Below are positions 1 to 64,000 of a stretch of 64,000 nucleotides of DNA, in pieces (within the stretch, counting starts at the first letter, position 1; the number at the start of each line of letters is the position of its first letter). Source of the DNA: Candidatus Iainarchaeum sp. (GTDB lineage: Archaea; Iainarchaeota; Iainarchaeia; Iainarchaeales; 1-14-0-10-31-34); the NCBI GenBank assembly GCA_017609625.1, contig JAFCDN010000002.1:2785-66784 (forward strand). Direction: 5' to 3'. The translations under genes were made by a program, and so were the position numbers. Under the pieces are notes generated by a model. That model saw only the letters and a list, made by a program, of their open reading frames with translations, had not been told where the DNA came from and did no database searches.

Positions 1-1
1 C

Positions 2-166
2 CCAAAGTTTTTGAAAACCGGAGACGCTGCAATAATTAAAGTTGTTCCAACAAAACCTTTAGCAGCGGAAGAATACAAAAAATTCCCTCAACTGGGAAGA
101 TTTGCTATCAGAGATATGGGACAAACAGTTGCAGCAGGCATGATAGTAAAAGTAACCCCAAAATAG
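2..166 (+). CDS. tuf: Elongation factor 1-alpha, C-terminal fragment (5' end lies outside the window)
   Basis: Frame-2 translation ...[48 protein letters not shown] matches EF-1A domain III; S10 follows, as in the archaeal EF-1A/S10 cluster. Confidence 0.8.
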
Positions 167-248
167 GCAATTTAATAATTGCTTAATTTTTTATCTTTTT
201 TAAGTTTCTTTAAAAAAGAGAACACAGCACAGGAAAAAAAGTGATTAG

Positions 249-557
249 ATGCAAAAAGCTAGAATAAAACTTTCAAGTCCAGATTACAGAGTATTAGAAG
301 ACATTTGCGAGAAAGTAAAAGAAGTTGCACGCAGAACTGGAGTAAAGCATTCTGGAAGTATTCCTTTGCCAACAAAAAAATTAACTGTTCCAACTAGAAA
401 AGGCATGCCTGGAGGCGGAACAGCCTCAGTAGAAAAATGGCAGATGCGGATTCATAAAAGACTGATTGATATTGAAGCAGATGAAAGAACCCTGCGAAGA
501 GTAATGAGAGTAGAAATCCCAGAAAACGTACACGTAGAAATCGAATTACGTGAATAA
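249..557 (+). CDS. rps10: 30S ribosomal protein S10 (uS10)
   Basis: 102 aa, ...RIKLSSPDYRVLEDICEKV...TKKLTVPTRKG... typical uS10; directly follows tuf. Confidence 0.9.
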   Translation: MQKARIKLSSPDYRVLEDICEKVKEVARRTGVKHSGSIPLPTKKLTVPTRKGMPGGGTASVEKWQMRIHKRLIDIEADERTLRRVMRVEIPENVHVEIELRE

Positions 558-582
558 CTGCCCTTTCTTTTCTTCACAAGCA
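558..582 (+). terminator. Pyrimidine/T-rich tract immediately after the S10 stop (ACTGCCCTTTCTTTTCTTC); archaeal oligo-T terminator candidate
   Basis: The same ACTGCCC(C)TTTCTTTTC motif follows the dnaK stop at 54096. Confidence 0.35.
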
Positions 583-584
583 AA

Positions 585-690
585 CGTTTCGCCGTTTGAG
601 CACGAGGCACGACACAAGGTCGTGCTAGCACAGCTTTATGCTGTGCACTGGTGTCAAGCTGACAGTGGCAGTTGTTAGCCAAAGAAAAGA
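585..690 (+). ncRNA. GC-rich structured element of unknown identity (candidate small ncRNA or 3'-UTR structure)
   Basis: Local GC is visibly far above background. Nested hairpins include ggcacgac-acaa-ggtcgtgc and gcacagc-ttta-tgctgtgc, with an outer ctgcc...ggcag closing stem. No tRNA T-loop was found. Confidence 0.25.
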
Positions 691-712
691 AATCGAAAAA
701 TCTTATTAAAAA

Positions 713-1171
713 CTATTTTTTCTTTTTAAATTTTGTATAAAATACAAACCCTATAATTAATAAAGCAAAGAATAAAACAATCAGAGTTAAAAAAAAATGA
801 TGATAAAGAAGCTCGTCTATTCTTTCTTGAATAGAAACTTTTTGACAGGTGTCGTGTCCATAGTCTTGCGGCCCAAAATAAGGCTCTAAACCTTTACAGC
901 ATTTATCAAAATTAAAAACCATTTCTCCTTCTTTAACACATGGAAGTTCTTTTCTATATTCTGACCCACATTTTCCAGAACGAAATTCATAGGTAAGACA
1001 ACTTTTCCCGTCATCAAAAATGCAAACTTCATTTAAGTTATCGTCAAAACCCAATTTATATCCTTGGCGTTCACAAAATACTTTATCAGCTCCAAGAAAA
1101 GCTCCAGAAGAATAAGTCAATAAAGAAAGCAAAAACAATAAAACAACCAAGACCACAAGCAACTTTTTCAT
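713..1171 (-). CDS. DUF333-like Cys-rich protein with signal peptide and C-terminal TM anchor plus poly-Lys tail
   Basis: FCERQGYKLGFDD...CIFDDGKSC..EFRSGKCG resembles the DUF333 (YoaF-like) motif; N-terminal hydrophobic signal; C-terminal TM followed by KFKKKK. Confidence 0.55.
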   Translation of the reverse strand: MKKLLVVLVVLLFLLSLLTYSSGAFLGADKVFCERQGYKLGFDDNLNEVCIFDDGKSCLTYEFRSGKCGSEYRKELPCVKEGEMVFNFDKCCKGLEPYFGPQDYGHDTCQKVSIQERIDELLYHHFFLTLIVLFFALLIIGFVFYTKFKKKK

Positions 1172-1584
1172 GAACTTTGCCTCTTTTTCTTTCTTTTAAT
1201 ATAAAACAAAATAACAGCAGCTATTACTAAAATTATCAGCCAAACTTCTGGCTGAAATAAAATGTTTTTGCAGTGTGCCTGGCCAATCGACATAAATCCA
1301 AGATAAGGAGAGCTTCCAAAACAGCATTGCTCAAAACCAAAAACAGGGTTGCCTTCTTCAACACAAGAAAATTCTTTTTTATATTCTGCACCACAGCTTC
1401 CATCAAAAAACTCCCCTAAATCACATTTCTCCCCATCATCAAACACACAATACATTCCATCTTCAGATATCTCTACTTGATAACCTTGATGTTCACAAAA
1501 AGGAGGATAAGGATCCATAGCTCCAAAAACAAAAGCAGATAAAAAAACTAAAAATAAAATAAACAAACCAAAAAATCTTTTCAT
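1168..1584 (-). CDS. DUF333-like Cys-rich membrane-anchored protein (tandem paralog)
   Basis: FCEHQGYQVEISEDGMYCVFDDGEKCDLGEFFDGSCG; same architecture as the neighbouring gene; 4-nt overlap. Confidence 0.55.
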   Translation of the reverse strand: MKRFFGLFILFLVFLSAFVFGAMDPYPPFCEHQGYQVEISEDGMYCVFDDGEKCDLGEFFDGSCGAEYKKEFSCVEEGNPVFGFEQCCFGSSPYLGFMSIGQAHCKNILFQPEVWLIILVIAAVILFYIKRKKKRQSS

Positions 1585-1663
1585 GAATTTATGTAAGTTT
1601 AAACTCCTATTTAAACTTTCTCATCTTTAAAAACCTTTAATAAAAGCTTTACCTTATCACATT

Positions 1664-2044
1664 GTGCAAGTTTTAATTTCTTCATTAAAACAGTTTCTTT
1701 TTCCAATTTTAATCCCAAAAATATTAACTGTGTTTATCCTTCTTTTCTTATTAAAAAATAACTGGAAAATAGAATTTGAAAACAGACTTTATCTTTCTGT
1801 TATTATTTCTACTATAATATCCACTTTAATTTTTTTAGGCTTAATTTCTGTTGTAAGCATACAAATACCTTTTTTGCTCTTATTTTTCCTAATAATGATT
1901 ATTTTTGATGCAGCTTTTATTTATGCAGTATTAGCAAAAAAAGAAATTTTTTCACTTAAAAGAACCTTAATTCTAAGCTTGGTAATGAACATTATAGGTT
2001 TTGCTATTGCACTAAACTATTTTTTTAGATCAATAAACTATTAA
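1664..2044 (+). CDS. Hypothetical small integral membrane protein
   Basis: 126 aa with 3-4 hydrophobic segments; no recognisable motif. Confidence 0.35.
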   Translation: MQVLISSLKQFLFPILIPKILTVFILLFLLKNNWKIEFENRLYLSVIISTIISTLIFLGLISVVSIQIPFLLLFFLIMIIFDAAFIYAVLAKKEIFSLKRTLILSLVMNIIGFAIALNYFFRSINY

Positions 2045-2083
2045 AAACTCACTTATAAAAAAACAACTTCACTACTTTTTATA

Positions 2084-2545
2084 ATGCAATTTGAATATTT
2101 AGAGCACACAGCAGATTTAAAGTTTCGAGCTTTTGGAGAGACAAAAAAAGAGTTAATAGAAAACTCTGGAAAAGCTTTATGCAATGCAATAATTGATTCT
2201 GGCAGTGTGGAAGAAAAAGGAAAAGGAATTATTGCAGTGCAGGCAGAAAACTTTGAACAGGTTTTGTTTGATTTTTTAAAAGAAGTTTTGTTTCAGATTG
2301 ACACGCAAGAAATTATTTTTTCAGAGTTCAAAGTAACTGAATTAAAAGAAGCTGAACCGCCTTTTTCAGAAAAAGGCAGGTTGCCAAAAACCAAAAAAGG
2401 GATTTTTCTAAAAGTTGAAGCATCAGGAGAAAAAATAAATTTAGATAAACATGAAGTGAAAACAGAAATCAAAGCAATAACAAAACATGATTTTAAAGTA
2501 GAAAAAAAAGAAAAATGGATTGCAGAAGTTTTAGTTGATGTGTGA
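2084..2545 (+). CDS. Archease (RtcB activator) carrying a palindromic-repeat-encoded insert
   Basis: MQFEYLEHTADLKFRAFG... archease N-terminal signature; RtcB lies 600 bp downstream; insert EAEPPFSEKGRLPKTKKG is encoded by the repeat at 2355-2392. Confidence 0.85.
   Translation: MQFEYLEHTADLKFRAFGETKKELIENSGKALCNAIIDSGSVEEKGKGIIAVQAENFEQVLFDFLKEVLFQIDTQEIIFSEFKVTELKEAEPPFSEKGRLPKTKKGIFLKVEASGEKINLDKHEVKTEIKAITKHDFKVEKKEKWIAEVLVDV
2355..2392. repeat. Type-B palindromic repeat (GCCTTTTTCAGAAAAAGGC + AGGTTGCCAAAAACC) in frame inside the archease CDS
   Basis: Near-copies at 17468-17503, 24983-25018, 26076-26114 and 26303-26340. Confidence 0.7.
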
Positions 2546-2586
2546 AAAACAAGCAAAATCAATACATATTTAAATCAAAATCCATA

Positions 2587-2604
2587 CAAATACTATAGTA
2601 TTTG
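2587..2604. promoter_or_regulatory. Perfect 9-bp-arm inverted repeat CAAATACTA|TAGTATTTG 24 bp upstream of the RHH antitoxin gene; candidate autoregulatory operator
   Basis: Palindrome read directly from the sequence; its position relative to the toxin-antitoxin start is typical of a RHH operator. Confidence 0.4.
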
Positions 2605-2627
2605 GTTTTGTAAGGTGTGGTGATCAT

Positions 2628-2870
2628 ATGAATGTAATTTTAAGAGGAAAAACTAAAGAAATCCTTGAAGACATGGTTGAAGACGGCTATGCAAACACAC
2701 AGTCTGAAGCAGTAAGATTAGCTATAATAAATTTTGGGGAAGACCACTTTAACGAAGAAGAAATGGTTAACAGAAAACTAGATTTAATAGATGAACAGAT
2801 AAAGAAAGGAAAAAGAAAACTGCTTAAAGCAGACAAAGGTCTTGGAAAATATGCAAAGTATTTGAAGTAG
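2628..2870 (+). CDS. Ribbon-helix-helix (CopG-like) antitoxin
   Basis: 80 aa; N-terminal beta-strand NVILRGKTKEIL followed by a helix with SEAVRLAIINF; immediately upstream of a RelE-like gene. Confidence 0.55.
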   Translation: MNVILRGKTKEILEDMVEDGYANTQSEAVRLAIINFGEDHFNEEEMVNRKLDLIDEQIKKGKRKLLKADKGLGKYAKYLK

Positions 2871-2875
2871 TTTAT

Positions 2876-3136
2876 ATGTATTCAGAAGCGTTTGATGAGG
2901 AATGGCCAAAATATTTTGACAACCTTGAAGAACAAATAAAAGGAAGGACTGCTAAAAAAATAAAAAAGATTCTGGAAAATCCACAAAAAAGACATCTTAA
3001 AAAAGCAAAATATTTTGTAGACGAAATAGGGCAAAACAGAATTGTTTACAGAGTTTTTGAAGAAGAAAAACAAGTAAGATTTTATTTTGTGGGGAATCAT
3101 AAAGAATACAAAAAATGGTACAAAAAGCTCTTTTAA
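2876..3136 (+). CDS. RelE/ParE-family toxin
   Basis: 86 aa; ...IGQNRIVYRVFEEEKQVRFYFVGNHKEYKK matches the RelE/ParE C-terminal core (R..Y R....v.il.ig.Hk.vY). Confidence 0.65.
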   Translation: MYSEAFDEEWPKYFDNLEEQIKGRTAKKIKKILENPQKRHLKKAKYFVDEIGQNRIVYRVFEEEKQVRFYFVGNHKEYKKWYKKLF

Positions 3137-3173
3137 AAAAATCATTTGTATTATATCCTATTGAAGGCATTTT

Positions 3174-4598
3174 ATGAAGCAAATAAGTAAAGGCATTTGG
3201 GAAATTCCAAAACAAGGAAAAATGCTAGTTCCAGGAAGAGTATATGGAACAAAAAAAATAGTTGAAGAAATCGAAGACAATGCAATAACACAATTAACTA
3301 ATGTAGCTGAACTTCCAGGGATACAAAAATATTCTATTGCCATGCCTGATGCTCACCAAGGATATGGAATGATAATCGGCGGGGTAGCAGCATTTGATGC
3401 AGAAAATGGAATAATTACTCCTGGCTCGATTGGTTTTGATGTAAACTGTGGGATCAGACTAGTAAAAACAAATTTAACAGAAAAAGATGTTAAAGGAAAA
3501 GAAAAAGAAATTTTAAATGAATTGTTTAATCAGGTCCCAGCTGGCTTGGGTTCAAAAGGGCAGTTCAGAGCTAATAAAGAACAGCTACAAGAGGTAATGC
3601 TAAAAGGTTCAGCTTGGGCAATAGAAAACGGTTTTGGATGGAAAGAAGATTTAGAGAAAACAGAAGAAAACGGAAAAATGCAGGAAGCTGATCCGAAAAA
3701 TGTTTCAGAAAAAGCAATTCAAAGAGGGTTGCTGCAGTTAGGTTCTTTAGGTTCAGGAAACCATTTTTTAGAGATACAAAAAATTGAAGAAATCTTTGAT
3801 GAAAAAACTGCAAAAGAGTTTGGTCTGCAGAAAGGAAAATTATGTTTAATGATTCACTGTGGAAGCAGAGGCTTTGGACATCAGATTGCATCAGATTATC
3901 TTGATACAATGGAAAAAGCAATGAAAAAATATGGAATAAAAGTGAGTGACAAGCAGTTAGCGTGTGCTCCGATTAATTCAGAAGAAGGAAAAAAATATTT
4001 CAGTGCAATGGCTTGTGCAGTAAACTATGCTTTTGCAAACAGGCAGATGATTTTGCACTGGACAAGAAAAAGCTTTGAAAAAGTTTTAGGAAAAACAGCA
4101 GAAGAAATGCAGCTGCATTTAGTTTATGATGTAGCACATAATATTGCAAAATTTGAAGAACACGAAATTGACGGCAAAAAAATGAAAGTTTTAGTGCACA
4201 GAAAAGGAGCTACAAGGGCTTTTCCTGCAGGAAAAAAAGAAAATCCTTTATCTTATATGAAAACAGGCCATCCTGCATTAATTCCTGGTTCAATGGGGAC
4301 TGCTTCCTGGGTTGTAGTTGGAACAGAAAAAGGACTGGAAGAAACTTTTGGTTCTGTCGCGCACGGAGCAGGCAGGGTTATGAGCAGATCAAAGGCAATT
4401 AAAACCAAAAGAGGAGAACAAGTGCAAAAAGAACTTGAACTGCAGGGAAAATTTGTTAAATCCAGAAGCCCAAAAACTCTGGCAGAAGAAATGCCTGAAG
4501 CATACAAAGACGTGGATGAAGTGATAAAATCTTTAGAGATTTCAGGGATAGCAAAAAAGGTTGCAAGAATGATTCCGATTGGAGTAGTAAAAGGTTAG
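3174..4598 (+). CDS. rtcB: tRNA-splicing ligase RtcB
   Basis: 474 aa; AMPDAHQGYGMIIGGV, GIDVNCGIRL, HRKGATRAFP and GSMGTASWVV motifs of RtcB. Confidence 0.95.
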   Translation: MKQISKGIWEIPKQGKMLVPGRVYGTKKIVEEIEDNAITQLTNVAELPGIQKYSIAMPDAHQGYGMIIGGVAAFDAENGIITPGSIGFDVNCGIRLVKTNLTEKDVKGKEKEILNELFNQVPAGLGSKGQFRANKEQLQEVMLKGSAWAIENGFGWKEDLEKTEENGKMQEADPKNVSEKAIQRGLLQLGSLGSGNHFLEIQKIEEIFDEKTAKEFGLQKGKLCLMIHCGSRGFGHQIASDYLDTMEKAMKKYGIKVSDKQLACAPINSEEGKKYFSAMACAVNYAFANRQMILHWTRKSFEKVLGKTAEEMQLHLVYDVAHNIAKFEEHEIDGKKMKVLVHRKGATRAFPAGKKENPLSYMKTGHPALIPGSMGTASWVVVGTEKGLEETFGSVAHGAGRVMSRSKAIKTKRGEQVQKELELQGKFVKSRSPKTLAEEMPEAYKDVDEVIKSLEISGIAKKVARMIPIGVVKG

Positions 4599-5017
4599 TT
4601 TGAACCATCCTTTCTTCTTTTTCTCTTTTTTTCCTCAATTTTCATACCAGCTAAAAGTTCGTCTGCAGTTATCCTCATTTCTCTAAATTGTTTCTTTAGA
4701 ATTGCTGTCCTTGCACCGAGTTCATTTGTGCTATGAGAAGCTGCTTGAAGTTTTGAAAACGCATCAAAAATTGGCAACTGGCTTTCTGCATACTGTTCAG
4801 CTTGTTTTTTATTGCTTCCTAAATTCCTGGAATGCCTGTAAAATATTCTTGCTGCTTGTTCTCTTTCTAAACCTAAACGAACAAGTGCCACTGCTAAAGG
4901 CAGACTTTTGTCGCCTGCTTTTTCAAGATAATACTCTCCAATAGGTCTTTTTCTGGCGGGTTTTTTGTTAACAGGTTTCCTTTTTAATCGTCCGAATATA
5001 CTGCGCTTCTTAGCCAT
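4595..5017 (-). CDS. Hypothetical basic protein, Arg-rich and GC-richer than its surroundings
   Basis: 140 aa ORF convergent with rtcB; R/K-rich termini; possible HTH at SLPLAVALVRLGLEREQAARIF; composition is atypical for this Lys-biased genome. Confidence 0.4.
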   Translation of the reverse strand: MAKKRSIFGRLKRKPVNKKPARKRPIGEYYLEKAGDKSLPLAVALVRLGLEREQAARIFYRHSRNLGSNKKQAEQYAESQLPIFDAFSKLQAASHSTNELGARTAILKKQFREMRITADELLAGMKIEEKKRKRRKDGSN

Positions 5018-5111
5018 TTTCTCTTCAATATAAAGTCAAAGATATATTTAAATACCTTCAATCACAGACTTATATATAATTTACCACTTTAGAGTGGTTA
5101 AGGGTGGTCTG

Positions 5112-7997
5112 ATGAAAAAATTTCTTGCTTTGATAATCTCTTTGATTTTTGTTTTAAGCTCAGTTAATGCTGCAGTTTTAGTTGATACTCATGATACATA
5201 TGAAGTTGAAGTCACTTCAGTTCAATTAAGAAGCTATTATGATTCTCACTGGAGCAATTCAATTACAGCAAACGACAATGATCCAATAGATATAAGGGCA
5301 GACATTTTTTTGGATTACTATAACTATTACGGAGACAGATATTATCCTTATGATTGGGTTGAAGTATGGGCTGAAGTTTATGCCTGGGACAACGGCGACT
5401 GGGTTTTTATTAAAGAAACCAATACACGACAGGTAAACCTTTATTATGCAGACCATAAAAGCGTTTACTGGTATGATGCTTTTTTTATTGACAATTATTA
5501 CAGCGAATACAAGGTTATAGTTAAGGCAAGAAATTATGAATACTACCAAGATTACAGCGAAAACTATGCTTTTATCAGTGTAAGAGAAGGCGGATTTGAT
5601 TCATACTGCAATGATATAGAAATTTTTTCAAATTCAATTGCCTTAAATGAAAATGAAGAAAAAAAAGTCACTTTTACAATAAAAAACAATTCAGATGAAA
5701 GGTTTTACATTGAACCAGATTCTTATGTGGATGAAATATACGGCGGCTCTTTTTTCAATGCATGGATTTATGATTATGACCGGTCAATTTCCGCAGGCGG
5801 AAGAGGAGAAGTAACAGTTAAAGTAAGAAGTCAAGAAGTAAGCGAAAATGAAGAAGGAAAAGCAAGACTAACAATTAAAGGAAAGTTTTACAGCGGAAAA
5901 ACATGCGATTCTGATATTAAAAGAGATTTCATTGTAAGAGTAGATAATGAATCAGAATATGAATCCTGCAAAGACATTAAAATTAATGCTTCAGATGAAA
6001 GAATGGAAGAAAACTCAACTGAATACTTTTCTTTTACTGTAAGAAATTATTCTAACACTGCATTCTATGCAAGGGCTGATGTAAGCAGTAACAACTCATT
6101 TTTTAATGCAACAGAAGAGCATTCAAATCAGGTTTACATTTCTCCAAACTCCACAGAAACATTTAGATACAAAGTAAAAAGCGATTATGTTTCTTACAAA
6201 GAAAGAGGAAAAATTTACATTAAGATTTCAGGCAATTACTCTGGCGGAGACAATTGCTCTTATTCAGAAATAGGACAAAAAACAGTTTATTTGACAGTAG
6301 AAGATAATTATTGGGAAGGAGAACAATGCGATGATTTGTCTTTGAGAACAAAAACTTTGTATGTTGATGAACAAGATGTTTATTCTGCTTCTTTTACAAT
6401 AGAAAACAATTCAAGCAGAAAATTTTACATTGAAGATATAGATTTTGATGAATACAGTTCAGAACTGGAATTCAGAAATGTAGATTACTCTTCACAAATT
6501 TCAGGAAACTCTGACAGCAAAGTTTCTTTTGATGTAAAAACAGGAAACATAAGTTCAGACAAAACAATTACTTCATACTTTAAAGTTGAAGGAAGTTTTG
6601 AAAACGGAAGAAGCTGTTCTTTTTCTGATACAAGAAAAAGATTTGATGTAAAAATAGATGCAGATTCTTCAGGCTCTTATTCAGAAAGCTGTAATGAAAT
6701 AGATGTAATCACTAGAACAGTTTCTTTGGATAAAGGAAAAACAGAATACTTTGAATTTACAATAGAAAATAATGAAGACAAAAAATTCTATGTTGATTAT
6801 GTAAATGCATATGACAATGATTCAAAGATTGAAACATCAGAATATGATTTTCCTTCAATAGTTTACGCAAACTCTGATGGAAAAATAAAAGTTAGAATTA
6901 AAGCAAACCAGACAGGAACAGCAACAGCATATATTGAAGTCAGAGGGCATTTTAGCAACGGAAAAAGCTGTTCTATTTCTGCAATAGGAAAAGAAAGCTT
7001 TACAGTAAAAGTTGAAACAACCACAAGAGACAGCTGTTCAGAATTTTATTTAGATACCCCTGCAACCAAAAGTGTTTTGGGAAGAGAAAAAATTGTTTTA
7101 AACATTGATAATCCAACAAACAAAAGCGGAACAATAAGAATCAGCGGAACAGATTTGTCAGTGAGTCCGCATACAATTGATGTTCCAAAAAACACTTCTT
7201 TTACTAAAACAATTGAAGTGGAATTACTTGAAGGAAAAGAAAGCTATTTAGTTTATAACATTTCTCTGGATGGATGTAATATTACCTCTAAAACCACAAA
7301 GATTTTTTCAACAAAAGAATCTTTTGAAGTTACAGGATATCCAAGGGAAAAAACTATTGGATTAGAAGACACAATTTCTTTTACCTTAGTAAACAATTCT
7401 GCTGTAACAAGAGACTTTAAGGTTTCATTGGAAAACCTGCCTTCTGGATGGAAAGCAAACCAGAAAAGCATTTCAATTCCAGGAAACTATGACAGAAGAG
7501 CAAGCATTTCATTAGAAGCAGATTCAGCAGGAACATACAGTGTTCTTTTGGTGGTTGAAACCGCAGGAAGAACAATAGAAAAAGAAATTGAATTAAGAGT
7601 AGAAGAAAAAGAAGTAACTGTTTCAGCTGAAACCACAAGTGGTTTCTTAAACGATTTGCAGTTAAAGATAACAATCGAAAATGAAACAGAACAAGACATT
7701 GAAGGAAATCTGATTGTAGATCTTCCAGAGAATTGGACCATGGAAGGAAACCCAAACATTGAAGTTAAAGCAAACAGCAAAAAAGAAATCTTCTTTTCTT
7801 TAAAAACTGACGGTACAGAAAAAGAATTTGATGTTTTATTAGAGTTAGAAGATGGAAGAGAAGTTTCAGCTACAGCTGACACAAAAGAAATTGGAAGCGG
7901 GACTGCATTGATTTCTTTAGGAAACAACGCAGGCTTGGTTGTTGGCTTGCTTGCAATAGTAATAGTAGTAGTAATTTTGCTTGTGAAAAGGCAATAG
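5112..7997 (+). CDS. Large secreted cell-surface protein with about 8 internal ~110-130-aa repeats and a C-terminal TM anchor
   Basis: Signal peptide MKKFLALIISLIFVLSSVNA; recurring ...F(T/S)(I/V)(K/E/R)NNS..(K/R)FYIE... modules with paired Cys; C-terminus GLVVGLLAIVIVVVILLVKRQ. Confidence 0.7.
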   Translation: MKKFLALIISLIFVLSSVNAAVLVDTHDTYEVEVTSVQLRSYYDSHWSNSITANDNDPIDIRADIFLDYYNYYGDRYYPYDWVEVWAEVYAWDNGDWVFIKETNTRQVNLYYADHKSVYWYDAFFIDNYYSEYKVIVKARNYEYYQDYSENYAFISVREGGFDSYCNDIEIFSNSIALNENEEKKVTFTIKNNSDERFYIEPDSYVDEIYGGSFFNAWIYDYDRSISAGGRGEVTVKVRSQEVSENEEGKARLTIKGKFYSGKTCDSDIKRDFIVRVDNESEYESCKDIKINASDERMEENSTEYFSFTVRNYSNTAFYARADVSSNNSFFNATEEHSNQVYISPNSTETFRYKVKSDYVSYKERGKIYIKISGNYSGGDNCSYSEIGQKTVYLTVEDNYWEGEQCDDLSLRTKTLYVDEQDVYSASFTIENNSSRKFYIEDIDFDEYSSELEFRNVDYSSQISGNSDSKVSFDVKTGNISSDKTITSYFKVEGSFENGRSCSFSDTRKRFDVKIDADSSGSYSESCNEIDVITRTVSLDKGKTEYFEFTIENNEDKKFYVDYVNAYDNDSKIETSEYDFPSIVYANSDGKIKVRIKANQTGTATAYIEVRGHFSNGKSCSISAIGKESFTVKVETTTRDSCSEFYLDTPATKSVLGREKIVLNIDNPTNKSGTIRISGTDLSVSPHTIDVPKNTSFTKTIEVELLEGKESYLVYNISLDGCNITSKTTKIFSTKESFEVTGYPREKTIGLEDTISFTLVNNSAVTRDFKVSLENLPSGWKANQKSISIPGNYDRRASISLEADSAGTYSVLLVVETAGRTIEKEIELRVEEKEVTVSAETTSGFLNDLQLKITIENETEQDIEGNLIVDLPENWTMEGNPNIEVKANSKKEIFFSLKTDGTEKEFDVLLELEDGREVSATADTKEIGSGTALISLGNNAGLVVGLLAIVIVVVILLVKRQ

Positions 7998-8175
7998 AAA
8001 GCTTTAAATAAGTTTTAGAAGAGAGATTCTTATTACTACTTTTATTAGTAGACTGTGTTCCGAAAGGAGCATAAATGCTAAAAAAAACAGCATAAACTGT
8101 TTTTTTAATGCAGTTATCATTGGTTCATACTTCACTATTCTTTATGGCTGAAGCTTGAATTTTAAAAGTGATGCA

Positions 8176-9144
8176 ATGGGAAAAAAACACAAGCCGCGTT
8201 CAGGGTCAATGGCTTATTATCCAAGAAAAAAAGCCAAAAAAGAAACACCTAGCTTTCAGACTTTTCCAGAAATAAGCAAAGAAGAAACCAAACCATTGAA
8301 TTTTTTTGGATACAAAGCAGGAATGATTCAGGTTACAGCAAAAAACGACCGGAAAAAATCCACTGGATTTGGACACGAAGAAGTTTTTGCAGGAACAATA
8401 ATTGAATGCCCTGCAATAGAAGTTTTTGGAATAAGATTATACAAAAAAACCACTTCTGGATACAAGGTTTTAGGAGAAGCCCTGGTAGAAAAAACAAAAA
8501 AGAATTTAAGCAGGAAAATAATAAGTGCAGGAAAGAAAAAGAAAAAACATTCAGTTGAAGATCTTGAAAAAAAACTTCCAGAAGCAGAATATGTCTCTTT
8601 ATTAATTCATACAAATCCTGAACAGACAGGAATAGGAAAAAAGAAACCTGATGTAAGCGAAATACGCTTGTCAGGAGAAAAAGAAAAACAGTTTGCCTTC
8701 TCAAAAGAGAAATTAGGCAAGGAACTGAAAATAAAAGACGTTTTTAAGGAAATGCAGTTTATTGATGTAAAAGCAGTAACAAAAGGAAAAGGAATGCAGG
8801 GAGTAATAAAAAGATTTGGAGTGAAAATGGAAAGACCAAAAGCAAAAAAAAGAAGAGCTGTTGGTTCAATTTCTCCTTGGAGCCCTGCAACAGTAATGTA
8901 CACTGTTGCAAGAGCAGGGCAGATGGGATATCATTCAAGAACAGAATACAACAAAAAAATCTTTTTGATTGGAGAAGGAAAAGAATTAAACGAATTCAAA
9001 AAATATGGAAAAGTAAAAAGCGATTTTGTTTTGATTGTAGGTTCAATTCCGGGCCCTAGCAAAAGATGCATTGCATTAAGATACAATATAAGACCGGTTG
9101 AAGAAAACAAAACAAAAGTAGTTGAAGTAAATATAATAAAGTGA
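8176..9144 (+). CDS. rpl3: 50S ribosomal protein L3 (uL3)
   Basis: MGKKHKPRSGSMAYYPRKKAK... is the archaeal L3 N-terminus; an in-frame upstream ATG at 8155 is less likely. Confidence 0.9.
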   Translation: MGKKHKPRSGSMAYYPRKKAKKETPSFQTFPEISKEETKPLNFFGYKAGMIQVTAKNDRKKSTGFGHEEVFAGTIIECPAIEVFGIRLYKKTTSGYKVLGEALVEKTKKNLSRKIISAGKKKKKHSVEDLEKKLPEAEYVSLLIHTNPEQTGIGKKKPDVSEIRLSGEKEKQFAFSKEKLGKELKIKDVFKEMQFIDVKAVTKGKGMQGVIKRFGVKMERPKAKKRRAVGSISPWSPATVMYTVARAGQMGYHSRTEYNKKIFLIGEGKELNEFKKYGKVKSDFVLIVGSIPGPSKRCIALRYNIRPVEENKTKVVEVNIIK

Positions 9145-9151
9145 TTTTAAA

Positions 9152-9961
9152 ATGAAAGCTCAAGTTTTATCTTTAGAAGGGGAAAAAAAGAAAGAAATGG
9201 AACTTCCAAAAATATTTGAAACAGAATATTCCCCGGAACTGATTAAAAGATCAGTTTTAGCAATCGAATCAAATGCAATGCAACCAAAAGGATCTGATGT
9301 ATGGGCTGGAAGAAAAACAACTGCAGTATACATTGGGGCAAGAAGATATTCTCAGGGAGACAGAACCATTAACACCGGAAGAGCAAGAAGACCAAGAACA
9401 AAAAACAGGAGACATTTATTATATGGGAGAGTTGCAGGAATTTCAGGATCAGTAAAAGGACCAAAAGCTTTTCCTCCTCAAACAGAAAAAAACATTAAAG
9501 AAAAAATAAACAAAAAAGAAAAAAAGAAAGCATTAGAATCAGCAATAGCAGCGACTGCAAAAAAAGAATTAGTTGAAAAAAGAGGGCACAAAGCAAATGG
9601 AATAGAACTGCCATTGATAATTGAAAACGAATTTGAAAACTTAAAGAAAACAAAAGAAGTAAGTTCTGTATTAAAAAAGCTTAATTTGTGGGAAGATGTT
9701 TTAAGAGCAAAAAAAAGGAAAACAACAAGAGCAGGAAAAGGAAAGAGAAGAGGAAGAAAATACAAAAGAGCAAAAAGTGTTTTGATTGTAACAGGAGAAA
9801 AAAGCGAATTAGCAAAATCTTCAAGAAACATTGAAGGCCTAGATGTAGTTAATTCAAGAAACCTGAATGCAAAACTTCTTGCACCTGGAACAGTTGCAGG
9901 AAGACTGACTTTATGGACAGAAAATGCAATAAAAGAACTTAATGCGAGGGAAACCAGATGA
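9152..9961 (+). CDS. rpl4: 50S ribosomal protein L4 (uL4)
   Basis: 269 aa; ...AIESNAMQPKGSDVWAGRKTTAVYIGARRYSQGDRTINTGRARRPRTKNRR...; position after L3. Confidence 0.9.
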   Translation: MKAQVLSLEGEKKKEMELPKIFETEYSPELIKRSVLAIESNAMQPKGSDVWAGRKTTAVYIGARRYSQGDRTINTGRARRPRTKNRRHLLYGRVAGISGSVKGPKAFPPQTEKNIKEKINKKEKKKALESAIAATAKKELVEKRGHKANGIELPLIIENEFENLKKTKEVSSVLKKLNLWEDVLRAKKRKTTRAGKGKRRGRKYKRAKSVLIVTGEKSELAKSSRNIEGLDVVNSRNLNAKLLAPGTVAGRLTLWTENAIKELNARETR

Positions 9962-10227
9962 AAGAACTCAAAGAATACGAAATAATAATCCATCCGTTAA
10001 TTTCAGAAAAATCAGTTAATATGATTGAAACAGAAAATAAAATATGCTTTATTGTAAACGAAAAAACAAACAAGCCTGAAGTAAAAAAAACAGTTGAAAA
10101 ACTGTATAAAGTAAAAGTTGACGCTGTAAAAATTTTAAGAGACAGGAAAGGAAGAAAAAAAGCAATAGTAAAGCTTTCAAAAGAATTCAAAGCAGGCGAT
10201 GTAGCAATAAAATTAGGTGTGTTGTAG
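9958..10227 (+). CDS. rpl23: 50S ribosomal protein L23 (uL23)
   Basis: 89 aa; IIHPLISEKSVNMIETENKICFIV; 4-nt overlap with L4. Confidence 0.9.
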   Translation: MKELKEYEIIIHPLISEKSVNMIETENKICFIVNEKTNKPEVKKTVEKLYKVKVDAVKILRDRKGRKKAIVKLSKEFKAGDVAIKLGVL

Positions 10228-10230
10228 TTT

Positions 10231-10953
10231 ATGGGAAAAAGAATTAAAACCCAAAGAGCAGGAAAAGGCTCTCCGAAATACCGAGCCACGCATAGAGCAG
10301 AACATAAAATAAAATATATTTCTTACGGAGACCAGCAAAAAAAAGAGAAAAAAATAGGAGAAATAATCAGAATACTTACAGACAAAGGAAAAACAGGCGT
10401 GCTGGCAGAAATAGTTTTTGAAGATAATTCCAAAGGAATTGCTTTTGCAGCAGAAGGGGCAATGACAGGGCAGAGAATAGAATACGGAAAAGAAGCAGAA
10501 ATAAACTTGGGAAATGTACTGCCTTTAAGAGAACTGCCAGAAGGATGTCCTGTGTTTAACATAGAATTAACTCCAGGAGACGGAGGAAAATTAATTAGAA
10601 CAGCAGGCTCTTATGCATTGATTTTGTCAAAAGACAAAAAAAATGTTTACATAAAACTTTCTTCAGGAAAAAAAGTTTCTTTCCTTCCAGAATGCAGGGC
10701 AACAGTAGGCTGTGTTGCAGGAGGCGGAAGAAAAGAAAAACCATTTGTTAAAGCAGGAAAAGCTTATCATTTAATGAAATCAAAAAAGAAACAATATCCA
10801 ACAGTAAGAGGGGTTGCAATGAACCCAAACAGCCATCCATTTGGAGGAGGACAACACCATCCGGGAAAAAGCAAAAGCACTTCAAGACACGCACCTCCAG
10901 GAAGAAAAATAGGGGCAATTGCATCAAAAAGAACAGGGAGAAAGAAACGGTAA
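10231..10953 (+). CDS. rpl2: 50S ribosomal protein L2 (uL2)
   Basis: 240 aa; MGKRIKTQRAGKGSPKYRATHRAEHK... GGGQHHPGKSKST. Confidence 0.95.
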   Translation: MGKRIKTQRAGKGSPKYRATHRAEHKIKYISYGDQQKKEKKIGEIIRILTDKGKTGVLAEIVFEDNSKGIAFAAEGAMTGQRIEYGKEAEINLGNVLPLRELPEGCPVFNIELTPGDGGKLIRTAGSYALILSKDKKNVYIKLSSGKKVSFLPECRATVGCVAGGGRKEKPFVKAGKAYHLMKSKKKQYPTVRGVAMNPNSHPFGGGQHHPGKSKSTSRHAPPGRKIGAIASKRTGRKKR

Positions 10954-11001
10954 AACAAACTTTTAGAAAAAGTTTGATCAAAACAAAAATTAGGTGAAAA
11001 A

Positions 11002-11403
11002 ATGGCAAAAAAATTTACTTTCAAAGGAAAAGAAATGCAAGAGCTTGAAAAAATGAGCATAGAAGAATTTTCAAAATTAGTTAATTCAAGAATAAGAAGA
11101 AGCCTGAAAAGAAACCAAAACAAAAACCTGGACAAAAGAATAGAAAAAGCATTGAAAGTAAAAACCGGGGGAAGAGAACCAAAACCAATCAGAACACATT
11201 TAAGAGACACAGTTGTTGTTCCAAAAATGATTGGATTAAAGTTTGCAATATACAATGGAAAAGAATTCCAGACAATGGAAGCCCTTCCAGAAATGTTAGG
11301 CCATTACTTTGGAGAAGTTGTTTTAACAAGAAAAAGATTATTGCACGGAAAAGCAGGAATTGGAGCAACAAAATCCAGTACTGCAATAACCGCAAGAAAG
11401 TGA
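11002..11403 (+). CDS. rps19: 30S ribosomal protein S19 (uS19)
   Basis: 133 aa; ...RRSLKRNQNK...GHYFGEVVLTRK...; position between L2 and L22. Confidence 0.9.
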   Translation: MAKKFTFKGKEMQELEKMSIEEFSKLVNSRIRRSLKRNQNKNLDKRIEKALKVKTGGREPKPIRTHLRDTVVVPKMIGLKFAIYNGKEFQTMEALPEMLGHYFGEVVLTRKRLLHGKAGIGATKSSTAITARK

Positions 11404-11407
11404 TAAA

Positions 11408-11881
11408 TTGAGCAAGAAAAATTATAACTTTCAGGAAAAACTAAACAAGAAAAAAACAGCCAAAGCATTCAAAAGCAATGCAAATGTTTCACTTAAATAT
11501 GCAACAGAAATAGTAAACAGAATAAAAGGAAAACCAGTAAAAAAAGTTGAAAGGTTCTTGCAAGGAATTATTGAAAAAACAGAATACCTTCCACTGAGAA
11601 AATACAACAAAAAAGTAGCGCACAGAAAAGGAACAGCAAAATCAAAAACAAAATCAGGAAGATATCCGAAAAAAACAGCAAAAATTTTCCTTGAGTTGAT
11701 TAACAGCGTAAAAGCAAACGCAGATTATAAAGGATTAGGTGAAGAAAATCTTTTGGTAAAACACTGTTTTGCTTCAAAAGGTTTCTCCAGACAAGGGCAC
11801 CAGCCAAAAGGAAAAATTTCAGGAAAACCTAGGGCAAAAAAATCAGCCCATATTGAAATAATAGTGCAAGAGGGAAAATAA
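11408..11881 (+). CDS. rpl22: 50S ribosomal protein L22 (uL22), TTG start
   Basis: 157 aa; AKAFKSNANVSLKYATEIVNRIKGKPVKKVERFL matches the L22 core. Confidence 0.85.
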   Translation: MSKKNYNFQEKLNKKKTAKAFKSNANVSLKYATEIVNRIKGKPVKKVERFLQGIIEKTEYLPLRKYNKKVAHRKGTAKSKTKSGRYPKKTAKIFLELINSVKANADYKGLGEENLLVKHCFASKGFSRQGHQPKGKISGKPRAKKSAHIEIIVQEGK

Positions 11882-12754
11882 ATGATTGAAAGAACATTCA
11901 TAAAACAAGGAATAAAAAAAATTGAAATGGAAAATTATTTGAAGAAAGAACTGTATAAAGCAGGCTTTACAAAACTGGAAACAATGAAAACCCCTTTAGT
12001 AACAAGAATTGTATTAAATGTAACTCACCCAGGCCTTGCAATAGGAAAAGGCGGAACAAACATAAAAAAGCTTACAAGGGTATTAGAAGAAAGATTTAAA
12101 GTGCAAAATCCTCAAATTGAAATAAGAGAAATTACTGTGCCGGAATTGGATGCACAGGCAATGGCAGACAAAATATCTTCTTTAATAGGAAGAGGATTCA
12201 GCTGGAGAAGTGTAGTTTACAGAACATTAAAAGCAATAAGAGGCGCAGGAGCACAAGGAGCAGAAATAGTTTTATCAGGAGCATTAGGCGGAAAAGGAGT
12301 AAGAAAAAGAAAACAAAGAATAGCAGAAGGGTATATGAAAAAAATAGGAGAACAGGCAAAATTAGTTGATTACGGTTGTGCGCCGGCAAAAGCAAAATTC
12401 GGAACAATAGGAGTAAAAGTAAGAATAGTAAAGCCAGAAACAGTTTTTCCGGATAAGATTGATATTAAAGAAATAATTGAAAGCAGAAAAGACAAAGCAG
12501 AAGAAGAAAAGAAAAACAAAAAAGAAAAAGAAGAGAAAAAGGAAGAAAAAAAAGACAGTAAAGAAGAAAAAGAAGACTCAAAAGAAAAACACAAAAAACA
12601 CGAGAAAAAAGAAAAAGAAGACAAAGAAGAAAAGAAAAAACACCAAACAAAAAAAGAAGATAATAAAAAAGAAAAGAAAAAAGAACATCCAAAAAAAGAA
12701 ACTGAAAAAAAGAAAGAAGAAAAAAAAGAAGACTCAAAAGCGGAAAAGAAGTGA
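11882..12754 (+). CDS. rps3: 30S ribosomal protein S3 (uS3) with a ~90-aa Lys/Glu-rich C-terminal low-complexity tail
   Basis: KH domain LVTRIVLNVTHPGLAIGKGGTNIKKL...; the tail is KEEKKDSKEEKEDSKEKHKK... Confidence 0.9.
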   Translation: MIERTFIKQGIKKIEMENYLKKELYKAGFTKLETMKTPLVTRIVLNVTHPGLAIGKGGTNIKKLTRVLEERFKVQNPQIEIREITVPELDAQAMADKISSLIGRGFSWRSVVYRTLKAIRGAGAQGAEIVLSGALGGKGVRKRKQRIAEGYMKKIGEQAKLVDYGCAPAKAKFGTIGVKVRIVKPETVFPDKIDIKEIIESRKDKAEEEKKNKKEKEEKKEEKKDSKEEKEDSKEKHKKHEKKEKEDKEEKKKHQTKKEDNKKEKKKEHPKKETEKKKEEKKEDSKAEKK

Positions 12755-12758
12755 TTAA

Positions 12759-13073
12759 ATGGTGGCAATAAAAGGAAAAGAACTAAGAGGGCTGCCTGCA
12801 GAAGAACTGGAAGAAAAAGTAGTTTCTCTAAAAAATGAATTATCAAAAGAAAAAACACAAATTAGTTCAGGGACAAGAGCAGAAAACCCTGGAAAAATAA
12901 AAAAAATAAGAAGAGAAATTGCAAGAACGCTTACAATAATTAATGAAAAGAAAAAAACAAAAGCTTCTAAAGAAACAGAAAAACAACCTTTAAACCTTTT
13001 AGAAAAAGCTTTACCAAAACAAAAGGTTGAACAAAAAAAGGAAGAAAAAAATAAAAAGGAGGTAAAAAAATAA
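12759..13073 (+). CDS. rpl29: 50S ribosomal protein L29 (uL29) with a K-rich C-terminal extension
   Basis: LRGLPAEELEEKVVSLKNELSKEK...IKKIRREIARTLTIIN. Confidence 0.85.
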   Translation: MVAIKGKELRGLPAEELEEKVVSLKNELSKEKTQISSGTRAENPGKIKKIRREIARTLTIINEKKKTKASKETEKQPLNLLEKALPKQKVEQKKEEKNKKEVKK

Positions 13074-13074
13074 A

Positions 13075-13377
13075 ATGAACGAAGTATGTCAAACCTGTGG
13101 GCTTCCAAAAAATCTCTGTGTATGCCAGGAAATAGCAAAAGAAAGCCAGAGAATCCAGATAAACGTGAGAAAAAGGAAGTTCAGGAAATGGATTACAGAA
13201 ATAAAAGGGCTTGAAAGCAATGAAGCCGCAAAAAACCTTGAAAAAACTCTGAAAAAAAAATTCGCATGCGGGGGAACAGTAAAAGGAACCAAAATAGAAC
13301 TACAAGGAGACCACAAGAAAAACATTATGAAAGTCTTGCTGGAACAAGGCTACAAAGAGGAATTAATAGATGTTTGA
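13075..13377 (+). CDS. sui1: Translation initiation factor SUI1 (aIF1)
   Basis: 100 aa; ...FACGGTVKGTKIELQGDHKKNIMKVL... SUI1 family; canonical position after L29. Confidence 0.85.
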   Translation: MNEVCQTCGLPKNLCVCQEIAKESQRIQINVRKRKFRKWITEIKGLESNEAAKNLEKTLKKKFACGGTVKGTKIELQGDHKKNIMKVLLEQGYKEELIDV

Positions 13378-13666
13378 AAAAAAATACAGCATCACAGAAA
13401 AAAACATAAAAGCCCATGAACTAAACGGCTTAAAAGTCAAAGTTTATAAGAGCAGTGATTCAGGAAAAGAAATTTCAGGAAAAATAGCGAAAGAAACAAA
13501 AAATTTATTGGTAATAGAAACAAAAAAAGGAGAAAAAAAGATTCCAAAAAAAGAAGCAGAAATAGAATTTAATCTAAAAGGAAAAAAAATAAAAATTGAA
13601 GGAAAAAAAATTATGTTCAAACCAGAAGACAGAATAAAGATGTTCTGGAGGAAAAAAAATGAGTAA
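13370..13666 (+). CDS. rnp1: RNase P protein component 1 (Rpp29/Pop4)
   Basis: 98 aa; HELNGLKVKVYKSSDSGKEISGKIAKETKNLLVIETKKGEKKIPKK...KPEDR; canonical position between SUI1 and S17. Confidence 0.75.
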   Translation: MFEKKYSITEKNIKAHELNGLKVKVYKSSDSGKEISGKIAKETKNLLVIETKKGEKKIPKKEAEIEFNLKGKKIKIEGKKIMFKPEDRIKMFWRKKNE

Positions 13667-13931
13667 AAAAAGAGAAGAAAAAAGCATCAAAGTCAGAGGC
13701 AACATATTCAAAGGAATAGTAGTTAGCAGCAAGCCAAGCAAAACAGTAATAATTGAAAGAATTATTACAAAAAAAGTTCCAAAATACGAAAGATACAAAA
13801 AAACAAAATCAAAAATCTCTGCGCATAATCCTGAATGGATTAACGCAAAAGAAGGGGACACAGTAAAAGTAGGAGAAACAAGAAAATTAAGCAAAACAAA
13901 AAATTTTATAGTATTAGAGGTAGAAGACTAA
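13659..13931 (+). CDS. rps17: 30S ribosomal protein S17 (uS17)
   Basis: 90 aa; GIVVSSKPSKTVIIERIITKKVPKYERYKKTKSKISAHNPEWINAKEGDTVKVGETRKLSKTKNF. Confidence 0.9.
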   Translation: MSKKREEKSIKVRGNIFKGIVVSSKPSKTVIIERIITKKVPKYERYKKTKSKISAHNPEWINAKEGDTVKVGETRKLSKTKNFIVLEVED

Positions 13932-13967
13932 CCTTTTAAGAAAAGGTTAAACAAAAAGGAGAAAAAT

Positions 13968-14366
13968 ATGAAAGCAATTAATGCAAACTCAGTAAAGTGT
14001 TTAACACAAAAATCAAAATGTATTTGTGCAGACAACAGCGGGGCAAAAATAGTGGAAATAATTACAGTGTTCAACTTCAAAACAAGAAAAAGAATGCAGC
14101 CAAAAGCAGGAATTGCAGACATGGTTAATGTAGTAATAAAAAAAGGAAAACCAGAAATAAGAAAAAAAGTTGAAAGAGCAGTGCTAATCAGAGTAAAAAA
14201 AGCCTACAAAAGGAATGACGGAACAAGAATAAAATTTGAAGATAATGCAGTTGTATTGGTAGACGAAAAAGGGCTTCCAAAAGCTTCAGAAATAAAAGGA
14301 GTAGTAGCAAAAGAAGTAGGAGAAAGATGGCCAAAAGTCGCAGGAATCGCCCAAGGAATAGTTTAA
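13968..14366 (+). CDS. rpl14: 50S ribosomal protein L14 (uL14)
   Basis: 132 aa; CADNSGAKIVEII...AVLIRVKK...DNAVVLVDEKG. Confidence 0.95.
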   Translation: MKAINANSVKCLTQKSKCICADNSGAKIVEIITVFNFKTRKRMQPKAGIADMVNVVIKKGKPEIRKKVERAVLIRVKKAYKRNDGTRIKFEDNAVVLVDEKGLPKASEIKGVVAKEVGERWPKVAGIAQGIV

Positions 14367-14367
14367 A

Positions 14368-15000
14368 GTGATTAAAATGAAAACAAAAAAACCTTCAAAG
14401 CAAAGAAGAAGATTATACAAAGGAAAACTCCATGAAAGGAAAAATGTTTTAAGTGCACATTTAAGCAAAGAGTTAAGAAAAGAAACAGGAAAAAGAAGTT
14501 TAATGGTAAAAAAAGGAGACAAAATTAAAATAATGAGAGGACAGCACAAGAAAAAAGAAGGAAAAATACTTCAGGTTGATCATAAAAAAGCAAAAATTTT
14601 CATTGAAAAAATTACAAGAAAAAAAGCAGACGGAACAGAAAAACTGATTCCATTTAAGGCAAGCAATTTGGTTTTATTGGAACTGGAAAGAAAAGATGAT
14701 AAAAGATTGAAAAGAGCAAAACAACCTTTTTCAAAGAAAAAGCTTGACCAAAAAACTGAAAAAGAAGAAAAGGAAAAAGAAACAAAAACTGAAGAAAAAC
14801 AACCTTTTTTAGAAAAAAAGGTTGCAACTCAAACCAAAAGTTTGAGTGCACAACAAAATCAAGATTTTGTTAGTGAACAAAAAACTGACCAAAAAAAAGA
14901 AGCACCAAAAGAAACACCTTTTTCAGAAAAAGGGGTAACAAAAACACCAGAAAAAAAAGAAACAGTTAAAGAAGAAAAGAAAGAGGAAAAAAAGGAGTGA
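14368..15000 (+). CDS. rpl24: 50S ribosomal protein L24 (uL24) with a ~100-aa C-terminal extension built from palindromic repeat elements
   Basis: KOW core MVKKGDKIKIMRGQHKKKEGKILQVD; the tail contains ...KQPFLEKKVATQTKSLSAQQNQDFVSEQK... and ...TPFSEKG... Confidence 0.9.
   Translation: MIKMKTKKPSKQRRRLYKGKLHERKNVLSAHLSKELRKETGKRSLMVKKGDKIKIMRGQHKKKEGKILQVDHKKAKIFIEKITRKKADGTEKLIPFKASNLVLLELERKDDKRLKRAKQPFSKKKLDQKTEKEEKEKETKTEEKQPFLEKKVATQTKSLSAQQNQDFVSEQKTDQKKEAPKETPFSEKGVTKTPEKKETVKEEKKEEKKE
14791..14885. repeat. ~95-nt composite three-hairpin repeat element, copy A, in frame in the rpl24 3' extension
   Basis: AACCTTTTTTAGAAAAAAAGGTT + CTCAAACCAAAAGTTTGAG + ACAAAATCAAGATTTTGT; a copy at 51911-52005 differs by 1 nt. 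Confidence 0.8.
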
Positions 15001-15005
15001 ATTGA

Positions 15006-15740
15006 ATGGCAAAAAAAGGAGCAAGGAAAAGTGAAAAAAGACTTTCAGCAAGCAAAACAAAAATGGTTAAAAGAAAAGAAAACACTTTTACAATAAAAGC
15101 CAGTTCTGGCCCTCATAATGCCCAACAGTCAATTCCATTAGGTTTTTTAGTAAGAGATTTGCTTGAACTTTCAACAAACAGAAAAGAAACAAACGAAATT
15201 CTCAATGCAGGAGAAATAAAAATTGACGGAAAATCCAGAAAAAACGGAAAATTTCCTGTCGGGTTGTTTGATTTAATTTCAGTTGAAAAAAAGAAAGAAA
15301 ACTACAGAATGATTTTGGATACAAAAGGAAGATTAACTCCAGTGAAAACAGAAGAAAAGAAAGCAACAAAATTATGCAAGATTACAGGGAAAAAAATGAA
15401 CGGAAAAAAAATTCAGCTGAATACAAACGACGGAAGAACTTTTGTTGAAGCAAAAACAGACTTAAAATTAGGGGATTCAATAAAAATTTCCCTGCCAGAA
15501 CAAAAGATTCTGGAAAAACTAGTGCAAAAAAAAGGGAATCTGGCATATGTTACCGGAGGAAAACACACAGGAGCACAAGGAACAATAGAAGAAATCATTA
15601 AAGGAGACATAAACAGACAAAAAACAGTAAAACTGAAAGCAAAAGAAAAAGAATTCAAAACCAACGCAAAAAACGTGTTTATTATAGGAGAAAAAAAATC
15701 AGAAATTGAATTACAGGTGAACTCATGGAAAATCCAATGA
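15006..15740 (+). CDS. rps4e: 30S ribosomal protein S4e (eS4)
   Basis: 244 aa; ...GPHNAQQSIPLGFLVRDLLELSTNRKE...KFPVGLFDLISV... Confidence 0.9.
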   Translation: MAKKGARKSEKRLSASKTKMVKRKENTFTIKASSGPHNAQQSIPLGFLVRDLLELSTNRKETNEILNAGEIKIDGKSRKNGKFPVGLFDLISVEKKKENYRMILDTKGRLTPVKTEEKKATKLCKITGKKMNGKKIQLNTNDGRTFVEAKTDLKLGDSIKISLPEQKILEKLVQKKGNLAYVTGGKHTGAQGTIEEIIKGDINRQKTVKLKAKEKEFKTNAKNVFIIGEKKSEIELQVNSWKIQ

Positions 15741-16237
15741 AAGAAATCAAAGTCGAAAAAGTTGTAGTAAACATGGGCGTCGGCGAATCAGGCGAAGAAT
15801 TAAAGAAAGGAAAGCAGATAATCGAAAAAGTTACCGGAAGCAAAACAATAGAAACAAAATGCAAAATAAAACAGCCACTCTGGGGAATAAGACCCGGGCT
15901 TCCAATAGGAATAAAAGTTACTTTAAGAAAAGAAAAAGCAATTGAATTCCTAAAAACTACATTAAAAGCAAAAGAAAACACATTGGAAAGCAGCAATTTT
16001 GACCCAAGAGGAAACTTTGGTTTTGGAATAAAAGAATACATTGACTTACCTGGAACAAAATACGACCCAAAACTGGGAATAAAAGGATTCAACGTTTTAG
16101 TGAGCCTGGAAAAAAAAGGATACAGGATTAAAAGAAGAAAAATGCACAAAAAAAAGATTCCGGAAAAACACAGAGTAACAAAAAAAGAGGCAATAAATTT
16201 TATGAAAGAAAAATTCGGGGTTGAAATAAATGATTAA
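15725..16237 (+). CDS. rpl5: 50S ribosomal protein L5 (uL5)
   Basis: 170 aa; ...[18 protein letters not shown]...[18 protein letters not shown]... Confidence 0.9.
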
Positions 16238-16364
16238 CAAAAAAGAAACAAGATGCACAGTCTGCAAAAGCACCAGAGGGGTAATAAGAAAATACGGTAT
16301 GCAGATCTGCAGAAGATGCTTTAAGGAAAGAGCAAACAAAATGGGGTTTGAAAAATATAATTAA
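16230..16364 (+). CDS. rps14: 30S ribosomal protein S14 type Z (uS14), 44 aa, zinc ribbon; below the ORF-track cutoff
   Basis: Hand translation gives [44 protein letters not shown]; the ATG overlaps the L5 stop; canonical position between L5 and S8. Confidence 0.8.
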
Positions 16365-16373
16365 GGTGAAAAT

Positions 16374-16766
16374 ATGAGTTTAACAGATCCAATATCAGAT
16401 ACTCTGATAAACATAAAAAACCATGAAATTGCATCAAAAAAAGAATGCACTTTCAAGCCGGCATCAAAATTGATTTCAGAGATACTGAAAATTCTGATGA
16501 AAAAAGGATTCATAGAAAAATATGAATTAATTGATGACGGAAGAGACGGAATGATTAAAGTTAAATTAAACGGAAAAATAAACCAATGCAGAACAATAAA
16601 ACCAAGGTATGCAGTGAAAAAAAATGAATATGAAAAATACGAGAAAAGGTTTTTGCCATCAAAAGATATTGGAATAATTATTGTTTCAACTCCACAAGGG
16701 GTAATGACACACAACGAAGCAAAAAAGAAAGAAATTGGCGGAAGGTTAATCGCTTTTGTTTATTAA
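16374..16766 (+). CDS. rps8: 30S ribosomal protein S8 (uS8)
   Basis: 130 aa; MSLTDPISDTLINIKNHEIASKKEC...GGRLIAFVY. Confidence 0.9.
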   Translation: MSLTDPISDTLINIKNHEIASKKECTFKPASKLISEILKILMKKGFIEKYELIDDGRDGMIKVKLNGKINQCRTIKPRYAVKKNEYEKYEKRFLPSKDIGIIIVSTPQGVMTHNEAKKKEIGGRLIAFVY

Positions 16767-16776
16767 GGTGCAGAGA

Positions 16777-17313
16777 ATGAAAGGACAGGAAAAAATAACT
16801 GAAGTTCCGGAAGGAACAAAAGCAGAAGTCCAAGGGAACACAGTAAAAATCAGCGGAAAGCTGGGAACACTAGAAAGAGATTTTACCCACAACAAAGTGA
16901 AAATAGAAATACAGGAAAACAAAATAAAAATTTCAACAAAAGAAGTTTCAAAAAGAACAAAAAAAAGGATAAACACAGTTAACGCACACATAAAAAATAT
17001 GATTATAGGAGTAACAAAAGGTTATACTTACAAAATGCAGATTGTTTTCTCACACTTTCCAATAAATGCGACAGTAAAAGGAGATACAGTTGAAATAGTA
17101 AACTTTGTGGGAGAAAAAAACCCAAGAAAATCAAAAATAGTCGGACAGACAAAAGTTGAAATAAAAGGAAAAGAAATTACAATAACAGGAAACAACAAAG
17201 AAGACGTTGGACAGACAACAGCAAATATAGAAAAAGCAACAAAAATAAAAAACAGGGATTCAAGGGTTTTTCAGGACGGAATATATTTAACAGGAAAAGC
17301 GGTGAGCGAATAA
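16777..17313 (+). CDS. rpl6: 50S ribosomal protein L6 (uL6)
   Basis: ITEVPEGTKAEVQGNTVKISGKLGTLERDF...; ATG at 16777 is preceded by AAGGTG; the ORF track extends to 16756. Confidence 0.85.
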   Translation: MKGQEKITEVPEGTKAEVQGNTVKISGKLGTLERDFTHNKVKIEIQENKIKISTKEVSKRTKKRINTVNAHIKNMIIGVTKGYTYKMQIVFSHFPINATVKGDTVEIVNFVGEKNPRKSKIVGQTKVEIKGKEITITGNNKEDVGQTTANIEKATKIKNRDSRVFQDGIYLTGKAVSE

Positions 17314-17954
17314 TGCCAGAAGAAACAAAAAAACAAACAGAAGGAAAAAAAGAATCACCAAAAGAAAAGAAAAAAGAGATACTTACAGAAAAAGAGGAAG
17401 ATTTAGCCAAAGAAGAAAAGAAAACCACAAAAAAAAATGATAAAAAAGAAACCAAACCAACAACTGAAAAACCTGCTTTTGAGAAAAGCCAGGTTGCCAA
17501 AACCAAAGAAGAAAAAAAGCCTGCTGAGAAACCCAAACCAAAAAAACCAGAGAAGCCAAAAGCAGTGAACAAAATAGAAAAAACAAAAGAACAGAAAAAA
17601 TTGCAGGAAAAAATAAAAGAAAAAAAAGTCCCAGTGATAAGGGGAAACTTTGGAAAAGCATGGTTAAGAAGAAAAGCAATAAAAAAATGGCAGAAATGGA
17701 GAAAACCAAGAGGAATAGATTTTAGATTAAAAAAAGAGAACGGAGCAAAACCAAAAATGGGTTTCAGATCTCCAGCAGAAATAAGAGGACTGCACCCCTC
17801 AGGCCTGCAGGAAGTTTATGTGAGAAATTTAAATGAACTGAAAGAAATAAAAGAAAAAAATAAAGTAATAAGATTAAACGGAAATATCGGAAAGAAAAAG
17901 AAAAAAGAAATACTAAAAAAAGCCAAAGAAAAAAAAATGAGGATACTAAACTAA
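17313..17954 (+). CDS. rpl32e: 50S ribosomal protein L32e (eL32) with a ~100-aa K/E-rich N-terminal extension containing a palindromic repeat
   Basis: Core GKAWLRRKAIKKWQKWRKPRGIDFRLKK...GFRSPAEIRGLHPSGLQEVYV; the extension includes KPAFEKSQVAKTKEEKK, encoded by the repeat at 17468-17503. Confidence 0.85.
   Translation: MPEETKKQTEGKKESPKEKKKEILTEKEEDLAKEEKKTTKKNDKKETKPTTEKPAFEKSQVAKTKEEKKPAEKPKPKKPEKPKAVNKIEKTKEQKKLQEKIKEKKVPVIRGNFGKAWLRRKAIKKWQKWRKPRGIDFRLKKENGAKPKMGFRSPAEIRGLHPSGLQEVYVRNLNELKEIKEKNKVIRLNGNIGKKKKKEILKKAKEKKMRILN
17468..17503. repeat. Type-B palindromic repeat variant (AAACCTGCTTTTGAGAAAAGCCAGGTTGCCAAAACC) in frame inside rpl32e
   Basis: Differs by 2 nt from the copy in rps4 at 24983-25018. 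Confidence 0.7.
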
Positions 17955-17955
17955 A

Positions 17956-18402
17956 GTGATTAAAATGCAGTTAAACAAAATCAGAAGAATGGCAGCAGAA
18001 ATAATGAAAGTAGGAAAAACAAAAATTGTTTTTTCAGAAAAAGACCGGGAAAGAATAGCAGAAAGCATGACAAAAGAAGATGTAAGGGCGCTTATAAAAG
18101 AAGGAATAGTAAAAAAAAGAAAAGACAAACATCAAAGCAAAGGCCGGGCAAGAAAACTTAAAGAAAAAAAAACAAAAGGAAGAAAAAGAGGAAAAGGAAA
18201 AAGAAAAGGAAAAAAAACTGCAAGAACAAAAAAGAAAAAAGAATGGATGAAAAAAGTAAGAGCGCAGAGAAAAAAACTGAAAGAACTGAAAGGAAAAATA
18301 AAAGAAAAAGGCGAATACGGAAGAATGTACAAAATGATTAAAGGAAATTATTTCAAAGGAAAAAAATACGTTGAAACAATGGTTAAAGGTGACAAAAAAT
18401 GA
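17956..18402 (+). CDS. rpl19e: 50S ribosomal protein L19e (eL19)
   Basis: 148 aa; MQLNKIRRMAAEIMKVGKTKIVF...DVRALIKEGIVKKRK... Confidence 0.9.
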   Translation: MIKMQLNKIRRMAAEIMKVGKTKIVFSEKDRERIAESMTKEDVRALIKEGIVKKRKDKHQSKGRARKLKEKKTKGRKRGKGKRKGKKTARTKKKKEWMKKVRAQRKKLKELKGKIKEKGEYGRMYKMIKGNYFKGKKYVETMVKGDKK

Positions 18403-18980
18403 GCCACAAATCCACTTATGAAGTAAAATTCAGAAGAAGAATAGGAAACACAGACTACAAAAAAAGACTTGCATTGCTTAAAGGAAAAAAACCAAGACTT
18501 GTTGTAAGGAAAAGCAACAAAATAGTTACAGCCCAGCTTGTGGAATACAAAAAAGAAGGCGACAAAGTTATTTCTTCAGCAAACTCAAAAGAACTATCAA
18601 AATTTGGATGGAAACTGAATACAAAAAATATTCCTGCAGCATATTTAACAGCATTTTTGTGCGTGAAAAAAGCAAAAGGAAAAACAAAAGAAGCATTACT
18701 GGATATTGGCAGGAATACCCCCACAAGAGGTTCAATAGTTTTTGCTGCATTAAAAGGAGCAGTAGACGCAAAATTAAATATTCCATTTGAAGAAAAAGCA
18801 TTTCCAAAACCAGAGAAAATAAACGGAAAAGAACTGGAAAAATACTTAAGTTCATTAGAAGAAGAAAAATACAAGAAACTGTTTGCAGAATATGAAAAAA
18901 AAGGAATTGACAGAAGCAAAATAAGCCAGTACTTTGAACAAACCTTAAATGAAATAAAGAAAAAATACGGTGAGGATTAA
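18399..18980 (+). CDS. rpl18: 50S ribosomal protein L18 (uL18)
   Basis: 193 aa; ...RRRIGNTDYKKRLALLKGKKPRLVVRKSNKIVTAQLVEY... Confidence 0.9.
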   Translation: MSHKSTYEVKFRRRIGNTDYKKRLALLKGKKPRLVVRKSNKIVTAQLVEYKKEGDKVISSANSKELSKFGWKLNTKNIPAAYLTAFLCVKKAKGKTKEALLDIGRNTPTRGSIVFAALKGAVDAKLNIPFEEKAFPKPEKINGKELEKYLSSLEEEKYKKLFAEYEKKGIDRSKISQYFEQTLNEIKKKYGED

Positions 18981-19660
18981 TGAGAGAAAAAAGAGAAGAT
19001 AGAGAAAAAAGAAAGGAAACCCAAAAAAAAGAAGAATTGGCTGAATGGATTCCAAAAACAACTCTTGGAAAAAAAGTTAAGAATGGAGATATTGCCTCAA
19101 TGAATGAAGTAATTGAATCAAAGCTTCCGTTAATTGAACCGCAAATAGTAGATTATTTACTTCCTGATTTAGAGGAAAAAATGGTTGACTTCAAGAAAAC
19201 AACAAAAGTAAGAAGAGCAGGACGGCAGTTTTCTTTCAGAGCAACAGTTTTAGTCGGAGACAAAAACCAGTTTATCGGAGCAGGAACAGGAAAACACAAA
19301 GAAAAATGGCCTGCAGTAAGGAAAGCAACAAGAAGAGCAAAACTGAATTTGATTAGAGTAAGAAAAGGCTGCGGTTCATGGGAATGCACATGCGGAACAG
19401 GACATTCAATTCCATTCAAAGTTAAAGGAAGCTGCGGAGCAGTGAAAATAGAATTAATGCCTGCGCCAAAAGGGACAGGATTAGTAGTTGGAAATAAAAT
19501 AAAAGACGTTTTTGATTTTGTCGGAATAAAAGATGTATGGAGCAGAACAAGAGGTGCAACAGACACAAGACTGAATTTTATTAGAGCAACAATTAATGCT
19601 TTATCAAAAACAACTTCAATGAAAGTTTCAGAGGAGATAAGGAAAAAAGCTTTAAAGTGA
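18980..19660 (+). CDS. rps5: 30S ribosomal protein S5 (uS5)
   Basis: 226 aa; ...RRAGRQFSFRATVLVGDKNQFIGAGTGKHKE...GHSIPFKVKGSCGAVKIELMPAPKGTGLVVG... Confidence 0.9.
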   Translation: MREKREDREKRKETQKKEELAEWIPKTTLGKKVKNGDIASMNEVIESKLPLIEPQIVDYLLPDLEEKMVDFKKTTKVRRAGRQFSFRATVLVGDKNQFIGAGTGKHKEKWPAVRKATRRAKLNLIRVRKGCGSWECTCGTGHSIPFKVKGSCGAVKIELMPAPKGTGLVVGNKIKDVFDFVGIKDVWSRTRGATDTRLNFIRATINALSKTTSMKVSEEIRKKALK

Positions 19661-20127
19661 TAAAAATGTTGACAGTAATTAGAGTAAGAGGAAGTATTAG
19701 AGTAAAAAAAGAGATAAAAGACACAATGAAAATGCTAAGATTGTTTAGAGCAAACCATTTGGTTCTGGTTTCAGAAGAAAAGAGAACAAAAAAAATGGTT
19801 GAAAAAGTAAAAGATTATGTGACTTTTGGAGAGATTAATGCAGAAACTTTAGAAAAGCTTTTGGAAAAAAGAGCTTTAATTAAAGGAAACAAAAAAGTTA
19901 CAGCAGAATTTTTAAAGGAGAAAAAAATAAACTCGTTTAAGGAACTCTCAGAAAAGATTTTGAAAGGAGAAGCAAAACTGAAAGAATTGGAAATAAAACC
20001 TGTATTCAGGTTAAGGCCTCCGAGAAAAGGATTTGAAAGAGCAGGAATAAAAAAAGCTTTTTCTGTCGGCGGCGTATTAGGTTACAGAGCAACAGAAATA
20101 AACAGTTTAATTAACAAAATGTTATAG
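19657..20127 (+). CDS. rpl30: 50S ribosomal protein L30 (uL30, archaeal long form)
   Basis: 156 aa; MLTVIRVRGSIRVKKEIKDTMKMLRLFRANHLVLV... Confidence 0.85.
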   Translation: MIKMLTVIRVRGSIRVKKEIKDTMKMLRLFRANHLVLVSEEKRTKKMVEKVKDYVTFGEINAETLEKLLEKRALIKGNKKVTAEFLKEKKINSFKELSEKILKGEAKLKELEIKPVFRLRPPRKGFERAGIKKAFSVGGVLGYRATEINSLINKML

Positions 20128-20135
20128 GTGTAAAA

Positions 20136-20549
20136 ATGGTTATAAGAAGAAAGAAAAAAACAAACAAAGTCAGAGGCAACAGATACCATGGAAAAGGAAA
20201 CACAAAAAACAAAAGGGGAGCAGGAACAAGAGGCGGAAGAGGAAAAGCCGGAAGCGACAAACACAAATTTAGTAAATATTATGTTGATTTTGGAGTGAAA
20301 AAAAGATTAAAACCAAAAACAAAAGGGGATACAGTTAATTTGACAGAACTTGAAAAGTATCTTGAAAAAAAAGCAGAGAAAAAATTAGTGGAAAAAAAGG
20401 AAGAAGTTTTTATTGTGAACGGAAAAAAATGCGGTTTGCATAAAATTTTAGGAAGAGGCACAACAAAAATTAAAGTTGAAGCAGTAAATGTTAAAGCAAC
20501 AGCAGATGCAAAAGCAAAAATTGAATCTTTAGGAGGAAAAATCCAATGA
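20136..20549 (+). CDS. rpl15: 50S ribosomal protein L15 (uL15)
   Basis: 137 aa; ...RGNRYHGKGNTKNKRGAGTRGGRGKAGSDKHKF... Confidence 0.9.
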   Translation: MVIRRKKKTNKVRGNRYHGKGNTKNKRGAGTRGGRGKAGSDKHKFSKYYVDFGVKKRLKPKTKGDTVNLTELEKYLEKKAEKKLVEKKEEVFIVNGKKCGLHKILGRGTTKIKVEAVNVKATADAKAKIESLGGKIQ

Positions 20550-21937
20550 GCATACTGGATATATTAGAACCAGTTTATAAAATGCTTCCAGAGGTTAAAG
20601 CACCAGAAGTTGCACCTCCGTTAAAAAAGAAATTAATCTGGAGCGGACTGGCTTTGCTTTTGTTTTACATAATGGGAAACATTGCTGTAATTGGATTAAG
20701 CGCTTTCTCGGAAGGAGCTCTTGGAAATTTACAGGTAATTTTAGCATCAAAAATAGGTTCACTGGTTACAGTTGGAATCGGACCGATTGTATTAGCATCA
20801 ATTATTTTGCAATTGCTTGTAGGCGGAAAAATACTAAATATTGATTTAAGCAACCCAAAAGACAAAGCAAGATTTTCCGGATTGCAGAAATTGTTTGCAA
20901 TAATTTTATGCTTTTTTGAAGCCGGAGTTTATGTTGCTTCAGGAATGCTTTCACCTTCACCAGGAATGTTTGTGCCAGTAATACTGCAGGTAGCATTGGG
21001 TTCAATTATTTTATTGTATTTAGATGAAGTTGTATCAAAATATGGAATCGGCTCCGGAATTGGATTATTTATTGCAGGAGGAGTTTCAGAAACAATCTTT
21101 TGGAGAATATTTGGATTCCAGACATTAGCAGACGGATTAAATGGAACAGGAATTCTATGGGTTTTTTTGGAATCACTTGCAACAGGAGCAGATTTTTTGT
21201 TATTACTTCCAATAATTTCAACTTTGATTGTGTTTTTTGTTGTAGTTTATGCTGAAGGAATGCATGTAAATATCCCGATTACAATGGGAAGAAAAGGAAC
21301 AGGAGGAAGGTTTCCAGTAAAACTATTGTATGTTTCAAACATTCCGGTTATTCTGGCTGTAGCATTGTTTGCAAACATCCAATTATGGGCAATGGTTATC
21401 CCAGAATTTGCATTTGATTTGCCTGATATTACGATTCCGATTATAGACTTTACTATAAGGGAAATAGGAACAAAATCTTTTATGGGCGGAATTGCAGCAA
21501 TGGTTACATCTCCTTATGGCTTAATTGAAACACTTGCCAGGGGAGGATTTGAATTAGGAATGGTGTTGCAAGGACTAGGATATTTGATAATCTTGGTTGC
21601 AGTTTGTATTGTTTTCGGAAGGTTTTGGGTTGAAATGGGAGGCCAAGGACCAGAAGCAGTAAGCAACCAGTTAAGCAATTCAGGAATGTATATTCCTGGA
21701 TTTAGAAGAGACCCAAGAATTATAAGAGGAATATTAGAAAGGTATATTCCACCAATAACAATTCTGGGTTCAGCGTTTGTTGGATTATTGGCAGGACTGG
21801 CAGATTTTACTTCTGCATTAGGTTCAGGAACAGGAATTTTATTGACAGTAGGAATTGTTTATAGGTTATATGAAGAACTTGCAAAACAGCAGTTAATGGA
21901 AACAAACCCATTAATGAGGAGATTATTTGGTGGTTGA
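20546..21937 (+). CDS. secY: Preprotein translocase subunit SecY
   Basis: 463 aa, 10 TM; ...KKKLIWSGLALLLFYIMGNI...; canonical position after L15. Confidence 0.95.
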   Translation: MSILDILEPVYKMLPEVKAPEVAPPLKKKLIWSGLALLLFYIMGNIAVIGLSAFSEGALGNLQVILASKIGSLVTVGIGPIVLASIILQLLVGGKILNIDLSNPKDKARFSGLQKLFAIILCFFEAGVYVASGMLSPSPGMFVPVILQVALGSIILLYLDEVVSKYGIGSGIGLFIAGGVSETIFWRIFGFQTLADGLNGTGILWVFLESLATGADFLLLLPIISTLIVFFVVVYAEGMHVNIPITMGRKGTGGRFPVKLLYVSNIPVILAVALFANIQLWAMVIPEFAFDLPDITIPIIDFTIREIGTKSFMGGIAAMVTSPYGLIETLARGGFELGMVLQGLGYLIILVAVCIVFGRFWVEMGGQGPEAVSNQLSNSGMYIPGFRRDPRIIRGILERYIPPITILGSAFVGLLAGLADFTSALGSGTGILLTVGIVYRLYEELAKQQLMETNPLMRRLFGG

Positions 21938-22015
21938 AAGGTTTAAAACTATGATGTTGAAGAAAATATTATGTGTTTAAACCTATTTTTTTTATGGTTT
22001 TTTAAGTGATTTAAT

Positions 22016-22492
22016 ATGGTTGTATTTAGTGCAGTATTAGATGTAACATTATTTGCAGTGATTGTAGGATTAATTTCCCAGGCATTGCAGAGAAAGTTAA
22101 TGGACAAAAAAGCCCAGAAAGCTAAACAGCAGGCAATGAAAGAAAAACAAAAAAAACTAAAAGAATTAATGAAACAAGGAGATGAAGCATCAAAAAAAGA
22201 AGCAGAAAGACTTAACATGGAATTAATGGGCGACATGAAAGACATGTTCAAAGGAATGCAAAAATTCATGATTGCATCATTGATTGTAATAATGCCTATA
22301 TTTTATTTAGGAGTAAGCACTTATGCAAAGGAAACATTTATTGTATTTGGATGGAAAGTACCTCAGTTTATTTTTCCGCCGTATATTGTATGGTATTTTA
22401 TTTCCAGCATAATTTTCAGCATAATTTTTAATTTGATAATGAAAGCAGTAGAACCGGCTCTTGAAAAAAGACAGTTAGCCAAAACCCAATAA
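22016..22492 (+). CDS. DUF106 / EMC3-Oxa1-like membrane insertase homolog
   Basis: 158 aa; TM, a charged coiled-coil segment (KKAQKAKQQAMKEKQKKLKEL...), then 2 TM; archaeal DUF106 normally follows secY/adk. Confidence 0.55.
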   Translation: MVVFSAVLDVTLFAVIVGLISQALQRKLMDKKAQKAKQQAMKEKQKKLKELMKQGDEASKKEAERLNMELMGDMKDMFKGMQKFMIASLIVIMPIFYLGVSTYAKETFIVFGWKVPQFIFPPYIVWYFISSIIFSIIFNLIMKAVEPALEKRQLAKTQ

Positions 22493-22590
22493 GTGATTTT
22501 ATGACACAACACACCTTTTTTGAAAAAAGCTGTACCAAAAACGTTTTCGCTAAAGCGAAAACTTGCTTTCTTTTCTTTGGGCAACCTACA

Positions 22591-22619
22591 CTTTCTTTTC
22601 TTTATGAAAGAAAAGAAAA
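22591..22619. promoter_or_regulatory. Perfect 13/3/13 palindrome CTTTCTTTTCTTT-ATG-AAAGAAAAGAAAG in the DUF106/L34e intergenic region
   Basis: A related hairpin CGTTTTCGC-TAAA-GCGAAAAC lies at 22542-22562; a similar CGTTTTCG...CGAAAAC motif also occurs in the tRNA-Leu intron. Confidence 0.35.
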
Positions 22620-22635
22620 GACAGAGTGAGATTAA

Positions 22636-22977
22636 ATGACAAAACCAAGCGACAAAAACAAGAAAAAAAAATTCAGAAGAAGCGTTAAAGGAAAAAGCAA
22701 AGCGTACTACACAAGAACAAAAAAAGCAAAACACAAATGTGCGCTCTGCAAAAAAGTACTGCATGGAGTGCCGCATTCAAAAAACGTTGCAGAGATTAAA
22801 AAGCTTGGAAAAACAGAAAAAAGACCTTCAGTTCCTTTTGGAGGCATTCTTTGTTCAGAGTGCAGAACAAAAACAATAGATGAAGCAGTAAAAGTAATAG
22901 AAAAAGAAAAAAAAGAGGAAACTTTGGAACTAAAAGGAAAAACATACACAAAACAAATGATTGAGATGATAAAATGA
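22636..22977 (+). CDS. rpl34e: 50S ribosomal protein L34e (eL34)
   Basis: 113 aa; CALCKKVLHGVPH...EKRPSVPFGGILCSECR (four-Cys zinc ribbon). Confidence 0.85.
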   Translation: MTKPSDKNKKKKFRRSVKGKSKAYYTRTKKAKHKCALCKKVLHGVPHSKNVAEIKKLGKTEKRPSVPFGGILCSECRTKTIDEAVKVIEKEKKEETLELKGKTYTKQMIEMIK

Positions 22978-23486
22978 TTATAACAGTCACAAGCTATCCG
23001 GGAACAGAAACAAAAGAACTAAGCAAACTATTAGCACTGCAAGTGGGTTTGAAATATTTTTCTGCAAACGAAATAAAAAAAAGAATTGCAGTTGAAACAA
23101 ACCTCCCAATAGAAAAAATAAAAGAAGAAGAATTCACAGAAAAAATAAAACAAATAATAGAAGGAGAATCAAAAAAAAACGACATAATCATTGATCATTT
23201 ACTTGCAGCATGGACAATAAACAATGCAGATTTGAAAGTTTTTTTAAAGTCACATAACAAGGCAAGGGCAAAAAAAATGTCAGAAAAAAAGAAAATTCCA
23301 GTGGGAAACGCATTAGATGAAATAGAAATGCAGGAAAAAGAACAGGAAAGAAATTTTTTGAACAACTATGGAATAAACATTTATGATTTGCAGGTATATG
23401 ATCTGGTAATAAACAGCGATAAACTGGACCAAGACAGCGTAATAGGAATAATAAAAAAATACCTGGAAAAAATGCACAAAGAGTGA
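22974..23486 (+). CDS. cmk: Cytidylate kinase homolog (archaeal CMK family) with a disrupted Walker A motif
   Basis: MIITVTSYPGTETKELSKLLA aligns to the archaeal MIITISGLPGSGKTTVAKLLA; the C-terminal YGINIYDLQVYDLVINSDK motif is conserved; the P-loop GKT is replaced by ETK. Confidence 0.7.
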   Translation: MIITVTSYPGTETKELSKLLALQVGLKYFSANEIKKRIAVETNLPIEKIKEEEFTEKIKQIIEGESKKNDIIIDHLLAAWTINNADLKVFLKSHNKARAKKMSEKKKIPVGNALDEIEMQEKEQERNFLNNYGINIYDLQVYDLVINSDKLDQDSVIGIIKKYLEKMHKE

Positions 23487-23490
23487 AAAA

Positions 23491-23667
23491 ATGGCAGTAA
23501 TAGAAGCAGGAAGAGTATGCATTAAAAGAAAAGGAAGAGAAGCAGGAAAAAAAATAGTTGTAACTTCAGTTAAAGGAAATTATGCATTTATTGAAGGAAA
23601 AGGAGTAAAAAAAAGGAGATGCAATATAATCCATTTATATCCGACAAAAGAAAAGAAAAAGGTGTAA
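23491..23667 (+). CDS. rpl14e: 50S ribosomal protein L14e (eL14), 58 aa; below the ORF-track cutoff
   Basis: Hand translation gives MAVIEAGRVCIKRKGREAGKKIVVTSVKGNYAFIEGKGVKKRRCNIIHLYPTKEKKKV* (KOW motif GRVC.K..GREAG); canonical position after cmk. Confidence 0.75.
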   Translation: MAVIEAGRVCIKRKGREAGKKIVVTSVKGNYAFIEGKGVKKRRCNIIHLYPTKEKKKV

Positions 23668-23711
23668 CATGAAATGAATTTTGGTACAGCTTTTAAGAAA
23701 AGGTGTAAAAT

Positions 23712-24179
23712 TTGGCAGAATTAAGATTAATTGTAAGAATAGCAAACAAAGATTTAAGCGGAGAAAAAAGAATAGCAAAAGCTTTAATGGAACTAAAAGG
23801 AATAAGCCAGAGAATGGGAAAAATAATAGCAAAAGAATTTGAAAAAGAAACAAGAATAAAAGAAGATACAAAATTAGGAGATATTCCGGAAAATATGGAC
23901 AAAAAAATGGAAGAAATAGTATTGAACCCTGAAAAATTCGGAATACCAAAATGGAGTTTAAACAAACAAAAAGAATATGATTCAGGAGAAGACAAGCATT
24001 TAATAATGTCAGAATTGGAATTTGATGAAAGAAAAAACTTTCAAAGAATGAGCAAAATAAAAAGTTACAGAGGATTAAGAAGAGGCTGGGGTCTTACAGT
24101 AAGAGGACAAAAAACAAAATCCACTCACAGAGGAAAAGGCCCAGTAGTAGGAGTAATGAAAAAAGACGCAAAAAAATAG
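23712..24179 (+). CDS. rps13: 30S ribosomal protein S13 (uS13), TTG start
   Basis: 155 aa; LRLIVRIANKDLSGEKRIAKALMELKGIS...SYRGLRRGWGLTVRGQKTKS. Confidence 0.9.
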   Translation: MAELRLIVRIANKDLSGEKRIAKALMELKGISQRMGKIIAKEFEKETRIKEDTKLGDIPENMDKKMEEIVLNPEKFGIPKWSLNKQKEYDSGEDKHLIMSELEFDERKNFQRMSKIKSYRGLRRGWGLTVRGQKTKSTHRGKGPVVGVMKKDAKK

Positions 24180-24187
24180 GTGAATAA

Positions 24188-25048
24188 ATGGGAGACCCAA
24201 AAAAAACAAAAAAGAAATACATCAGGCCAAGAAAACCTTGGGACAGAACCAGGCTAGATGAAGAAAGAAAACTAAAAGAAACTTATGGACTGAAAAACAA
24301 AAAAGAGCTTTGGGGATTGGAACAAATACTAAAAAGCAAGAGACAAAACGCAAGAAAACTGCTTGCATTAGAACTGGAAAGAAGGCTTAAAAGAGAAAAA
24401 GAATTAATGGACAGCCTGAAAAAAATAGGTTTAGTAAAAGAAAATGCTTCACTGGATGACATTTTAAGTTTAAGAATAGAAGAGTTTCTTGAAAGAAGGC
24501 TTCAGACAATAGTCTGGAGAAAAGGACTTGCAAACACAGTAAAACAGGCAAGACAATTCATTGTTCACGGACATATAGCAATAAACGGAAAAAAAGTAAC
24601 AAAACCCTCATATATTGTTAAAACAGAAGAAGAAGGAAAAATAAATTACTACAAAAAACCTCTCAAACTGAAACAGGAGAAACCTAAAACAAAAAAAGAC
24701 TTGAAAAAAGAATTCAAAAAAGCAGAATCAACAGAAGGGGCTGAAAAGCAATTAAAAACAGAAGGAAAAAATAAAGATTTAGTTAAAGAAAAAACTGAAA
24801 CAAAAAAAGAATCTCCTAAAGCAGAAAAAGAAACCCCAAAAACTAAAAAAAAGAAAGAAGAAAAACCAAAAAAAGAAAAAACTGAAGATAAAAAAACAGA
24901 AACAAAAGAAAAGGAAGAAAAAGAACCTCAAAAAACTGAAGAGAAACCAGCAGAAAAATCAGATGAAAAACCAAAAACAGAAAAACCAGCTTTTGAGAAA
25001 AGCCGGGTTGCCAAAACCAAAGAGAAAGAACAAGGTGAAGAAAAATGA
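24188..25048 (+). CDS. rps4: 30S ribosomal protein S4 (uS4) with a ~130-aa K/E-rich C-terminal extension ending in a palindromic-repeat-encoded peptide
   Basis: Core ...[34 protein letters not shown]...; the tail ends ...[24 protein letters not shown]. Confidence 0.9.
24983..25018. repeat. Type-B palindromic repeat variant in frame at the 3' end of rps4
   Basis: AAACCAGCTTTTGAGAAAAGCCGGGTTGCCAAAACC; encodes [12 protein letters not shown]. Confidence 0.7.
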
Positions 25049-25428
25049 GCAAAAAAGGAATAATTCATATTTACGCATCACACAATAACACAATAATTTT
25101 GCTGACAGATATTACAGGACAAGAAACAATAGCAAAATGTTCAGGAGGCCAAGTGGTTAAAGCACAACACAAAGAAGGTTCTCCTTATGCTGCAATGAAA
25201 GTAGCAGAAATCGTTGCAGACAGAGCAAAAGAAAAAGGAATATACGAAGTAATAGTAAAAGTAAGAGGCCAGGGGGGAATAAGATCAAAAAACCCAGGGC
25301 AAGGCGCAGAAGCCTCAATAAGAAGCCTTACAAGAGCAGGAATGAGAATAAGAACAATAGAAAACGTAACTCCAGTTCCGCACAATGGATGCAGAAAAAA
25401 GAAAAGATATAGAGGAAAGAAAAAATAG
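25045..25428 (+). CDS. rps11: 30S ribosomal protein S11 (uS11)
   Basis: 127 aa; [23 protein letters not shown]...[22 protein letters not shown]... Confidence 0.95.
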
Positions 25429-25436
25429 GTGGTAAA

Positions 25437-26009
25437 ATGGAAATGAAAAAATTGGAGAAAAAAGACAGAAAAATAAGGTTTTCTCTAAAAGGGGTTACCC
25501 CTGCATTTGTTAATGCAATAAGAAGAATGATTACAACAAACGTAAAAACATTTGCAGTAGACAATGTCAATATTTACGAAAACACTTCAGTAATGTTCAA
25601 CGAAATGTTTGCACACAGATTAGGAATGCTTCCAATCCAGACAGACACAAAAACATACAAGAAAAAAGAAAAAGTTACTTTAATGGCGGAAAAAGAAGGA
25701 CCATGCACAGTGTATTCAAAAGACATTAAAAGCACTGATCCCAAAATAGAAGTAATAGACAAAAAAATTCCGATTGTAAAACTCGGAAAAAATCAGAAAA
25801 TAAAAATAGAAATGGAAGCAACAGTTGATTCCGGAAAAAGACACAGCAAATGGACACCAGGAATAATGACCTACAACTACAACAAGGACACATTTACAGT
25901 TAACATGGAATCTTTTGGAGGAATGGAACCAAAAGAAATACTTGAACAGGCAACAGCGGAGCTGATAATAAAAACAGAGGAGCTGAAAAAGGCTTTAAGC
26001 AAGGTTTAA
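25437..26009 (+). CDS. rpoD: DNA-directed RNA polymerase subunit D (Rpo3)
   Basis: 190 aa; ...GVTPAFVNAIRRMITTNVKTFAVDNVNIYENTSVMFNEMFAHRLGMLPI...; canonical position after S11. Confidence 0.8.
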   Translation: MEMKKLEKKDRKIRFSLKGVTPAFVNAIRRMITTNVKTFAVDNVNIYENTSVMFNEMFAHRLGMLPIQTDTKTYKKKEKVTLMAEKEGPCTVYSKDIKSTDPKIEVIDKKIPIVKLGKNQKIKIEMEATVDSGKRHSKWTPGIMTYNYNKDTFTVNMESFGGMEPKEILEQATAELIIKTEELKKALSKV

Positions 26010-26010
26010 A

Positions 26011-26225
26011 GCAGGGGTACCCAAGCGGTCAACGGGGCAGGACTTAAGAAACCTTTTTCAGAAAAAGTTTCATCAAAACTGCCTTTTTCACAAAAAGGCA
26101 AGCTGCCAAAAACGTTTTCGTTTCACGAAAACACGCAAAGCGTTTTTTGGTAAATCTTTTTTGAAAAAAGATTTTGGGAGATCCTGTGGCTTAGTGCCTT
26201 CGAGAGTTCGAATCTCTCCTCCTGC
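26011..26225 (+). tRNA. tRNA-Leu(UAA), class II with a long variable arm, containing a 132-nt intron at the canonical 37/38 position (26049-26180)
   Basis: Acceptor GCAGGGG pairs with CTCCTGC, discriminator A; U8, A14, G18G19 present; anticodon stem CAGGA/TCCTG; loop CTTAAG|A with anticodon TAA; 15-nt variable arm TGGCTTAGTGCCTTC; T-arm GAGAG-TTCGAAT-CTCTC; no encoded CCA. Confidence 0.8.
26049..26180 (+). other. tRNA-Leu intron composed largely of palindromic repeat units
   Basis: Contains AAACCTTTTTCAGAAAAAGTTT, a type-B unit (26076-26114), a CGTTTTCG...CGAAAAC hairpin and AAATCTTTTTTGAAAAAAGATTT. Confidence 0.65.
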
Positions 26226-26302
26226 ATAAACTTTTTAGAAAAAAGTTTAATCAAAAAAAAACCTTTTTAGAAAAAAGGTTGAACAAAAACAAAGTTTAAT
26301 CA

Positions 26303-26340
26303 AAACCGCCTTTTTAGAAAAAAGGCAGGTTGCCAAAAAA
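26303..26340. repeat. Type-B palindromic repeat, intergenic copy, inside a cluster of three hairpin units at 26229-26345
   Basis: AAACTTTTTAGAAAAAAGTTT, AACCTTTTTAGAAAAAAGGTT and CCGCCTTTTTAGAAAAAAGGCAGGTTGCCAAAAAA occur in series. Confidence 0.7.
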
Positions 26341-26357
26341 TAAAAAAACGTGAAAAT

Positions 26358-26714
26358 ATGAAAAGAACAGGGCCAACAAAAGAAAAAACAAAAAAAATTA
26401 TTTCCCTCTTAAAAAAAGAAGGAAAAAAGAAAAAAATCTGGAAAGAAATAGCTAAACAAGTTTCTGCTCCAAGAAGAAAAAGAGCCAGCATTAATTTATG
26501 GCAATTAGAAAAGCTCTCAGAAAAATTCCAGAACAAAACATTTGTTGTTGCAGGAAAAGTTCTTGGAAAAGGAGAAATAAACAAAACAGTGAACATTGCA
26601 GCATTAGAGTTTTCAGAAAAAGCAGGAAAAAAAATAAAAGAAAAAAATGGAAAAACATTAAGCCTGGAAGAAGCAGTAAAGATTAACTCAAAAGAATTAA
26701 TGATAGTAAAATAA
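26358..26714 (+). CDS. rpl18e: 50S ribosomal protein L18e (eL18)
   Basis: 118 aa; ...NKTFVVAGKVLGKGEINKTVNIAALEFSEKAGKKI... Confidence 0.8.
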   Translation: MKRTGPTKEKTKKIISLLKKEGKKKKIWKEIAKQVSAPRRKRASINLWQLEKLSEKFQNKTFVVAGKVLGKGEINKTVNIAALEFSEKAGKKIKEKNGKTLSLEEAVKINSKELMIVK

Positions 26715-26724
26715 TGGTGAAAAA

Positions 26725-27141
26725 ATGATAGTAGATGCAAAAGGAAAAGTAATGGGAAGGCTTGCATCAAAAGTAAGCGAAAAACTATTGAAAGGAGAAC
26801 GCATTGAAATAATAAATGCAGAAAAAGTTCTCATTACCGGAAAAAGAAAAGTAATTGTAAAAAGATACAAAGCAAAAAGAGATGCTTCAGTTAAATCAAA
26901 TCCAAGATATGGCCCAAAATATCCAAGAAAACCGGATGCATTGATGAAAAAAGCAGTTATTGGAATGCTTCCAAGAAAAACAAAAAGAGGAAGAGAAGCC
27001 ATAAAAAGACTGAAAGTTCATATTGGAAAACCGGAAGAAGTAAAAGGAGAATCTATTTCAATAAAAGAAGCAGAAATCAAAACAAACAAGAAAAAAATAT
27101 TTTTAGAAAAGATAAGCAAATCCCTTGGAGCAAAATGGTGA
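26725..27141 (+). CDS. rpl13: 50S ribosomal protein L13 (uL13)
   Basis: 138 aa; MIVDAKGKVMGRLASKVSEKLLKGERIEIINAEKVLITG... Confidence 0.9.
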   Translation: MIVDAKGKVMGRLASKVSEKLLKGERIEIINAEKVLITGKRKVIVKRYKAKRDASVKSNPRYGPKYPRKPDALMKKAVIGMLPRKTKRGREAIKRLKVHIGKPEEVKGESISIKEAEIKTNKKKIFLEKISKSLGAKW

Positions 27142-27145
27142 TTTA

Positions 27146-27670
27146 ATGCCTGAAGAAAAAAAAGAAGAAGAAAAAGAGAAAATGAAAAAAGAATTTGAAG
27201 AGATGACAAAAGAAACAGAAGAAAAAGAAAAGCAAAAAAAGAAAGGAAAGAAAAAAGCAAAGAGAAGCAAAAAATACGGTATGCTTGTAAAATCAAAGAA
27301 AAAAGAAGCAATCGCAAGGGCAGTTGTAAAAACAGGCAATGGAAAGATTACTATAAATAAAAGAAGCATTGAGTTCATTGAACCAGAATATGTAAAAGAA
27401 TTAATTTTAGAGCCAGTAAAACTAGCTGGAGATGCATTAAAAGAAGTAGACATAAAAATAAATGTTAAAAGCGGAGGCTTTATGGGCCAAGCGGTTGCTG
27501 CAAGAAGCGCAATAGCAAAAGCAATAGTAGAATACACTAACGACAAAAAACTAAAAGAACAGATGATAAAGTATGACCGATTATTGATAGTTGATGATCA
27601 TAGAAGAGTTGAACCAAAAAAACCTTTAGGAAAGAAAGCAAGGAAAAAAAGACAAAGCTCTAAGAGGTGA
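27146..27670 (+). CDS. rps9: 30S ribosomal protein S9 (uS9) with a ~45-aa K/E-rich N-terminal extension
   Basis: Core ...[27 protein letters not shown]...[12 protein letters not shown]; the extension is [20 protein letters not shown]... Confidence 0.85.
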
Positions 27671-27678
27671 AAAGAAAA

Positions 27679-27873
27679 ATGATGATACCTGTGAGATGCT
27701 TTTCCTGTGGAAAAGTTGTAGGAGAATATTACGAAGAATTTGAAAAAAGAACTTCAAAAGGAGAGCCTGCAGAAAAAATATTCAAAGATTTAGGAATAGA
27801 AAGATACTGCTGCAGAAGAATGCTGTTAAGCCATGTGGATTTAATAGATGATATAATAAAATACAGCAAATAA
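27679..27873 (+). CDS. rpoN: DNA-directed RNA polymerase subunit N (Rpo10)
   Basis: [21 protein letters not shown]...[16 protein letters not shown] matches the Rpo10 zinc-bundle signature. Confidence 0.85.
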
Positions 27874-27885
27874 AAGGAGATTAAA

Positions 27886-28593
27886 ATGGAAAAAGAAACA
27901 ACAACCGAAACAGAAAGATACCTGAAAACAGGAGCACATATCGGAACAAAATACAAAACAGGAAATATGCTGAAATATATTTACAAAAGCAGAGAAGACG
28001 GATTAAAAGTAATGGATATTAAGACACTAGATGAAAGAATAAACATTGCTGCGAAATTTATTTCAAAATATGAAAAAGAAAAAGTAGTTGTTGTTTCAAG
28101 AAAACTATATGGAAAAACCCCAATAAAAGAATTTGGAAAAGCAACCGGAACAAAAGCAGTTCACGGAAGGTTTGTTCCAGGATCATTCACAAACCCTGAA
28201 GGAAAAAAATTTATTGAACTGGCTTTATTGATTGTAACAGAACCAGATACAGATTTTCAGGCAATAAAAGAAGCAAAAAAGTTGAAAGTTCCTATTATTG
28301 CATTATGCTCAACAAACAACTCAACAAAAGACGTTGATTTAGTTATTCCAGTGAACAATAAAGGAAGAAAAAGCCTTGCTTTAGTTTACTGGACGCTTGC
28401 AAAAATAATTTTACTTGAAAGAGAAGAAATAAAAAACGAAAAAGAATTCAAAAAAACAACTGAAGACTTTGAATACAAAATAAAGGAAGGCAAAGAAGAA
28501 CTAATGAAAGAAAGAATGGCAATGGAAAGCAAAAGAAAAGGCAAAGGAAGAGGCAGAAGAGGCCCTCCAATTAAAAGGCCTATGAGGCGCTAA
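27886..28593 (+). CDS. rps2: 30S ribosomal protein S2 (uS2)
   Basis: 235 aa; ...YLKTGAHIGTKYKTGNMLKYIYKSREDGLKVMDIKTLDERI... Confidence 0.9.
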   Translation: MEKETTTETERYLKTGAHIGTKYKTGNMLKYIYKSREDGLKVMDIKTLDERINIAAKFISKYEKEKVVVVSRKLYGKTPIKEFGKATGTKAVHGRFVPGSFTNPEGKKFIELALLIVTEPDTDFQAIKEAKKLKVPIIALCSTNNSTKDVDLVIPVNNKGRKSLALVYWTLAKIILLEREEIKNEKEFKKTTEDFEYKIKEGKEELMKERMAMESKRKGKGRGRRGPPIKRPMRR

Positions 28594-28595
28594 AC

Positions 28596-28690
28596 CTTTT
28601 TAAAAAAAAGGTTTAACAAAAACAAACTTTTAGAAAAAGTTTGATCAAAAAAACCTTTTAAAAAAAGTTTCACTAAAAAGATTAATGATA
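28596..28690. repeat. Intergenic array of three palindromic hairpin units (AAACCTTTTTAAAAAAAAGGTTT, AAACTTTTAGAAAAAGTTTG, AAACCTTTTAAAAAAAGTTTC)
   Basis: Same family as the 10953-10990, 13922-13950 and 26229-26345 copies. Confidence 0.65.
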
Positions 28691-28694
28691 AGGA

Positions 28695-29498
28695 ATGAAA
28701 AGAGAAGCGATTTTGAAAGGAAGCTTTTATCCTAAAACAAAAGAAGAAATAGAAAAGCAACTAGAAACTTTTTTTTCTAAAGTGAAAACAGAAAAAAAAA
28801 CTGATTTTATAATTTCACCCCACGCAGGAACAATTTATTCAGGGCAGACAGCAGCATATGCACACTCTCTGCCAAACAAACCAGAAACAATTGTAATTCT
28901 CTCTCCAAACCATACTGGATATGGAGAAGAAATTTCAGTTTATCCAGAAGGAACATGGGAAACTCCATTAGGAGAAACAGAAGTTGATACAAAAGCTGCT
29001 GAATCTATAGTGAAAAATTTTTCTAAAGCAAGAAAAGATGAATCAGCACATTTGCAAGAGCATTCAATTGAAGTCCAGCTTATTTTTCTTCAGTTTTTGT
29101 TTAAAAACTTTAAAATCATTCCAATCACTTTAATGACAGAAAAAGCTGAAGATTTAAAAAAGCTTTCAGATGCATTGCTCTCAGCAGAAAAAGAAAGCGG
29201 AAAGAAGTTTAGTGTGATTGCTTCAAGCGATTTTTCACACTTCATTTCAGCAGAAAAAGCAAAAGAAAAAGACTTTAAGGCAATAGAATTGATAAAAAAA
29301 ATAAATGTGCAGGGATTTCACTCACTGGTTGCAGAAGAAAGATTAAGCATTTGCGGGCATTCTCCAATAGAAGTTTTAATGAATTACTGCAAAAACAAAG
29401 GTTTAACAAAAGCTGAACTCATAAAATACAGTAATTCAGGCGATGTCACTGGAGACAAAAACGAAGTTGTAGCATATGCTGCAATAGGGTTTTTTTAG
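28695..29498 (+). CDS. MEMO1-family (AmmeMemoRadiSam system B-like) protein
   Basis: 267 aa; ISPHAGTIYSGQTAAYAH...IVILSPNHTG; conserved archaeal neighbour of rps2. Confidence 0.7.
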   Translation: MKREAILKGSFYPKTKEEIEKQLETFFSKVKTEKKTDFIISPHAGTIYSGQTAAYAHSLPNKPETIVILSPNHTGYGEEISVYPEGTWETPLGETEVDTKAAESIVKNFSKARKDESAHLQEHSIEVQLIFLQFLFKNFKIIPITLMTEKAEDLKKLSDALLSAEKESGKKFSVIASSDFSHFISAEKAKEKDFKAIELIKKINVQGFHSLVAEERLSICGHSPIEVLMNYCKNKGLTKAELIKYSNSGDVTGDKNEVVAYAAIGFF

Positions 29499-29505
29499 TG
29501 ATTAA

Positions 29506-30534
29506 ATGAAAACAGAAAAAAGAAAAGATAAACACATAAAAACTGCGCTGAAAAAAGAAAGCCAGTTTAAGAAAACAAACTTGTTTGAAGAAGTTGAACT
29601 GATTTATAATGCTTTAACAGATTTTGAATTAAATAAAGTTAAAACTTCAACAAAATTTTTTGGAAAAAAATTTTCTATTCCTTTAAGTGTAAGGCCAATC
29701 ACAGGCGGGACAGAAAAATCCTTCAAATTCAATAAAAATATTGCGCTTGCTTGTGAAAAAAAAACAATTGGATTTTCTTTGGGTTCAATGCGTACTGGGC
29801 TGGAAAAAAAATCAAAAATAAAATACTTTAAGTTCAGAAAATTTGCTCCAAGTGTTTTTCTGGAAGCCAATATCGGCGCATTAGAACTGCAAAAATATTC
29901 AGCTGAAAAAATTGATGATTTTGTCTCAGAAATTAAAGCAGATGCAGTTTCAGTTCATTTGAATATTGCACAAGAATTAATGCAGAATCCAAAAACAAAA
30001 GGTTTTTCCAAACAATTTGGAAATATAAAAAAATTCGCTGAAAAAAGCTGTTTTCCTGTAATAGTAAAGGAAGTAGGAAACGGAATTTCATTTGAGACAG
30101 CAAAAAAACTGAATAAGACTAAAGTGAAAGCAATAGACGCAGCAGGAAGAGGCGGAACTTCTTTTGTAAGAATCGATTCAATCCTTTATTCAAGAAAAAG
30201 ATTTAAAGAAACTTTTGGAGAGTTTGGAATCCCAACTGCAGCTAGCGTGTTAATGACAAAAAAAGCATGCAATAAAAAAATTATTGCTTCAGGAGGAATA
30301 AGAAATGGTTTAGATATTTGCAAGAGCCTTGTTTTAGGAGCAGATTTAGCTGGAATTGCAGTTCCTGCTTTACAGCAGGCAAAAAAAGGGGAAAAATCAG
30401 TTGAAAAACTAATTGAAGTTTTAGAACAGGAACTGAAAATCTCAATGTTTTTAATCAGCGCAAAAAATCTGAAAGAGCTGGGAAAAAAGAAATTTGTTTT
30501 GCAGAAAAATCTGCAAAAATGGACTGATACATAA
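29506..30534 (+). CDS. fni: Isopentenyl-diphosphate delta-isomerase type 2 (FMN-dependent IDI-2)
   Basis: 342 aa; ...AIDAAGRGGTSF...IIASGGIRNGLDICKSLVLGADLAGIA... Confidence 0.8.
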   Translation: MKTEKRKDKHIKTALKKESQFKKTNLFEEVELIYNALTDFELNKVKTSTKFFGKKFSIPLSVRPITGGTEKSFKFNKNIALACEKKTIGFSLGSMRTGLEKKSKIKYFKFRKFAPSVFLEANIGALELQKYSAEKIDDFVSEIKADAVSVHLNIAQELMQNPKTKGFSKQFGNIKKFAEKSCFPVIVKEVGNGISFETAKKLNKTKVKAIDAAGRGGTSFVRIDSILYSRKRFKETFGEFGIPTAASVLMTKKACNKKIIASGGIRNGLDICKSLVLGADLAGIAVPALQQAKKGEKSVEKLIEVLEQELKISMFLISAKNLKELGKKKFVLQKNLQKWTDT

Positions 30535-30593
30535 TTCTTTAACTGTAAAGAGTAAATTTATATAATGATTTGTGCATTTCATTAATTGATTTT

Positions 30594-31316
30594 ATGAACC
30601 CAGAGAAAGTCAGCCATTTAGTTTCTTTAGGTCTGACAGAATATGAATCAAAAGCACTTCTTTCTTTAACAGAAAAAGAATCTTTAGAGGCTCCAGACAT
30701 CAGCAGAAGAGGCGGAATACCAAAAACAAGAGTTTACGATATTTTAGAAAAGCTCGAAGAAAAAGGTTTGGTTATTTCAATGCAGGGAAGGCCGAAAAAA
30801 TACCAGGCAATCGAAACAGAAAAAATTGTCAGAAAACTGGTTGAAAAAAACAGGAAAAAATTCAAAGAGATAGAAGAAAATGCGCTTAAATTAAAAGAAA
30901 TGCTTTCTTTTGAGGAAAAAGAAGAAGCAAAAGAAAATATTCTAAGAGTAAAGCAGTTAACTGATTTTGACAAGATTTTGCAGCAAGAAGTTTTGAAAGC
31001 AAAAAAATCTGTAATAGGTTTTACTGAAATAAAGGAAAAAAACTTTTTACAGGAAGCACTGGAAAAAGCAGTTGAAAAAAAAGTTAAAGTTCAGCTTATT
31101 TCAAACAAAGGAACTGAAAATTTCTTTAATGAAAAAATTTCCTCAAAAAATTCTGCACATTCATTAAATGCATTTGTGATTGACGGAAAAAAAACTGTTT
31201 TAGGTTTGGATAGCTTTAATGAAAAAAAACCACACTACCATTTTGCTATACTGCAGAATAAAAGCCTTGCAGAAGCCATTACAAGCCATTTTAACGAGAA
31301 ATGGAACAAAAGATAA
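30594..31316 (+). CDS. TrmB-family transcriptional regulator
   Basis: LGLTEYESKALLSLTEKESLEAPDISRRGGIPKTRVYDILEKLEEKGLV is the TrmB N-terminal wHTH. Confidence 0.7.
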   Translation: MNPEKVSHLVSLGLTEYESKALLSLTEKESLEAPDISRRGGIPKTRVYDILEKLEEKGLVISMQGRPKKYQAIETEKIVRKLVEKNRKKFKEIEENALKLKEMLSFEEKEEAKENILRVKQLTDFDKILQQEVLKAKKSVIGFTEIKEKNFLQEALEKAVEKKVKVQLISNKGTENFFNEKISSKNSAHSLNAFVIDGKKTVLGLDSFNEKKPHYHFAILQNKSLAEAITSHFNEKWNKR

Positions 31317-31342
31317 GTATTTTAAATAAAGAAAAACAATGA

Positions 31343-31612
31343 TTGATTATGGAACCTTTCTTGGAAAAAATAAAAAAAGAAATAGAAAAAGGCTCAGTGA
31401 AAAGATACGGTACTTTTGTATTAATTTTTGTTACTGCTGCGCTACTTACTAATGTAATTGCAGGGGACCCTGTGGGAAACGCAATTCAGCCAAAAGATAA
31501 AACCTGTGAAGAAATAAAAGGAATATGCTCTGCAGAACCCTGTGGAGAAAGTTATACAGAACTGGAAAACTCCTGCCCTAATAAAGAATACTGCTGCAAG
31601 AAAAAAGCATAG
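31343..31612 (+). CDS. Small membrane-anchored Cys-rich protein (hypothetical)
   Basis: 89 aa; one TM, then CEEIKGICSAEPCGESYTELENSCPNKEYCC. Confidence 0.35.
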   Translation: MIMEPFLEKIKKEIEKGSVKRYGTFVLIFVTAALLTNVIAGDPVGNAIQPKDKTCEEIKGICSAEPCGESYTELENSCPNKEYCCKKKA

Positions 31613-31661
31613 AATTAAACTAATTTTCTTTAAAAGTAAATATGGTTAAGGGGAATTATAA

Positions 31662-33353
31662 ATGGATGAGAATCTGAAAGAACTTGCATTCAAATATGCA
31701 GTGAAAAACGCAATAGAACACGAAGGAAAAGCAAATTTAAAGGCAGTTATAGGAAAGCTTTCAGCAATAGATGCAGAATTTGGAAAAAACCTGAGTCAGC
31801 ATATAAAAGAATTAACAGAAATAGTTGAAGAAATAAATGAATTAAGCAAAAAAGAACTGAAAGAAAAATTCAACTCTTTTTCTTTTGATGAACTTCCAGA
31901 AAGAAAAGAAAAAGAAGAAATGCAGTTAGAATGGGGCGACAAAGAAAAAGTTGTTACTCGTTATGCTCCAAACCCTAATGGCCCTTTTCATTTAGGGAAT
32001 GCAAGAGCATTACTGAATTCTTTTGAGTATGCAAAAAAATACAACGGAAAATTTATTTTAAGGTTTGATGATACTGACCCAAAAGTAAAAAAGCCGATAA
32101 AAAACGCTGAACAGGTTTTCAAAACAGACTTGGAATGGTTAGGCGTAAAAGTGGATGAAACATATTTTGCTTCAGACAGAATGGAACTATACTATGACTA
32201 TATGAAAAAAATAGTTGAAAAAGGAAAAGCTTATGTTTGCAGCTGCAACAGAGAAGAATGGAAAAAACTTATTAACCAAGGACAAGCATGTCCTTGCAGG
32301 GAAAGAAAAGAAAAAGAACAAAAAAAAGAACTGGAAAAAATGTTTTCACATGAACTAAAAGAAGGACAAGCAGTTTTAAGGATTAAAACAGACTTAAATG
32401 CAAAAGACCCTTCTTTAAGAGACTGGTGGGCAGCAAAAATTGTTGATAAAGCAGAACACCCAAGAGCAGGAGACAAGTATTTTGTATGGCCTTCATATAA
32501 TTTTGCTTCAGCAATAGACGACCATGAAATGGGCGTTACATTGATTATTCGCGGGCAAGAGCATGCACAAAATGCAGAAAAACAGAAATTTTTGTATGAC
32601 TTTTTGGAATGGGAATATCCTCACACTTTCCATACAGGAAGGATTAAACTAAAAGAAATGGTTTTAAGCACTTCAAAAATAAAAGAAGGAATAGAAAATG
32701 GAACTTACACAGGCTGGGATGACCCAAGACTAGGAACAATTCAGGCTTTGCGCAGAAGAGGTTTTGTTGCAAAAACAATAAAAGAAATTATCAGAGAGAT
32801 TGGAGTTAAGAGTTCAGATGTTACAGTGGATTTTTCCAGAATAATTGATTTAAATAAAGGATTTATTGACAGCAAAGCAGACAGATATTTTTTTGTTGAC
32901 AAAGCAATCAGATTAGATGTAAATTTTGTTCCTGGAATAGAAATAGAAAAGCCATTGCATCCGGACTTTCCAGACCAGACAAGGACATTTTTATTAAAAG
33001 AAGGCTCGCAGAGTTTTATTATTTCAAGAAAAGATTCTGAAAGACTGGAAGAAGGAGAGATTGCCCGCTTGAAACATGCACTGAATTTTCGTGTAATAAA
33101 AAAAGAAGAAATGCAGATTTTCGGGGAGTTTGTCGGCACACAAAAACTTGAAAGCAAGCCATTGCTCCCGTGGGTTCTAGAAGAAACTACAGCAGAAATT
33201 GTAATGCCAGATGCAGTCAGAAAACACGGATTAATAGAAAAATTTATTTTAGATGAAAAAGAAAACTCTCATGTCCAGCTGGAAAACTTTGGCTATGCAA
33301 GGATTGACGAAATAGAAGACAAAAAAATAGTTTTATGGTTTACTCATAAATGA
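31662..33353 (+). CDS. gltX: Glutamyl-tRNA synthetase (archaeal type)
   Basis: 563 aa; HIGH-region RYAPNPNGPFHLGNAR; WPSYNFASAIDDHEMGVTLIIRGQEH; KMSKS-like VLSTSK. Confidence 0.9.
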   Translation: MDENLKELAFKYAVKNAIEHEGKANLKAVIGKLSAIDAEFGKNLSQHIKELTEIVEEINELSKKELKEKFNSFSFDELPERKEKEEMQLEWGDKEKVVTRYAPNPNGPFHLGNARALLNSFEYAKKYNGKFILRFDDTDPKVKKPIKNAEQVFKTDLEWLGVKVDETYFASDRMELYYDYMKKIVEKGKAYVCSCNREEWKKLINQGQACPCRERKEKEQKKELEKMFSHELKEGQAVLRIKTDLNAKDPSLRDWWAAKIVDKAEHPRAGDKYFVWPSYNFASAIDDHEMGVTLIIRGQEHAQNAEKQKFLYDFLEWEYPHTFHTGRIKLKEMVLSTSKIKEGIENGTYTGWDDPRLGTIQALRRRGFVAKTIKEIIREIGVKSSDVTVDFSRIIDLNKGFIDSKADRYFFVDKAIRLDVNFVPGIEIEKPLHPDFPDQTRTFLLKEGSQSFIISRKDSERLEEGEIARLKHALNFRVIKKEEMQIFGEFVGTQKLESKPLLPWVLEETTAEIVMPDAVRKHGLIEKFILDEKENSHVQLENFGYARIDEIEDKKIVLWFTHK

Positions 33354-33354
33354 A

Positions 33355-34302
33355 TTAGTTCTTTTTCTTTCTTCTTTTGTTTGGCCATCTTTTTTGTTTC
33401 TTTTTGGTTTTTAATTGGACTTCTCTCCCCCTGTTTCTTCTGTTAGTTCTCACTGAAGGATAAGCTTCTTTCTGTTGCATTAACGCTAAAGGGTCTTTGA
33501 AAACAAAATGAAATTTTCCGTTTTTGTCAACAGATTCTACAATAAGATTATGAAAAGCAGGAGTGCTAAAAGCAGGGCCTGTAAAATCAAACATAAAATT
33601 TGAGTTTAAAAATCTTTTTCTAGCATTATTTTTAAATTCTGAACTTGCCGTCTCTAAGTCTTCTATTGCCTGAGTGGCAATTGATTCAAGAGCTCTTGCA
33701 AGTTGTTGGTTAAAAAGTTGTTTAAGACTGTCTGATTTTAAGGGAGGGTATAATTTTTGTTTTTCAATAAATCTTTGACAGCGCGCATCAGCGAACTTTC
33801 CTCTTTTTGAGGCCCCTTGCCTAAGATAACGAATTAGCTCTAAAGCATTTGGTTTATCCAAAAATTCTTCAATAATAAAATTTTCTGCAGCACTGGCTAT
33901 ACTTGTGTTTACCCTATAGATTTTAACAGGTCTCAAAAAATAGTCAGTTATTCTGATTCCTGACCTGTCTCTAGCATAAATTCTCTGAAACGCGCCTTTT
34001 CTTAAAAGTCTGGAATAGATTCTCCAGATGCCTCTTAAAGCAGAAGATTCCCCTAAAGTCATTTGCCTGGCAAGCCCTGGATCATCTGCACGGAAAGCAT
34101 CATGCTTGTGTTTTTTCCATGTAGCAGAAGGCGTTTTTTTAACAAACTTTTCTCCATTAATTGTAACCAATTCTATTGCCTTCTCAATTGGAATTAACAA
34201 ACCATGACTTCGCATTTCTATTCTTTTTCTTCCTGCAAACCATTTTGAATGAAACCTCTGCTTTTTCTTCAAAGATTTTCTCGCAGCTTTTCTTCTGGAC
34301 AT
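33355..34302 (-). CDS. Hypothetical Arg-rich basic protein, antisense between gltX and rpl7ae; compositionally atypical
   Basis: 315 aa; N-terminus MSRRKAARKSLKKKQRFH..., C-terminus ...RRNRGREVQLKTKKKQKRWPNKRRKKKN; Arg-rich in a Lys-biased genome; no recognisable family. Confidence 0.45.
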   Translation of the reverse strand: MSRRKAARKSLKKKQRFHSKWFAGRKRIEMRSHGLLIPIEKAIELVTINGEKFVKKTPSATWKKHKHDAFRADDPGLARQMTLGESSALRGIWRIYSRLLRKGAFQRIYARDRSGIRITDYFLRPVKIYRVNTSIASAAENFIIEEFLDKPNALELIRYLRQGASKRGKFADARCQRFIEKQKLYPPLKSDSLKQLFNQQLARALESIATQAIEDLETASSEFKNNARKRFLNSNFMFDFTGPAFSTPAFHNLIVESVDKNGKFHFVFKDPLALMQQKEAYPSVRTNRRNRGREVQLKTKKKQKRWPNKRRKKKN

Positions 34303-34420
34303 ACAAAAGACAGCGTAAAATACCTTTTTAAAGCTTTTTTTACACGCTTATTTAGTTCAAAATCTTATTTTGCCGATGACAATGAACAGCAAAGAACGGC
34401 TGTAAGGAGGTTGATTTTTA

Positions 34421-34786
34421 ATGGCAGAATACGTTAAGTTCAGCGTAGGCAAAGAACTAAAAGAAAAACAATTTGACTTGATAGAAAAGGCAAAAAAAAC
34501 AGGAAAAATCAGAATCGGAGTAAATGAAACAACAAAAGCAGTGGAAAGAGGAAAAGCAAAAATAATTTTCATTGCAGAAGATGTTTCTCCGGCAGAAATA
34601 GTAATGCATTTGCCTTTGCTGTGCGAAGAGAAAAAAATTCCCTTTAGTTTTGTTTCAACAAAAAAAGAATTAGGCGAAAAAACAGGAATCGGAGTTGGAA
34701 CAGCATCAATTGCATTAACAGAAGAAGGGAATGCAAAAAAAGAATTAGAAGAAGTAGTGAAAAAAGTAAATGAGTTAAAGAAGTGA
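34421..34786 (+). CDS. rpl7ae: 50S ribosomal protein L7Ae
   Basis: 121 aa; ...KKTGKIRIGVNETTKAVERGKAKIIFIAEDVSP... Confidence 0.95.
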   Translation: MAEYVKFSVGKELKEKQFDLIEKAKKTGKIRIGVNETTKAVERGKAKIIFIAEDVSPAEIVMHLPLLCEEKKIPFSFVSTKKELGEKTGIGVGTASIALTEEGNAKKELEEVVKKVNELKK

Positions 34787-34790
34787 TAAA

Positions 34791-35000
34791 ATGGGAGAAG
34801 AAAGAGGAACACCGGCAGAAGTAGTTGAAGTAATCCAAAGAACAGGAGTTCATGGAGAGATAATTCAAGTACTCTGCAAAATACTTGAAGGCCCTGAACA
34901 AGGAAGAGTAAAAAGAAGAAACGTAAAAGGAAACCTGAAAAAAGGAGATATAATAATTTTGCTTTCAACAGAAAGAGAAGCAAAAGAAATCAAAGCATAG
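34791..35000 (+). CDS. rps28e: 30S ribosomal protein S28e (eS28)
   Basis: 69 aa; [57 protein letters not shown]. Confidence 0.9.
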
Positions 35001-35005
35001 GGGGA

Positions 35006-35197
35006 ATGAAAGTGAACTGTAGCTTTTGTGGCAAAGAAATCAAAAAAGGAACAGGAACAATGTTTGTAAAAAAAGACGGCACTACATTTAATTTTTGTTC
35101 TTCCAAATGCGAAAAAAATTTACTAAAACTCAAAAGAAACCCAAGAAAAATTAAATGGACAAAAGAATACCACAAAATAAAAAAAGCAAAAAAATAA
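35006..35197 (+). CDS. rpl24e: 50S ribosomal protein L24e (eL24)
   Basis: 63 aa; [34 protein letters not shown]. Confidence 0.9.
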
Positions 35198-35211
35198 TAA
35201 AAGGTGATAAA

Positions 35212-35775
35212 ATGGAAAGAACCTTAATTTTAATAAAACACGACGGAGTTCAAAGAGGATTAGTAGGAGAAATAATTAAAAGATTTGAACAAAAAGGATT
35301 AAAGATTGCAGGAATGAAAATGATTCAGGCAACAGAAGAAATGACAAAAAAACATTATGTAATAACACCAGAGTGGACTAAAAAACTTGGAGATAATACA
35401 AGAAAGTCAGCAGAAAAAAAAGGAAAAAAAGTAACAGAAACAGACGAAGAAATAGCAAAAAGAATTCACTCGTGGAACTCAGAGTATTTAATGGAAGGGC
35501 CATTAATAGCAATAGTGTTTGAAGGATACCATGCAATAGAAATCGGAAGAAAATCAATTGGAAGCACTGAAGCAAGAAAAGCAGATATAGGAACAATAAG
35601 AGGAGACTATTCAGTTGACTCATATGAAATAGCAGAAGACAAAAAAAGGTCTGTAAGAAATTTAATCCATGGTTCAGAAGATTCAATACAAGCAGACAAT
35701 GAAATCAATTTGTGGTTTACAAAAAAAGAACTGTATGACTACAAGAAAAAAGACTGGGAAATAATTTTTAAGTGA
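35212..35775 (+). CDS. ndk: Nucleoside diphosphate kinase
   Basis: MERTLILIKHDGVQRGLVGEIIKRFEQKGLKIAGMKM...NLIHGSED; ATG preceded by GGTGATAAA; the ORF track extends upstream to 35155. Confidence 0.85.
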   Translation: MERTLILIKHDGVQRGLVGEIIKRFEQKGLKIAGMKMIQATEEMTKKHYVITPEWTKKLGDNTRKSAEKKGKKVTETDEEIAKRIHSWNSEYLMEGPLIAIVFEGYHAIEIGRKSIGSTEARKADIGTIRGDYSVDSYEIAEDKKRSVRNLIHGSEDSIQADNEINLWFTKKELYDYKKKDWEIIFK

Positions 35776-35779
35776 TTAG

Positions 35780-36205
35780 ATGAAAGTACAGGTAAAAAAA
35801 CTACATCCAGACGTGAAAATGGAGTTTGCACACAAAGGAGACTCAGGAATAGATTTGTATTCAGCAGAAACAACAGAAATTTCTCCAGGAGAAATCAAAC
35901 TAATAAAAACAGGAATAAAGATTGCAATCCCAGAAGGATTTGAAGGGCAGATAAGACCAAAATCCGGTTTAGCTCTGAATAAAGGAATCACAGTATTAAA
36001 CACTCCAGGAACAATTGACTCAGGATACAGAGGAGAAATAGGAGTAATAGCAATCAACCATGGAAAAGAAAAATTTACTGCAGAAAAAGGAAAAAAAATT
36101 GCACAGTTAGTTTTTAACAAAATTGAAACTCCAGAAATAGAAATAGTAGAAGAGCTAAAAGAAACCACAAGAGGAGAAGGCGGATTTGGTTCAACAGGGT
36201 TGTAG
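35780..36205 (+). CDS. dut: dUTP diphosphatase
   Basis: 141 aa; GDSGIDLYS...GTIDSGYRGEIGVIAIN...RGEGGFGSTG. Confidence 0.85.
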   Translation: MKVQVKKLHPDVKMEFAHKGDSGIDLYSAETTEISPGEIKLIKTGIKIAIPEGFEGQIRPKSGLALNKGITVLNTPGTIDSGYRGEIGVIAINHGKEKFTAEKGKKIAQLVFNKIETPEIEIVEELKETTRGEGGFGSTGL

Positions 36206-36208
36206 TAT

Positions 36209-37945
36209 ATGATAAGAAAACCAATAATCACAGTTTTAGGACACGTTGACTCAGGAAAAACTAGTTTCTTGGATATGATTAGAGGAACAAAAATTGTTTC
36301 ACAAGAAGCAGGAGCAATAACACAACATATTGGAGCAACAGAAGTTCCAATAGAAGTAGTAAAAGAAATGGCAGGAGAACTTACAAAAAAATACGGTTTT
36401 GAATTAAAGATTCCTGGATTGTTGTTTATTGATACTCCAGGGCACCAGGCGTTTTCAAATCTGAGAAAAAGGGGGGGAAGCATTGCAGACCTTGCTGTTT
36501 TAACTGTAGACACAATAAAAGGATGTGAACAACAGACACTGGAAGCAATTGATATACTCAATGCATTTAAAGTTCCGTTTATTATTGCAATGACAAAAAT
36601 AGACAAACTACAGGGATGGGAATCAAAAAAAACAAGCTTTACTGAAAGCAAAAAAAATCAAAGCAAAACAGTTTTAGATGAGCTGGACAAAAAATTATAC
36701 TGCATTGTAGGAGAAACACACAAAAAAGGATTTCAGACAGAAAGAGTCGACAGAATAGAAGATTTCACAAAAGAAATTCCAATAATTCCAATCTGCAATA
36801 AAACAGGGGAAGGGTTTCCAGAAGTATTATTGTTTTTGGCAGGGTTAAGCCAAAAGTATCTGGAAAAAAAATTAACAATAGAAGTAAGCGGAAAAGGAAA
36901 AGGAACAGTATTAGAAGTAAAAGAAGAAAAAGGATTAGGAAAAACAATTGATGTTATTTTGTATGACGGAAAAATAAAAACAGGAGACAGGATTTTATTA
37001 GGCGGAAAAGAAGGAATAATAGAAACAAAAGTCCGTGCAATTTTACTGCCAAACCCTTTAGATGAAATAAGGGCTCCGCAGGAAAAATTCAATTCAGTTA
37101 AAGAAGTTCATGCGGCTTCAGGATTAAAAATTGCAGCACCAAATCTTGACAAGGCCTTAGCAGGTTCTCCAATTAGAGTTGAAGCAGGGCATGAAGCAAT
37201 AGAAGAAATAAAAAAAGAAATTCAGTCAATCAAGATTGATTCAGAAGAAGCAGGAGTAATAGTAAAAACAGATACACTTGGCTCATTAGAGGCAACAGTA
37301 AAAATGCTTGAAGAAAAAGAAATTAAAGTAAGAAAAGCAGATGTAGGAGAAGTAACAAGAAGAGATGTAATAGAAGCAGAAGGAGTAAAAGAAAAAGACA
37401 AAATAAAAGCAGTGATACTCTCATTTAACACTAAAGTTAATCCAGAAGCAGTAGAAGAAGCAAAAAAAAATGAAATAAAAATTTTCAGTGAAAAAATAAT
37501 TTATGCTTTAATAGAAAACTATGAAAAATGGATTTTAGAAGAAAGAGATAAAGCAAAAAAAGCTTTTTTGAGTGAAATAGTTTTGCCTGCGAAAATAAAA
37601 TTAATGCCGGAAAATGTTTTCAGGAATTCAAAGCCGGTTATAATCGGAGCAAAAGTATTGGAAGGAAAACTAAAAGCAGGAGTAAAAGTAATGAAAAAAG
37701 GAAAAATAATAGGAAAAGTCCAGGCAATACAAGATAAAGGAGAAAACATTCAGGAAGCAGAAAAAGGAAGCGAAGTTGCAATTTCAATCAGCGATGCTAC
37801 GCTTGGAAGGAATATAGAAAAAAACGATGAACTAATGAGTTTTGTTCCAAAAGAACATATAGAGAGATTAGAAAAAAGTGATGTTTTAACTGAAGAAGAA
37901 AAAAAATTACTGGAAAAAATAAAAGATGCTATAAAGGAGGAATAA
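36209..37945 (+). CDS. infB: Translation initiation factor aIF5B (IF-2 homolog)
   Basis: 578 aa; VLGHVDSGKTSFLDMIRG...DTPGHQAF...; canonical ndk-infB order. Confidence 0.9.
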   Translation: MIRKPIITVLGHVDSGKTSFLDMIRGTKIVSQEAGAITQHIGATEVPIEVVKEMAGELTKKYGFELKIPGLLFIDTPGHQAFSNLRKRGGSIADLAVLTVDTIKGCEQQTLEAIDILNAFKVPFIIAMTKIDKLQGWESKKTSFTESKKNQSKTVLDELDKKLYCIVGETHKKGFQTERVDRIEDFTKEIPIIPICNKTGEGFPEVLLFLAGLSQKYLEKKLTIEVSGKGKGTVLEVKEEKGLGKTIDVILYDGKIKTGDRILLGGKEGIIETKVRAILLPNPLDEIRAPQEKFNSVKEVHAASGLKIAAPNLDKALAGSPIRVEAGHEAIEEIKKEIQSIKIDSEEAGVIVKTDTLGSLEATVKMLEEKEIKVRKADVGEVTRRDVIEAEGVKEKDKIKAVILSFNTKVNPEAVEEAKKNEIKIFSEKIIYALIENYEKWILEERDKAKKAFLSEIVLPAKIKLMPENVFRNSKPVIIGAKVLEGKLKAGVKVMKKGKIIGKVQAIQDKGENIQEAEKGSEVAISISDATLGRNIEKNDELMSFVPKEHIERLEKSDVLTEEEKKLLEKIKDAIKEE

Positions 37946-37946
37946 A

Positions 37947-38438
37947 ATGAACATAGTAATAAGTGACCCAAAAACAGGAAAAGCTTATGGAAAAAAAATA
38001 GAAACAACTGCATTATTGCTTAATAAAAAAATAGGAGAAGAAGTAAAGCTGGATTCAATTGGATTAGAAGGATATACAGCAAAAATTACAGGCGGAAGCG
38101 ACAAACAAGGTTTTCCAATGAGACAAGATGTTCCAGGATTAATGAGAAAAAAGATTTTCACAAGCGGTGGAGCAGGATTTCATCCTGAAAAAAAAGGCCA
38201 AAGGAAAAGAATAAGTGTAAGAGGAAATGTAATAGGAGAAGAAACAGAACAAGTTAATTTAGCAATAATAAAACAAGGAAGCAAAAAGCTGGAAGAATTA
38301 TTTAAAACAGAAGAAAAACCAAAAGAAGAAAAAAAAGAAACAGCAAAAGAAAAACTGGTTAAAGAATCATTAGAAACAGCTGGAAAAGTTGAAGTAGCAG
38401 GAGACTCAAAAACAGCAAAAGGAAAAGTAAGAAAGTGA
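37947..38438 (+). CDS. rps6e: 30S ribosomal protein S6e (eS6)
   Basis: 163 aa; MNIVISDPKTGKAYGKKIE...GGSDKQGFPMRQDV... Confidence 0.9.
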   Translation: MNIVISDPKTGKAYGKKIETTALLLNKKIGEEVKLDSIGLEGYTAKITGGSDKQGFPMRQDVPGLMRKKIFTSGGAGFHPEKKGQRKRISVRGNVIGEETEQVNLAIIKQGSKKLEELFKTEEKPKEEKKETAKEKLVKESLETAGKVEVAGDSKTAKGKVRK

Positions 38439-38439
38439 T

Positions 38440-39645
38440 GTGTTGAAAAAAGTGCAGAAAATAGAACAAGCAGAAGCAAACATTGGATTAATAGGCCATG
38501 TAGACCACGGCAAAACCTCAATAACAAAAGCTTTAAGCGGAAAATGGACTGACACTCATTCAGAAGAACTGAAAAGAGGAATTTCAATCAGATTAGGTTA
38601 TGCTGATGCAGTGTTCTATAAATGCACCAAATGCAAAGGAGCAGAAGCATTTATGACAGAAGAAACCTGCCCCTCATGCGGAAAAAAAGCAAAAAAATTA
38701 AGGAAAATAAGTTTTGTTGACGCGCCAGGGCACGAAACATTAATGACTACAATGCTTTCAGGCGCTGCATTAATGCACGGAGCAATACTAGTGATTGCAG
38801 CAAACGAAAAATGCCCTCAGCCAAGAACAAAAGAACACCTTATGGCATTAAAAATCAGCGGAATAAAAAACATTGTTGTAGCACAAAACAAAATAGATTT
38901 AGTTGACAAAAAAACTGCAGTGCAAAACCATAAAGACATAGAAAAGTTTCTGAAAGAATTTGGTTTTGATGCTCCAATAATTCCAACAGCAGCACACTTT
39001 GGAACAAACATGGATCTGCTAATAGAAGCAATAGAAAAAAATATTCCTTCACCAAAAGTTGACCCAAAAAAACCTGCAAAAATGTATGTTGCAAGAAGCT
39101 TTGACATAAACAAGCCAGGAGCAAGACCAAAAGAAATTGTCGGCGGAGCATTAGGCGGAACAATAGTTCAAGGAAAAATAAAAGAAGGAGAAGAATTAGA
39201 ATTAAGCCCTGGAATAAACAACAAAAAAACAAAAATAAAAGTTGTAGAGCTGAATATAGCAGGCGGAAAAATAAAAGAAGCAGTTCCAGGAGGACTGATT
39301 TCAATTAAAACACTGATAGACCCTAATCTGACAAAAAATGACCAGATGAAAGGGAATATCATAGGAAAAATTGACACATTGCCTGAAGCAGTTTCAAACA
39401 TAAAAATGAAAATAAATTACTTTAAAAGAGAAATAGCAGACATTAATATAGAACTAAAACAAGGAGAAACAATAGTTTTAAGCGCAGGAACTTCCACAAC
39501 AATAGGAAATATTGTTTCAATGAAAAAAGGTTTAGTTGAAGTGGAATTAAAAGTTCCGGTTACAGTAGAAAAAAACCAAAAGATTGCAGTAAGCAAAAGA
39601 GACGGAACAAGATGGAGACTGATAGCATATGGAGAAGTTGAATAA
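38440..39645 (+). CDS. eif2g: Translation initiation factor aIF2 gamma subunit, GTG start
   Basis: 401 aa; NIGLIGHVDHGKTSITKAL...zinc ribbon CTKCKG...CPSCG...DAPGHE. Confidence 0.9.
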   Translation: MLKKVQKIEQAEANIGLIGHVDHGKTSITKALSGKWTDTHSEELKRGISIRLGYADAVFYKCTKCKGAEAFMTEETCPSCGKKAKKLRKISFVDAPGHETLMTTMLSGAALMHGAILVIAANEKCPQPRTKEHLMALKISGIKNIVVAQNKIDLVDKKTAVQNHKDIEKFLKEFGFDAPIIPTAAHFGTNMDLLIEAIEKNIPSPKVDPKKPAKMYVARSFDINKPGARPKEIVGGALGGTIVQGKIKEGEELELSPGINNKKTKIKVVELNIAGGKIKEAVPGGLISIKTLIDPNLTKNDQMKGNIIGKIDTLPEAVSNIKMKINYFKREIADINIELKQGETIVLSAGTSTTIGNIVSMKKGLVEVELKVPVTVEKNQKIAVSKRDGTRWRLIAYGEVE

Positions 39646-40005
39646 GGTTGTATTAGATACAAATATGCTGCTGGCAATAGGAGAATTAAAGATAGATGTA
39701 ATTGAGGAACTAGAAAAAGAACTGGGAAGAACTGAATTTTTTGTGCCAGAAGAAGTAACAAAAGAACTGGAAAAACTGAAAAAAACAGGAAGAACAAAAA
39801 AAGTTAATGCAGAAATTGCAGAAAAGATTATAGAAAAACATTGCAGGATATTAAAAGGTAAAAAAAAAAAGCTGATAAACGAATGGAAGAATTAGCAGGA
39901 GAATATATTATAGCAACAAATGACAAAGAGCTGAGAATGAAGATAAAAAAGAAAGGTTTTAAAACAGCATTCATAAGGCAAAAAAAGCTTATTGTTGTTG
40001 AATAG
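39629..40005 (+). pseudogene. PIN-domain protein (conserved archaeal aIF2gamma/RpoE' neighbour) interrupted by a -1 frameshift at an A11 homopolymer
   Basis: N-terminal ORF 39629-39895 (MEKLNKVVLDTNMLLAIGEL...) ends just after AAAAAAAAAAA at 39861-39871; the -1 frame continues ...LAGEYIIATNDKELRMKIKKKGFKTAFIRQKKLIVVE*; inserting one A restores a ~125-aa PIN protein. Confidence 0.5.
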
Positions 40006-40020
40006 ATAAGGAGGAAGAAA

Positions 40021-40620
40021 ATGTATGCAATAATTTCTTTGAAAGACACTGTAAGGGTTCCGCCAAAAGAATTCGGAAAAAAACTAGAGCAATCCATACT
40101 CAAAATACTAAAAGAAGAGTATGAAGGAATCGTGGATGAAAGCATTGGAGTAATGGTTGCAGTACTGGAAGTAGAAAAAGTAGGCGAAGGCAAAGTAATT
40201 CCAGGAGACGGAGCAGCATATTATGAATCAGAATACAAGGCTCTAGTGTATAAACCAGAAGTAAAAGAAATAGTTGAAGGAACCATAACAGAAATAACAG
40301 AATTCGGTGCATTTGTAAGAACCGGGCCAATAGAAGGATTAATTCACGTAAGCCAGATAATGAACGACTATATTAATTACGATGCAAAAGGACCAGGGTT
40401 TATCGGAAAAGAATCAAACAAAAGGCTTGGATTAGAAGACGAAGTAATAGCAAAAATTGTAACATGCAGTCTAAAAGGGAATATTCCAAACTCAAAATTA
40501 GGCTTAACAATGAGACAGCCAGGATTAGGAAGAGAAGAATGGTTAGGAATTGACTTGAAAAAAAAGACAAAAGAAAAAAAAATAAGAGAAGCAAAAAAAG
40601 AGGAAAAAAAGAAAAAATAA
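40021..40620 (+). CDS. rpoE: DNA-directed RNA polymerase subunit E' (Rpo7) with a K-rich C-terminal tail
   Basis: 199 aa; ...GIVDESIGVMVAVLEVEKVGEGKVIPGDGAAYYESEYKALVYKP...S1 domain; preceded by AGGAGG. Confidence 0.85.
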   Translation: MYAIISLKDTVRVPPKEFGKKLEQSILKILKEEYEGIVDESIGVMVAVLEVEKVGEGKVIPGDGAAYYESEYKALVYKPEVKEIVEGTITEITEFGAFVRTGPIEGLIHVSQIMNDYINYDAKGPGFIGKESNKRLGLEDEVIAKIVTCSLKGNIPNSKLGLTMRQPGLGREEWLGIDLKKKTKEKKIREAKKEEKKKK

Positions 40621-40634
40621 AAGAGAGTGGTTAA

Positions 40635-40829
40635 ATGGCAAAAGGAAAAGCATGTAGGGATTGTAGAAAAGTAATAGAAGAAGGAGACAAATGCCCTAAC
40701 TGCGGAGGAACAAGCTTTACAACATTCTGGAGAGGCTATGTAGTAATAACTGATCCTGAAAATTCAGAAATCGCAAAAAAAATGGGTATAACTACAACAG
40801 GAAAACATGCACTAAGATTAAGCAGATAA
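40635..40829 (+). CDS. spt4: Transcription elongation factor Spt4 (RpoE'')
   Basis: 64 aa; KACRDCRKVIEEGDKCPNCGGTSFTTFWRGYVVITDPENSEIAKKMGI. Confidence 0.85.
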   Translation: MAKGKACRDCRKVIEEGDKCPNCGGTSFTTFWRGYVVITDPENSEIAKKMGITTTGKHALRLSR

Positions 40830-40850
40830 AAAAAAGGAGATGAAACACAA

Positions 40851-41213
40851 ATGAAAGTAGAAATAACTAGCAAAAAAACCAATCCATTGCTTTCAAGAGA
40901 AGAAATAGAATTCACAGTAAAAGAAATAACAGCAACACCAAAAATAGAAGACTTAAGAGTGAAAGTTGCTTCATTAACAGAAGGAAACAGCGATACAACA
41001 GTAATAACAGAAATAAAACAAAAATTCGGAAGAAAAGAATTCACTGGAAAAGCAAGAGTGTATAAAGAAAAAGAAAAAATGAAAAAAACAGAATTAAAGC
41101 ATATTTTAGGAAGAAACTTCAAGGAAGAAGGAGAAAAACAGAAAAAAGAAAAAACAGAAAAAAAAGCAGCAAAAGAAAAAAAGAAACTGGAAAGCAAAAA
41201 GAAAAAAAAGTAA
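40851..41213 (+). CDS. rps24e: 30S ribosomal protein S24e (eS24) with a K/E-rich tail
   Basis: MKVEITSKKTNPLLSREEIEFTVKE...TVITEIKQKFGRKEFTGKARVYK. Confidence 0.85.
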   Translation: MKVEITSKKTNPLLSREEIEFTVKEITATPKIEDLRVKVASLTEGNSDTTVITEIKQKFGRKEFTGKARVYKEKEKMKKTELKHILGRNFKEEGEKQKKEKTEKKAAKEKKKLESKKKKK

Positions 41214-41225
41214 ATAGGTGAAGGC

Positions 41226-41423
41226 ATGGCAAAAAAAACCAAAAAAAAACATAAGAAAATAAAGAAAGGCGAAAAATACACAGTAAAAGATTCAGAGCTG
41301 AAAAGAAAAGGCAAATTCTGCCCTAAATGCGGTTCAGGAGTTTTTATGGCAGAACACAAAGACAGGCATTCATGCGGAACCTGCTCTTACACTGAATGGA
41401 AACAAAAAGGGGAACAAAAATAA
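41226..41423 (+). CDS. rps27ae: 30S ribosomal protein S27ae (eS31)
   Basis: 65 aa; [29 protein letters not shown]. Confidence 0.85.
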
Positions 41424-41956
41424 TCCAAAAAATACTTTCAATAATTTTTCTTGATTTAATCCTCCTATTGCCTTTAATCTACTATTACGGAAAACATAAA
41501 AGAGCAGGAAAAGCTTTAGCTGAGATTGGAATAAAAAGAATTGACAGCAAAGAACTCACAATAAAATCTCTGCAATTAATTGCAATACTGCTTTTGATTG
41601 CATTGTCTGTTTCGTTTTTTACTTCACTGCTTGGATTAAATGACTTGGAAAAAGTAACAGAAGTAATTGAACAAATAGGAAGAACCTCTCCAATAATTTT
41701 TTTATATTATTTGACTGTAAGGGTTGTTACAGAAGAGATTTTTTTCAGGGGATTTTTAGTTAAAAAAACAGGAGTGTTTTTTTCTGCAGTACTTTTTGGG
41801 CTTGCGCATTTTATGTATGGTTCAATAACAGAAGTTTTCGGCGCATTTGTTGCAGGATTGTTTTTGGCTTGTTACTATAAAAAAAATAATAACTTGCTTC
41901 CAAACATTATAGGGCATATGGCATACAACGCAGTTGTATTTTTGCTGGTGTTTTAA
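41396..41956 (+). CDS. CPBP-family intramembrane metalloprotease (CAAX protease / Abi-like)
   Basis: [18 protein letters not shown] and [10 protein letters not shown] motifs; multi-TM; the true start may be an internal Met. Confidence 0.65.
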
Positions 41957-42540
41957 TGAATCCAAAAGTAAAAACAGCCGTTTTTGTGCTGAAAAAAAAA
42001 GGAATAATAGTTTATCCAACAGAAACAAGCTATGGAATAGGCTGTAAAATTTCTGACACTAAATCAGTAAAAAAAATACGGGAAATAAAAGGCAACAGGG
42101 AAAAGCCGTTTATTGTTCTTGTTTCAGGAAAAGAGATGGCAAAAAAAATTGGGGAAATTAACGGAAAAGCAGAAAAGCTTATGGAAAAATTCATGCCAGG
42201 CCCGCTTACAATTGTCGTGCAGGCAAAAAATATTCCAAAAGAAGTCTGCGGAAAAACAATTGCAATAAGAATTTCTTCAAATGAAATTGCAAATGAAATA
42301 GTAAAAACACTTGAAGAACCTTTGATTTCAACCAGTGCAAATTTATCCGACGAAAAGCCTATTTTTTCTTTTAAAAAAGCTGTTGAAGTTTTTGGAAAAA
42401 AAGTTGACTTTATTCTCAACGCTGGAGAATTAGAAGAAACAGAGCCAAGCACTATTTACAGCATTCCTGAAAAAAAGGCTTTAAGAAAAGGAAAAATTTC
42501 AGAAAAAGAAATTGAAAAAGTTTTGGAAGGGAAAAATTAG
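41956..42540 (+). CDS. tsaC: L-threonylcarbamoyladenylate synthase (Sua5/YrdC/TsaC)
   Basis: 194 aa; VYPTETSYGIGC, REKPFIVLV, PGPLTIVV, ISTSANLS. Confidence 0.8.
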   Translation: MNPKVKTAVFVLKKKGIIVYPTETSYGIGCKISDTKSVKKIREIKGNREKPFIVLVSGKEMAKKIGEINGKAEKLMEKFMPGPLTIVVQAKNIPKEVCGKTIAIRISSNEIANEIVKTLEEPLISTSANLSDEKPIFSFKKAVEVFGKKVDFILNAGELEETEPSTIYSIPEKKALRKGKISEKEIEKVLEGKN

Positions 42541-42998
42541 GTTAAATCCTTTTCCAGCTGAATTAAATCCATTTTAACTCCATATTTTTGTGCAGTAATT
42601 TTTCTTCTAATTTTATACCCAAAATGCTGTAAAACTTTTATTAACTGTTTAGATTCCGGATTAACTCGGGATATTGCTTTATTATGCCCTGCTCTTCTTA
42701 CGATTTGTTCAGCGCTTTTTAAAGCAGAAAGTGAACCTCTTACATTTCTATGTTGCGGCAATACAGAAAACCCGCCTATTTCTGCTGTCTGCAAATCAAT
42801 TGAAACTGTTCCAATTTTGTTTCCTTTACTGTCTCTCATAAAATACCAGTTTCTTTTATCTGAAACTAATTCCTGTCTGTTTCTAGGAACAACAAGAAAA
42901 CGAGAATTTATCTTTTTCATTAAATCAATAGCTAATTGAGGCTGGACAGTTTTTGGCCCTTTTCTGACAGGAACAAGATTAACAGGCTTTTTTGGCAT
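42537..42998 (-). CDS. GNAT-family N-acetyltransferase (RimI-like), antisense between tsaC and kae1
   Basis: 153 aa; ...GTVSIDLQTAEIGGFSVLPQHRNVRGSLSALKSAEQIV... acetyl-CoA-binding Q/RxxGxG/A-type motif. Confidence 0.55.
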   Translation of the reverse strand: MPKKPVNLVPVRKGPKTVQPQLAIDLMKKINSRFLVVPRNRQELVSDKRNWYFMRDSKGNKIGTVSIDLQTAEIGGFSVLPQHRNVRGSLSALKSAEQIVRRAGHNKAISRVNPESKQLIKVLQHFGYKIRRKITAQKYGVKMDLIQLEKDLT

Positions 42999-43058
42999 GA
43001 AAGAAATTAACCACTATAAGAATAAAAGATTAAGCCAACCAAAAAAATATGAGAAAAA

Positions 43059-44042
43059 ATGATTTCACTTGGAATTGAAAGCACTGCACATACTTTTGGA
43101 ATAGGAATAGTAAATGAAAAATGCAGAATTCTTGCAAATGAAAAAGAAAGCTATGTGAAAAAAGATTCAGTTGGAATTCATCCAAGAGAAGCAGCAGATT
43201 TTCATTATAAAAACGCAGGGAAAGTAATTGAAAGCGCACTGGAAAAATCTGGAGTTTCTTGGAAAGAAATTGATTTAGTTAGCTTTGCTAGAGGTCCGGG
43301 GCTTGGAAACTGTTTACGGGTAGGAGCAGTAGTAGCCAGAACAAAGGCTCTTCTACATAAGAAACCTTTGGTTGGAGTCAACCACTGCATATCACACATT
43401 GAAATTGGAAAGAAATTAACCAAAGCAAAAGACCCTGTAACCTGTTATGCTTCCGGCGCCAATACGCAGATTATTGCTTTGGAAAAAGAAAGATACAGGA
43501 TTTTTGGGGAAACATTAGATATTGGAATAGGAAATTTTTTGGATGTTTTTGGAAGAGAAATTGGATTAGGTTTTCCTGCAGGGCCAAAAATGGATAAAAT
43601 TTATTTTACTGCAAAAAATTTTTTAGAACTGCCTTATACTGTTAAAGGAATGGATCTGGCTTTCTCCGGACTGCTTACTGCAGGAAAGCAAAAAATTGGA
43701 AAATTTGAAAAAGAGGATTTGGTTTTCAGTTTAATGCATAATGCTTTTGCAATGCTTACTGAAGTAAGTGAAAGAACTCTGGCGCATACCGGAAAAAAAG
43801 AATTACTGCTTACAGGAGGAGTTGCTGCAAGCAAGGCTTTAAGAGAAATGATGGAAAAAATGTGCAGGCAGAGGAAAGCAAAAATGTTTGTTCCTCCAAG
43901 AGAAACTTGCGTGGACAACGGCGGAATGATAGCCTGGCAAGGACTGTTAGAATTTAAGGCAGGAAAAAGAAATAGAATAAAAGACAGCAGAATTCTGCCA
44001 AAACAGAGAACTGACCAGATTAAAGTCAGCTGGAAGAATTAA
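43059..44042 (+). CDS. kae1: tRNA N6-adenosine threonylcarbamoyltransferase Kae1/TsaD (not fused to Bud32)
   Basis: 327 aa; MISLGIESTAHTFGIGIV...VNHCISHIEIGK... Confidence 0.9.
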   Translation: MISLGIESTAHTFGIGIVNEKCRILANEKESYVKKDSVGIHPREAADFHYKNAGKVIESALEKSGVSWKEIDLVSFARGPGLGNCLRVGAVVARTKALLHKKPLVGVNHCISHIEIGKKLTKAKDPVTCYASGANTQIIALEKERYRIFGETLDIGIGNFLDVFGREIGLGFPAGPKMDKIYFTAKNFLELPYTVKGMDLAFSGLLTAGKQKIGKFEKEDLVFSLMHNAFAMLTEVSERTLAHTGKKELLLTGGVAASKALREMMEKMCRQRKAKMFVPPRETCVDNGGMIAWQGLLEFKAGKRNRIKDSRILPKQRTDQIKVSWKN

Positions 44043-44262
44043 AGCGTTTTGTAAGGAAGTACGAAATTAAGAAAGCAATTATTCCTATAATAAATGCAAT
44101 AATTAAGAGAGTCGGATGAAACAATGTTGAATTAAAACAGGCTTCTTTTGAAATATCTGTGCAAATATTAGAGTCTGCCACAAAAAAAAGCACTAATGCA
44201 AAAACTATTACTGCAATCACTAAACTAATTACAACATTCTTTTTCATAAATAAGTTATACAA
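44026..44262 (-). CDS. Hypothetical small membrane protein
   Basis: 78 aa, 2 TM. Confidence 0.3.
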   Translation of the reverse strand: MYNLFMKKNVVISLVIAVIVFALVLFFVADSNICTDISKEACFNSTLFHPTLLIIAFIIGIIAFLISYFLTKRFNSSS

Positions 44263-44333
44263 AAAGAGATATTTAATGCTTTTGTTTTTCTTAGGAAAAG
44301 TTTTTTCTATAAAAAAAATAGGGAAAGAGGGGT

Positions 44334-45038
44334 TTAGCCCTCTAAAAGTTTTTCTATTACTGCTCTGAATTCTTTTGCTTCTGAATCCAAATCGTTTTCT
44401 CTTTCATAGCCGTTTCCTATTCTAGAGTATTTACAGCCAAAAATAAAATTCGGAACATAGCCTTTTGGATTGAATTGCTGATAAATTGCTTTCTCTGAAG
44501 CCGGAACAGAAGTTTCAACTTCTGAAGTCAAAGTATTGTCTCCAGTATCCAGTTTCCAATGAAATGCAACAATTTTTTCTTCATCAATTAATTCTTTCAT
44601 TGCAGAATCAAAGGTTTCTAAAATCCAAGTGCAGTGAGGACAGCTAGTAGTTGAAAACAATCTTACAACAGGTTTTCCGTCTTCCAAACAAATTTCACCG
44701 TCTGTTTCAATAAAAGTTCCAAAAGTTCCAATGTCTTTTGGTTCTATTGTTTCTTCTCCATTTTCTCCTGGATCATTTGTCGTGTCAGAACCATCTATTG
44801 TATCAGAACCATCTATTGTATCAGAACCATCTATTGTATCAGAACCATCTATTGTATCAGAACCATCTATTGTATCAGAACCATCTATTGTATCAGAACC
44901 ATCTGTCGTGTCGTCAGTTTGTTCCTGCTGAGCAGAAGTGTTTGTTGTGTTTGTTACTGACTGGTTTATGCATCCGCTGACCAAAACAAACAAAATTAAA
45001 GTTACTATAATTAATTGTTTAATGATTTCGCCCTCCAA
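44334..45038 (-). CDS. Thioredoxin-fold (CPHC) lipoprotein-like protein with a (DGSDTI)x7 linker
   Basis: N-terminal TM then LVSGC lipobox-like; 7 tandem DGSDTI units; ...RLFSTTSCPHCTWILETF... thioredoxin CxxC. Confidence 0.6.
   Translation of the reverse strand: MEGEIIKQLIIVTLILFVLVSGCINQSVTNTTNTSAQQEQTDDTTDGSDTIDGSDTIDGSDTIDGSDTIDGSDTIDGSDTIDGSDTTNDPGENGEETIEPKDIGTFGTFIETDGEICLEDGKPVVRLFSTTSCPHCTWILETFDSAMKELIDEEKIVAFHWKLDTGDNTLTSEVETSVPASEKAIYQQFNPKGYVPNFIFGCKYSRIGNGYERENDLDSEAKEFRAVIEKLLEG
44785..44910. repeat. Seven tandem 18-bp repeats (TCAGAACCATCTATTGTA on the + strand; 6 perfect and 1 variant) inside the thioredoxin-like gene
   Basis: Direct reading of the sequence; encodes (DGSDTI)n on the - strand. 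Confidence 0.9.
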
Positions 45039-45230
45039 AAAAGTACTCTTAAAAAAAATTCAAATGAAATCCTTTAAAAACAAACTATAAAAAACAAGCA
45101 TATAAATTAAAAGGCATAAAAGAGTAAATTACAGGGAATTTTCAGTTTTTTCCCTCTAAGAAGTGGAAGGTTTAAATATAGTTTAAGTCTTAATCTAATA
45201 CTTTTAATTGACTTTTTAGGAGGAAATAAA

Positions 45231-45386
45231 ATGGCAGCAAAAAAACCATTTGGTGGATATGCAATTTGTTTTAAAGGATGCAACGATTCAATGGAGAAAG
45301 TTTTCGGAACAGGAAAAGTTACTCCAAGTGAAATGACAAAAAAGTTGTGGAAATACATTAAATCAAAAAAAATAGCCGGAAAATAA
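45231..45386 (+). CDS. Small hypothetical protein (51 aa) with a weak SWIB-like W.YIK motif
   Basis: MAAKKPFGGYAICFKGCNDSMEKVFGTGKVTPSEMTKKLWKYIKSKKIAGK*; preceded by AGGAGGAAATAAA; preferred over the antisense track ORF 45107-45358. Confidence 0.3.
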   Translation: MAAKKPFGGYAICFKGCNDSMEKVFGTGKVTPSEMTKKLWKYIKSKKIAGK

Positions 45387-45518
45387 ATGGCTTATGAATT
45401 GAAGGAAATTTTCCTTCATTACTTTTTCTTTTTTTATTCACCTATTTTTTCAAATACAAATGTTTAAAAATAATTAGCTTTAGGAATTATTTGTATTTTT
45501 CTCTAAGAGGGGGAAAAA

Positions 45519-45704
45519 ATGAAAGTTCAATGCCCTAAATGCCAAGGAAATTTTGAATTAGATGCAGAACTGCACGAAGAAGGAGATTCAGTTGAATGCT
45601 CTTCCTGCGGAACAGAATTGTTTGTAGTAAAGAAAGGAAAAAAGTTAGGCGTAGCAGAAAGCTTTGAAGAAGAAGATGAAGACTCCCAAGGATGGGAAGG
45701 CTAA
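45519..45704 (+). CDS. LysW/ArgW-like zinc-ribbon protein with an acidic C-terminal tail
   Basis: MKVQCPKCQGNFELDAELHEEGDSVECSSCGTELFVVKKGKKLGVAESFEEEDEDSQGWEG; two CxxC pairs and a terminal ...ED..GWEG resembling the LysW EDWGE tail. Confidence 0.45.
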   Translation: MKVQCPKCQGNFELDAELHEEGDSVECSSCGTELFVVKKGKKLGVAESFEEEDEDSQGWEG

Positions 45705-45991
45705 GCTTTTGATTTCCTTTCTTCTCTGAATTCTTTTGTTTTATGAAACACCATAGCCAAAAGAACCATTAAAACAATAAAGATCGGAATGCCCCAAGGA
45801 AAAGGAACTATATCTGTTTCAGGGTCTAAATAGAAAAAAATGCTTACAGCAATAGCAACAGAAATTAAAAACTCAACAAAAAGCAAAGCAAAAATTCTTG
45901 TGTCTTTTTTTGCTTCAAAAAAACCAAATTTCAGTTCATCCTTTTTTTTTATCAAATGGTTTTTTTCTTTCAGAACTTTTTCTTTAATCAT
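45701..45991 (-). CDS. Hypothetical small membrane protein
   Basis: 96 aa, 2 TM. Confidence 0.3.
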   Translation of the reverse strand: MIKEKVLKEKNHLIKKKDELKFGFFEAKKDTRIFALLFVEFLISVAIAVSIFFYLDPETDIVPFPWGIPIFIVLMVLLAMVFHKTKEFREERKSKA

Positions 45992-46047
45992 ACTTATAAG
46001 AATGCATTAGTTAAATAAAAAGTTTGCTATGGATTAAGAACCATATT

Positions 46048-46413
46048 TCACTTTTTACTAAATCTGCCTATTATTTTCCGTGCAATAGTTTTATTTTCTT
46101 CTGGCTGAGTTTTCAATGCAAAAGATTTTTTCAATTTCTTTTTTTCTAAATAAAGCTGCCAAGATAAAACAAACACCAAAAGAAAAGCTATTAAAACACT
46201 AAAAAAAAGAACAAACCATTGCTGACCAAAATAATCTGATAAGATAAAATAAACTACAATAAAAACACCCAAAGCCAAAAAGATAACAAAAGTTCCTGCA
46301 GAATGAGTCTTAAATTCTGGTTCTTTCATTTCCTCAAAATCTACCTTGAGCACAATTTCAAAAAACCGAGTTAAAAAGCGCTCTGGCAAAGATTCTTCCT
46401 TTTCTTCTTTCAT
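46048..46413 (-). CDS. Hypothetical small membrane protein
   Basis: 121 aa; cytoplasmic N-terminus, then 2 TM. Confidence 0.3.
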   Translation of the reverse strand: MKEEKEESLPERFLTRFFEIVLKVDFEEMKEPEFKTHSAGTFVIFLALGVFIVVYFILSDYFGQQWFVLFFSVLIAFLLVFVLSWQLYLEKKKLKKSFALKTQPEENKTIARKIIGRFSKK

Positions 46414-46491
46414 GCTTTATTTTAGTTTAAACTATTATTTTATGATTTCGGTTAAGGGATTTTTGCAAATAAAGAATTTTCTATTATACAA

Positions 46492-47109
46492 TTATCTAAA
46501 TAATGGTTCAAAAATTAGTTTGTGTAGTTCTGAGGAAAGAACCTTTACAGATAACACAGAACCAATTGTCATTAACAATAAATTTGTTAAAATTCCAGCT
46601 ACTATTAAAGTGGCAATTATTTTCCCTAATTTGAAACCATGTATTTCTTTTAAAAATAAATATGTGATAAACAAAGAATACACGCCAACTGCAAACAAAA
46701 CAAAAATTTGTAAAAGACCCAAGCTCACAGCAAAGTTACTTACCAGACTTACTATAAAGATAAGAGGAGCAAAAGGAATAGACATCAAATAAAATTGTTC
46801 AACAAATTTTGCTTTTCCAGAAAATATTTTTGCTCCACAAAACAAAGTAAGCTGGGAAAAAAGAACATACAAAAAATAAACAAAAATTGACACCACAAAA
46901 TACAAAATAATGCTAACCAGTCCTTCTAAACTAAAACCAGGTTGAATTATGTTGGCAACAAAGATAGAAATAATTCCAGCAAGTATGAAAGCACCTAAAT
47001 AATTCGCTGCCCCTCTTTTAAACGAAGAATTTACTATTTCTTTACTGAAAGTCTCTTTTGGATGCAAAAGAGAATCAAACCAAAAACCAAAAAAATTATT
47101 CAGATCCAT
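46492..47109 (-). CDS. Yip1-domain-like multi-pass membrane protein
   Basis: 205 aa, 5 TM; topology and length fit Yip1/DUF1282; weak call. Confidence 0.4.
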   Translation of the reverse strand: MDLNNFFGFWFDSLLHPKETFSKEIVNSSFKRGAANYLGAFILAGIISIFVANIIQPGFSLEGLVSIILYFVVSIFVYFLYVLFSQLTLFCGAKIFSGKAKFVEQFYLMSIPFAPLIFIVSLVSNFAVSLGLLQIFVLFAVGVYSLFITYLFLKEIHGFKLGKIIATLIVAGILTNLLLMTIGSVLSVKVLSSELHKLIFEPLFR

Positions 47110-47146
47110 ATTTAAATAAAGCTTTCAATATTTAAAAACCTTTGGC

Positions 47147-47719
47147 TCACAAATTCAAAAAAGAATAAAGATAATTAACCAATTCAAAGGCATAAGCCTG
47201 GTTAAAGGAAAAAACAAACAAACAGAGAAGCCAGAGAAACCTTAAAGTAGAAGAACGGTTGAAAATCAGCATAAAACCCAAAACAACAAATAAAGGAACA
47301 AACACAAAAGGAATTGAAATTATAAGCAAAAGCTTGATGAAAAGATTTCTTTTCACTAAATTCACTGAATAAAATCTCTGAAAAGAATCAAAAGTGTTTT
47401 TTGCATCTTCATCTGAAGGAAAAGAATACAAAGCAAGGCTTAAAGCCAGCCACAAAAAAATAAAGCCGATAAAATTTGAAAGGAAAAGCAGTTCAAACGC
47501 ATAAGAGAAAAAATAAAATGCAACCCAATTTCCTAAAATAAAAGGAGCTAAAGTGATAATGATTGATTTTAATGCATTAGGCTGTTCATGAACAACATAA
47601 GCTTCCTGAAAACCTAAAAATTTTACTTTCCTAACTTTTACTCCAAAAAGAACACATGCAATTAAATGACTGAACTCATGGAAAATCATTCCAGGAAAAA
47701 AAATAAGATTTGCTTTCAT
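47147..47719 (-). CDS. Putative membrane-embedded zinc metalloprotease (HExxH)
   Basis: 190 aa, multi-TM; FHEFSHLIACVLFG carries an HExxH motif next to the first TM. Confidence 0.4.
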   Translation of the reverse strand: MKANLIFFPGMIFHEFSHLIACVLFGVKVRKVKFLGFQEAYVVHEQPNALKSIIITLAPFILGNWVAFYFFSYAFELLFLSNFIGFIFLWLALSLALYSFPSDEDAKNTFDSFQRFYSVNLVKRNLFIKLLLIISIPFVFVPLFVVLGFMLIFNRSSTLRFLWLLCLFVFSFNQAYAFELVNYLYSFLNL

Positions 47720-48003
47720 AGAAAAAGAACGTTATAGGAGAATAAAAAAATAACTATTTGAATAAATGAAAGATTGCAAGAGAAAAAAGCAAAACCATTA
47801 CTCCAATCTGCACAAAAGCAATTTCATTAATCCTGTGCCATTCAATTACTCCGGTAGCTGAATAAAAAGCTGTTACCCCTAAAACCAGCATTACTGCACC
47901 AAAAAACCTTGAAGCCATTTAACCACTTTAAAGTAAAAACAACCTATATTCTGTTTAGATGTTTTTATAATTTTTTCCTCTTTTTAAATGATGAGGTGAG
48001 GAG

Positions 48004-49368
48004 ATGGAAGTTCCGAATTTCAAGATTAAAAGCGTTGAAGGAATCAAATTAATTCCAAGAGAAGAAAGAATTAAATCAATAGAAAAAGCAGGATTAAATG
48101 TTTTTCTGTTAAAGTCTGATGAAATATTTATTGATTTGCTGACAGATTCAGGAACAAATGCAATGAGCCAAGAGCAGTGGTCTGCAATAATGAAAGCAGA
48201 TGAAAGCTATGCAGGCGCAAGAAGCTTTGATAATTTCAAGAACTCAATAAGCAAAGTTACTGGGTTTGAGTTTATTCTGCCAGTGCATCAGGGCAGGGCA
48301 GCAGAACATATATTAGACCAGGTTTTGATTGAAGAAGGACAGAGTGTTCTAGGCAATATTCATTTTGATACAACAGAAGCGCATATCCAGCATAGAAAAG
48401 GAATTCCAGTTAACTGTGTAATAGAAGAAGCATTTGACTGTGAAAAAGAACTGGATTTTAAAGGAAACATTTGTTTAAAAAAATTAGAGAAACTGCTGGA
48501 AAAAAATAAAGAAAATACAGCTTATGTTTTGCATACTGTTACATGCAATTCAGGAGGAGGCCAGCCGGTTTCAATGCAGAATATAAGAGAAGCAAGTGAA
48601 CTCTGCAAAAAATTTGGAGTGCTGTTTTTTTTGGATGCAGCAAGGTTTGCAGAAAACGCTTTTTTCATTAAACAAAGAGAAAAAGGTTTTCAGAATAAAA
48701 GCATTGCAGAAATTGTTTTAGAAATGTTTTCTTTTGCAGACGGCTGTACTATGAGCGCAAAAAAAGATGCAATAGTAAACATGGGCGGGTTTATTGCCTT
48801 CAGAAAAAAAGAGTTGTATGAAAAGTGCGTTCCATTTGGAATATTATTTGAAGGCTTTCCAACTTACGGAGGAATGAGCGGAAGAGATTTAGAAGCAGTT
48901 GCAGTTGGAATCAAAGAAGGAATCCAAGAAGATTATTTAAGTTACAGAATTGGGCAGGTAAAATATTTAGGAGAAAAATTGAGTGAAGCAGGAATTCCTG
49001 TGATGAAGCCGATCGGAGGCCATGCAGTTTTTGTTGACGGAAAAAAGTTTTTAGAGCATCTTCCTCAAGAACAGTTTCCTGCTCATACTCTTGCAGCAGA
49101 ACTTTATATTGAATCTGGAATTAGAGCTGTAGAAATCGGAACGCTTTTGGCTGGAAGAGATCCAGAAACCAAAGAAAATAAAATGCCTGCGCTGGATTTA
49201 ATGAGGCTGACTATTCCTCGCAGAGTTTATTTGCAAGAGCACATGGATTATATTGTTGAAGCAATGAAAAAACTCAAAGAAAGAAAAGAAAAAATCAAAG
49301 GACTGAAATTTACTTTTGAAAGTCCAGTGTTAAGGCATTTCTGGTCTAAATTTGAAAGAGTAAAATAA
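48004..49368 (+). CDS. tnaA: Tryptophanase / tyrosine phenol-lyase (beta-eliminating lyase family, PLP-dependent)
   Basis: 454 aa; ...TCNSGGGQPVSMQNIREASELCKKFGVLFFLDAARFAENAFFIKQRE...; PLP-Lys motif SAKKDAIVNMGG. Confidence 0.8.
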   Translation: MEVPNFKIKSVEGIKLIPREERIKSIEKAGLNVFLLKSDEIFIDLLTDSGTNAMSQEQWSAIMKADESYAGARSFDNFKNSISKVTGFEFILPVHQGRAAEHILDQVLIEEGQSVLGNIHFDTTEAHIQHRKGIPVNCVIEEAFDCEKELDFKGNICLKKLEKLLEKNKENTAYVLHTVTCNSGGGQPVSMQNIREASELCKKFGVLFFLDAARFAENAFFIKQREKGFQNKSIAEIVLEMFSFADGCTMSAKKDAIVNMGGFIAFRKKELYEKCVPFGILFEGFPTYGGMSGRDLEAVAVGIKEGIQEDYLSYRIGQVKYLGEKLSEAGIPVMKPIGGHAVFVDGKKFLEHLPQEQFPAHTLAAELYIESGIRAVEIGTLLAGRDPETKENKMPALDLMRLTIPRRVYLQEHMDYIVEAMKKLKERKEKIKGLKFTFESPVLRHFWSKFERVK

Positions 49369-49448
49369 CTTTTTAAACCTGCGAAAAGCTTTTTATTAAG
49401 AATTGTACCCAAAAAGAAATGTAGTTTTTGCTACTAAGGAGGGGGAAT

Positions 49449-50765
49449 ATGAAAAAATTAATGATTTTAGTTTTATTGATTTTATTTTTTGGAGCAGTTA
49501 ATGCAAAAGAGCTTAAAGCTCTTGATTCAGATGTAATGGAAATTAATACTATTTTAGGAATTAATAATGAAACTGCAGCAGACTGCGGAGGAGCAGTTCA
49601 ATGCAACTGCGAAGACCGTTTAGTGGAAGACCAAGTTTTATGGTATGACTTGACTGGCTGCAGTTATGGAATAAGAATCAACGACAGCAATATTACATTA
49701 GACTGTAATGGCCATACAATAGAAGGAGACTATACAGGCGGAGAAGGTTATGGAATATTTTTTGCCGGCAAACAAGGAGTCACAGTTAAAAACTGCATTA
49801 TAAAAGGATTTTTTACAGGAGTATACAGTTACTCCAACAACTATTCTGAATTTTCAGACAACAGCGTAAGTGACAACCAGAATTTAGGAATCTGGTTAAA
49901 CCATTCAAACAACAACAATTTATTCAATAACACAACACACAACAATGAAGAAATAGGATTTTTTCTGGATGATTCAAACAACAACACAATATCAGAAAAC
50001 ACAAGTTATGATGAAATAGAAACTGGAATATCATTAGAAGACTCTTTTGGAAACGAATTAACAGGAAACAATATCAACAACATTGGCGGAATATTTTATC
50101 AATACGGCGTAGCAATTTTATTGAAGGGAAGCAACAACAACATCATTTCAGACAACAACTTATCAAACAACGGTTATTCAGGGCTTAGTTTGTTTGAAAG
50201 TAGCAACAACCAAGTAAACAACAACGAAATCTTTGGAAACGATCTTTATGGAATAGAACTTGCTTATGCTAACACCAAATACAACACTTTATGGAACAAT
50301 AATTTTTCAGACAATGCAACAAGCGCACCTGATGGAGGAAGTGCATATGAACACAATCTTGACTCAAACAGCAATGACTGGAATTTCGGAGAACAAGGAA
50401 ATTTTTGGGATGACTTTGAATCAAATCCAGGCTATCCAGACTATTATAAAATCTCAGGAAACGGATATGGAATAGACTGGCATCCAAACAAAGAAGTATT
50501 TGAATGCGGAATGTGGGGGGATGTAACAGGAGACGGGCAAGTAAATCCAGTTGACGTAGTGTATATGGTCAACTATGTATACAAACAATTAGATGCAAGA
50601 GTACAGCCTCCAAACTGTCCATTCCAAGCAGGAGATGTTGACTGCAATGACAATGTAAATCCAGTTGATGTAGTTTACATGGTAAACTTTGTATACAAAC
50701 AGCTTTATGGATTCTCTGACCCATGTGAAGGACTGCCAAACTGCAATGTAGAATTTCCAGTATAA
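49449..50765 (+). CDS. Secreted right-handed beta-helix protein with a C-terminal type-I dockerin (two Ca-binding repeats)
   Basis: Signal peptide MKKLMILVLLILFFGAVNA; repeated N-rich beta-helix turns (NCIIKGFFTGV...SDNSVSDNQNLGIWLNHSNNN...); dockerin repeats GDVTGDGQVNPVDVVYMVNYVYKQL and GDVDCNDNVNPVDVVYMVNFVYKQL. Confidence 0.65.
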   Translation: MKKLMILVLLILFFGAVNAKELKALDSDVMEINTILGINNETAADCGGAVQCNCEDRLVEDQVLWYDLTGCSYGIRINDSNITLDCNGHTIEGDYTGGEGYGIFFAGKQGVTVKNCIIKGFFTGVYSYSNNYSEFSDNSVSDNQNLGIWLNHSNNNNLFNNTTHNNEEIGFFLDDSNNNTISENTSYDEIETGISLEDSFGNELTGNNINNIGGIFYQYGVAILLKGSNNNIISDNNLSNNGYSGLSLFESSNNQVNNNEIFGNDLYGIELAYANTKYNTLWNNNFSDNATSAPDGGSAYEHNLDSNSNDWNFGEQGNFWDDFESNPGYPDYYKISGNGYGIDWHPNKEVFECGMWGDVTGDGQVNPVDVVYMVNYVYKQLDARVQPPNCPFQAGDVDCNDNVNPVDVVYMVNFVYKQLYGFSDPCEGLPNCNVEFPV

Positions 50766-50828
50766 AAAATAAAACAGATTTTAAAGTGCTGGGCAGCCAG
50801 CACAATTTTTTTTTATTCTTTTAAAATT

Positions 50829-51341
50829 TTATTCCCTTAAAAGTTCATCCATTTCTTTATCTAATTCTTTTGCAGTTTCTTCCATTTTCTTAAACACTAA
50901 ATCAATTTCATCTTGAAGCTCTTTAACAGTCCTAAGCATAGACTTGCTTCTTGCTCTGAATTTGCTTCCTTCTTTTAAGATTAAGCCAGATCTGTGAAGA
51001 TTATTTAAATGATTTGTAACTGCTCCTCTGCTCATATTGACTCTTTTAGCTATTTCACTGGAAGAAAGAGCATTCCCTGTTCCCCCGCCCTGCTGCAGCT
51101 GCCCAGTAGCTTTAACCAGTTCTTTAAACACAGAAGCAGCTGTTTTTCCTTTATCAATAGGCTCAAAAAAGCCCAAACACTGCAATAACCAATTAAATTC
51201 TTCATCTGCATGAGCCGAAAAAGGCTGTTCAACTCTTCTTATTACTACCTGAAAGCCATGCCTATCTGGAACAGGTTTTCTTCTGGTTAATTGAAGCCTA
51301 TGACAAAAAGTAAGTAGTTTTTTTTCATTTTCTTCCTGCAT
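50829..51341 (-). CDS. Winged-HTH transcriptional regulator divergently transcribed from grpE-dnaK-dnaJ (candidate heat-shock regulator); Arg-rich
   Basis: 170 aa; ...SSSEIAKRVNMSRGAVTNHLNNLHRSGLILKE... HTH. Confidence 0.5.
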   Translation of the reverse strand: MQEENEKKLLTFCHRLQLTRRKPVPDRHGFQVVIRRVEQPFSAHADEEFNWLLQCLGFFEPIDKGKTAASVFKELVKATGQLQQGGGTGNALSSSEIAKRVNMSRGAVTNHLNNLHRSGLILKEGSKFRARSKSMLRTVKELQDEIDLVFKKMEETAKELDKEMDELLRE

Positions 51342-51415
51342 AAAACTACTTTAGTACAAAAGGTTTAAAAAGATTTTGATTAAAGAGTTTAGTCATTGAT
51401 GAATCTTTTTGAGCA

Positions 51416-52021
51416 GTGATTAATTTGGTTGAGCATAAACAAGAAAAAGAAGCAGAAAAGCATAAAGACAAGAAAAAACAAAAAAAAGACCCTAAAGATG
51501 TAAAAATTGAAGAACTGACTGAATTAGTTAAAAGAGTTCAGGCAGAATTTGAGAATTTCAAGAAAAGAGAAGAAAAAGACAGGAAACAATTTGTAGAGTA
51601 CAGCAATGCAGAATTGATTTCCAATTTGCTTCCTGTTTTAGATTCAGTCCAAGCAGCCGAAAATACAGAAGAAGCAAAAAAATTAATTCAACCAATAAAA
51701 ACACAATTAACACAAGTATTAGAAAAATATGGATTAAAAGAAATAGAAGCTCTAGGAAAAAAATTCAATCCAGAATTGCATGACTGTTTAATGCAAGAAA
51801 ATGATTCAGAAAAAGAAAATAATATTGTATTAGAAGAACTGCAAAAAGGATATACTTTGAAAGACAAAGTTTTAAGGCATGCAAGAGTGAAAATCAACAG
51901 AAAAAAAACAGAAGAAAAACAACCTTTTTTAGAAAAAAAGGTTGCAACTCAAACCAAAGGTTTGAGTGCACAACAAAATCAAGATTTTGTTAGTGAACAA
52001 AAAAAAGGAGAAGAAAAATAA
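51416..52021 (+). CDS. grpE: Nucleotide exchange factor GrpE with a palindromic-repeat-encoded C-terminal tail
   Basis: ...LLPVLDSVQAA...GKKFNPELHDCLMQE...; the tail KKTEEKQPFLEKKVATQTKGLSAQQNQDFVSEQKK is encoded by repeat copy B. Confidence 0.8.
   Translation: MINLVEHKQEKEAEKHKDKKKQKKDPKDVKIEELTELVKRVQAEFENFKKREEKDRKQFVEYSNAELISNLLPVLDSVQAAENTEEAKKLIQPIKTQLTQVLEKYGLKEIEALGKKFNPELHDCLMQENDSEKENNIVLEELQKGYTLKDKVLRHARVKINRKKTEEKQPFLEKKVATQTKGLSAQQNQDFVSEQKKGEEK
51911..52005. repeat. ~95-nt composite three-hairpin repeat element, copy B, in frame at the grpE 3' end
   Basis: Differs from 14791-14885 by 1 nt (AAAGG vs AAAAG). Confidence 0.8.
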
Positions 52022-52218
52022 TAGTAAAAAATTAAATTCAAAATTTTTAGGAGATAAATTTTATGAATATAGAAGTTCAAGAAGAATTTGAGGAAGAAGA
52101 AATTCCAGAGATTCCAGAAGATGCAAAACCAGAACCTTTTTCAGAAAAAGGTTCAGAAAAAAACCAGAAAAAATTAAGGTTTGAGATTTATGCAAATTAA
52201 AAAAAAAGGTGATAAAAA

Positions 52219-54093
52219 ATGAGTAAAATAATAGGTATTGATCTTGGCACAAGCAATTCTGCAGCAGCAGTATTAGAAGGAGGAAAACCAAAAATAATTC
52301 CTTCAGCAGAAGGAGCAAGCCTTTATGGAAAAGCTTTTCCTTCAGCAGTGGCATTTACAAAAGACAAGCAGATACTTATAGGAGAGCCGGCAAAAAGGCA
52401 GGCAGTAAGCAATCCAGAAGGAACAATTACAGGGGCAAAAAGAAAAATGGGAACCATTTTCAAATACAAAACACAAGGAAAAGAATACACCCCTCAGCAA
52501 ATTTCAGCTTTTATTCTGCAAAAAATAAAAAAAGATGCAGAAAGCTTTTTAGGAGACAAAGTAGAAAAAGCAGTAATAACAGTTCCAGCATACTTTGACG
52601 ACAACCAAAGACAGGCAACAAAAGATGCAGGAAAAATTGCCGGATTAGATGTAATAAGAATAGTTAACGAGCCGACTGCTGCATCACTTGCATATGGTTT
52701 AGATAAAAAAGAAAAAGACCAGAAGATTTTAGTGTTTGACTTTGGAGGCGGAACTTTAGATGTAACAGTAATGGAATTCGGAGAAGGAGTTTTTGAGGTA
52801 AAGTCAACTTCAGGAGACACACAATTAGGCGGAAGAGACATGGATGAAAAATTACAGGAATACATTATAGCAGAATTCAAGAAATCTGACGCAGTGGATT
52901 TAACTAAAGACAAAATGGCTTTGCAGAGATTAAATGAAGCAGCAGAAAAAGCAAAAATTGAATTGTCTAATGTAATTGAAACAGAAATTAATCTTCCATA
53001 TATTACTGCAACAAAACAAGGGCCAAAACATTTAGTAATGAAATTAAACAGGGCAAAATTGGAAGAACTTGTAAAACCTATTGTAGAAAAATGCGAAAAA
53101 CCAGTAAACCAGGCTCTTGCAGATGCAAAACTGACTCCAGCAGATATTCACAAAATAATTTTAGTTGGAGGGCCAACAAGAATGCCTTTAGTGCAGGAAT
53201 TTATTGAAAAAATCGCAGGAAAAAAAGTTGAAAGAGGAGTTGACCCAATGGAATGCGTTGCAATGGGAGCAGCAATTCAGGCAGGGGTTCTTTCAGGAGA
53301 AGTAAAAGACATTCTGCTTTTAGACGTGACTCCATTGAGTTTAGGAATAGAAACTCTTGGAAGTGTTTTCACTAAATTAATTGAAAGAAACACTACAATT
53401 CCAACGAAAAAAAGCCAGATTTTTTCCACTGCAGCAGACAACCAGACAGCAGTCGATATTCATGTTTTACAAGGAGAAAGAGCAATGGCTTCAGACAATA
53501 AAACTTTAGGAAGATTTCAGTTAATCGGAATTCCTCCATCACCTCGCGGTATTCCACAGATTGAAGTGACTTTTGATATAGATGCAAACGGAATAGTACA
53601 TGTAACAGCAAAAGACATGGGAACAGGAAAAAGCCAGAAAATTTCAATTGTTGCCTCAGAAAAATTAAACGAAACAGAAATAGAAAAAATGAAAAAAGAA
53701 GCAGAACAGTTTGAAGAAACAGACAAAAAGAAAAAAGAAGAAGTAGATACAATCAACCAGGCAGATGCAGTAGTTTACCAAACAGAAAAAACACTCAAAG
53801 AAATGCAGGGAAAAGTTGATTCAGGAAAAATTCAGGGAATAAAAGACAAGGTTGCAGAACTGAAAAAACTTTTGGAAGCAAAAGAAAAAGATGCTTCTGC
53901 AATCAAAGTGAAACTGGATGAAGTGAATAAATTATTCCAGGAAGCTTCAACTGAATTATACCAAAAAGCAGCACAGCAACAGCAGGCACAGGCAGGAGCA
54001 CAAAAAGAAAAAAAAGACAAACCAAAAGATGAAAAAGTAGTGGACGCAGACTATAAAGTAGAAGACGAGAAAAAAGATGAAAAGAAAAAATAA
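52219..54093 (+). CDS. dnaK: Chaperone DnaK (Hsp70)
   Basis: 624 aa; [37 protein letters not shown]. Confidence 0.95.
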
Positions 54094-54095
54094 GA

Positions 54096-54135
54096 ACTGC
54101 CCCTTTCTTTCTTTTCCAAAAAGAAAGAAAGTGGT
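54096..54135 (+). terminator. T-rich palindromic tract after the dnaK stop (ACTGCCCCTTTCTTTCTTTTCC-AAAAAGAAAGAAAG)
   Basis: Shares ACTGCCC(C)TTTCTTTTC with the post-rps10 tract; hairpin plus oligo-T. Confidence 0.35.
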
Positions 54136-54255
54136 AAGTTAGCCCAAAGAAAGAAAAGGTAAAAAATTAGAAAAAGGAAAGAAAAAACAAAATTCAATTC
54201 ACTTAAATTCTTTTCTTTTCCTTTTTATTTTCTAGCAAAAAGAAAAATAAACTGA

Positions 54256-55392
54256 ATGAGCGGTTTTATGACAACAAAAAAAGACTATTATGAAATTTTA
54301 GGATTAAAAAAAGGCGCTTCAATTGATGAAGTGAAATCTGCATACAAAAAGCTGGCAAAAAAATATCATCCAGATATTTCAAAAGAAGAACACGCAGAAG
54401 AAAAATTCAAAGAAGTGTTAGAAGCTTATTCTGTTTTAAGTGATGAAAAAAAGAAATCAAATTATGACCAGTTTGGACATGCAGCAGAAGGATTCCAAGG
54501 ATTTGAAAGAGGCTTTGAAGGATTTGATTTCTCTGGAATGGGATTTGACGATGTTTTCAGCAGTTTTGGCTTTGGAGATATTTTTGGCGGAAGAGGAAGA
54601 AAAAGAGGGCCAAGAAAAGGAGTGGATTTGAGATTTGACTTGAATATTTCTTTTGAAGAAGCAGTATTTGGAATAAAAAAAGAAATTGAAATTGAAAGAG
54701 TTGAATCCTGCGATAAATGCAATGGGACTGGATCAGAAAAAAAAGATGGTTTGGTTGACTGCCCGCAATGCAATGGTTCTGGAATGCAGACTAGCGCACA
54801 GAGAACTCCTTTTGGGACATTCACTACTAGAACTACCTGCAGGAAATGCAGAGGAGAAGGAAAAACAGTAAAAAATCCCTGCACTAAATGTAATGGCGCA
54901 GGAAGAATGAAAAAAAGAAGAAAGATTTCTGTAACAATTCCAGAAGGAATCCGGAATGGAGCTTATTTAAGGTTAGCAGGAGAAGGAAATGCAGGGGAAA
55001 GAGGAGCAGGAAACGGAGATTTGTATGTAATCATTTTTATTGAACCTCACGAGTTTTTTAAAAGAGATGAAGCAGACATTTATGGAGAAGTTCCAATAAC
55101 ATTTTCTACAGCTGCACTTGGAGGCGAAATAGAAGTTCCAACCCTGAAAGGAAAAGCTGAATTAAAAATTCCTTCTGGAACCCAGACAGGAACAATTTTC
55201 AGGTTAAAAGAAAAAGGAATTAAAGACCTTGAAGAAGGCGGTTTTGGAGATGAATATATTAAAGTTATTGTAAGGACTCCAGAAAAGCTTTCAAAAAAAC
55301 AAAAAGAACTGTTTGAAGAAATAAAAGAAAAAGAACAAGAAACAGAAAACGGTTTCTTTAAGAGATTTAAAAAAGCATTCAAAAAAGAATAA
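54256..55392 (+). CDS. dnaJ: Chaperone DnaJ
   Basis: J-domain [31 protein letters not shown]; Gly/Phe-rich region; four CxxCxGxG zinc repeats. Confidence 0.9.
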
Positions 55393-55417
55393 ATAAAACA
55401 AAGTTTATCTTATTCTG

Positions 55418-55993
55418 ATGATGCCAAAAAAAATCAAAGGAGATTTTATAATCAGCTTTGCTTTTCTTATATTTATAATAATTGTAAGTTATTATTTGAT
55501 TCTGCAGGAAGAGCCTTTCTTTAATTCTCTTCAGGCAAGAATTTATTTTGTTTTAATGACTTCTTCAATGCTAGGTTTTGTTTCATTGCTGGAAAATTAC
55601 TGGAGATGGGATAAAAGCAGGCCGGAAAAACTAAAAGAAAGATTTAAGCAGATAACTTTTCTGCTTGCAGTTCCATACTTGTTTCTTGTTTTGACTGACT
55701 GGGGATACACTTTATTTTTAATGTGGGTAATGGGAATTCCATTAGGTTTGTCTGTTGCAGAAGGAATTCCGGTTTTTCATTATATAAAAATAACAAAAAA
55801 GAAAGCAATCCTCACTGCAATGCTTTTTGTTTTACTTTACTGGCTTATAAAAAGTGTTTACGGCTTTGGCTTTTTCCAGAAAGAAATTTTTTACATTTTA
55901 CTTATAAGCCATATGATTTCAAGTATTATCTCAAATTTTTTGTTCAGAATAGAAAGCATAAGAAAAAAGCTTAAAAAGAAGAAAATGTATTAA
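55418..55993 (+). CDS. Hypothetical multi-pass membrane protein
   Basis: 191 aa, ~5 TM. Confidence 0.35.
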   Translation: MMPKKIKGDFIISFAFLIFIIIVSYYLILQEEPFFNSLQARIYFVLMTSSMLGFVSLLENYWRWDKSRPEKLKERFKQITFLLAVPYLFLVLTDWGYTLFLMWVMGIPLGLSVAEGIPVFHYIKITKKKAILTAMLFVLLYWLIKSVYGFGFFQKEIFYILLISHMISSIISNFLFRIESIRKKLKKKKMY

Positions 55994-56009
55994 TAGTACA
56001 AGTGAAAAA

Positions 56010-56537
56010 ATGGGAAGCACAAAAAAACTTTTACTGGTATTGCTTGCAGCAGTGGTTTTACTGTATTTTGCTTATACAAACGGTTTCTTTAATTCAATGG
56101 AATTTGAATATGGATTAAGCAAAGTAAAAGAAATAGATGAAGAATTCGGATTAGATGAACAAAAATTAGTTCCAGATGAAAAAACTGAATTAGAAGAATA
56201 TAATGAAAAAATTTTGGAACTGAAAAAAGAGTTCAGCGGGAAAAACCAGAATGATACAACCCAAGCACTAAATTATTTGCTTGATGCAAAAAAAGAACTG
56301 GCATTATTGCAGATGAATATTATTTCATTACATGAAAGCACTGACTGTGAAGAGCAATTAGAATTGGCAGGAATAATTGCAGAAAGCGCAACTTCAGTAA
56401 AAGACTCAATGGAAAACTATTTAGATTTTGATTTTTCTGAAGAAACAAAAGAATGGAATGAAAATGCATTAGATACAAGCATTTCATTGATTGCTTCTTT
56501 TACAGAATTAGGGCAAAGCTTAGAGCAAAGCTGTTAA
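56010..56537 (+). CDS. Hypothetical N-terminally anchored/secreted acidic protein
   Basis: 175 aa; signal/anchor MGSTKKLLLVLLAAVVLLYFAYT. Confidence 0.35.
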   Translation: MGSTKKLLLVLLAAVVLLYFAYTNGFFNSMEFEYGLSKVKEIDEEFGLDEQKLVPDEKTELEEYNEKILELKKEFSGKNQNDTTQALNYLLDAKKELALLQMNIISLHESTDCEEQLELAGIIAESATSVKDSMENYLDFDFSEETKEWNENALDTSISLIASFTELGQSLEQSC

Positions 56538-56561
56538 AACCTTTTTTTATTCAATTAACTT

Positions 56562-57164
56562 ATGAAGAAACTAATTTTTGAAGGAGCAGAAGCAAAAACT
56601 TTTCTGACAGAATTTGCAGGAAAAAAAGCAATAGAAAAAGTCAGGGCAGAAAAGAATTACAGAAGAAAAGAATTAGATGAAAAAATCAGGAAAAACAGAA
56701 CAAGAGACGAGGCAAATCTTCTTCACAAAGCAAAAACTGTCGGAGTGCGAACTCCGGTTATTTTTGGGGTAGACAAAAAAAATTCAGTTATTTTAATGGA
56801 ATATATCAAAGGAAAAAAGATTGGAGAAAAAATAGATTCTTTAAAGAAAAAGAATTTTCAGGAGATTGGAAAACAGATTTCTTTACTTCATTTAAATTCA
56901 ATAGTTCACGGGGATTTGACTACAAACAATATTTTAATAAAAAAAGAAAAGCTTTTTTTTGTGGATTTTGGTTTGGGATTTAATTCAAAAAAAACAGAAG
57001 ACTTTGCAGTTGATTTATTGGGATTTAAAAGGACTTTTCTTTCGAGCTTTCCGCAAAAAGAAAAAGAATGGAAACAAGTGGAAAAAGGGTATTGCAAAAA
57101 AGCCAGAGGAAAAGAGGTGTTAAAAAGAATCAAAGAAGTGGAAAAAAGAGGCAGATATCTTTAA
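56562..57164 (+). CDS. bud32: KEOPS kinase Bud32 (RIO-type), 12 kb away from kae1
   Basis: 200 aa; GAEAKTF...RRKELDEKIRKNRTRDEANLLHKAKTVGVRTPVIF...LMEYIKG...IVHGDLTTNNILI...FFVDFGLG. Confidence 0.8.
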   Translation: MKKLIFEGAEAKTFLTEFAGKKAIEKVRAEKNYRRKELDEKIRKNRTRDEANLLHKAKTVGVRTPVIFGVDKKNSVILMEYIKGKKIGEKIDSLKKKNFQEIGKQISLLHLNSIVHGDLTTNNILIKKEKLFFVDFGLGFNSKKTEDFAVDLLGFKRTFLSSFPQKEKEWKQVEKGYCKKARGKEVLKRIKEVEKRGRYL

Positions 57165-57283
57165 ACCCCTTAAAAACCTATAAAAACCTAATGTTTCTAA
57201 AATAATAGTGTAGCAAGCATTTGATTTAATGCTATTTTTTTGAAATAATGCATTTTACAAAGCGCATTCAATAATGTATTAAA

Positions 57284-57748
57284 GTGATTAATTTGGCAAG
57301 AATTCATGGAAGAAGCAAAGGAAAAAGCGGTTCAAAAAAGCCGATTAAAAAAGACAATCCAGACTGGGTTGAAATGAAAGAAAAAGAAATAAAAGAAAAA
57401 ATAATTGAAATGGCTCACAAAGGACATGCTGCTTCAGAGATAGGAATAATTTTAAGGGACGAATTTGCTGTTCCTTCAGTCAAAAGCGCGACAAAAAAGA
57501 AAATCCAGAAAATAATTGACGAAGAAGGATTAAAAGCAGATTTTCCAAGAGATTTGTTAAACCTTATTACAAAATCTGTTAAAGAAAAAAAGCACATGGA
57601 AAAAAACAATCATGATAAGACAGCAAAAAGAGGATATCAGTTAACTGTCTCAAAAATCAGAAGGCTGACTAAATACTACTCCAAAAGAAACCTTATTCCA
57701 GAAGGCTGGAAGTATTCAGAAGAAGAAGCAGAATTGATGGTGAAATAG
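57284..57748 (+). CDS. rps15: 30S ribosomal protein S15 (uS15)
   Basis: ARIHGRSKGKSGSKKP...PDWVEMKEKEIKEKIIEMAHKGHAASEIGIILRDEFAVPSVKS...SKIRRLTKYYSKRNLIPEGWKYSEEEAELMV; the likely start is the TTG at 57293. Confidence 0.9.
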   Translation: MINLARIHGRSKGKSGSKKPIKKDNPDWVEMKEKEIKEKIIEMAHKGHAASEIGIILRDEFAVPSVKSATKKKIQKIIDEEGLKADFPRDLLNLITKSVKEKKHMEKNNHDKTAKRGYQLTVSKIRRLTKYYSKRNLIPEGWKYSEEEAELMVK

Positions 57749-57861
57749 TGAAATACGATTTAAAGATTTCCGGAAAAAAATTTTCAGAAAAAACTGAAGG
57801 AAACAGATTAAAAAAAATGCTTGAAGACTGCGAAAAAATAATAACAGAAAAATGTGATTAA

Positions 57862-58482
57862 ATGGTAAAAAAAGACTTAAAAAAAGAAAAAACAAAACCA
57901 AAAAGAACTGAATCAAGAAGAACAGCAGACAAATGGAAAAAAAAGAAATGGTTCACTATTTTTGCGCCGAAATTGTTTGACCAGAAAGAAATAGCAGAAA
58001 CAGTTGCAGAAAAACCAGAAACAATAAAAGGAAGAGTCATTAATTTCAACGCAAGGGAATTAACCGGCAACCCAAAAAAAAACCATATCACATTATACTT
58101 TAAGGTATTTGATGTTCAGGGACTCAAAGTGTATACTAAACTTATTGGCCATGAAATTAACCAGAGTTTTTTGAAAAGGCTTGTAAGAAGAAGAACAAGC
58201 AAAATGGAAACAAACCAGATAGTTAATTTGAAAGGCAACGAAAAAGCAAGGGTTAAAACAGTTGTTGTTTCAGGCAGAAAATTAACCAGAATAAAAGAAA
58301 CTGCGGTAAGAAAAATAATGCTTGAAAAAATTGAGTATTCAGCAAAAAAAAGAGACTTTGATGATTTTGTAAATGAAATGGTTTTTGGAAATATTTCAAT
58401 AAAGATCCAGAATGAAGCAAAAAAAATAGGATTGATTAAAAGAGTTGAAGTAGTAAAAACAAAACTGATTGAAGGTAAATAA
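57862..58482 (+). CDS. rps3ae: 30S ribosomal protein S3Ae (eS1)
   Basis: 206 aa; ...RRTADKWKKKKWFTIFAPKLFDQKEIAETVA...; canonical S15-S3Ae pair. Confidence 0.9.
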   Translation: MVKKDLKKEKTKPKRTESRRTADKWKKKKWFTIFAPKLFDQKEIAETVAEKPETIKGRVINFNARELTGNPKKNHITLYFKVFDVQGLKVYTKLIGHEINQSFLKRLVRRRTSKMETNQIVNLKGNEKARVKTVVVSGRKLTRIKETAVRKIMLEKIEYSAKKRDFDDFVNEMVFGNISIKIQNEAKKIGLIKRVEVVKTKLIEGK

Positions 58483-58484
58483 AA

Positions 58485-59171
58485 GTGTTAACTTTAATCG
58501 AAAGTGCAATTGTAATTCTAGTTCTTGGATTTTTTTCTTTTATTTCAATAAAGAAAAAAAGCTTTGACAAAAAAGGAATAGTTATTGGAATTCTGATTGG
58601 GCTGGTTACAATTTTTTTAGGAGCAGGAACTTCAGTTGGAGGTTTTGCTGCATTTCTTTTTGTTGTATATTTTTTTATTATAGGGGAATTAAGCACAAAG
58701 TATGGCTCAAAAATCAGGAAAAAAGAGCATGAAACCAGAACAACAGGAAATGTTTTAGGGAATTCTCTTGCAGCATTGATTGCACTTGGCCTGAATTTTC
58801 CAATTGGATTTTTTGCAGGAGTTTCAGCTGCACTGGCTGATACAATGAGTTCAGAAATCGGAATGCTTTCAAAAAGAAAACCTGTTTTAATCACTACACT
58901 GGAAAAAGTTGAAACAGGCACTGACGGGGGAATAAGTCTGCTTGGCTCAGTTTCTGCTTTAATCGGAGCAGCACTTATAGCAGGAATGCATTATTTTCTT
59001 TATTCAAATCTGTTTTTTGCAGGAATAATTCTACTTGCAGGAGTAATTGGCGCTTTTGTTGACAGTTTTTTAGGAGCAGTGTTTGAAAGAAAAGGACAAT
59101 TAACAAACACTTGGGTGAACTTTTTATCTACTTTAACTGCAGTAATAATTGCAATAGCAATTGCCGGCTGA
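58485..59171 (+). CDS. DUF92/TMEM19-family integral membrane protein, GTG start
   Basis: 228 aa; ...TTGNVLGNSLAALIA...ALADTMSSEIGMLSKRKPVLITT...GTDGGISLLGSVSALIGAALIA. Confidence 0.55.
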   Translation: MLTLIESAIVILVLGFFSFISIKKKSFDKKGIVIGILIGLVTIFLGAGTSVGGFAAFLFVVYFFIIGELSTKYGSKIRKKEHETRTTGNVLGNSLAALIALGLNFPIGFFAGVSAALADTMSSEIGMLSKRKPVLITTLEKVETGTDGGISLLGSVSALIGAALIAGMHYFLYSNLFFAGIILLAGVIGAFVDSFLGAVFERKGQLTNTWVNFLSTLTAVIIAIAIAG

Positions 59172-59209
59172 ACTGATTCTTTTTTAAAGATTGAAAATAG
59201 AATATAGGT

Positions 59210-59824
59210 ATGCCTAAAGTTACTGCTAAAAAAAGAAATGCACTAAGAGTTTTTCCTGACAAAAAAGTTAGCAGAAAATATATAGCAGAGTTTGAAGAAA
59301 GTTGGCAGGATGGAAATAGAGCTAAAAGAAAATTGAGTGGCTACCCTACTTTTTGGAAGAGGGAGGTCATTAGATTTTCTCCTTCAACTGTTGTAACTGT
59401 AAGAAAATTTAGATCTACTGAAAGTGCAATAGCTTACATGAAAAATCAAAGAATAATTGAAAGAAAAATGGCAAAAAGTAATCTAAAACACGCAGTTATT
59501 CAGCCAATACAGTTTTTTGGAAGAAGTGGAAAAAACGTTTTTGAAAGAGTCTATACAGGGGTTGATTTTCATTCTTTCAAAGGAAAAAGCGGGCATAATT
59601 ACCCTGCACTTAAAAGAAGATTGAAAAGAAAAAGAATTGATTTAGATAAGCAAAGAGATTACGAAAAAATAGAAAAAATAGTAAATGACACAAGGGGAGA
59701 ATTATATGGTGTTGTGAGTAGTTCTTCTTCTAATGTGCTTATTCTTGATGTTGACCCAAAAGGAAAGAAAGTGTTAATAGGAGTAATTGACCATGAAAGC
59801 CCTCCGTCAATTAGAGAAGAATAA
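59210..59824 (+). CDS. Hypothetical protein (basic, Arg-containing)
   Basis: 204 aa; no recognisable motif. Confidence 0.35.
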   Translation: MPKVTAKKRNALRVFPDKKVSRKYIAEFEESWQDGNRAKRKLSGYPTFWKREVIRFSPSTVVTVRKFRSTESAIAYMKNQRIIERKMAKSNLKHAVIQPIQFFGRSGKNVFERVYTGVDFHSFKGKSGHNYPALKRRLKRKRIDLDKQRDYEKIEKIVNDTRGELYGVVSSSSSNVLILDVDPKGKKVLIGVIDHESPPSIREE

Positions 59825-59827
59825 TCA

Positions 59828-60721
59828 TTATTTTGCCTGCAAAGAAAATTCGTCGTTAGATGATTTTATTGCAGAAATAAAGCCTGTTCCAAAAGAATAG
59901 CCCATCTGAGAAAGAGCAGTGAATAAATCTGTTTCTACAACTCCATAATCCACTAAAACAGGTTCTCCTTCAATGCCTGCAAGCTCTGCAGTTTTGTCTA
60001 TAGCAAAATCTCTGCTTCCGGTAAAATCAATTAAATTATATTCCAAAGCTTTTCTTCCGGAAAAAATTCTTCCATCAGCAACTTCATTGAATTCTGATTC
60101 TGAAAGCTTGTCTTCTCTGAATTCTAAAATATCCAGCTTGAATTTTTCTGAAGCTTCAGAAATCAGTTCCTGCAGCAAAGCTTCTTCTTCTATAGTTAGT
60201 TCTCTAAACATTGAACCCATGTCTTTGAATTCTCCGTCTTTCATTACCTTAACTTTTACTCCAAGTTTTTCCATTAAGCCTTCAATGTTTGTAGACATGC
60301 TTATTACTCCAATGCTTCCAGTTAAAGAATCTTCATCTGCAATAATCAAATCTGAAGCAGCTGCAATATAATAGCCTCCAGATGCACCTATTTCTCCGAT
60401 ATAAGCCACAACAGGCTTTTCTGCCTTGCGCACCGCATAAACAACTTCTTTTGTTGCAACAACACTTCCCCCAGAAGAATCAATATCCAAAAAGATTGCA
60501 CTTACTAAAGGATCTGAATCTGCTTGTTTTATTTTTTCTGCAATATTAGTTGAAGTCATTGCAAAAGAAAAAGAACCCTGAGAAGAAACAATTTCTCCTT
60601 TAATTGGAATAACTGCAATCTGCCCGGAAAAAGTTAAGTCAGATAAAAGGAAAGAAAAAAGCAAAGCAATAATAATTAGAAAAGTTACGCCTGCAACAAC
60701 GACCAAAACCAGTTTGTCCAT
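59828..60721 (-). CDS. sppA: Signal peptide peptidase SppA (S49 family)
   Basis: 297 aa; N-terminal TM; IDSSGGSVVATKEV and IGEIGASGGYYIAAASDLIIA motifs. Confidence 0.8.
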   Translation of the reverse strand: MDKLVLVVVAGVTFLIIIALLFSFLLSDLTFSGQIAVIPIKGEIVSSQGSFSFAMTSTNIAEKIKQADSDPLVSAIFLDIDSSGGSVVATKEVVYAVRKAEKPVVAYIGEIGASGGYYIAAASDLIIADEDSLTGSIGVISMSTNIEGLMEKLGVKVKVMKDGEFKDMGSMFRELTIEEEALLQELISEASEKFKLDILEFREDKLSESEFNEVADGRIFSGRKALEYNLIDFTGSRDFAIDKTAELAGIEGEPVLVDYGVVETDLFTALSQMGYSFGTGFISAIKSSNDEFSLQAK

Positions 60722-60802
60722 AAAAAAACAATTTTACAAAAAATTAATAAAGGAGACAGAACTTACTATTAATGAAATAAAAACTTATAATAAAGTGATT
60801 AA

Positions 60803-61315
60803 ATGGATTATTCTTTTTTTATTGAAATTATTCTGGTTTTGATTCCATTGTATCTTGCAAATTCTTCTGCAATGCTTTTAGGAGGAAAAACTCCAATAGA
60901 CTTAAACCAGCATTTTGTTGACAAAAAACCTTTTTTAGGGAAAGGAAAAACAGTAAAAGGAACTTTGTTTGGAATAAGCATTGGAATACTTGCAGTTTTG
61001 TTGATTGACTTTTATTTCCAGGGAAAAGTTCCAATAATAAACAATTATCTGCATTATGGAATCCTTGTTTCTATAGGGGCAATTTTAGGAGACCTGATTG
61101 GAAGCTTTTTAAAGAGAAGAATGAATATTGAAAGAGGAAAACCTGTATTGCTTTTAGACCAGTTGGATTTTGTTATTGTAGGGATTTTATTTGGAAGTTT
61201 AGTGCATAAGGTTTCAGTTGAATTGTTTTTATTGGTTTGTGTTATTACTTTAATCGCGCACAGAATAGCAAATTTTGTTGCATTCAAATTCAAACTAAAA
61301 AAGGTTCCGTGGTGA
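60803..61315 (+). CDS. carS: CDP-archaeol synthase (CarS, DUF46)
   Basis: 170 aa; ...KKPFLGKGKTVKGTLFGISIGIL...GAILGDLIGSFLKRR... typical CarS. Confidence 0.7.
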   Translation: MDYSFFIEIILVLIPLYLANSSAMLLGGKTPIDLNQHFVDKKPFLGKGKTVKGTLFGISIGILAVLLIDFYFQGKVPIINNYLHYGILVSIGAILGDLIGSFLKRRMNIERGKPVLLLDQLDFVIVGILFGSLVHKVSVELFLLVCVITLIAHRIANFVAFKFKLKKVPW

Positions 61316-61316
61316 A

Positions 61317-61802
61317 ATGAAAATAGAAAAAAAAACTTTAATGTTTCTGGTAAAGTTTGGAATAATTTTTTCTGCACTGCATTTATTGGTTTGGACTGTT
61401 CCCACTTATTTTCTGCAGGACTGGATTGCATCACTTCAGGCAGGCTTTACAGGATTACAGGTTCACGGAAACCTTATTTTTTTAGGAGAACATAAAATTC
61501 TGATTAACCCTTCCTGCACTGGATTAATCAGTTCAAGCATTATTGCAGCAATAATTTTTTCTTTGCGAAAACCTGAAATTAAAAAAAAGATTCAGATTTT
61601 TTTGCTTGCAGCAATAATAATGTTTTTTTTGAATCTGATAAGAATTTACATTGTTCTGCTTGCAGGAATGCAGTTTGGCGGAGAATGGATTGGAATAATG
61701 CATGAAGCTTCCTGGCTTATGACCGCAGTTTTTATTGTGGGGTTATGGTATTATTTTACCAAAAAAATCACTAAAATAGAAGAGTTTAACGAGTTGCTCT
61801 AG
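61317..61802 (+). CDS. Short exosortase/archaeosortase-family protein
   Basis: 161 aa; INPSCTGLISSSIIAAIIF (Cys motif) and FFLNLIRIYIVLLAG (N..R motif) correspond to the sortase catalytic core. Confidence 0.5.
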   Translation: MKIEKKTLMFLVKFGIIFSALHLLVWTVPTYFLQDWIASLQAGFTGLQVHGNLIFLGEHKILINPSCTGLISSSIIAAIIFSLRKPEIKKKIQIFLLAAIIMFFLNLIRIYIVLLAGMQFGGEWIGIMHEASWLMTAVFIVGLWYYFTKKITKIEEFNELL

Positions 61803-61865
61803 CTTTTCAGCTCTATCGAGCGCAGCGAAGATGGTGCATCGTACTCAACTGACGAAACAGTTGCT

Positions 61866-63482
61866 TTAGTTTTTTGAAAGCAAATACTTTACTATTTCAC
61901 CAAACGCAGGCCTAGTGATAAACACACCGACTAAAACTCCAACAATAGTTGTAATAGCAAACCCGACTAATTTTCCCAAGCCAAAGCCGAAGAAAATAAT
62001 TGGAAACATTGTAACCAGAGAAGTTGCAGCAGCAGCAAAAATAATAAAGAAAGCCCGCCTTACACGACTTACAAAAGAGGTTTCATAGTCTGCTTCTTTT
62101 CTTAATAATTCATCTGAAATAATTATCTGATGGTCAACTCCTGTTCCGACTGCAGCAATAATTCCTGCAAGAGAAGCTAAATCTAAATTCCATTTAATAA
62201 AAGAAGCAAAACCTAAAATAATTATTACTTCAGAAAAAACAGTAAAGCCAATTGGAATAATTAATCTGGGTTCCCTGTAGCGAATGAATAAAACAATTAA
62301 TACAACAAGCAATGCAAGAACTCCTATCCAAATTACAATTGAAAGAAATTCTTCACCTAAATTCGGGGAAATAGTTTCTTTTCCGATTGATTCAACTCCG
62401 ATTGGAAGAGAACCTGATTCCAAAATAATTGCAAGGTTTCCTAATTTGGTTAAAGCATCTTTTTCATCTGAACCAAAACCTCTTATAACTAATTCAGAAT
62501 AAGTTTTTGCATCAGCAATGTTTTCAATATAAGGATTCATGTTTGTTACGTCTTCGCTTAAAGAAATAACTTCTTTTGTCCCGACTGCAGTCCAAATCCA
62601 GGGAATTGCTTTTTCCTGTTCAATCTGGGAAACCTTAAATCCAAAAGAATTCAAATCCTGCAGAAAAGATTCAGAATAAACTCCTGACGGAACAATAACG
62701 TTTTCATATTCAGAAGAAAGCTGGGCTAATTTGTTTTTGTCTGAATCAGAAATATTTGAATCAGCTAAAATTAAAGGAGTCTGTGCATTCAATAAAAGCT
62801 CATCTATTTCTGTTCCTAAAGGAATGTTTTCAATAAAATTTCCTGCAAGCAACAAGTCCTTGTCTTTTTCATGCAACACTGAAGGCATTAAAATTACTGC
62901 TTCAGGCCTGTCAATGAAAAAATAAGTTTTTTCGCAGTCATAGGTTCTTCCTGTACTTGCTTCAAAACCAGAGATAGTGCATTGATGAAAAGTTTTTTCA
63001 GTAAAACGATGCGCTCCTTCCTGGCTTAACATAAAAGGCAGACGCCATTCAAAACCTTCTCCTTGTTTTAGTATTCCATAACCTTTAGAAAAGTCTTTAG
63101 AAATATGAATTATGTCTTTTCCAGTAAAAAGAACTTCACCATTTAATGTTGCTTCAAACTTTCCCTGTTTTTTCAGGAGAAGCTCAATTCTTTCAACCTG
63201 TTCTGGAGAAGTTTCTGCAATCTGTGCAAGAATAAATTCATTTCCCCATGCAGTAACTTTAGTGTCTTTTAATCCAGTCCAGTCTAATCTATGGGAAATA
63301 ATTGAAGTAACCTGTGCAATTTCTGCCTGAGACTGCAAAGGCTTTTCTAAGTGGATTTGAAACTGCGTTCCTCCACTGAAATCAATTCCATATTTTAAGC
63401 CATTAAAAGAAATTGAAAGAACAGAAACAAAAAGAAAAACCAAAAGCAAAATTATTTTCCAGTTTTTGAAAAGGTCTCTCAT
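61866..63482 (-). CDS. secD: Protein-export membrane protein SecD
   Basis: 538 aa; N-terminal TM, large periplasmic domain, C-terminal 6 TM with ...GIIAAVGTGVDHQIIISDELL... Confidence 0.8.
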   Translation of the reverse strand: MRDLFKNWKIILLLVFLFVSVLSISFNGLKYGIDFSGGTQFQIHLEKPLQSQAEIAQVTSIISHRLDWTGLKDTKVTAWGNEFILAQIAETSPEQVERIELLLKKQGKFEATLNGEVLFTGKDIIHISKDFSKGYGILKQGEGFEWRLPFMLSQEGAHRFTEKTFHQCTISGFEASTGRTYDCEKTYFFIDRPEAVILMPSVLHEKDKDLLLAGNFIENIPLGTEIDELLLNAQTPLILADSNISDSDKNKLAQLSSEYENVIVPSGVYSESFLQDLNSFGFKVSQIEQEKAIPWIWTAVGTKEVISLSEDVTNMNPYIENIADAKTYSELVIRGFGSDEKDALTKLGNLAIILESGSLPIGVESIGKETISPNLGEEFLSIVIWIGVLALLVVLIVLFIRYREPRLIIPIGFTVFSEVIIILGFASFIKWNLDLASLAGIIAAVGTGVDHQIIISDELLRKEADYETSFVSRVRRAFFIIFAAAATSLVTMFPIIFFGFGLGKLVGFAITTIVGVLVGVFITRPAFGEIVKYLLSKN

Positions 63483-64000
63483 TCTTTCACCTTTTGTTTT
63501 CTTTCAACATACCATAAAAGAATCGGAGCATTCATCATCCAGGTAATAATAAGGTCTCCAATTAAACCAAACAAAATAACTGCAGCAATATTAAACATCA
63601 CTTCAATCTGATACCAAAAAGAAAGCAAAAGCATAACCAAAACAACAGCAATTGTAGTAAAAGTCATTGTTAAACCTGTTTTCATTGAATCAAGAGTTCT
63701 CTTTCTAGGGGTTTTGTCTCTTCTTTTCAGCAGTCTGGTTGTTAAAAGAATGTCTGTGTCAACACTGTAACCAATTAAAAGAAGAAGAGCTGGAATGGAA
63801 TTTAATCCTAAAGGAATTCCGGTTAAAGCCATTAAAGCTAAAGCAGTTAAAACATCAAAAATTCCTGCATAAATTACTGCAACAGAAGGAATTATTTCTC
63901 TAAAGAAAAAGAAGATTACAATAATGATTCCAAAAAAAGCAATAATGCTTACAAGCAATGCATTATCCCAAAAAGTTTGTCCTAAAACCGGAGGCACTTC
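63479..64000 (-). CDS. secF: Protein-export membrane protein SecF (C-terminal part; N-terminus lies beyond the window end)
   Basis: ...IGYSVDTDILLTTRLLKRRDK...; overlaps the secD start; secF-secD order. Confidence 0.7.
   Translation of the reverse strand, partial: EVPPVLGQTFWDNALLVSIIAFFGIIIVIFFFFREIIPSVAVIYAGIFDVLTALALMALTGIPLGLNSIPALLLLIGYSVDTDILLTTRLLKRRDKTPRKRTLDSMKTGLTMTFTTIAVVLVMLLLSFWYQIEVMFNIAAVILFGLIGDLIITWMMNAPILLWYVERKQKVKE

Follow-up and report, generated by a model that had tools for sequence, protein, structure and literature searches.

An archaeal tRNA-Leu(UAA) gene with a 132-nt intron at position 37/38, probably enlarged by hairpin modules of a dispersed repeat family

The tRNA genes for Trp, Met and Gln of Haloferax volcanii carry introns of 103, 75 and 31 nt, respectively (PMC7714728). 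Disrupted tRNA genes are common in DPANN archaea, and the splicing endonucleases of this group often carry loops that broaden their specificity, so that relaxed splice motifs are to be expected there (PMC5829648). The best-known route by which archaeal tRNA introns change is the 'transposition' of whole introns in the Thermoproteales, where gain of tRNA introns by such 'intron transposition' is described in the summary that PMC4090602 gives of Fujishima et al. 2010. Small palindromic repeats are known as the Rickettsia palindromic elements (RPEs), as REP and as the terminator-like SPRITE (PMC10969869, PMC1779305).

The locus described here lies in a window of 64 kb, by which is meant the whole stretch of DNA that was analysed, with a GC content of 32.7%. 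Its host is an uncultivated, low-GC member of the DPANN archaea close to Iainarchaeota/Diapherotrites. In our reading, to which we give a probability of roughly 0.75, it is a functional tRNA-Leu(UAA) gene with an intron of the endonuclease type at position 37/38, which has been enlarged to 132 nt by hairpin modules of a dispersed repeat family; the actual splicing, the endonuclease and the mode in which the modules spread are deduced parts of this reading. As a kind, a long tRNA intron at 37/38 is ordinary, with 103 nt in Haloferax (PMC7714728). What appears from our sequence comparisons to be new is that a single orthologous intron can be seen to have grown by the addition of recognisable repeat modules, and that these are apparently linked to an RPE-like family by which proteins are remodelled too, archease included.

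When exon 1 (26011-26048, plus strand, tRNA positions 1-37) is joined to exon 2 (26181-26226, plus strand, positions 38-73, CCA not encoded), the product is an 84-nt class-II tRNA, identified by ARAGORN as tRNA-Leu(taa), with a 7-bp acceptor stem, a long variable arm, the GTTCGAAT T-loop, discriminator A73, U8, A14, GG in the D-loop and U33. This is the complete class-II tRNA-Leu(UAA) that the initial annotation had described, except that the gene ends with the discriminator A at 26226 and not at 26225 as given there. Neither ARAGORN with default settings nor Rfam at its gathering score finds a tRNA in the 64-kb window; both miss the gene because the insertion is long, which is a length limit and not counter-evidence. 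In intron mode ARAGORN does report a tRNA-Leu spanning 26011-26226, yet it gives the intron 122 nt and leaves a poor, G.U-rich anticodon stem. Its 3' boundary is 10 nt early and was rejected, since the boundary at 26180/26181 restores the conserved TCCTG strand, and with it the CAGGA/TCCTG anticodon stem, and matches all orthologues. The intron of 132 nt (26049-26180, plus strand) is thus assigned to the canonical position 37/38 from the folding of the spliced exons and from the orthologue comparison. AGA is repeated at both intron junctions, and cuts from 35/36 to 38/39 yield an identical spliced product; the intron is placed at 37/38 because this is the sole register among them that is compatible with a bulge-helix-bulge. 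With the restored stem and the fit to this motif, the placement of the intron between 37 and 38 at 26049-26180, also proposed initially, is upheld. The gene occupies the conserved archaeal rpoD-tRNALeu-rpl18e slot, in the order S4-S11-RpoD-tRNA-L18e-L13-S9 followed by S2 (Pfam), and since the rpoD stop codon lies 1 nt upstream, the tRNA is probably co-transcribed with rpoD.

In the 37/38 geometry, nucleotides 32-35 pair with the four intron bases before its last two, and the expected bulges consist of 36, 37 and the first intron base on one side and of the last two intron bases and 38 on the other. At the present locus CTTA (26043-26046, CUUA in the RNA), the 5' helix strand within exon 1, pairs with TGGG (26175-26178) in a central helix of 4 bp (C32-G, U33.G, U34.G and A35-U). 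The 5' bulge A,G/A (26047-26049, plus strand) contains the predicted cut 26048/26049, and the segment 26175-26181 (plus strand) comprises the 3' helix strand followed by the 3' bulge A,G/A (26179-26181) with the predicted cut 26180/26181. A search for the motif at these two junctions, which the initial annotation had proposed as a check, therefore gives a compatible register with a 4-bp helix and both bulges A,G/A. Helix h is the anticodon stem, with 5 bp and a G.U, while the outer helix h' has 2 A-U pairs and then a 2x2 mismatch loop; so small an h' is in keeping with the relaxed motifs that DPANN endonucleases of broad specificity accept (PMC5829648). All 11 orthologues can be put in the same register, with a central helix of 4 bp in seven of them and of 3 bp in four, and the pairing is kept although the intron strand of this helix varies (UGGG, UAGG, UAAG, GAAG).

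The short outer helix is one weak point of the motif, and its energy is another. The thermodynamic model places the bulge-helix-bulge conformer (-66.8 kcal/mol) 5.3 kcal/mol above the minimum-energy fold (-72.1 kcal/mol), gives the central helix an ensemble probability of about 3% (0.03) and favours a competing CUU/GAG pairing. The motif lies above the minimum-energy fold in all 11 orthologues, with gaps of 0.8-5.3 kcal/mol, including L009 with its strict motif, and we would put the gap down to the way in which the energy model treats double bulges and not count it against splicing. The junctions fit the bulge-helix-bulge register, and we infer from them that the intron is actually spliced.

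The ligase and its cofactor are encoded in the same window, as had been noted initially: RtcB RNA ligase at 3174-4598 (plus strand; Pfam E 3e-178) and archease at 2084-2545 (plus strand; Pfam E 1.5e-37), the best solved relative of the latter being PDB 4n2p. The open reading frame 4595-5017 on the minus strand is no archease gene. The initial annotation saw no splicing endonuclease in the window, and in agreement with this no tRNA_int_endo domain was detected in the 25 window ORFs scanned against Pfam, which is not an exhaustive scan; three ORFs (33355-34302, 56010-56537 and 59210-59824) had no match at all, and two unannotated ORFs compared with PDB sequences gave no endonuclease match. The splicing endonuclease is presumably encoded outside the window.

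A search with RpoD yielded 2 genome loci and 80 metagenome loci for comparison; the JGI samples Ga0210057 and Ga0066639 are the origin of the relatives. A tRNA-Leu gene directly after rpoD is widespread, in many lineages as an intronless CAG, CAA or GAG gene and in others as UAA. At the same site of tRNA-Leu(UAA), eleven relatives carry introns that range from 24 to 114 nt, and other relatives have none. The longest belongs to L003 (114 nt), with an RpoD 95% identical to that of the window, and it is followed by L001 (80 nt), L005 (78 nt), L008 (64 nt), L006 (35 nt), L009 and L010 (33 nt each), L014 (27 nt), L013 (26 nt) and L002 (24 nt). In the sister lineages L002 and L013 the same tRNA has a second intron farther upstream at 30/31, and in L011 and L015 a closely similar tRNA is without intron.

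Nine distinct orthologue sequences, spliced or intronless, align gap-free, and their cloverleaf pairing is complete (207 of 207 cells, 100%); sliding the cloverleaf partners reduces it to 38-62%. Compensatory change on both sides is found in 9 of the 23 cloverleaf pairs, a value reached by none of 500 shuffles. With the Rfam tRNA model, intronless orthologues score 57.6 and 56 bits and the orthologue with the 27-nt intron 44.6 bits. The window, L003, L001 and L005 do not differ in their exons; their RpoD proteins are 73-95% identical, and the introns of 132, 114, 80 and 78 nt differ in sequence as well as in length. The conservation of the exons, the full pairing and the compensatory changes indicate that this is a real gene on which selection acts, interrupted at 37/38 by a true intervening sequence. 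In more distant relatives the intron has about 24-35 nt, against 78-132 nt in the close clade, and the 37/38 intron would seem to be ancestral to the wider clade, with a length of about 24-35 nt there.

The intron was described initially as palindromic and built from a hairpin family, and counts over the window bear this out. The pattern CCTTTTTNNNAAAAAGG, with at most one mismatch, has 9 matches where 0.27 are expected, and 15 perfect hairpins have a stem of 8 bp or more and a T-run beside the loop, compared with 0 in shuffles; 5 of these 15 fall within 26080-26326. The further statement that such hairpins litter the genome is overstated, their density being about 2.3 per 10 kb with the tRNA locus as the densest cluster.

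Sequence reading places hairpin 1 (AAACCTTTTTCAGAAAAAGTTT, with one C.T mismatch) and then CATCAAAA at the start of the intron (26049-26070, plus strand). The hairpin plus ATCAAAA at this position is common to the window, L003, L001, L004 and L005, while other spacers turn over. It is followed by a 38-nt repeat module (26076-26113, plus strand), consisting of the hairpin TGCCTTTTTCACAAAAAGGCA and the tail AGCTGCCAAAAAC, with paralogues at 2355-2391, 26303-26339, 17469-17504 and 24983-25018. Hairpin 3 (GTTTTCGTTTCACGAAAAC, GTTTTCG/CGAAAAC) and the mini-hairpin ACGCAAAGCGT (together 26114-26143, plus strand) are related to intergenic sequence at 22535-22566, and L003 has a different hairpin in place of hairpin 3. 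Hairpin 4 (AAATCTTTTTTGAAAAAAGATTT, 26152-26174, plus strand, sequence reading) is a 10-bp T6/A6 hairpin, of which about 17 nt are replaced by GC in L003. The modules are single hairpins with an asymmetric tail, and direct sequence reading finds them built in the manner X-X'-X from overlapping palindromes.

Blastn with the intron finds the archease coding sequence at 2359-2391 (91% over 33 nt, E 1e-5), the trailer at 26291-26339 against intron 26064-26112 (86% over 49 nt, E 1e-5) and 52133-52155 (96% over 23 nt). An nhmmer profile of the 38-nt module gives five copies in the window (2355, 17469, 24983, 26076 and 26303), all along the direction of transcription, and also recovers the orthologous copy of L003. 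Outside the intron, copies lie in spacers and in coding sequence. The tRNA trailer, which is also the upstream spacer of rpl18e (26227-26339, plus strand), contains three T/A hairpins (26227-26249, 26260-26280 and 26303-26339), and an intergenic composite of two hairpins (22512-22566, plus strand) has CCAAAAACGTTTTCG...CGAAAAC in common with intron hairpin 3. In-frame copies are found in an archease loop, in the N-terminal extension of L32e and in the tails of S4, L24 and GrpE. The archease copy (2351-2392, plus strand) has 42 nt and encodes the peptide AEPPFSEKGRLPKT. A variant peptide, PAFEKS(Q/R)VAKT, is encoded by variant modules in the N-terminal extension of L32e (17469-17504, plus strand; PAFEKSQVAKT) and in the C-terminal tail of S4 (24983-25018, plus strand; 11 residues), the latter within a 56-nt stretch that L001 does not have. 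A 121-nt segment with three hairpins encodes part of the C-terminal tail of L24 (14781-14901, plus strand) and recurs, 92% identical and 37 kb away, in the C-terminal tail of GrpE (51901-52021, plus strand); in L24 as in GrpE it lies beyond the recognised domains. A search with the L24-tail peptide gave no match, and exact searches with the RpoD and archease proteins of the window matched no recorded contig, negatives that carry little weight. In archease, the L24 tail and a small ORF that lies between grpE and dnaK, the palindrome CCTTTTTCAGAAAAAGG is translated as P-F-S-E-K-G. The idea that the module is a mini-intron spliced from mRNAs was rejected, since it folds into helices of 4 and 8 bp separated by a 1-nt bulge, where two bulges of 3 nt would be required. 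As a side observation, the 30/31 intron of the sister lineages together with the tRNA exon (GGCAGG...TGCCAAA) was noted as a possible module source; the matches are very short.

Comparison with relatives indicates that the modules come and go. The window and its closest relative L003 have 91.7% nucleotide identity over 3.7 kb, and wherever they differ by an indel of more than 8 nt, the indel is a hairpin module. Two of these fall in the second half of the intron and two at the S2 end, and the trailer differs throughout, with T/A hairpins in the window versus unrelated GC-rich hairpins in L003. L001, which is 80% identical, has further module-sized differences in the S4 tail and in the flank of S2. 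The one clean insertion is that in archease, where the closest orthologue, L083 (88% nucleotide identity), is without exactly the 42 nt CTGAACCGCCTTTTTCAGAAAAAGGCAGGTTGCCAAAAACCA. The insert is missing from all 14 aligned homologues (L083 and 13 others), and the solved Pyrococcus structure likewise lacks the loop in which it sits. Between themselves, the copies in archease and in the trailer are more alike than either is to the intron copy. Over its first 65 nt the intron of the window has 97% identity with that of L003, and the intron copy must therefore predate their split; the copies in archease and trailer are younger.

No target-site duplication is visible at the archease insertion and no terminal inverted repeats were seen, nor was a transposase noticed among the window ORFs scanned or read by eye. 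Since neither duplication nor transposase was found, the family is termed dispersed and dynamic, transposition in the strict sense being unproven; recombination or gene conversion between repeats could give the same pattern. The initial suggestion that selfish palindromic elements have proliferated in the intron is directly supported by comparison as to the proliferation (24-35 to 78-132 nt, hairpins gained or replaced relative to L003, a paralogue in archease), and the term 'selfish' and the mode of spread stay suppositions.

The strongest alternative, which we regard as unlikely, is the following: the intron is real, and its hairpins, far from being mobile or selfish, arise by local slippage or template switching in an AT-rich genome, are copied by gene conversion and are maybe kept as two-way transcription stops or as RNA 3'-end signals at gene ends. 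Most copies indeed lie right after stop codons or are intergenic, segments of the second half of the intron look replaced and not simply inserted, and the X-X'-X build is in keeping with such an origin, as is the want of a duplication at the archease insertion and of a transposase in the window. It is, however, at odds with the occurrence of a specific 38-nt sequence at five unlinked sites and of a 121-nt sequence in two unrelated genes 37 kb apart, and local slippage would hardly yield a clean gain of 42 nt within a conserved protein. The copies in coding sequence and in the tRNA gene speak against a terminator role at those sites, and the sense strands of coding sequence (59 kb) contain 288 runs of at least 5 T; being so common there, T-runs are not strong stops in this organism. 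For the same reason a block of transcription through the intron by its oligo-T tracts was rejected.

Two related readings let the halves of the tRNA be transcribed apart. The modules could be mobile 'gene-end' cassettes, composed of a T-run stop and an A/T-rich start box, whose capture by the intron would produce a side-by-side split tRNA with separately transcribed halves that are trans-joined at the bulge-helix-bulge. This we consider quite improbable; if true, the locus would represent an extant stage between intron-containing and split tRNA genes. On this reading the intron copy, as the oldest member of the family that can be dated, may also be its source. A side-by-side split tRNA in which the T-run of hairpin 1 ends the 5' half and a 'AAAGTTTCATCAAAA' box starts the 3' half, with the halves joined in trans at the bulge-helix-bulge like those of Nanoarchaeum, is in our estimate very improbable. 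Over its first 64 nt the intron does resemble the gene's own trailer and the upstream spacer of rpl18e, including a likeness between the 'AAAGTTTCATCAAAA' box and a box in that spacer; the hairpin with ATCAAAA is kept at the intron start in five lineages in spite of the turnover of other spacers; and hairpin 1, by its 5' arm, and hairpin 4, by its 3' arm, can together form a long h'-like helix. The halves are nevertheless contiguous, in contrast to what defines split loci; with 132 nt between them on the same strand, one would first of all expect read-through. Genes often contain T-runs, TTTCATCA agrees poorly with the TTTAWAWA-type boxes upstream of other window genes, and introns of 24-35 nt, as in relatives, have no room for such signals. 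The 'ATCAAAA' box was set aside as a promoter for its weak likeness to the TATA-like boxes upstream of other genes, and is kept only within this low-probability alternative.

In bacteria, tRNA-Leu(UAA) is a classic host of group I introns. That fact and the failure of the standard tRNA finders on the locus could speak for a self-splicing group I intron or for a pseudogene disrupted by repeat insertion, to which we assign next to no probability, as the exons are invariant in four lineages with compensatory stem changes more widely, the junction pairing is conserved, the insert lies at 37/38 and not 34/35 and has 132 nt of simple hairpins versus a P1-P9 ribozyme core of more than 200 nt, no Rfam intron family matches at gathering score or with E up to 10, and the host, an archaeon, encodes RtcB and archease. 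In an Rfam scan of 25950-26360 all matches were below threshold and to hairpin-rich sRNAs of bacteria; the best reached 28 bits, the cut-off being 80, and they were treated as noise.

On the preferred reading, that of a functional gene with an endonuclease-type intron enlarged by modules, the processing steps may be drawn up after the known archaeal pathway (PMC4090602, PMC7714728). The pre-tRNA would adopt the bulge-helix-bulge, made up of the anticodon stem, the 4-bp helix and the two A,G/A bulges, and the transcript would be processed by RNase P and at its 3' end. A splicing endonuclease from outside the window would cut after 26048 and after 26180, and RtcB, with the help of archease, would join the exons and probably circularise the intron. 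The intron itself would have grown from a short old form (about 24-35 nt) to 132 nt by stepwise gain and replacement of T-run/A-run hairpin modules, which would belong to a dispersed and fast-turning-over family that also fills the spacers at gene ends and sits in frame in the loops and tails of proteins. As just its two ends are needed for splicing, the intron tolerates insertions.

One orthologous intron that can be traced from about 24-35 nt to 78, 80, 114 and 132 nt would give a concrete route of stepwise growth, with the intron as a tolerant landing site, and the same module was recently inserted in frame in archease, the cofactor of the tRNA ligase. In Archaea the family would be the equivalent of the Rickettsia palindromic elements, with a bearing on how protein extensions evolve in symbionts with small genomes. 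That an essential tRNA-Leu(UAA) is missed by the standard finders helps to explain 'missing' tRNAs in DPANN genome bins.

Among the systems described, the present intron is most like the canonical introns that are cut by EndA and joined by RtcB and archease, with its position at 37/38, its 4-bp helix and two 3-nt bulges, a similar order of length, and the ligase and cofactor encoded in the window. It is longer than the Haloferax introns and differs from them in its minimal h' and in a body composed of dispersed repeat modules. Unlike the tRNA-Trp intron it is without a box C/D guide: RUGAUGA and CUGA are absent from 26049-26180 by direct reading, and no Rfam snoRNA matches near threshold. With the split and multi-intron tRNAs of DPANN archaea and Crenarchaeota it has in common the wider lineage and the processing enzymes, and L002 and L013 are themselves two-intron cases; unlike the split tRNAs of Nanoarchaeum, it has one intron and contiguous halves (PMC4033280, PMC5829648).

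The likeness to the Thermoproteales, as far as the summary in PMC4090602 describes them, is that sequence-related intron material occurs at several genomic places, pointing to spread at the DNA level in Archaea. In the account given there, whole introns with their splice motifs recur across tRNA genes (PMC4090602), whereas here an old intron at a fixed site appears to take up small modules, the other copies of which, within the 64 kb, are in spacers and coding sequence and not in other tRNAs. Like the RPEs, the modules are short palindromes that occur both in spacers and, in frame, within unrelated proteins; their gains are specific to lineages, and they insert in surface loops or tails (PMC10969869, PMC1779305). 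No transposase partner was found for them among the window ORFs, and no target-site duplication at the archease insertion. The RPEs are bacterial and have 100-150 bp, whereas the host here is an archaeon, the main module has 38-42 nt (with one of 121 nt), and a copy resides in a tRNA intron.

A 121-nt segment with three hairpins occurs twice in the window, at 14781-14901 and 51901-52021 (92% identical), and in translation it forms the C-terminal tail (EEKQPFLEKKVATQTKxLSAQQNQDFVSEQK) of both L24 and GrpE, two unrelated proteins. L24 (14368-15000), L32e (17313-17954) and S4 (24188-25048) each carry a K/E-rich extension of 95-130 aa outside the Pfam domain, and their indels relative to L001 and L003, orthologous rpoD-tRNA-Leu loci of relatives, fall mostly within these tails. 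Another hairpin module, at 28587-28615, contains the stop codon of S2. Since this module is missing in L003, the S2 proteins end differently in the two orthologues (…KRPMRR* against …RRPARRETSF*).

A perfect hairpin copy reading PFSEKG is also found inside a 41-codon ORF, a possible gene, between grpE and dnaK (52064-52189; peptide MNIEVQEEFEEEEIPEIPEDAKPEPFSEKGSEKNQKKLRFEIYAN). For the nucleoside diphosphate kinase (35155-35775; 206 aa), the Pfam match is broken into two separate parts, as an in-frame insert of approximately 50 aa might cause.

In two Iainarchaeum-like relatives the orthologous tRNA-Leu(UAA) has a second intron (approximately L002:797-928 and L013:3786-3917), for which position 30/31 is the best-fitting placement. 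This placement yields a perfect bulge-helix-bulge motif, with helix GGCA/TGCC and h' GAAUUUU/AAAAUUC, and the intron consists of a T/A hairpin followed by TGCCAA, a build which matches the 38-nt module in the window's own tRNA-Leu intron. ARAGORN called both two-intron genes tRNA-Ser, which is a miscall.

A separate hairpin family, distinct from the T/A hairpins, is represented by three or four stem-loops clustered downstream of the S10 gene (576-680; 56% GC compared to 33% for the genome). Similar GC-rich hairpins stand in place of T/A hairpins in the tRNA trailer of L003. The cluster may encode a small RNA, or it may be one more repeat.

The RtcB (L083:2736-4331) of L083, the relative's locus with the closest archease orthologue, is longer than 532 aa and open to the contig end, compared to 474 aa in the window; it probably contains an intein, which the window RtcB would lack. 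Immediately after the conserved GFDINC motif the L083 protein departs from that of the window. Two ORFs occupy the interval between archease and RtcB in the window (2546-3173): one, at 2628-2870, is small and RHH-like, and the other, at about 2876-3136, matches the ParE toxin family (Pfam PF05016, E = 7e-5). In L083 a gap of just 4 nt separates archease from RtcB, and the toxin-antitoxin pair therefore looks like a recent insertion.

Follow-up and report, generated by a model that had tools for sequence, protein, structure and literature searches.

The gene and its beta-helix domain

At positions 49,449 to 50,765 on the forward strand of the 64-kb stretch of DNA that was analyzed (the window), the open reading frame (ORF) list and Pfam searches delineated a coding sequence for a 438-amino-acid protein comprising a predicted signal peptide, a beta-helix and a dockerin. 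The frame opens with an ATG at 49,449 and its stop codon ends at 50,765; a protein identical to the 438-aa product is present in a public protein collection, on a contig of 68.8 kb. A purine-rich, Shine-Dalgarno-like run, AAGGAGGGGG (including GGAGGGGG at 49,438 to 49,445), was read from the sequence at 49,436 to 49,445 on the same strand, leaving a gap of 3 nt to this ATG, and supports it as the start rather than the TTG at 49,428. The start of an ortholog, P0002, corresponds to the equivalent MKKL. Residues 1 to 19 (MKKLMILVLLILFFGAVNA; 49,449 to 49,505, forward strand) form a predicted Sec-type signal peptide, as judged from the sequence and from a hydrophobicity scan that detected an N-terminal hydrophobic segment. 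Cleavage probably occurs after VNA and before KE, and the 438-aa protein would be exported. The same VNA ending was found in P0002 and in a 961-aa surface protein encoded elsewhere in the window. Downstream of the stop codon, a pattern scan identified a terminator-like hairpin and T-run (50,786 to 50,813, forward strand), as a match to the consensus only.

Genes for a beta-eliminating lyase and an HTH regulator, together with grpE-dnaK-dnaJ, neighbor this locus. In two other metagenomes, P0002 occurs in the order beta-eliminating lyase, gene, HTH regulator. Archaeal equivalogs scoring above their cut-offs in the window comprised L3_arch, aIF-2, eIF2-gamma, Kae1 and the archaeal GluRS, and no rRNA or tRNA was detected in the 64 kb by Rfam or ARAGORN. 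A pacearchaeosortase-like gene was also present in the window; with the archaeal equivalogs, the low GC and homologs named as Nanoarchaeota, it suggests a DPANN-type lineage.

Pfam and TIGR03804 matches showed that residues 45 to 346 (49,581 to 50,486, forward strand) comprise a Cys-rich cap (CGGAVQCNC...) and a right-handed parallel beta-helix cassette, which ends in GNFWDDFESNPGYPDYYKISGNGYGIDWHP. The 438-aa protein matched PF13229 Beta_helix with an E-value of 3.9e-28 (98.5 bits against a cut-off of 25.9), PF05048 NosD above its gathering score (E 9.9e-26), and the TIGR03804 parallel beta-helix repeat over five stretches (72.4 bits against a cut-off of 19.45). With several parallel beta-helix repeats above threshold, it belongs to the CASH/PbH1 group, and it shares with NosD/CASH proteins (PF05048, PF13229, TIGR03804) both these repeats and the N-terminal cap motif 'ITLDCNGHTI'. 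Identity with NosD proper (TIGR04247) was rejected, as the score of 44.7 bits fell far below the cut-off of 300, and no nos genes were found among the window ORFs scanned. These matches and the archaeal equivalogs bear out the sequence-only reading of this locus as encoding a secreted (by prediction) parallel beta-helix protein in an archaeon.

The nearest relatives of the cassette were Nanoarchaeota and Thermococcus proteins, surface proteins of archaea that contain between one and three NosD/CASH cassettes, such as a Thermococcus 'NosD domain-containing protein' and the Nanoarchaeota protein P0006, which carries the cassette three times. Unlike the 438-aa protein, P0006 and another such relative, P0007, have no dockerin. 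Pfam reported just Beta_helix and NosD on this passenger domain, with no GH, PL or CBM family at E≤1; the nearest solved sequence was that of the AlgG C5-epimerase, at an E-value of only 0.06. Parallel beta-helices of the NosD/CASH type typically bind or process polysaccharides, and a glycan-related role may be proposed for this one.

The C-terminal dockerin module

By homology and predicted fold, the C-terminal module (residues 353 to 426; 50,505 to 50,726, forward strand) is a genuine two-repeat dockerin, of a Cys-rich subtype characterized by the helix motif NPVDVVYMVNYVYK; PF00404, a module profile, AlphaFold and Foldseek all pointed to this assignment. The first predicted Ca-binding loop, DVTGDGQVNPVD (residues 358 to 369; 50,520 to 50,555), corresponds in alignment to the first loop of 4fl4_A and 1daq and is followed by the helix PVDVVYMVNYVYK, which extends to nucleotide 50,585 (model residues 21 to 33). 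The second, DVDCNDNVNPVD (residues 396 to 407; 50,634 to 50,669), was recognized from the sequence and precedes the helix PVDVVYMVNFVYK, which extends to nucleotide 50,699 (model residues 59 to 71); all four elements lie on the forward strand. As the sequence-only reading had described, VVYMVN(Y/F)VYKQL follows both 12-residue loops, and the two tandem EF-hand-like loops with their helices constitute a duplicated F-hand. The repeats are also evident at the DNA level, as a 47-nt direct repeat, 89% identical, with the copies 114 nt apart. Loop positions 1, 3, 5, 9 and 12 hold oxygen-donor residues, namely D, T, D, N and D in loop 1 and D, D, N, N and D in loop 2. In an alignment of 38 modules, loop 2 showed an invariant D at its positions 1 and 12, as did loop 1 at its position 12; position 1 of loop 1 was D in at least 90%. 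The loops are thus predicted to bind Ca.

The PF00404 Dockerin_1 model, a check that had been proposed for this module, matched residues 357 to 413 at 26.0 bits (E 1.1e-5) against a gathering score of 22.9, a small margin, over profile positions 2 to 54 of 57. When the profile of the 38 modules was compared with PDB sequences, 32 matches were obtained at E≤1. Almost every one was a dockerin, and below about E 0.03 there were no others; both repeats were covered. Solved dockerins gave E-values of 1e-8 to 1e-3, among them 1e-8 for 4fl4_A, 5.6e-7 for 1daq and 1.4e-5 for 1ohz_B. The AlphaFold2 model of the module (pLDDT 95.9, pTM 0.85) yielded dockerins as the first 29 matches in a Foldseek search of the PDB; the first 27 had probabilities of 0.96 to 1.00 and target-normalised TM scores mostly of 0.66 to 0.84, the best being 5nrk_B, 4dh2_B, 4fl4, 2mte and 2ccl_B, at a probability of about 1.0.

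The module is followed by a C-terminal tail, EGLPNCNVEFPV (residues 427 to 438; 50,727 to 50,762, forward strand), which was delimited by alignment and is retained in P0002. In the AlphaFold model, a strand at residues 86 to 89 (CNVE) runs alongside an N-terminal strand at residues 5 to 9 (FECGM). These strands may pair as a clasp, possibly with a Cys353-Cys432 disulfide, and the extra cysteines and the N/C-terminal strand clasp probably stiffen the dockerin.

The module resembles the type I dockerins of cellulosomal enzymes (PF00404), e.g., those of C. thermocellum Xyn10B (1ohz_B), Cel48S (2mte) and A. cellulolyticus DocCel5 (5nrk_B), in its two EF-hand-like Ca loops and helices, its repeat spacing of approximately 38 residues, its internal two-fold symmetry and its C-terminal place on a secreted protein, with fold TM scores of about 0.75 to 0.84 and profile E-values down to 1e-8. 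Unlike these dockerins, it has an unusually aromatic helix (VVYMVNYVYK), conserved cysteines (CxCG..., NCP, DxxC, CxDPC) and terminal strands that apparently clasp; its passenger is not a CAZyme, its host is an archaeon, and neither scaffoldin nor cohesin was found in the window. In C. thermocellum type I dockerins, the cohesin is contacted by Ser-Thr at loop positions 10-11 and by Lys-Arg at positions 17-18. Both repeats of the present module have Pro-Val and Val-Asn, respectively, at these positions and so fall outside type I in the strict sense, suggesting a distinct specificity subtype within Dockerin_1. The earlier assignment to type I therefore stands as regards the best structural matches, which are type I, but not as regards the Ser-Thr and Lys-Arg pairs, which are replaced, nor the extra conserved cysteines.

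The large surface protein and the search for a cohesin

The sequence-only reading had proposed that the surface protein encoded at 5,112 to 7,997 is a cohesin-bearing scaffoldin for this dockerin, within a cellulosome-like or adhesion complex. The attachment to a host that it raised as a possibility is speculative. For the surface protein, the reported length of 967 aa applies to translation from a GTG at 5,094; from the ATG at 5,112 the product is 961 aa. The proposal has some appeal, since the signal peptides of both proteins end in VNA, the larger protein ends in a membrane helix at its C-terminus, and its string of repeated beta-sandwich domains is superficially scaffoldin-like. In the AlphaFold model, eight Ig-like beta-sandwich domains follow one another in a chain; their boundaries were set from Cys spacing and AlphaFold secondary structure; a BLAST self-comparison detected no internal repeats. 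Cohesins measure about 140 to 150 aa. The domains of the 961-aa protein measure 95 to 122 aa, which argues against their being cohesins, and are bracketed by a Cys pair. No match to PF00963 (Cohesin) was obtained with the whole protein (E≤0.01) or with its eight domains (E≤10), for which Pfam reported nothing beyond weak Ig-like matches (MSP, DUF1573, Filamin and FixG_C). Comparison of the family profile with PDB sequences likewise retrieved no cohesin. The top 50 Foldseek matches of the model were to hydin/CFAP ASH-MSP chains and to alpha2-macroglobulin/complement MG domains, and did not include a cohesin, although the library contains cohesins and scaffoldin fragments. Moreover, the two genes lie 41 kb apart, and no GH, PL or CBM was found. 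The protein at 5,112 to 7,997, with its ASH/MSP- and MG-type Ig domains and no cohesin signal by Pfam, PDB profile or Foldseek, was therefore rejected as the scaffoldin, a role that we regard as very unlikely.

The search was not confined to this protein. No cohesin was detected with PF00963 among the other secreted, membrane or unannotated ORFs scanned in the 64-kb window, nor in 10 proteins adjoining Zixibacterial dockerin genes, in multi-dockerin proteins, or in the Pfam annotations already computed for the homologs retrieved. Given a passenger without GH, PL or CBM matches in Pfam and a window without a cohesin, the cellulosome reading was also abandoned: nothing in the window supports a multi-enzyme complex.

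Distribution, proposed function and origin of the module

To chart the subtype, GTDB representative genomes were scanned with a 10-sequence alignment as the query. A module-profile search of a 5.8-billion-protein collection returned short fragments only, without architectures. At E≤1e-10 there were 359 representatives of the subtype, nearly always as one module at the very C-terminal end of unrelated secreted proteins, most of which are peptidases. Modules 55 to 73% identical to that of the window were found on proteins with M6, C25, M14, C1, M23, M28, FG-GAP and PD40 domains. The named sources were mostly Zixibacteria (eight loci in one MAG), with Ignavibacteria and one Nanoarchaeota MAG; NCBI names some of the bacterial carriers 'dockerin type I domain-containing protein [Candidatus Zixiibacteriota]'. 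In the Nanoarchaeota MAG the module is present on two C25 peptidases, in a different version that is 82% identical to a bacterial-type one but only about 65% identical to the window copy. The dockerin-tagged secretomes of Zixibacteria and Ignavibacteria share with the window protein the same subtype (at 55 to 77% identity), cysteine pattern, NPVDVVYMVNYVYK helices and extreme C-terminal placement. Their passengers are, however, mostly peptidases (M6, M28, C1, C25, M14), FG-GAP or beta-propeller proteins encoded in genomes of 42 to 58% GC, whereas the window protein has an archaeal-type NosD/CASH cassette in an archaeal genome of 33% GC. Furthermore, the window module lacks the first and fifth cysteines of the bacterial versions and has the added tail EGLPNCNVEFPV.

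Dockerins outside cellulosomes are already known in archaea. Dockerin-like modules of this kind in bacteria and archaea were covered by Peer et al. (2009, FEMS Microbiol Lett 291:1), as cited in PMC9012536 and PMC10066038. As in our case, the non-cellulosomal dockerins of Archaeoglobus fulgidus, ANME and Omnitrophota reside on proteins unrelated to cellulose breakdown, i.e., peptidases, binding proteins and beta-helix proteins. The same two sources describe the organisms concerned as having no multi-cohesin scaffoldins and report proposals of a role in adhesion or surface tethering. According to PMC9012536, which cites Bayer 1999 and Haimovitz 2008, archaeal dockerin-cohesin pairs bind specifically, and in ANME and A. 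fulgidus the cohesins are encoded in the same genomes as the dockerins they were reported to bind; our window, by contrast, has no cohesin. Neither this Cys-rich subtype nor its occurrence in DPANN archaea appeared in the literature searched.

We favor, with moderate confidence, a model in which a genuine dockerin mediates the Ca-dependent tethering of a glycan-binding or -processing beta-helix to a surface receptor. A DPANN-type (Nanoarchaeota-like) archaeon would export the protein through Sec, and Ca2+ would fold the dockerin module after export. Its two near-identical helix faces could then bind non-covalently to a putative receptor, perhaps a cohesin-like beta-sandwich or other surface ligand encoded outside the window. 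Such binding would hold the beta-helix on a cell surface or in a matrix. The same plug recurs on many other secreted proteins of Zixibacteria and Ignavibacteria, chiefly peptidases, as well as on the Nanoarchaeota C25 peptidases. Cellulosomal cohesin-dockerin pairs are fast-diverging and species-specific. The helix face of the present subtype, on the other hand, hardly varies between two bacterial phyla and an archaeal lineage, which sits uneasily with tethering through a cohesin and could indicate that a conserved ligand other than a cohesin is bound. The lack of type I recognition residues, the failure to find a cohesin, and a beta-helix without a catalytic-family assignment also count against the tethering model.

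A different, though clearly less probable, explanation is that the dockerin fold functions here without cohesin binding, as a C-terminal tag stabilized by Ca2+ and disulfides that recognizes a conserved non-protein ligand (such as an envelope or matrix glycan) or acts as an export or anchoring signal. It would account for the absence of cohesins from the window ORFs scanned, the Zixibacterial neighbors and the multi-dockerin proteins, for the nearly always single module at the extreme C-terminus, and for an exposed helix motif, NPVDVVYMVNYVYK, that is almost unchanged across phyla and domains. Set against this, every solved relative of the module is a cohesin binder, the helix face is duplicated with near-perfect two-fold symmetry, in a way that recalls dual-binding-mode dockerins (e.g., 2vn5/2vn6, among the structural matches), and in no genome did our cohesin search extend beyond a small portion. 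In Zixibacteria, secreted proteins encoded next to the dockerin proteins have a Por_Secre_tail where the latter have the dockerin, so that these T9SS C-terminal domains offer a positional analogy with the module. We know of no T9SS in archaea, however; a sorting-signal role could therefore not carry over to the DPANN copies, for which it is unlikely. The adhesin role proposed for the non-cellulosomal dockerins of Omnitrophota (PMC10066038) is a further point in favor of a non-cohesin tag.

With its bacterial relatives, the gene might also be viewed as a Zixibacteria-like sequence mis-assembled or mis-binned into the archaeal contig, in which case there would be no archaeal dockerin. The module is indeed 70 to 77% identical to modules on contigs of 51 to 58% GC, Zixibacteria figure among the named sources of the subtype, and the GC3 of the gene (0.32) is somewhat above that of its neighbors (0.19 to 0.26). 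Nevertheless, the gene lies 49 kb into a contig of archaeal housekeeping genes and has archaeal genes to either side, its GC content of 0.355 matches that of the window (about 0.33), and among all 150 best matches it has the amino-acid composition most typical of low GC. A 45%-identical ortholog with the same neighbors occurs on two independent metagenome contigs of 33 to 34% GC, and the closest beta-helix relatives are Nanoarchaeota and Thermococcus proteins. Based on the native low GC and the syntenic ortholog, the gene is native to the archaeal genome, and contamination is extremely improbable.

The module itself probably entered DPANN archaea by an old transfer from bacteria. To our knowledge, the means by which DPANN archaea attach to other cells are largely unknown, with surface proteins being the main candidates. 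The near-identical putative binding face in bacteria and DPANN archaea and the distinct Nanoarchaeota version might reflect repeated capture of a bacterial docking plug by DPANN archaea, which would use it to fasten their surface enzymes, or whole cells, to a receptor on bacteria or in a bacterial matrix. We consider this highly doubtful; if true, it would amount to molecular mimicry across domains, in the service of episymbiosis with a bacterium and not with another archaeon. In practical terms, the DPANN dockerin is a small, expressible and putatively Ca-dependent binding module that could serve as bait for its receptor. It is shared with Zixibacteria at 70 to 80% identity across domains and a 20-point GC gap; what seems to have passed between domains is a tag for protein-protein interaction, not an enzyme.

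A dockerin module on a secreted beta-helix protein

The dockerin gene runs on the forward strand from an ATG at 49449 to a stop codon ending at 50765 and encodes a protein of 438 aa. A longer form initiated at a TTG at 49428 is unlikely, because a GGAGGGGG run lies 3 nt upstream of the ATG and the closest ortholog, P0002, begins at the equivalent MKKL. Pfam matches to Beta_helix (3.9e-28) and NosD (9.9e-26) were obtained, together with NCBIfam parallel-beta-helix repeats (n = 5), and the N-terminal sequence, MKKLMILVLLILFFGAVNA/KE, resembles a Sec signal peptide. These findings agree with the sequence-only reading, which had described a secreted beta-helix protein ending in a bona fide two-repeat dockerin. 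Both 12-residue loops named there were located in the ORF, at aa 358-369 and 396-407, with VVYMVN(Y/F)VYKQL after each; at the DNA level, the duplication appears as a 47-nt direct repeat (89% identity, spacing 114 nt).

By Pfam, the Dockerin_1 match passed its gathering score (26.0 vs 22.9 bits). Given this thin margin, further tests were made. A profile of 38 C-terminal module copies drawn from the homolog search gave 32 matches at E<=1 against all PDB sequences, nearly all of them dockerins; every match below about E 0.03 was a dockerin or a dockerin-bearing enzyme, with both repeats covered, e.g., 4fl4_A (1e-8), 1daq (5.6e-7) and 1ohz_B (1.4e-5). The AlphaFold2 model of the module (aa 347-438, same alignment; pLDDT 95.9, pTM 0.85) has two helices where expected, plus short terminal strands. 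When it was compared with the PDB using Foldseek, dockerins filled the first 29 places, the first 27 having probabilities of 0.96-1.00 and target-normalised TM scores mostly of 0.66-0.84. The positions that bind calcium in EF-hands and dockerins are occupied by D,T,D,N,D in one loop and D,D,N,N,D in the other. Taken together, the profile matches, fold, structural neighbors and ligand residues establish the module as a genuine dockerin family member.

Its earlier designation as type I does not hold in the classical detail. Type I dockerins of C. thermocellum have Ser-Thr at loop positions 10-11 and Lys-Arg at helix positions 17-18, whereas the window module has Pro-Val and Val-Asn, respectively. 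Cysteines are conserved across the 38-module alignment as a CxCG motif preceding loop 1, an NCP within the linker, one residue inside loop 2 and a terminal CxDPC. The window module retains five cysteines and has an extra tail, EGLPNCNVEFPV, common to P0002. In the AlphaFold2 model a strand within this tail forms alongside an N-terminal strand, and the two may pair as a clasp enclosing a disulfide.

Origin of the gene and its module

The window passes the cut-offs for the archaeal L3, aIF-2, eIF2-gamma, Kae1 and GluRS equivalogs and encodes CDP-archaeol synthase; by these markers it is archaeal. A DPANN-type archaeon is the best reading, given these equivalogs, a GC content of about 33%, Nanoarchaeota MAG proteins as the closest beta-helix homologs that carry a name, and an archaeosortase-family gene weakly similar to pacearchaeosortase. 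Although the 64-kb window holds a complete ribosomal-protein/SecY cluster and numerous genes for translation, it yielded no tRNA with ARAGORN and no Rfam match at the gathering score.

The dockerin gene is flanked by a beta-eliminating lyase on one side and by an HTH regulator, then grpE-dnaK-dnaJ, on the other. The likelihood that it is a contaminant, foreign to the archaeal contig, is negligible: its GC (0.355) matches the window, with a GC3 (0.32) slightly above that of its neighbors (0.19-0.26), and P0002, which is 45% identical and shares the signal peptide and C-terminal tail, occupies the identical position on two independent metagenome contigs of 33-34% GC. The gene is native to the archaeal genome. 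Its passenger cassette, spanning CGGAVQCNC to GIDWHP, occurs in three copies without a dockerin in the Nanoarchaeota protein P0006, and Thermococcus 'NosD domain-containing' proteins are also among the passenger matches; judged by these homologs, the cassette is an archaeal-type unit. The protein thus joins an archaeal beta-helix cassette to a dockerin of bacterial type, and the lineage has kept it. Immediately downstream (50829-55392), the regulator is of a winged-helix (ArsR/MarR-like) type and divergent from the bacterial-type grpE-dnaK-dnaJ operon; its position is also kept beside P0002 (loci L017 and L018).

A first homolog search returned ~40 proteins aligning only over their last ~80 residues (about 46-73% identity), with unrelated N-terminal domains (peptidases M6, C25, M14, C1, M1 and M23; also FG-GAP, PD40 and fn3). 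Scanning GTDB representative genomes yielded 16 module loci: 10 in four Zixibacteria MAGs (8 of these in one MAG), four in Ignavibacteria and two in a single Nanoarchaeota MAG. The Nanoarchaeota loci, encoding Peptidase_C25 plus Dockerin_1, have 31-34% GC and the bacterial loci 42-57%. A profile search run exhaustively over 1.84 billion representatives recovered 359 proteins (E<=1e-10), and in nearly all of these a single module copy sits at the extreme C-terminus; among the best 150, only the window protein, P0002 and perhaps one or two more had a low-GC amino-acid composition. The window module shares 78% identity with that of P0002, 77% with a fragment whose contig has 58% GC and 72% with a C25 peptidase from a contig of 51.5% GC. 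The module of L005, one of the Nanoarchaeota loci, is 82% identical to bacterial-type P0221 and only about 65% to the window module. The simplest reading is that DPANN archaea acquired a Zixibacteria-type bacterial module on more than one occasion, which is suggestive rather than proven since 74 residues give limited phylogenetic signal.

Archaeal dockerins as such are not new: non-cellulosomal ones are established from A. fulgidus, from the survey of Peer et al. 2009 and from ANME archaea, where they occur together with cohesin-bearing proteins (PMC9012536). For ultra-small Omnitrophota, an adhesin role of dockerins has been put forward (PMC10066038). Our literature search found no paper connecting dockerins with Zixibacteria; the top-ranked literature on Woese-, Pace-, Nanoarchaeota or other DPANN did not mention them, and the papers examined among the few naming both 'dockerin' and 'DPANN' referred to dockerins only in other organisms. 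The uncommon feature is the bacterial-type, Cys-rich subtype in DPANN archaea, and a real dockerin on a DPANN protein offers a practical way into the surface biology of these archaea.

Several further arrangements were observed among module-bearing proteins. In the Nanoarchaeota MAG MM_PC_MetaG.mb.88, L005 (25-2133) and L008 (148-3144) encode Peptidase_C25-like proteins in which the dockerin is followed by a conserved Ser/Pro linker and an 'NAP..L(N/D).(F/L)V..YP' segment; in L008 the dockerin is internal, N-terminal to the peptidase. The L008 protein ends in IVGDFVRDLF and an unrelated fragment, P0283, in IVGDFVKGLF, which may represent an undescribed C-terminal motif. Five proteins matched in the exhaustive search (P0199, P0202, P0232, P0250 and P0280) carry arrays of 4 to 13 Dockerin_1 stretches, fused to a subtilase in P0199 and to a peptidoglycan-binding domain in P0232. 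In the Zixibacteria MAG Dive96_bin10.176 (L002, L004, L011), dockerin-tagged secreted proteins cluster, two to four per 12-kb locus. At L002 they adjoin a protein that bears, in the equivalent place at its C-terminus, a T9SS Por_Secre_tail, which points to two C-terminal tagging systems side by side within one secretome; a Por_Secre_tail protein is also present at the Ignavibacteria locus L012.

Candidate receptors and proposed function

The sequence-only reading had proposed the anchored surface protein at 5112-7997 (+) as a scaffoldin. This 961-aa protein has a signal peptide, eight domains, i.e., a Tyr/Trp/Asp-rich N-terminal domain of 140 aa followed by seven beta-sandwiches, and a C-terminal membrane helix ending KRQ. 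A Cys pair 80-100 residues apart brackets five of the domains, and in the AlphaFold model (pLDDT 75.9) the N-terminal domain is joined to a chain of beta-sandwiches, each of 95-122 aa. Only ten homologs, all of ~950 aa, were found among 5.8 billion proteins, none with a precomputed cohesin annotation. Pfam detected no Cohesin in the whole sequence, nor in the eight single domains even at E<=10, where weak matches were to the MSP, DUF1573, Filamin and FixG_C Ig-like families. The family profile matched no cohesin in the PDB, and the top 50 Foldseek matches, without a cohesin or scaffoldin, were to hydin/CFAP ASH-MSP chains and alpha2-macroglobulin or complement MG domains. On this evidence the protein was rejected as a scaffoldin; its receiving the dockerin through cohesins is highly improbable, and a cellulosome-like complex is not supported.

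The dockerin protein combines a predicted secretion signal and a CASH/NosD-type beta-helix with a dockerin that recurs at the C-terminus of many secreted proteins as a portable tag. We consider it fairly probable that the dockerin tethers the beta-helix to a surface receptor, cohesin-like or other. After Sec export, Ca2+ would fold the dockerin, which would bind the receptor non-covalently and hold the beta-helix at a cell surface, where it could bind or modify polysaccharide. The two helix faces of the module are almost identical to each other, resembling the dual-binding-mode dockerins 2vn5/2vn6 found among the Foldseek matches. The main alternative, which we regard as possible but somewhat unlikely, has the module binding a ligand other than a cohesin or serving as a tag. 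Two points argue for it. The binding face stays conserved between phyla and even between domains, in contrast to cohesin-dockerin pairs, which are species-specific; and cohesins were absent from all remaining window ORFs that have a signal peptide or a membrane segment, the unannotated ORFs scanned, ten proteins adjoining Zixibacterial dockerin genes (including T9SS-tailed proteins and peptidases) or the five multi-dockerin proteins. Docking of the DPANN dockerin onto a bacterial receptor, across domains, appears very unlikely.

An archaeosortase and its possible substrates

Directly after CDP-archaeol synthase (60803-61315, +), a 161-aa archaeosortase/exosortase-family protein is encoded at 61317-61802 (+). 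It matches TIGR04178 at 49.9 bits (cut-off 23), with weak similarity to ArtE and 'pacearchaeosortase' below those cut-offs. Known sorting-signal models did not match the dockerin protein or the 961-aa protein. At 713-1171 (-) and 1168-1584 (-), tandem overlapping paralogs of 152 and 138 aa each combine a signal peptide with a sub-threshold Cys motif resembling DUF333 and, at the C-terminus, a hydrophobic segment; one also has a sub-threshold Loki-CTERM sorting-domain match (17.5 bits vs 19.9). The two paralogs are possible archaeosortase substrates.

Follow-up and report, generated by a model that had tools for sequence, protein, structure and literature searches.

The window analyzed here is a 64,000-nucleotide stretch of DNA from Candidatus Iainarchaeum sp. 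(GCA_017609625.1, JAFCDN010000002.1, positions 2785 to 66784). It is archaeal, has a G+C content of 32.7%, and carries ribosomal-protein operons (S4e, L32e, L19e) and a grpE-dnaK-dnaJ cluster; the homologs of its proteins are labelled Diapherotrites or DPANN. The 3' end of the grpE open reading frame (ORF) contains a repeat, copy B, that recurs as copy A in the C-terminal tail of ribosomal protein L24 (gene at 14377 to 15000). The features at the two sites, in window positions, are as follows.

51416 to 52021, plus strand: grpE ORF, with its core to about 51898 (…VKIN) and a tail of low structural confidence at 51899 to 52018
51914 to 52006, plus strand: composite three-hairpin element, copy B, at the grpE 3' end, coding for EKQPFLEKKVATQTKGLSAQQNQDFVSEQKK (cmsearch with model R1, 116.2 bits; also fold, frames, and alignment)
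51920 to 51944, plus strand: HP1, CAACCTTTTTT-AGA-AAAAAAGGTTG, a T-run/A-run hairpin of a dispersed family
51947 to 51967, plus strand: HP2, ACTCAAACC-AAA-GGTTTGAGT, with a 9-bp stem and compensatory changes in two pairs among copies
51969 to 51995, plus strand: HP3, CACAACAAAATC-AA-GATTTTGTT(A)GTG, with one outer pair changed from C-G to G-C in the L017 copy
14794 to 14886, plus strand: composite element, copy A, in frame in the L24 C-terminal tail (cmsearch, 113.9 bits)

Positions 51911 to 52005 in grpE and 14791 to 14885 in the L24 tail are identical at 93 of 95 bases; an earlier note on this DNA had counted 94 of 95 at identical coordinates. The mismatches fall at 51959 (G in copy B, A in copy A) and at the edge base 52005 (A and C, respectively). 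Searching the window for the 95-nt pattern with up to three mismatches returned these two sites only, and no match was found in 100 shuffles. A repeat search stretched the pair to 121 nt at 92% identity, the added flanks being A-rich and of low complexity.

As RNA, 51911 to 52005 has a predicted folding energy of −29.1 kcal/mol (z = −6.3; 0 of 200 shuffles folded equally well), and as DNA it gives a z score of about −6.5 for either strand. The fold consists of three near-perfect consecutive hairpins, HP1, HP2, and HP3. Copy B is in frame within the grpE ORF and codes for the peptide EEKQPFLEKKVATQTKGLSAQQNQDFVSEQKK, and copy A has the same frame and the same peptide. Thus, the repeat that the earlier note had described as shared by the grpE tail and rpl24 is real, is made of three hairpins, and lies in frame. 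Of the element's six reading frames, five contain stops and one is open.

The GrpE tail and its orthologs

The GrpE core extends to …RHARVKIN, as judged from the Pfam match (residues 8 to 161) and from alignment, in agreement with the earlier placement of its end near RHARVKINR. About 30 to 32 of the 40 tail residues are coded by the element. The tail had previously been taken to consist of some 35 residues coded entirely by the repeat, which is right for most of its length, whereas RKKTEEK on the 5' side of the element and KGEEK on its 3' side are ordinary K/E tail. The ORF ends after KGEEK with TAA TAG. Structure prediction had been proposed with and without the tail; the tail-bearing protein was modelled with AlphaFold2, which gave pLDDT values of 77 to 91 for the core and 45 to 59 for the tail. 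The predicted tryptic peptides of the element-coded tail are VATQTK and GLSAQQNQDFVSEQK.

GrpE orthologs align as far as …RH(A/S)KVKIN and thereafter carry variable K/E-rich tails of 3 to 45 residues. As the earlier note had suggested, we aligned the closest orthologs (the nearest is 67% identical), and the QPFLEKK… segment was absent from 17 of 17, none of which carries a homologous element-coded tail. This absence, together with the presence of the repeat in unrelated genes of other genomes described below, bears out the proposal that the GrpE extension comes largely from a repeat foreign to grpE. A motif scan found related hairpin-coded insertions in only three others among the 120 homologs listed, each elsewhere in the protein. 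The GrpE proteins of L015 and L016 carry family hairpins at an internal site, and that of P0012 has a related motif, at the peptide level only, in the N-terminal linker, near the N terminus. Orthologs of L24 likewise have variable K/E tails, and the element is absent from them.

The flanking tail codons have counterparts in relatives: RKKTEEK is partly common to the tails of L018 and P0010 (KINRKPEK…), and the DNA of the window's GrpE tail aligns weakly, in its A-rich part, with that of the L001 tail. We considered whether the L001 tail might be a decayed copy of the element and rejected this idea: only the A-rich 5' part aligns (score of 30, versus 22 ± 3), and the L001 tail is therefore native.

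From these alignments, the element is probably an insertion into an existing disordered GrpE tail, with the native TAA TAG stop kept. The earlier note had proposed instead that the grpE stop was replaced through read-through into an inserted element, which as stated is unsupported, since orthologs carry K/E tails and the element is flanked by tail codons. Loss of the stop followed by read-through is possible but less simple: insertion into the tail is the more parsimonious course because GrpE proteins of the clade are all K/E tailed and tail codons lie on both sides of the element.

A conserved small ORF between grpE and dnaK

52063 to 52200, plus strand: conserved 45-aa small ORF between grpE and dnaK, carrying an in-frame hairpin unit at 52130 to 52156 (EPFSEKG)

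A third, partial unit had been reported in the grpE-dnaK spacer at 52133 to 52155. These coordinates were off by one base (the unit is at 52132 to 52154), and the unit is not in a spacer; it is an in-frame insertion within the small ORF. The ORF is conserved between grpE and dnaK in L001 (10586 to 10720), L002 (10506 to 10640), L015 (1670 to 1807), L016 (partial, at a contig end), L017 (10764 to 10928), and L018 (10597 to 10728), with lengths of 43 to 54 aa. Its product has an acidic N-terminal half, an …AKP… motif, a basic C-terminal part, and the C terminus [IV]YAN wherever the end is present; no Pfam family matched it, and the ATG of the small ORF overlaps the grpE stop codon in several relatives. 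Among carriers of the small ORF, only the window and L017 have the hairpin, which codes for EPFSEKG and PPFLEKK, respectively, and its arms differ complementarily (AACC/GGTT in the window, GCC/GGC in L017).

Composite elements in other genes and genomes

The ~91-nt core of the composite element has six independent sites, spread over at least four related DPANN ("Diapherotrites") genomes; five are in ORFs whose proteins are unrelated, and the sixth is intergenic. Scanning for exact matches to a 21-mer taken from the HP2-HP3 junction revealed three contexts beyond L24 and GrpE. These are the C-terminal tail of a GT2 glycosyltransferase in GCA_002763225.1 ('Ca. Diapherotrites archaeon CG10_big_fil_rev_8_21_14_0_10_31_34'; here CG10), a locus recovered identically from one MAG (L004) and two metagenome contigs (L005, L009); the middle of a K/E-rich zinc-ribbon protein (L007); and a site near the N terminus of a 5-FTHF-cyclo-ligase-like (MTHFS-like) protein (L008, P0241). 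Searching with covariance model R1, built from the close copies, revealed a diverged composite at L017 1725 to 1816 (GCA_043824355.1; 51.8 bits, E ≈ 2e-9), which is intergenic and directly follows the S6e stop codon.

The core runs from GAA(A/G)A(A/G)CAACC to GTGAACAAAAAA, and the flanks are unrelated among copies. The ends of the composite, GAAAAACAACC and GTGAACAAAAAA, do not form an inverted-repeat pair, and no target-site duplication is recognizable, although the A-rich flanks of the copies would mask a short one. Three of the five ORF copies (L24, GrpE, GT2) lie at gene 3' ends. In all five hosts the element lies in one common frame, which is preserved by a 3-nt length variant among the copies. 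Because a single frame is open, no peptide selection is needed for the five to share frame and orientation, and we rejected the constant frame as a sign of such selection. The CG10 and L007 copies have an additional UNCG-type hairpin, GCC(U/C)UCGGC-like.

A phmmer search of 1.84 billion representative proteins returned one other carrier only, P0241, and viral scans with the composite gave no matches. Two matches in viral scans with the core of a related unit (D15, described below) lacked the hairpin and were taken as chance, as was a 25-nt partial metagenome match (L006) adjoining a bacterial-type DnaB gene.

The 186-nt spacer between S6e and aIF2γ in L017 (1725 to 1917) is packed with hairpins (fold z = −4.9), comprising the diverged composite, a UUCG-loop hairpin, GTGCGAG..CTCGCAC, and a D15-like unit. 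The window lacks this spacer, the GTG start of aIF2γ (at about 38441) coming immediately after S6e; with this start, we rejected a truncation of aIF2γ in the window.

Conservation of the hairpins among copies

The sequence of the element is conserved between genomes far better than core genes are. The window and CG10 copies of the element share 96.5% identity, versus 82% for seven ribosomal-protein or translation genes of the two genomes, with third codon positions about 65 to 73% identical in the four equal-length genes for which the count is reliable. Another difference between the two genomes concerns RtcB, which has an intein in CG10 (L010 1 to 601; 983 aa, Pfam Intein_splicing) and none in the window (3174 to 4598, 474 aa).

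Substitutions among the five near-identical copies are confined to loops, loop-closing pairs, and the 5' edge. The changes at the peptide level are few and mostly nonsynonymous (K/E, G/S, D/N, and an L-E deletion), and the stems are preserved. When the L017 copy was included, 97.3% of cells were paired over 31 pairs in six copies. Both sides had changed in four pairs, versus 1.3 ± 0.8 in shuffles (2 of 500) and none in slid controls, counts that come from six sequences only and from an alignment fitted to the model. The hairpins are kept through these compensatory changes, which are not proof of selection, because DNA palindromes can also self-correct by template switching.

A dispersed hairpin family in the window

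The earlier note had treated the repeat as an oddity of two or three copies. It belongs instead to a subfamily of a dispersed hairpin family that is also present in noncoding DNA and in a tRNA intron: the composite is a member of a larger T-run/A-run hairpin family spread in a DPANN ("Diapherotrites") sublineage. Further members in the window are as follows.

2355 to 2398, plus strand: hairpin + GGTTGCCAAAAAC unit, in frame in an archease loop (PPFSEKGRLPKTKK)
10954 to 10978, plus strand: intergenic hairpin directly past the L2 stop codon, identical at 25 of 25 bases to 28621 to 28645
12991 to 13040, plus strand: L29-tail hairpin unit (QPLNLLEKALPKQKVEQK) with an ortholog in the L29 tail of CG10
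13929 to 13949, plus strand: hairpin that begins with the three bases of the S17 stop codon
14722 to 14746, plus strand: single hairpin unit in the L24 tail (QPFSKKKL)
14914 to 14936, plus strand: single hairpin unit in the L24 tail (TPFSEKGV)
17468 to 17511, plus strand: unit of the hairpin + GGTTGCCAAAAAC type in the L32e N-terminal extension (KPAFEKSQVAKTKE)
24983 to 25027, plus strand: unit of the hairpin + GGTTGCCAAAAAC type in the S4 C-terminal tail
26011 to 26226, plus strand: tRNA-Leu(TAA) with a 122-nt intron built almost wholly of four family hairpins
26227 to 26347, plus strand: three family hairpins, intergenic, from tRNA-Leu to the L18e gene
28589 to 28670, plus strand: three hairpins at or after the S2 stop codon
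54100 to 54134, plus strand: hairpin with 16-nt arms (one mismatch) and a perfect 12-bp stem, seven bases past the dnaK stop codon

Family hairpins (T-run, loop, A-run, including HP1) number 25 in the window, versus 0 or 1 in shuffles, and hairpins of any kind with stems of at least 8 bp number 49, versus 4 to 12. About half of the 25 lie in the noncoding 11% of the window; copy B and at least nine other family units lie inside ORFs. No family hairpins were found in the syntenic relatives L001, L002/L003, and L018. Among 81 T/A seeds, 21 have at least four of five complementary outer pairs (3.6 expected), and these have 15 different arm sequences; it is therefore complementarity that is kept, not sequence. 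Mismatches in imperfect stems are C·A, C·C, and A·G, with no G·U bias. The asymmetric units are all co-oriented with transcription, and many hairpins begin 0 to 7 nt past stop codons or overlap them.

The hairpin + GGTTGCCAAAAAC units (D15) are near identical in archease, in an intergenic spacer, and in a tRNA intron. The archease insertion amounts to about 13 aa relative to the archeases of PDB entries 4n2p and 8btx. Peptides of the PF.EK type recur in many protein tails, and in CG10 the ribosomal-protein operon carries family hairpins in the tails of S3 and L29.

The tRNA-Leu(TAA) gene with its intron was detected by the intron mode of ARAGORN only, being missed by the default tRNA scan and by Rfam. 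A tRNA-Thr(CGT) on the CG10-type contig L005 (complement of 250 to 445) has a 121-nt intron that carries the same module, a "hairpin + GGTTGCC" unit; the same intron also has a GTTTTCG..CGAAAAC hairpin with an inverted loop.

Several other repeats and low-complexity tracts were noted. The hairpin after dnaK is the longest of the window, and the identical 25-nt hairpins at 10954 to 10978 and 28621 to 28645 (AACAAACTTTTAGAAAAAGTTTGAT) lie in different spacers, after L2 and S2. S3 (12461 to 12754), L24 (14720 to 15000), L32e (17313 to 17560), and S4 (24700 to 25048) have very long K/E-rich low-complexity extensions; ribosomal-protein orthologs in relatives are also extended, but with differing lengths and sequences, and the plus strand of the window is 45% A. 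At least seven 18-nt units (CATCTATTGTATCAGAAC) are repeated in tandem at 44756 to 44930, where most neighboring genes are on the minus strand.

Searches for known functions and mobility genes

No bacterial-type intrinsic terminator was found on the sense strand; terminator-like sites occur on the minus strand only, at HP1 and at 52132 to 52154, and the family stems are A/T rich, not G+C rich. We also considered archaeal oligo(T) terminators and rejected them. Runs of five or more T's are common in ORFs (161 in plus-strand gene regions, 14 of them in family hairpins), and the family hairpins are therefore not the terminators of this genome.

An archaeal bulge-helix-bulge intron is not indicated either: three plain hairpins are predicted, and every ORF copy uses the sole open frame, which, with the 3-nt length variant, argues for translation over excision. 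Copy B does have the layout of a −1 frameshift site, with T_TTT_TTA and A_AAA_AAG in frame at 51925 to 51946 (and at 14805 to 14826 in copy A), 6 nt upstream of HP2, and the −1 frame stops at TAG TGA inside the element. The slippery heptamers are present in the GrpE, L24, and L008 copies and absent from the CG10, L007, and L017 copies; since they are not conserved, the layout is probably coincidental.

An Rfam scan of the window at gathering thresholds identified no family. Scans of 20 proteins, including 18 of the window's, revealed no transposase domain, and there is no RAYT or IS200/IS605 gene within the window. Literature searches turned up no account of elements of this kind from DPANN archaea.

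Discussion

Copies of the composite element are scattered over unrelated genes, over spacers, and over different genomes. We favor, with a probability of roughly 0.6, the reading that copy B is a short nonautonomous structured repeat, selfish or neutral, and that its peptide is a passenger. Insertion, or recombination between A-rich flanks, would have brought the element into the A-rich, K/E-coding, disordered 3' end of grpE, and it would have survived there by landing in its sole open frame, in a tolerant tail. It is predicted to be translated as a hydrophilic passenger peptide of about 30 aa, and the property that is conserved would act as a hairpin of ssDNA or RNA, that is, as nucleic acid and not as peptide. 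We infer mobility from the distribution of the copies, since no transposase, terminal inverted repeats, or target-site duplication was found. Against the selfish reading, the conservation and the compensatory changes could equally mean a selected function, and the proportion of composites in ORFs (five of six) exceeds what is expected of a random inserter, unless A-rich K/E tracts are preferred.

An alternative is a functional nucleic-acid module under selection, either an RNA or ssDNA structure for a lineage-specific factor or a REP-like device for mRNA 3'-end protection, processing, or attenuation, with the ORF copies as tolerated placements of a useful signal. The four compensatory pairs, which extend to the noncoding L017 copy, would fit such a module, as would the high identity of the element relative to core genes, the co-orientation of asymmetric units with transcription, the many hairpins just past stop codons, the three ORF composites at gene 3' ends, and the added UNCG-type hairpin of the CG10 and L007 copies. 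Yet copies also sit in the middle of an ORF and near an N terminus (L007, P0241), imperfect stems show no G·U bias, and T-runs are too common in ORFs, and bacterial-type terminator patterns too confined to the antisense strand, for a role as terminators; moreover, syntenic relatives live without these hairpins, and Rfam offers no match. We therefore consider this reading somewhat unlikely. That the peptide itself is the functional module, a linear motif or tail (QPFLEKKVATQTK…) recruited to several proteins with the DNA palindromy incidental, seems quite improbable, even though the ORF copies keep one frame, the peptide is similar across genomes, and PF.EK-type peptides occur in many tails. 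We rate it low because near-identical units occur in a tRNA intron and in intergenic DNA, because the frame is forced by stops in the other five, and because the few substitutions are mostly nonsynonymous while the stems are preserved. The hosts (L24, GrpE, GT2, MTHFS-like, archease) are also functionally unrelated, the pLDDT of the tail is low, and the protein search found a single further carrier.

A purely local event, in which the rpl24 and grpE tails were joined by duplication, gene conversion, or a chimeric assembly and no family exists, would account for the two window copies being mutually closest and sharing about 12 extra upstream bases, AAAAC(A/T)GAAGAAAAA. These bases also resemble the native L001 GrpE tail, however, and the same core is found in other genes, other genomes, and independent assemblies (NCBI, JGI, ENA), the CG10 locus being identical in one MAG and two metagenome contigs; we regard such an event as very improbable indeed.

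As a short nonautonomous structured repeat, the element resembles the Rickettsia palindromic elements (RPEs) in behavior, and its stop-adjacent copies resemble REP elements, although by this comparison it is a member of neither group. RPEs are short palindromic repeats found in frame in unrelated housekeeping genes (PMC10969869). With these the present elements have in common that they are short, hairpin-forming palindromic repeats scattered through a reduced, AT-rich genome, that they lie in frame within unrelated housekeeping genes, adding a conserved hydrophilic peptide at tolerant sites, and that they are found also in noncoding DNA or RNA genes, with no transposase known for either. The elements described here form stable hairpins, occupy five unrelated ORFs in one peptide frame, putatively translated, and have noncoding copies. 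Further details of RPEs behind this comparison were reportedly given by Ogata et al. in 2000. The differences begin with the host, a DPANN archaeon, which sets these elements apart from RPE-1 to RPE-10, to which no sequence relationship is shown. The units here are about 23 to 45 nt long and the composite 91 nt, versus about 100 to 150 bp for RPEs; they are modular, with small hairpins of T-run/A-run core set in tandem; they cluster in K/E-rich tails and just past stop codons and occur also inside tRNA introns; and near-identical copies are shared by genomes that are 18% apart in core genes.

REP elements and BIMEs are likewise imperfect palindromes of 20 to 40 nt, in many copies, often just downstream of stop codons in operons, with arms that vary while complementarity is kept. 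They differ in being extragenic by definition, in having a conserved head motif, and in their link to RAYT, whereas here the host is archaeal, many copies lie within ORFs, and neither a RAYT nor an IS200/IS605 gene is in the window. Prokaryotic MITEs, among them those of Sulfolobus and Haloquadratum, are also small, nonautonomous, multicopy, and able to make in-frame fusions, but we found no element-spanning terminal inverted repeats, recognizable target-site duplication, or parent IS for the elements described here. PARCELs are coding sequences with dyad symmetry that are patchily spread by horizontal transfer; in contrast to the single, hydrophilic insertions seen here, which have noncoding counterparts, they consist of a 25-residue amphipathic domain repeated in tandem within surface or membrane proteins. 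In fungal and chytrid mitochondria, double-hairpin elements and palindromic clusters are small mobile hairpins of AT-rich reduced genomes that invade spacers, introns, and coding sequence; they are organellar, and we know of no sequence relationship between them and the family described here.

A further, unlikely reading of the family is that it is a portable, translation-compatible RNA or ssDNA signal, which a DPANN lineage or its mobile elements would place at gene 3' ends, in tRNA introns, and in disordered protein tails and pass horizontally from genome to genome. If this were true, selection for binding by a lineage-specific factor would account for the near identity between genomes and for the compensatory changes, and the same modules would tie the lengthening of tRNA introns to that of K/E-rich protein extensions.

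Palindromic "selfish DNA in genes" inserted in frame has mostly been seen as peculiar to Rickettsia, and an independent archaeal system would show that it has recurred. Such recurrence would concern how proteins and genomes change in reduced, AT-rich genomes, the hosts here being ribosomal proteins, a chaperone, an RNA-ligase cofactor (archease), a conserved small ORF, and tRNA introns, and it would provide a second, phylogenetically remote case in which to seek the mechanism of spread. The family would also explain some of the lineage-specific tails and insertions that complicate DPANN annotation and phylogenomics, where caution is warranted in that the repeat segments are homologous across nonhomologous proteins.
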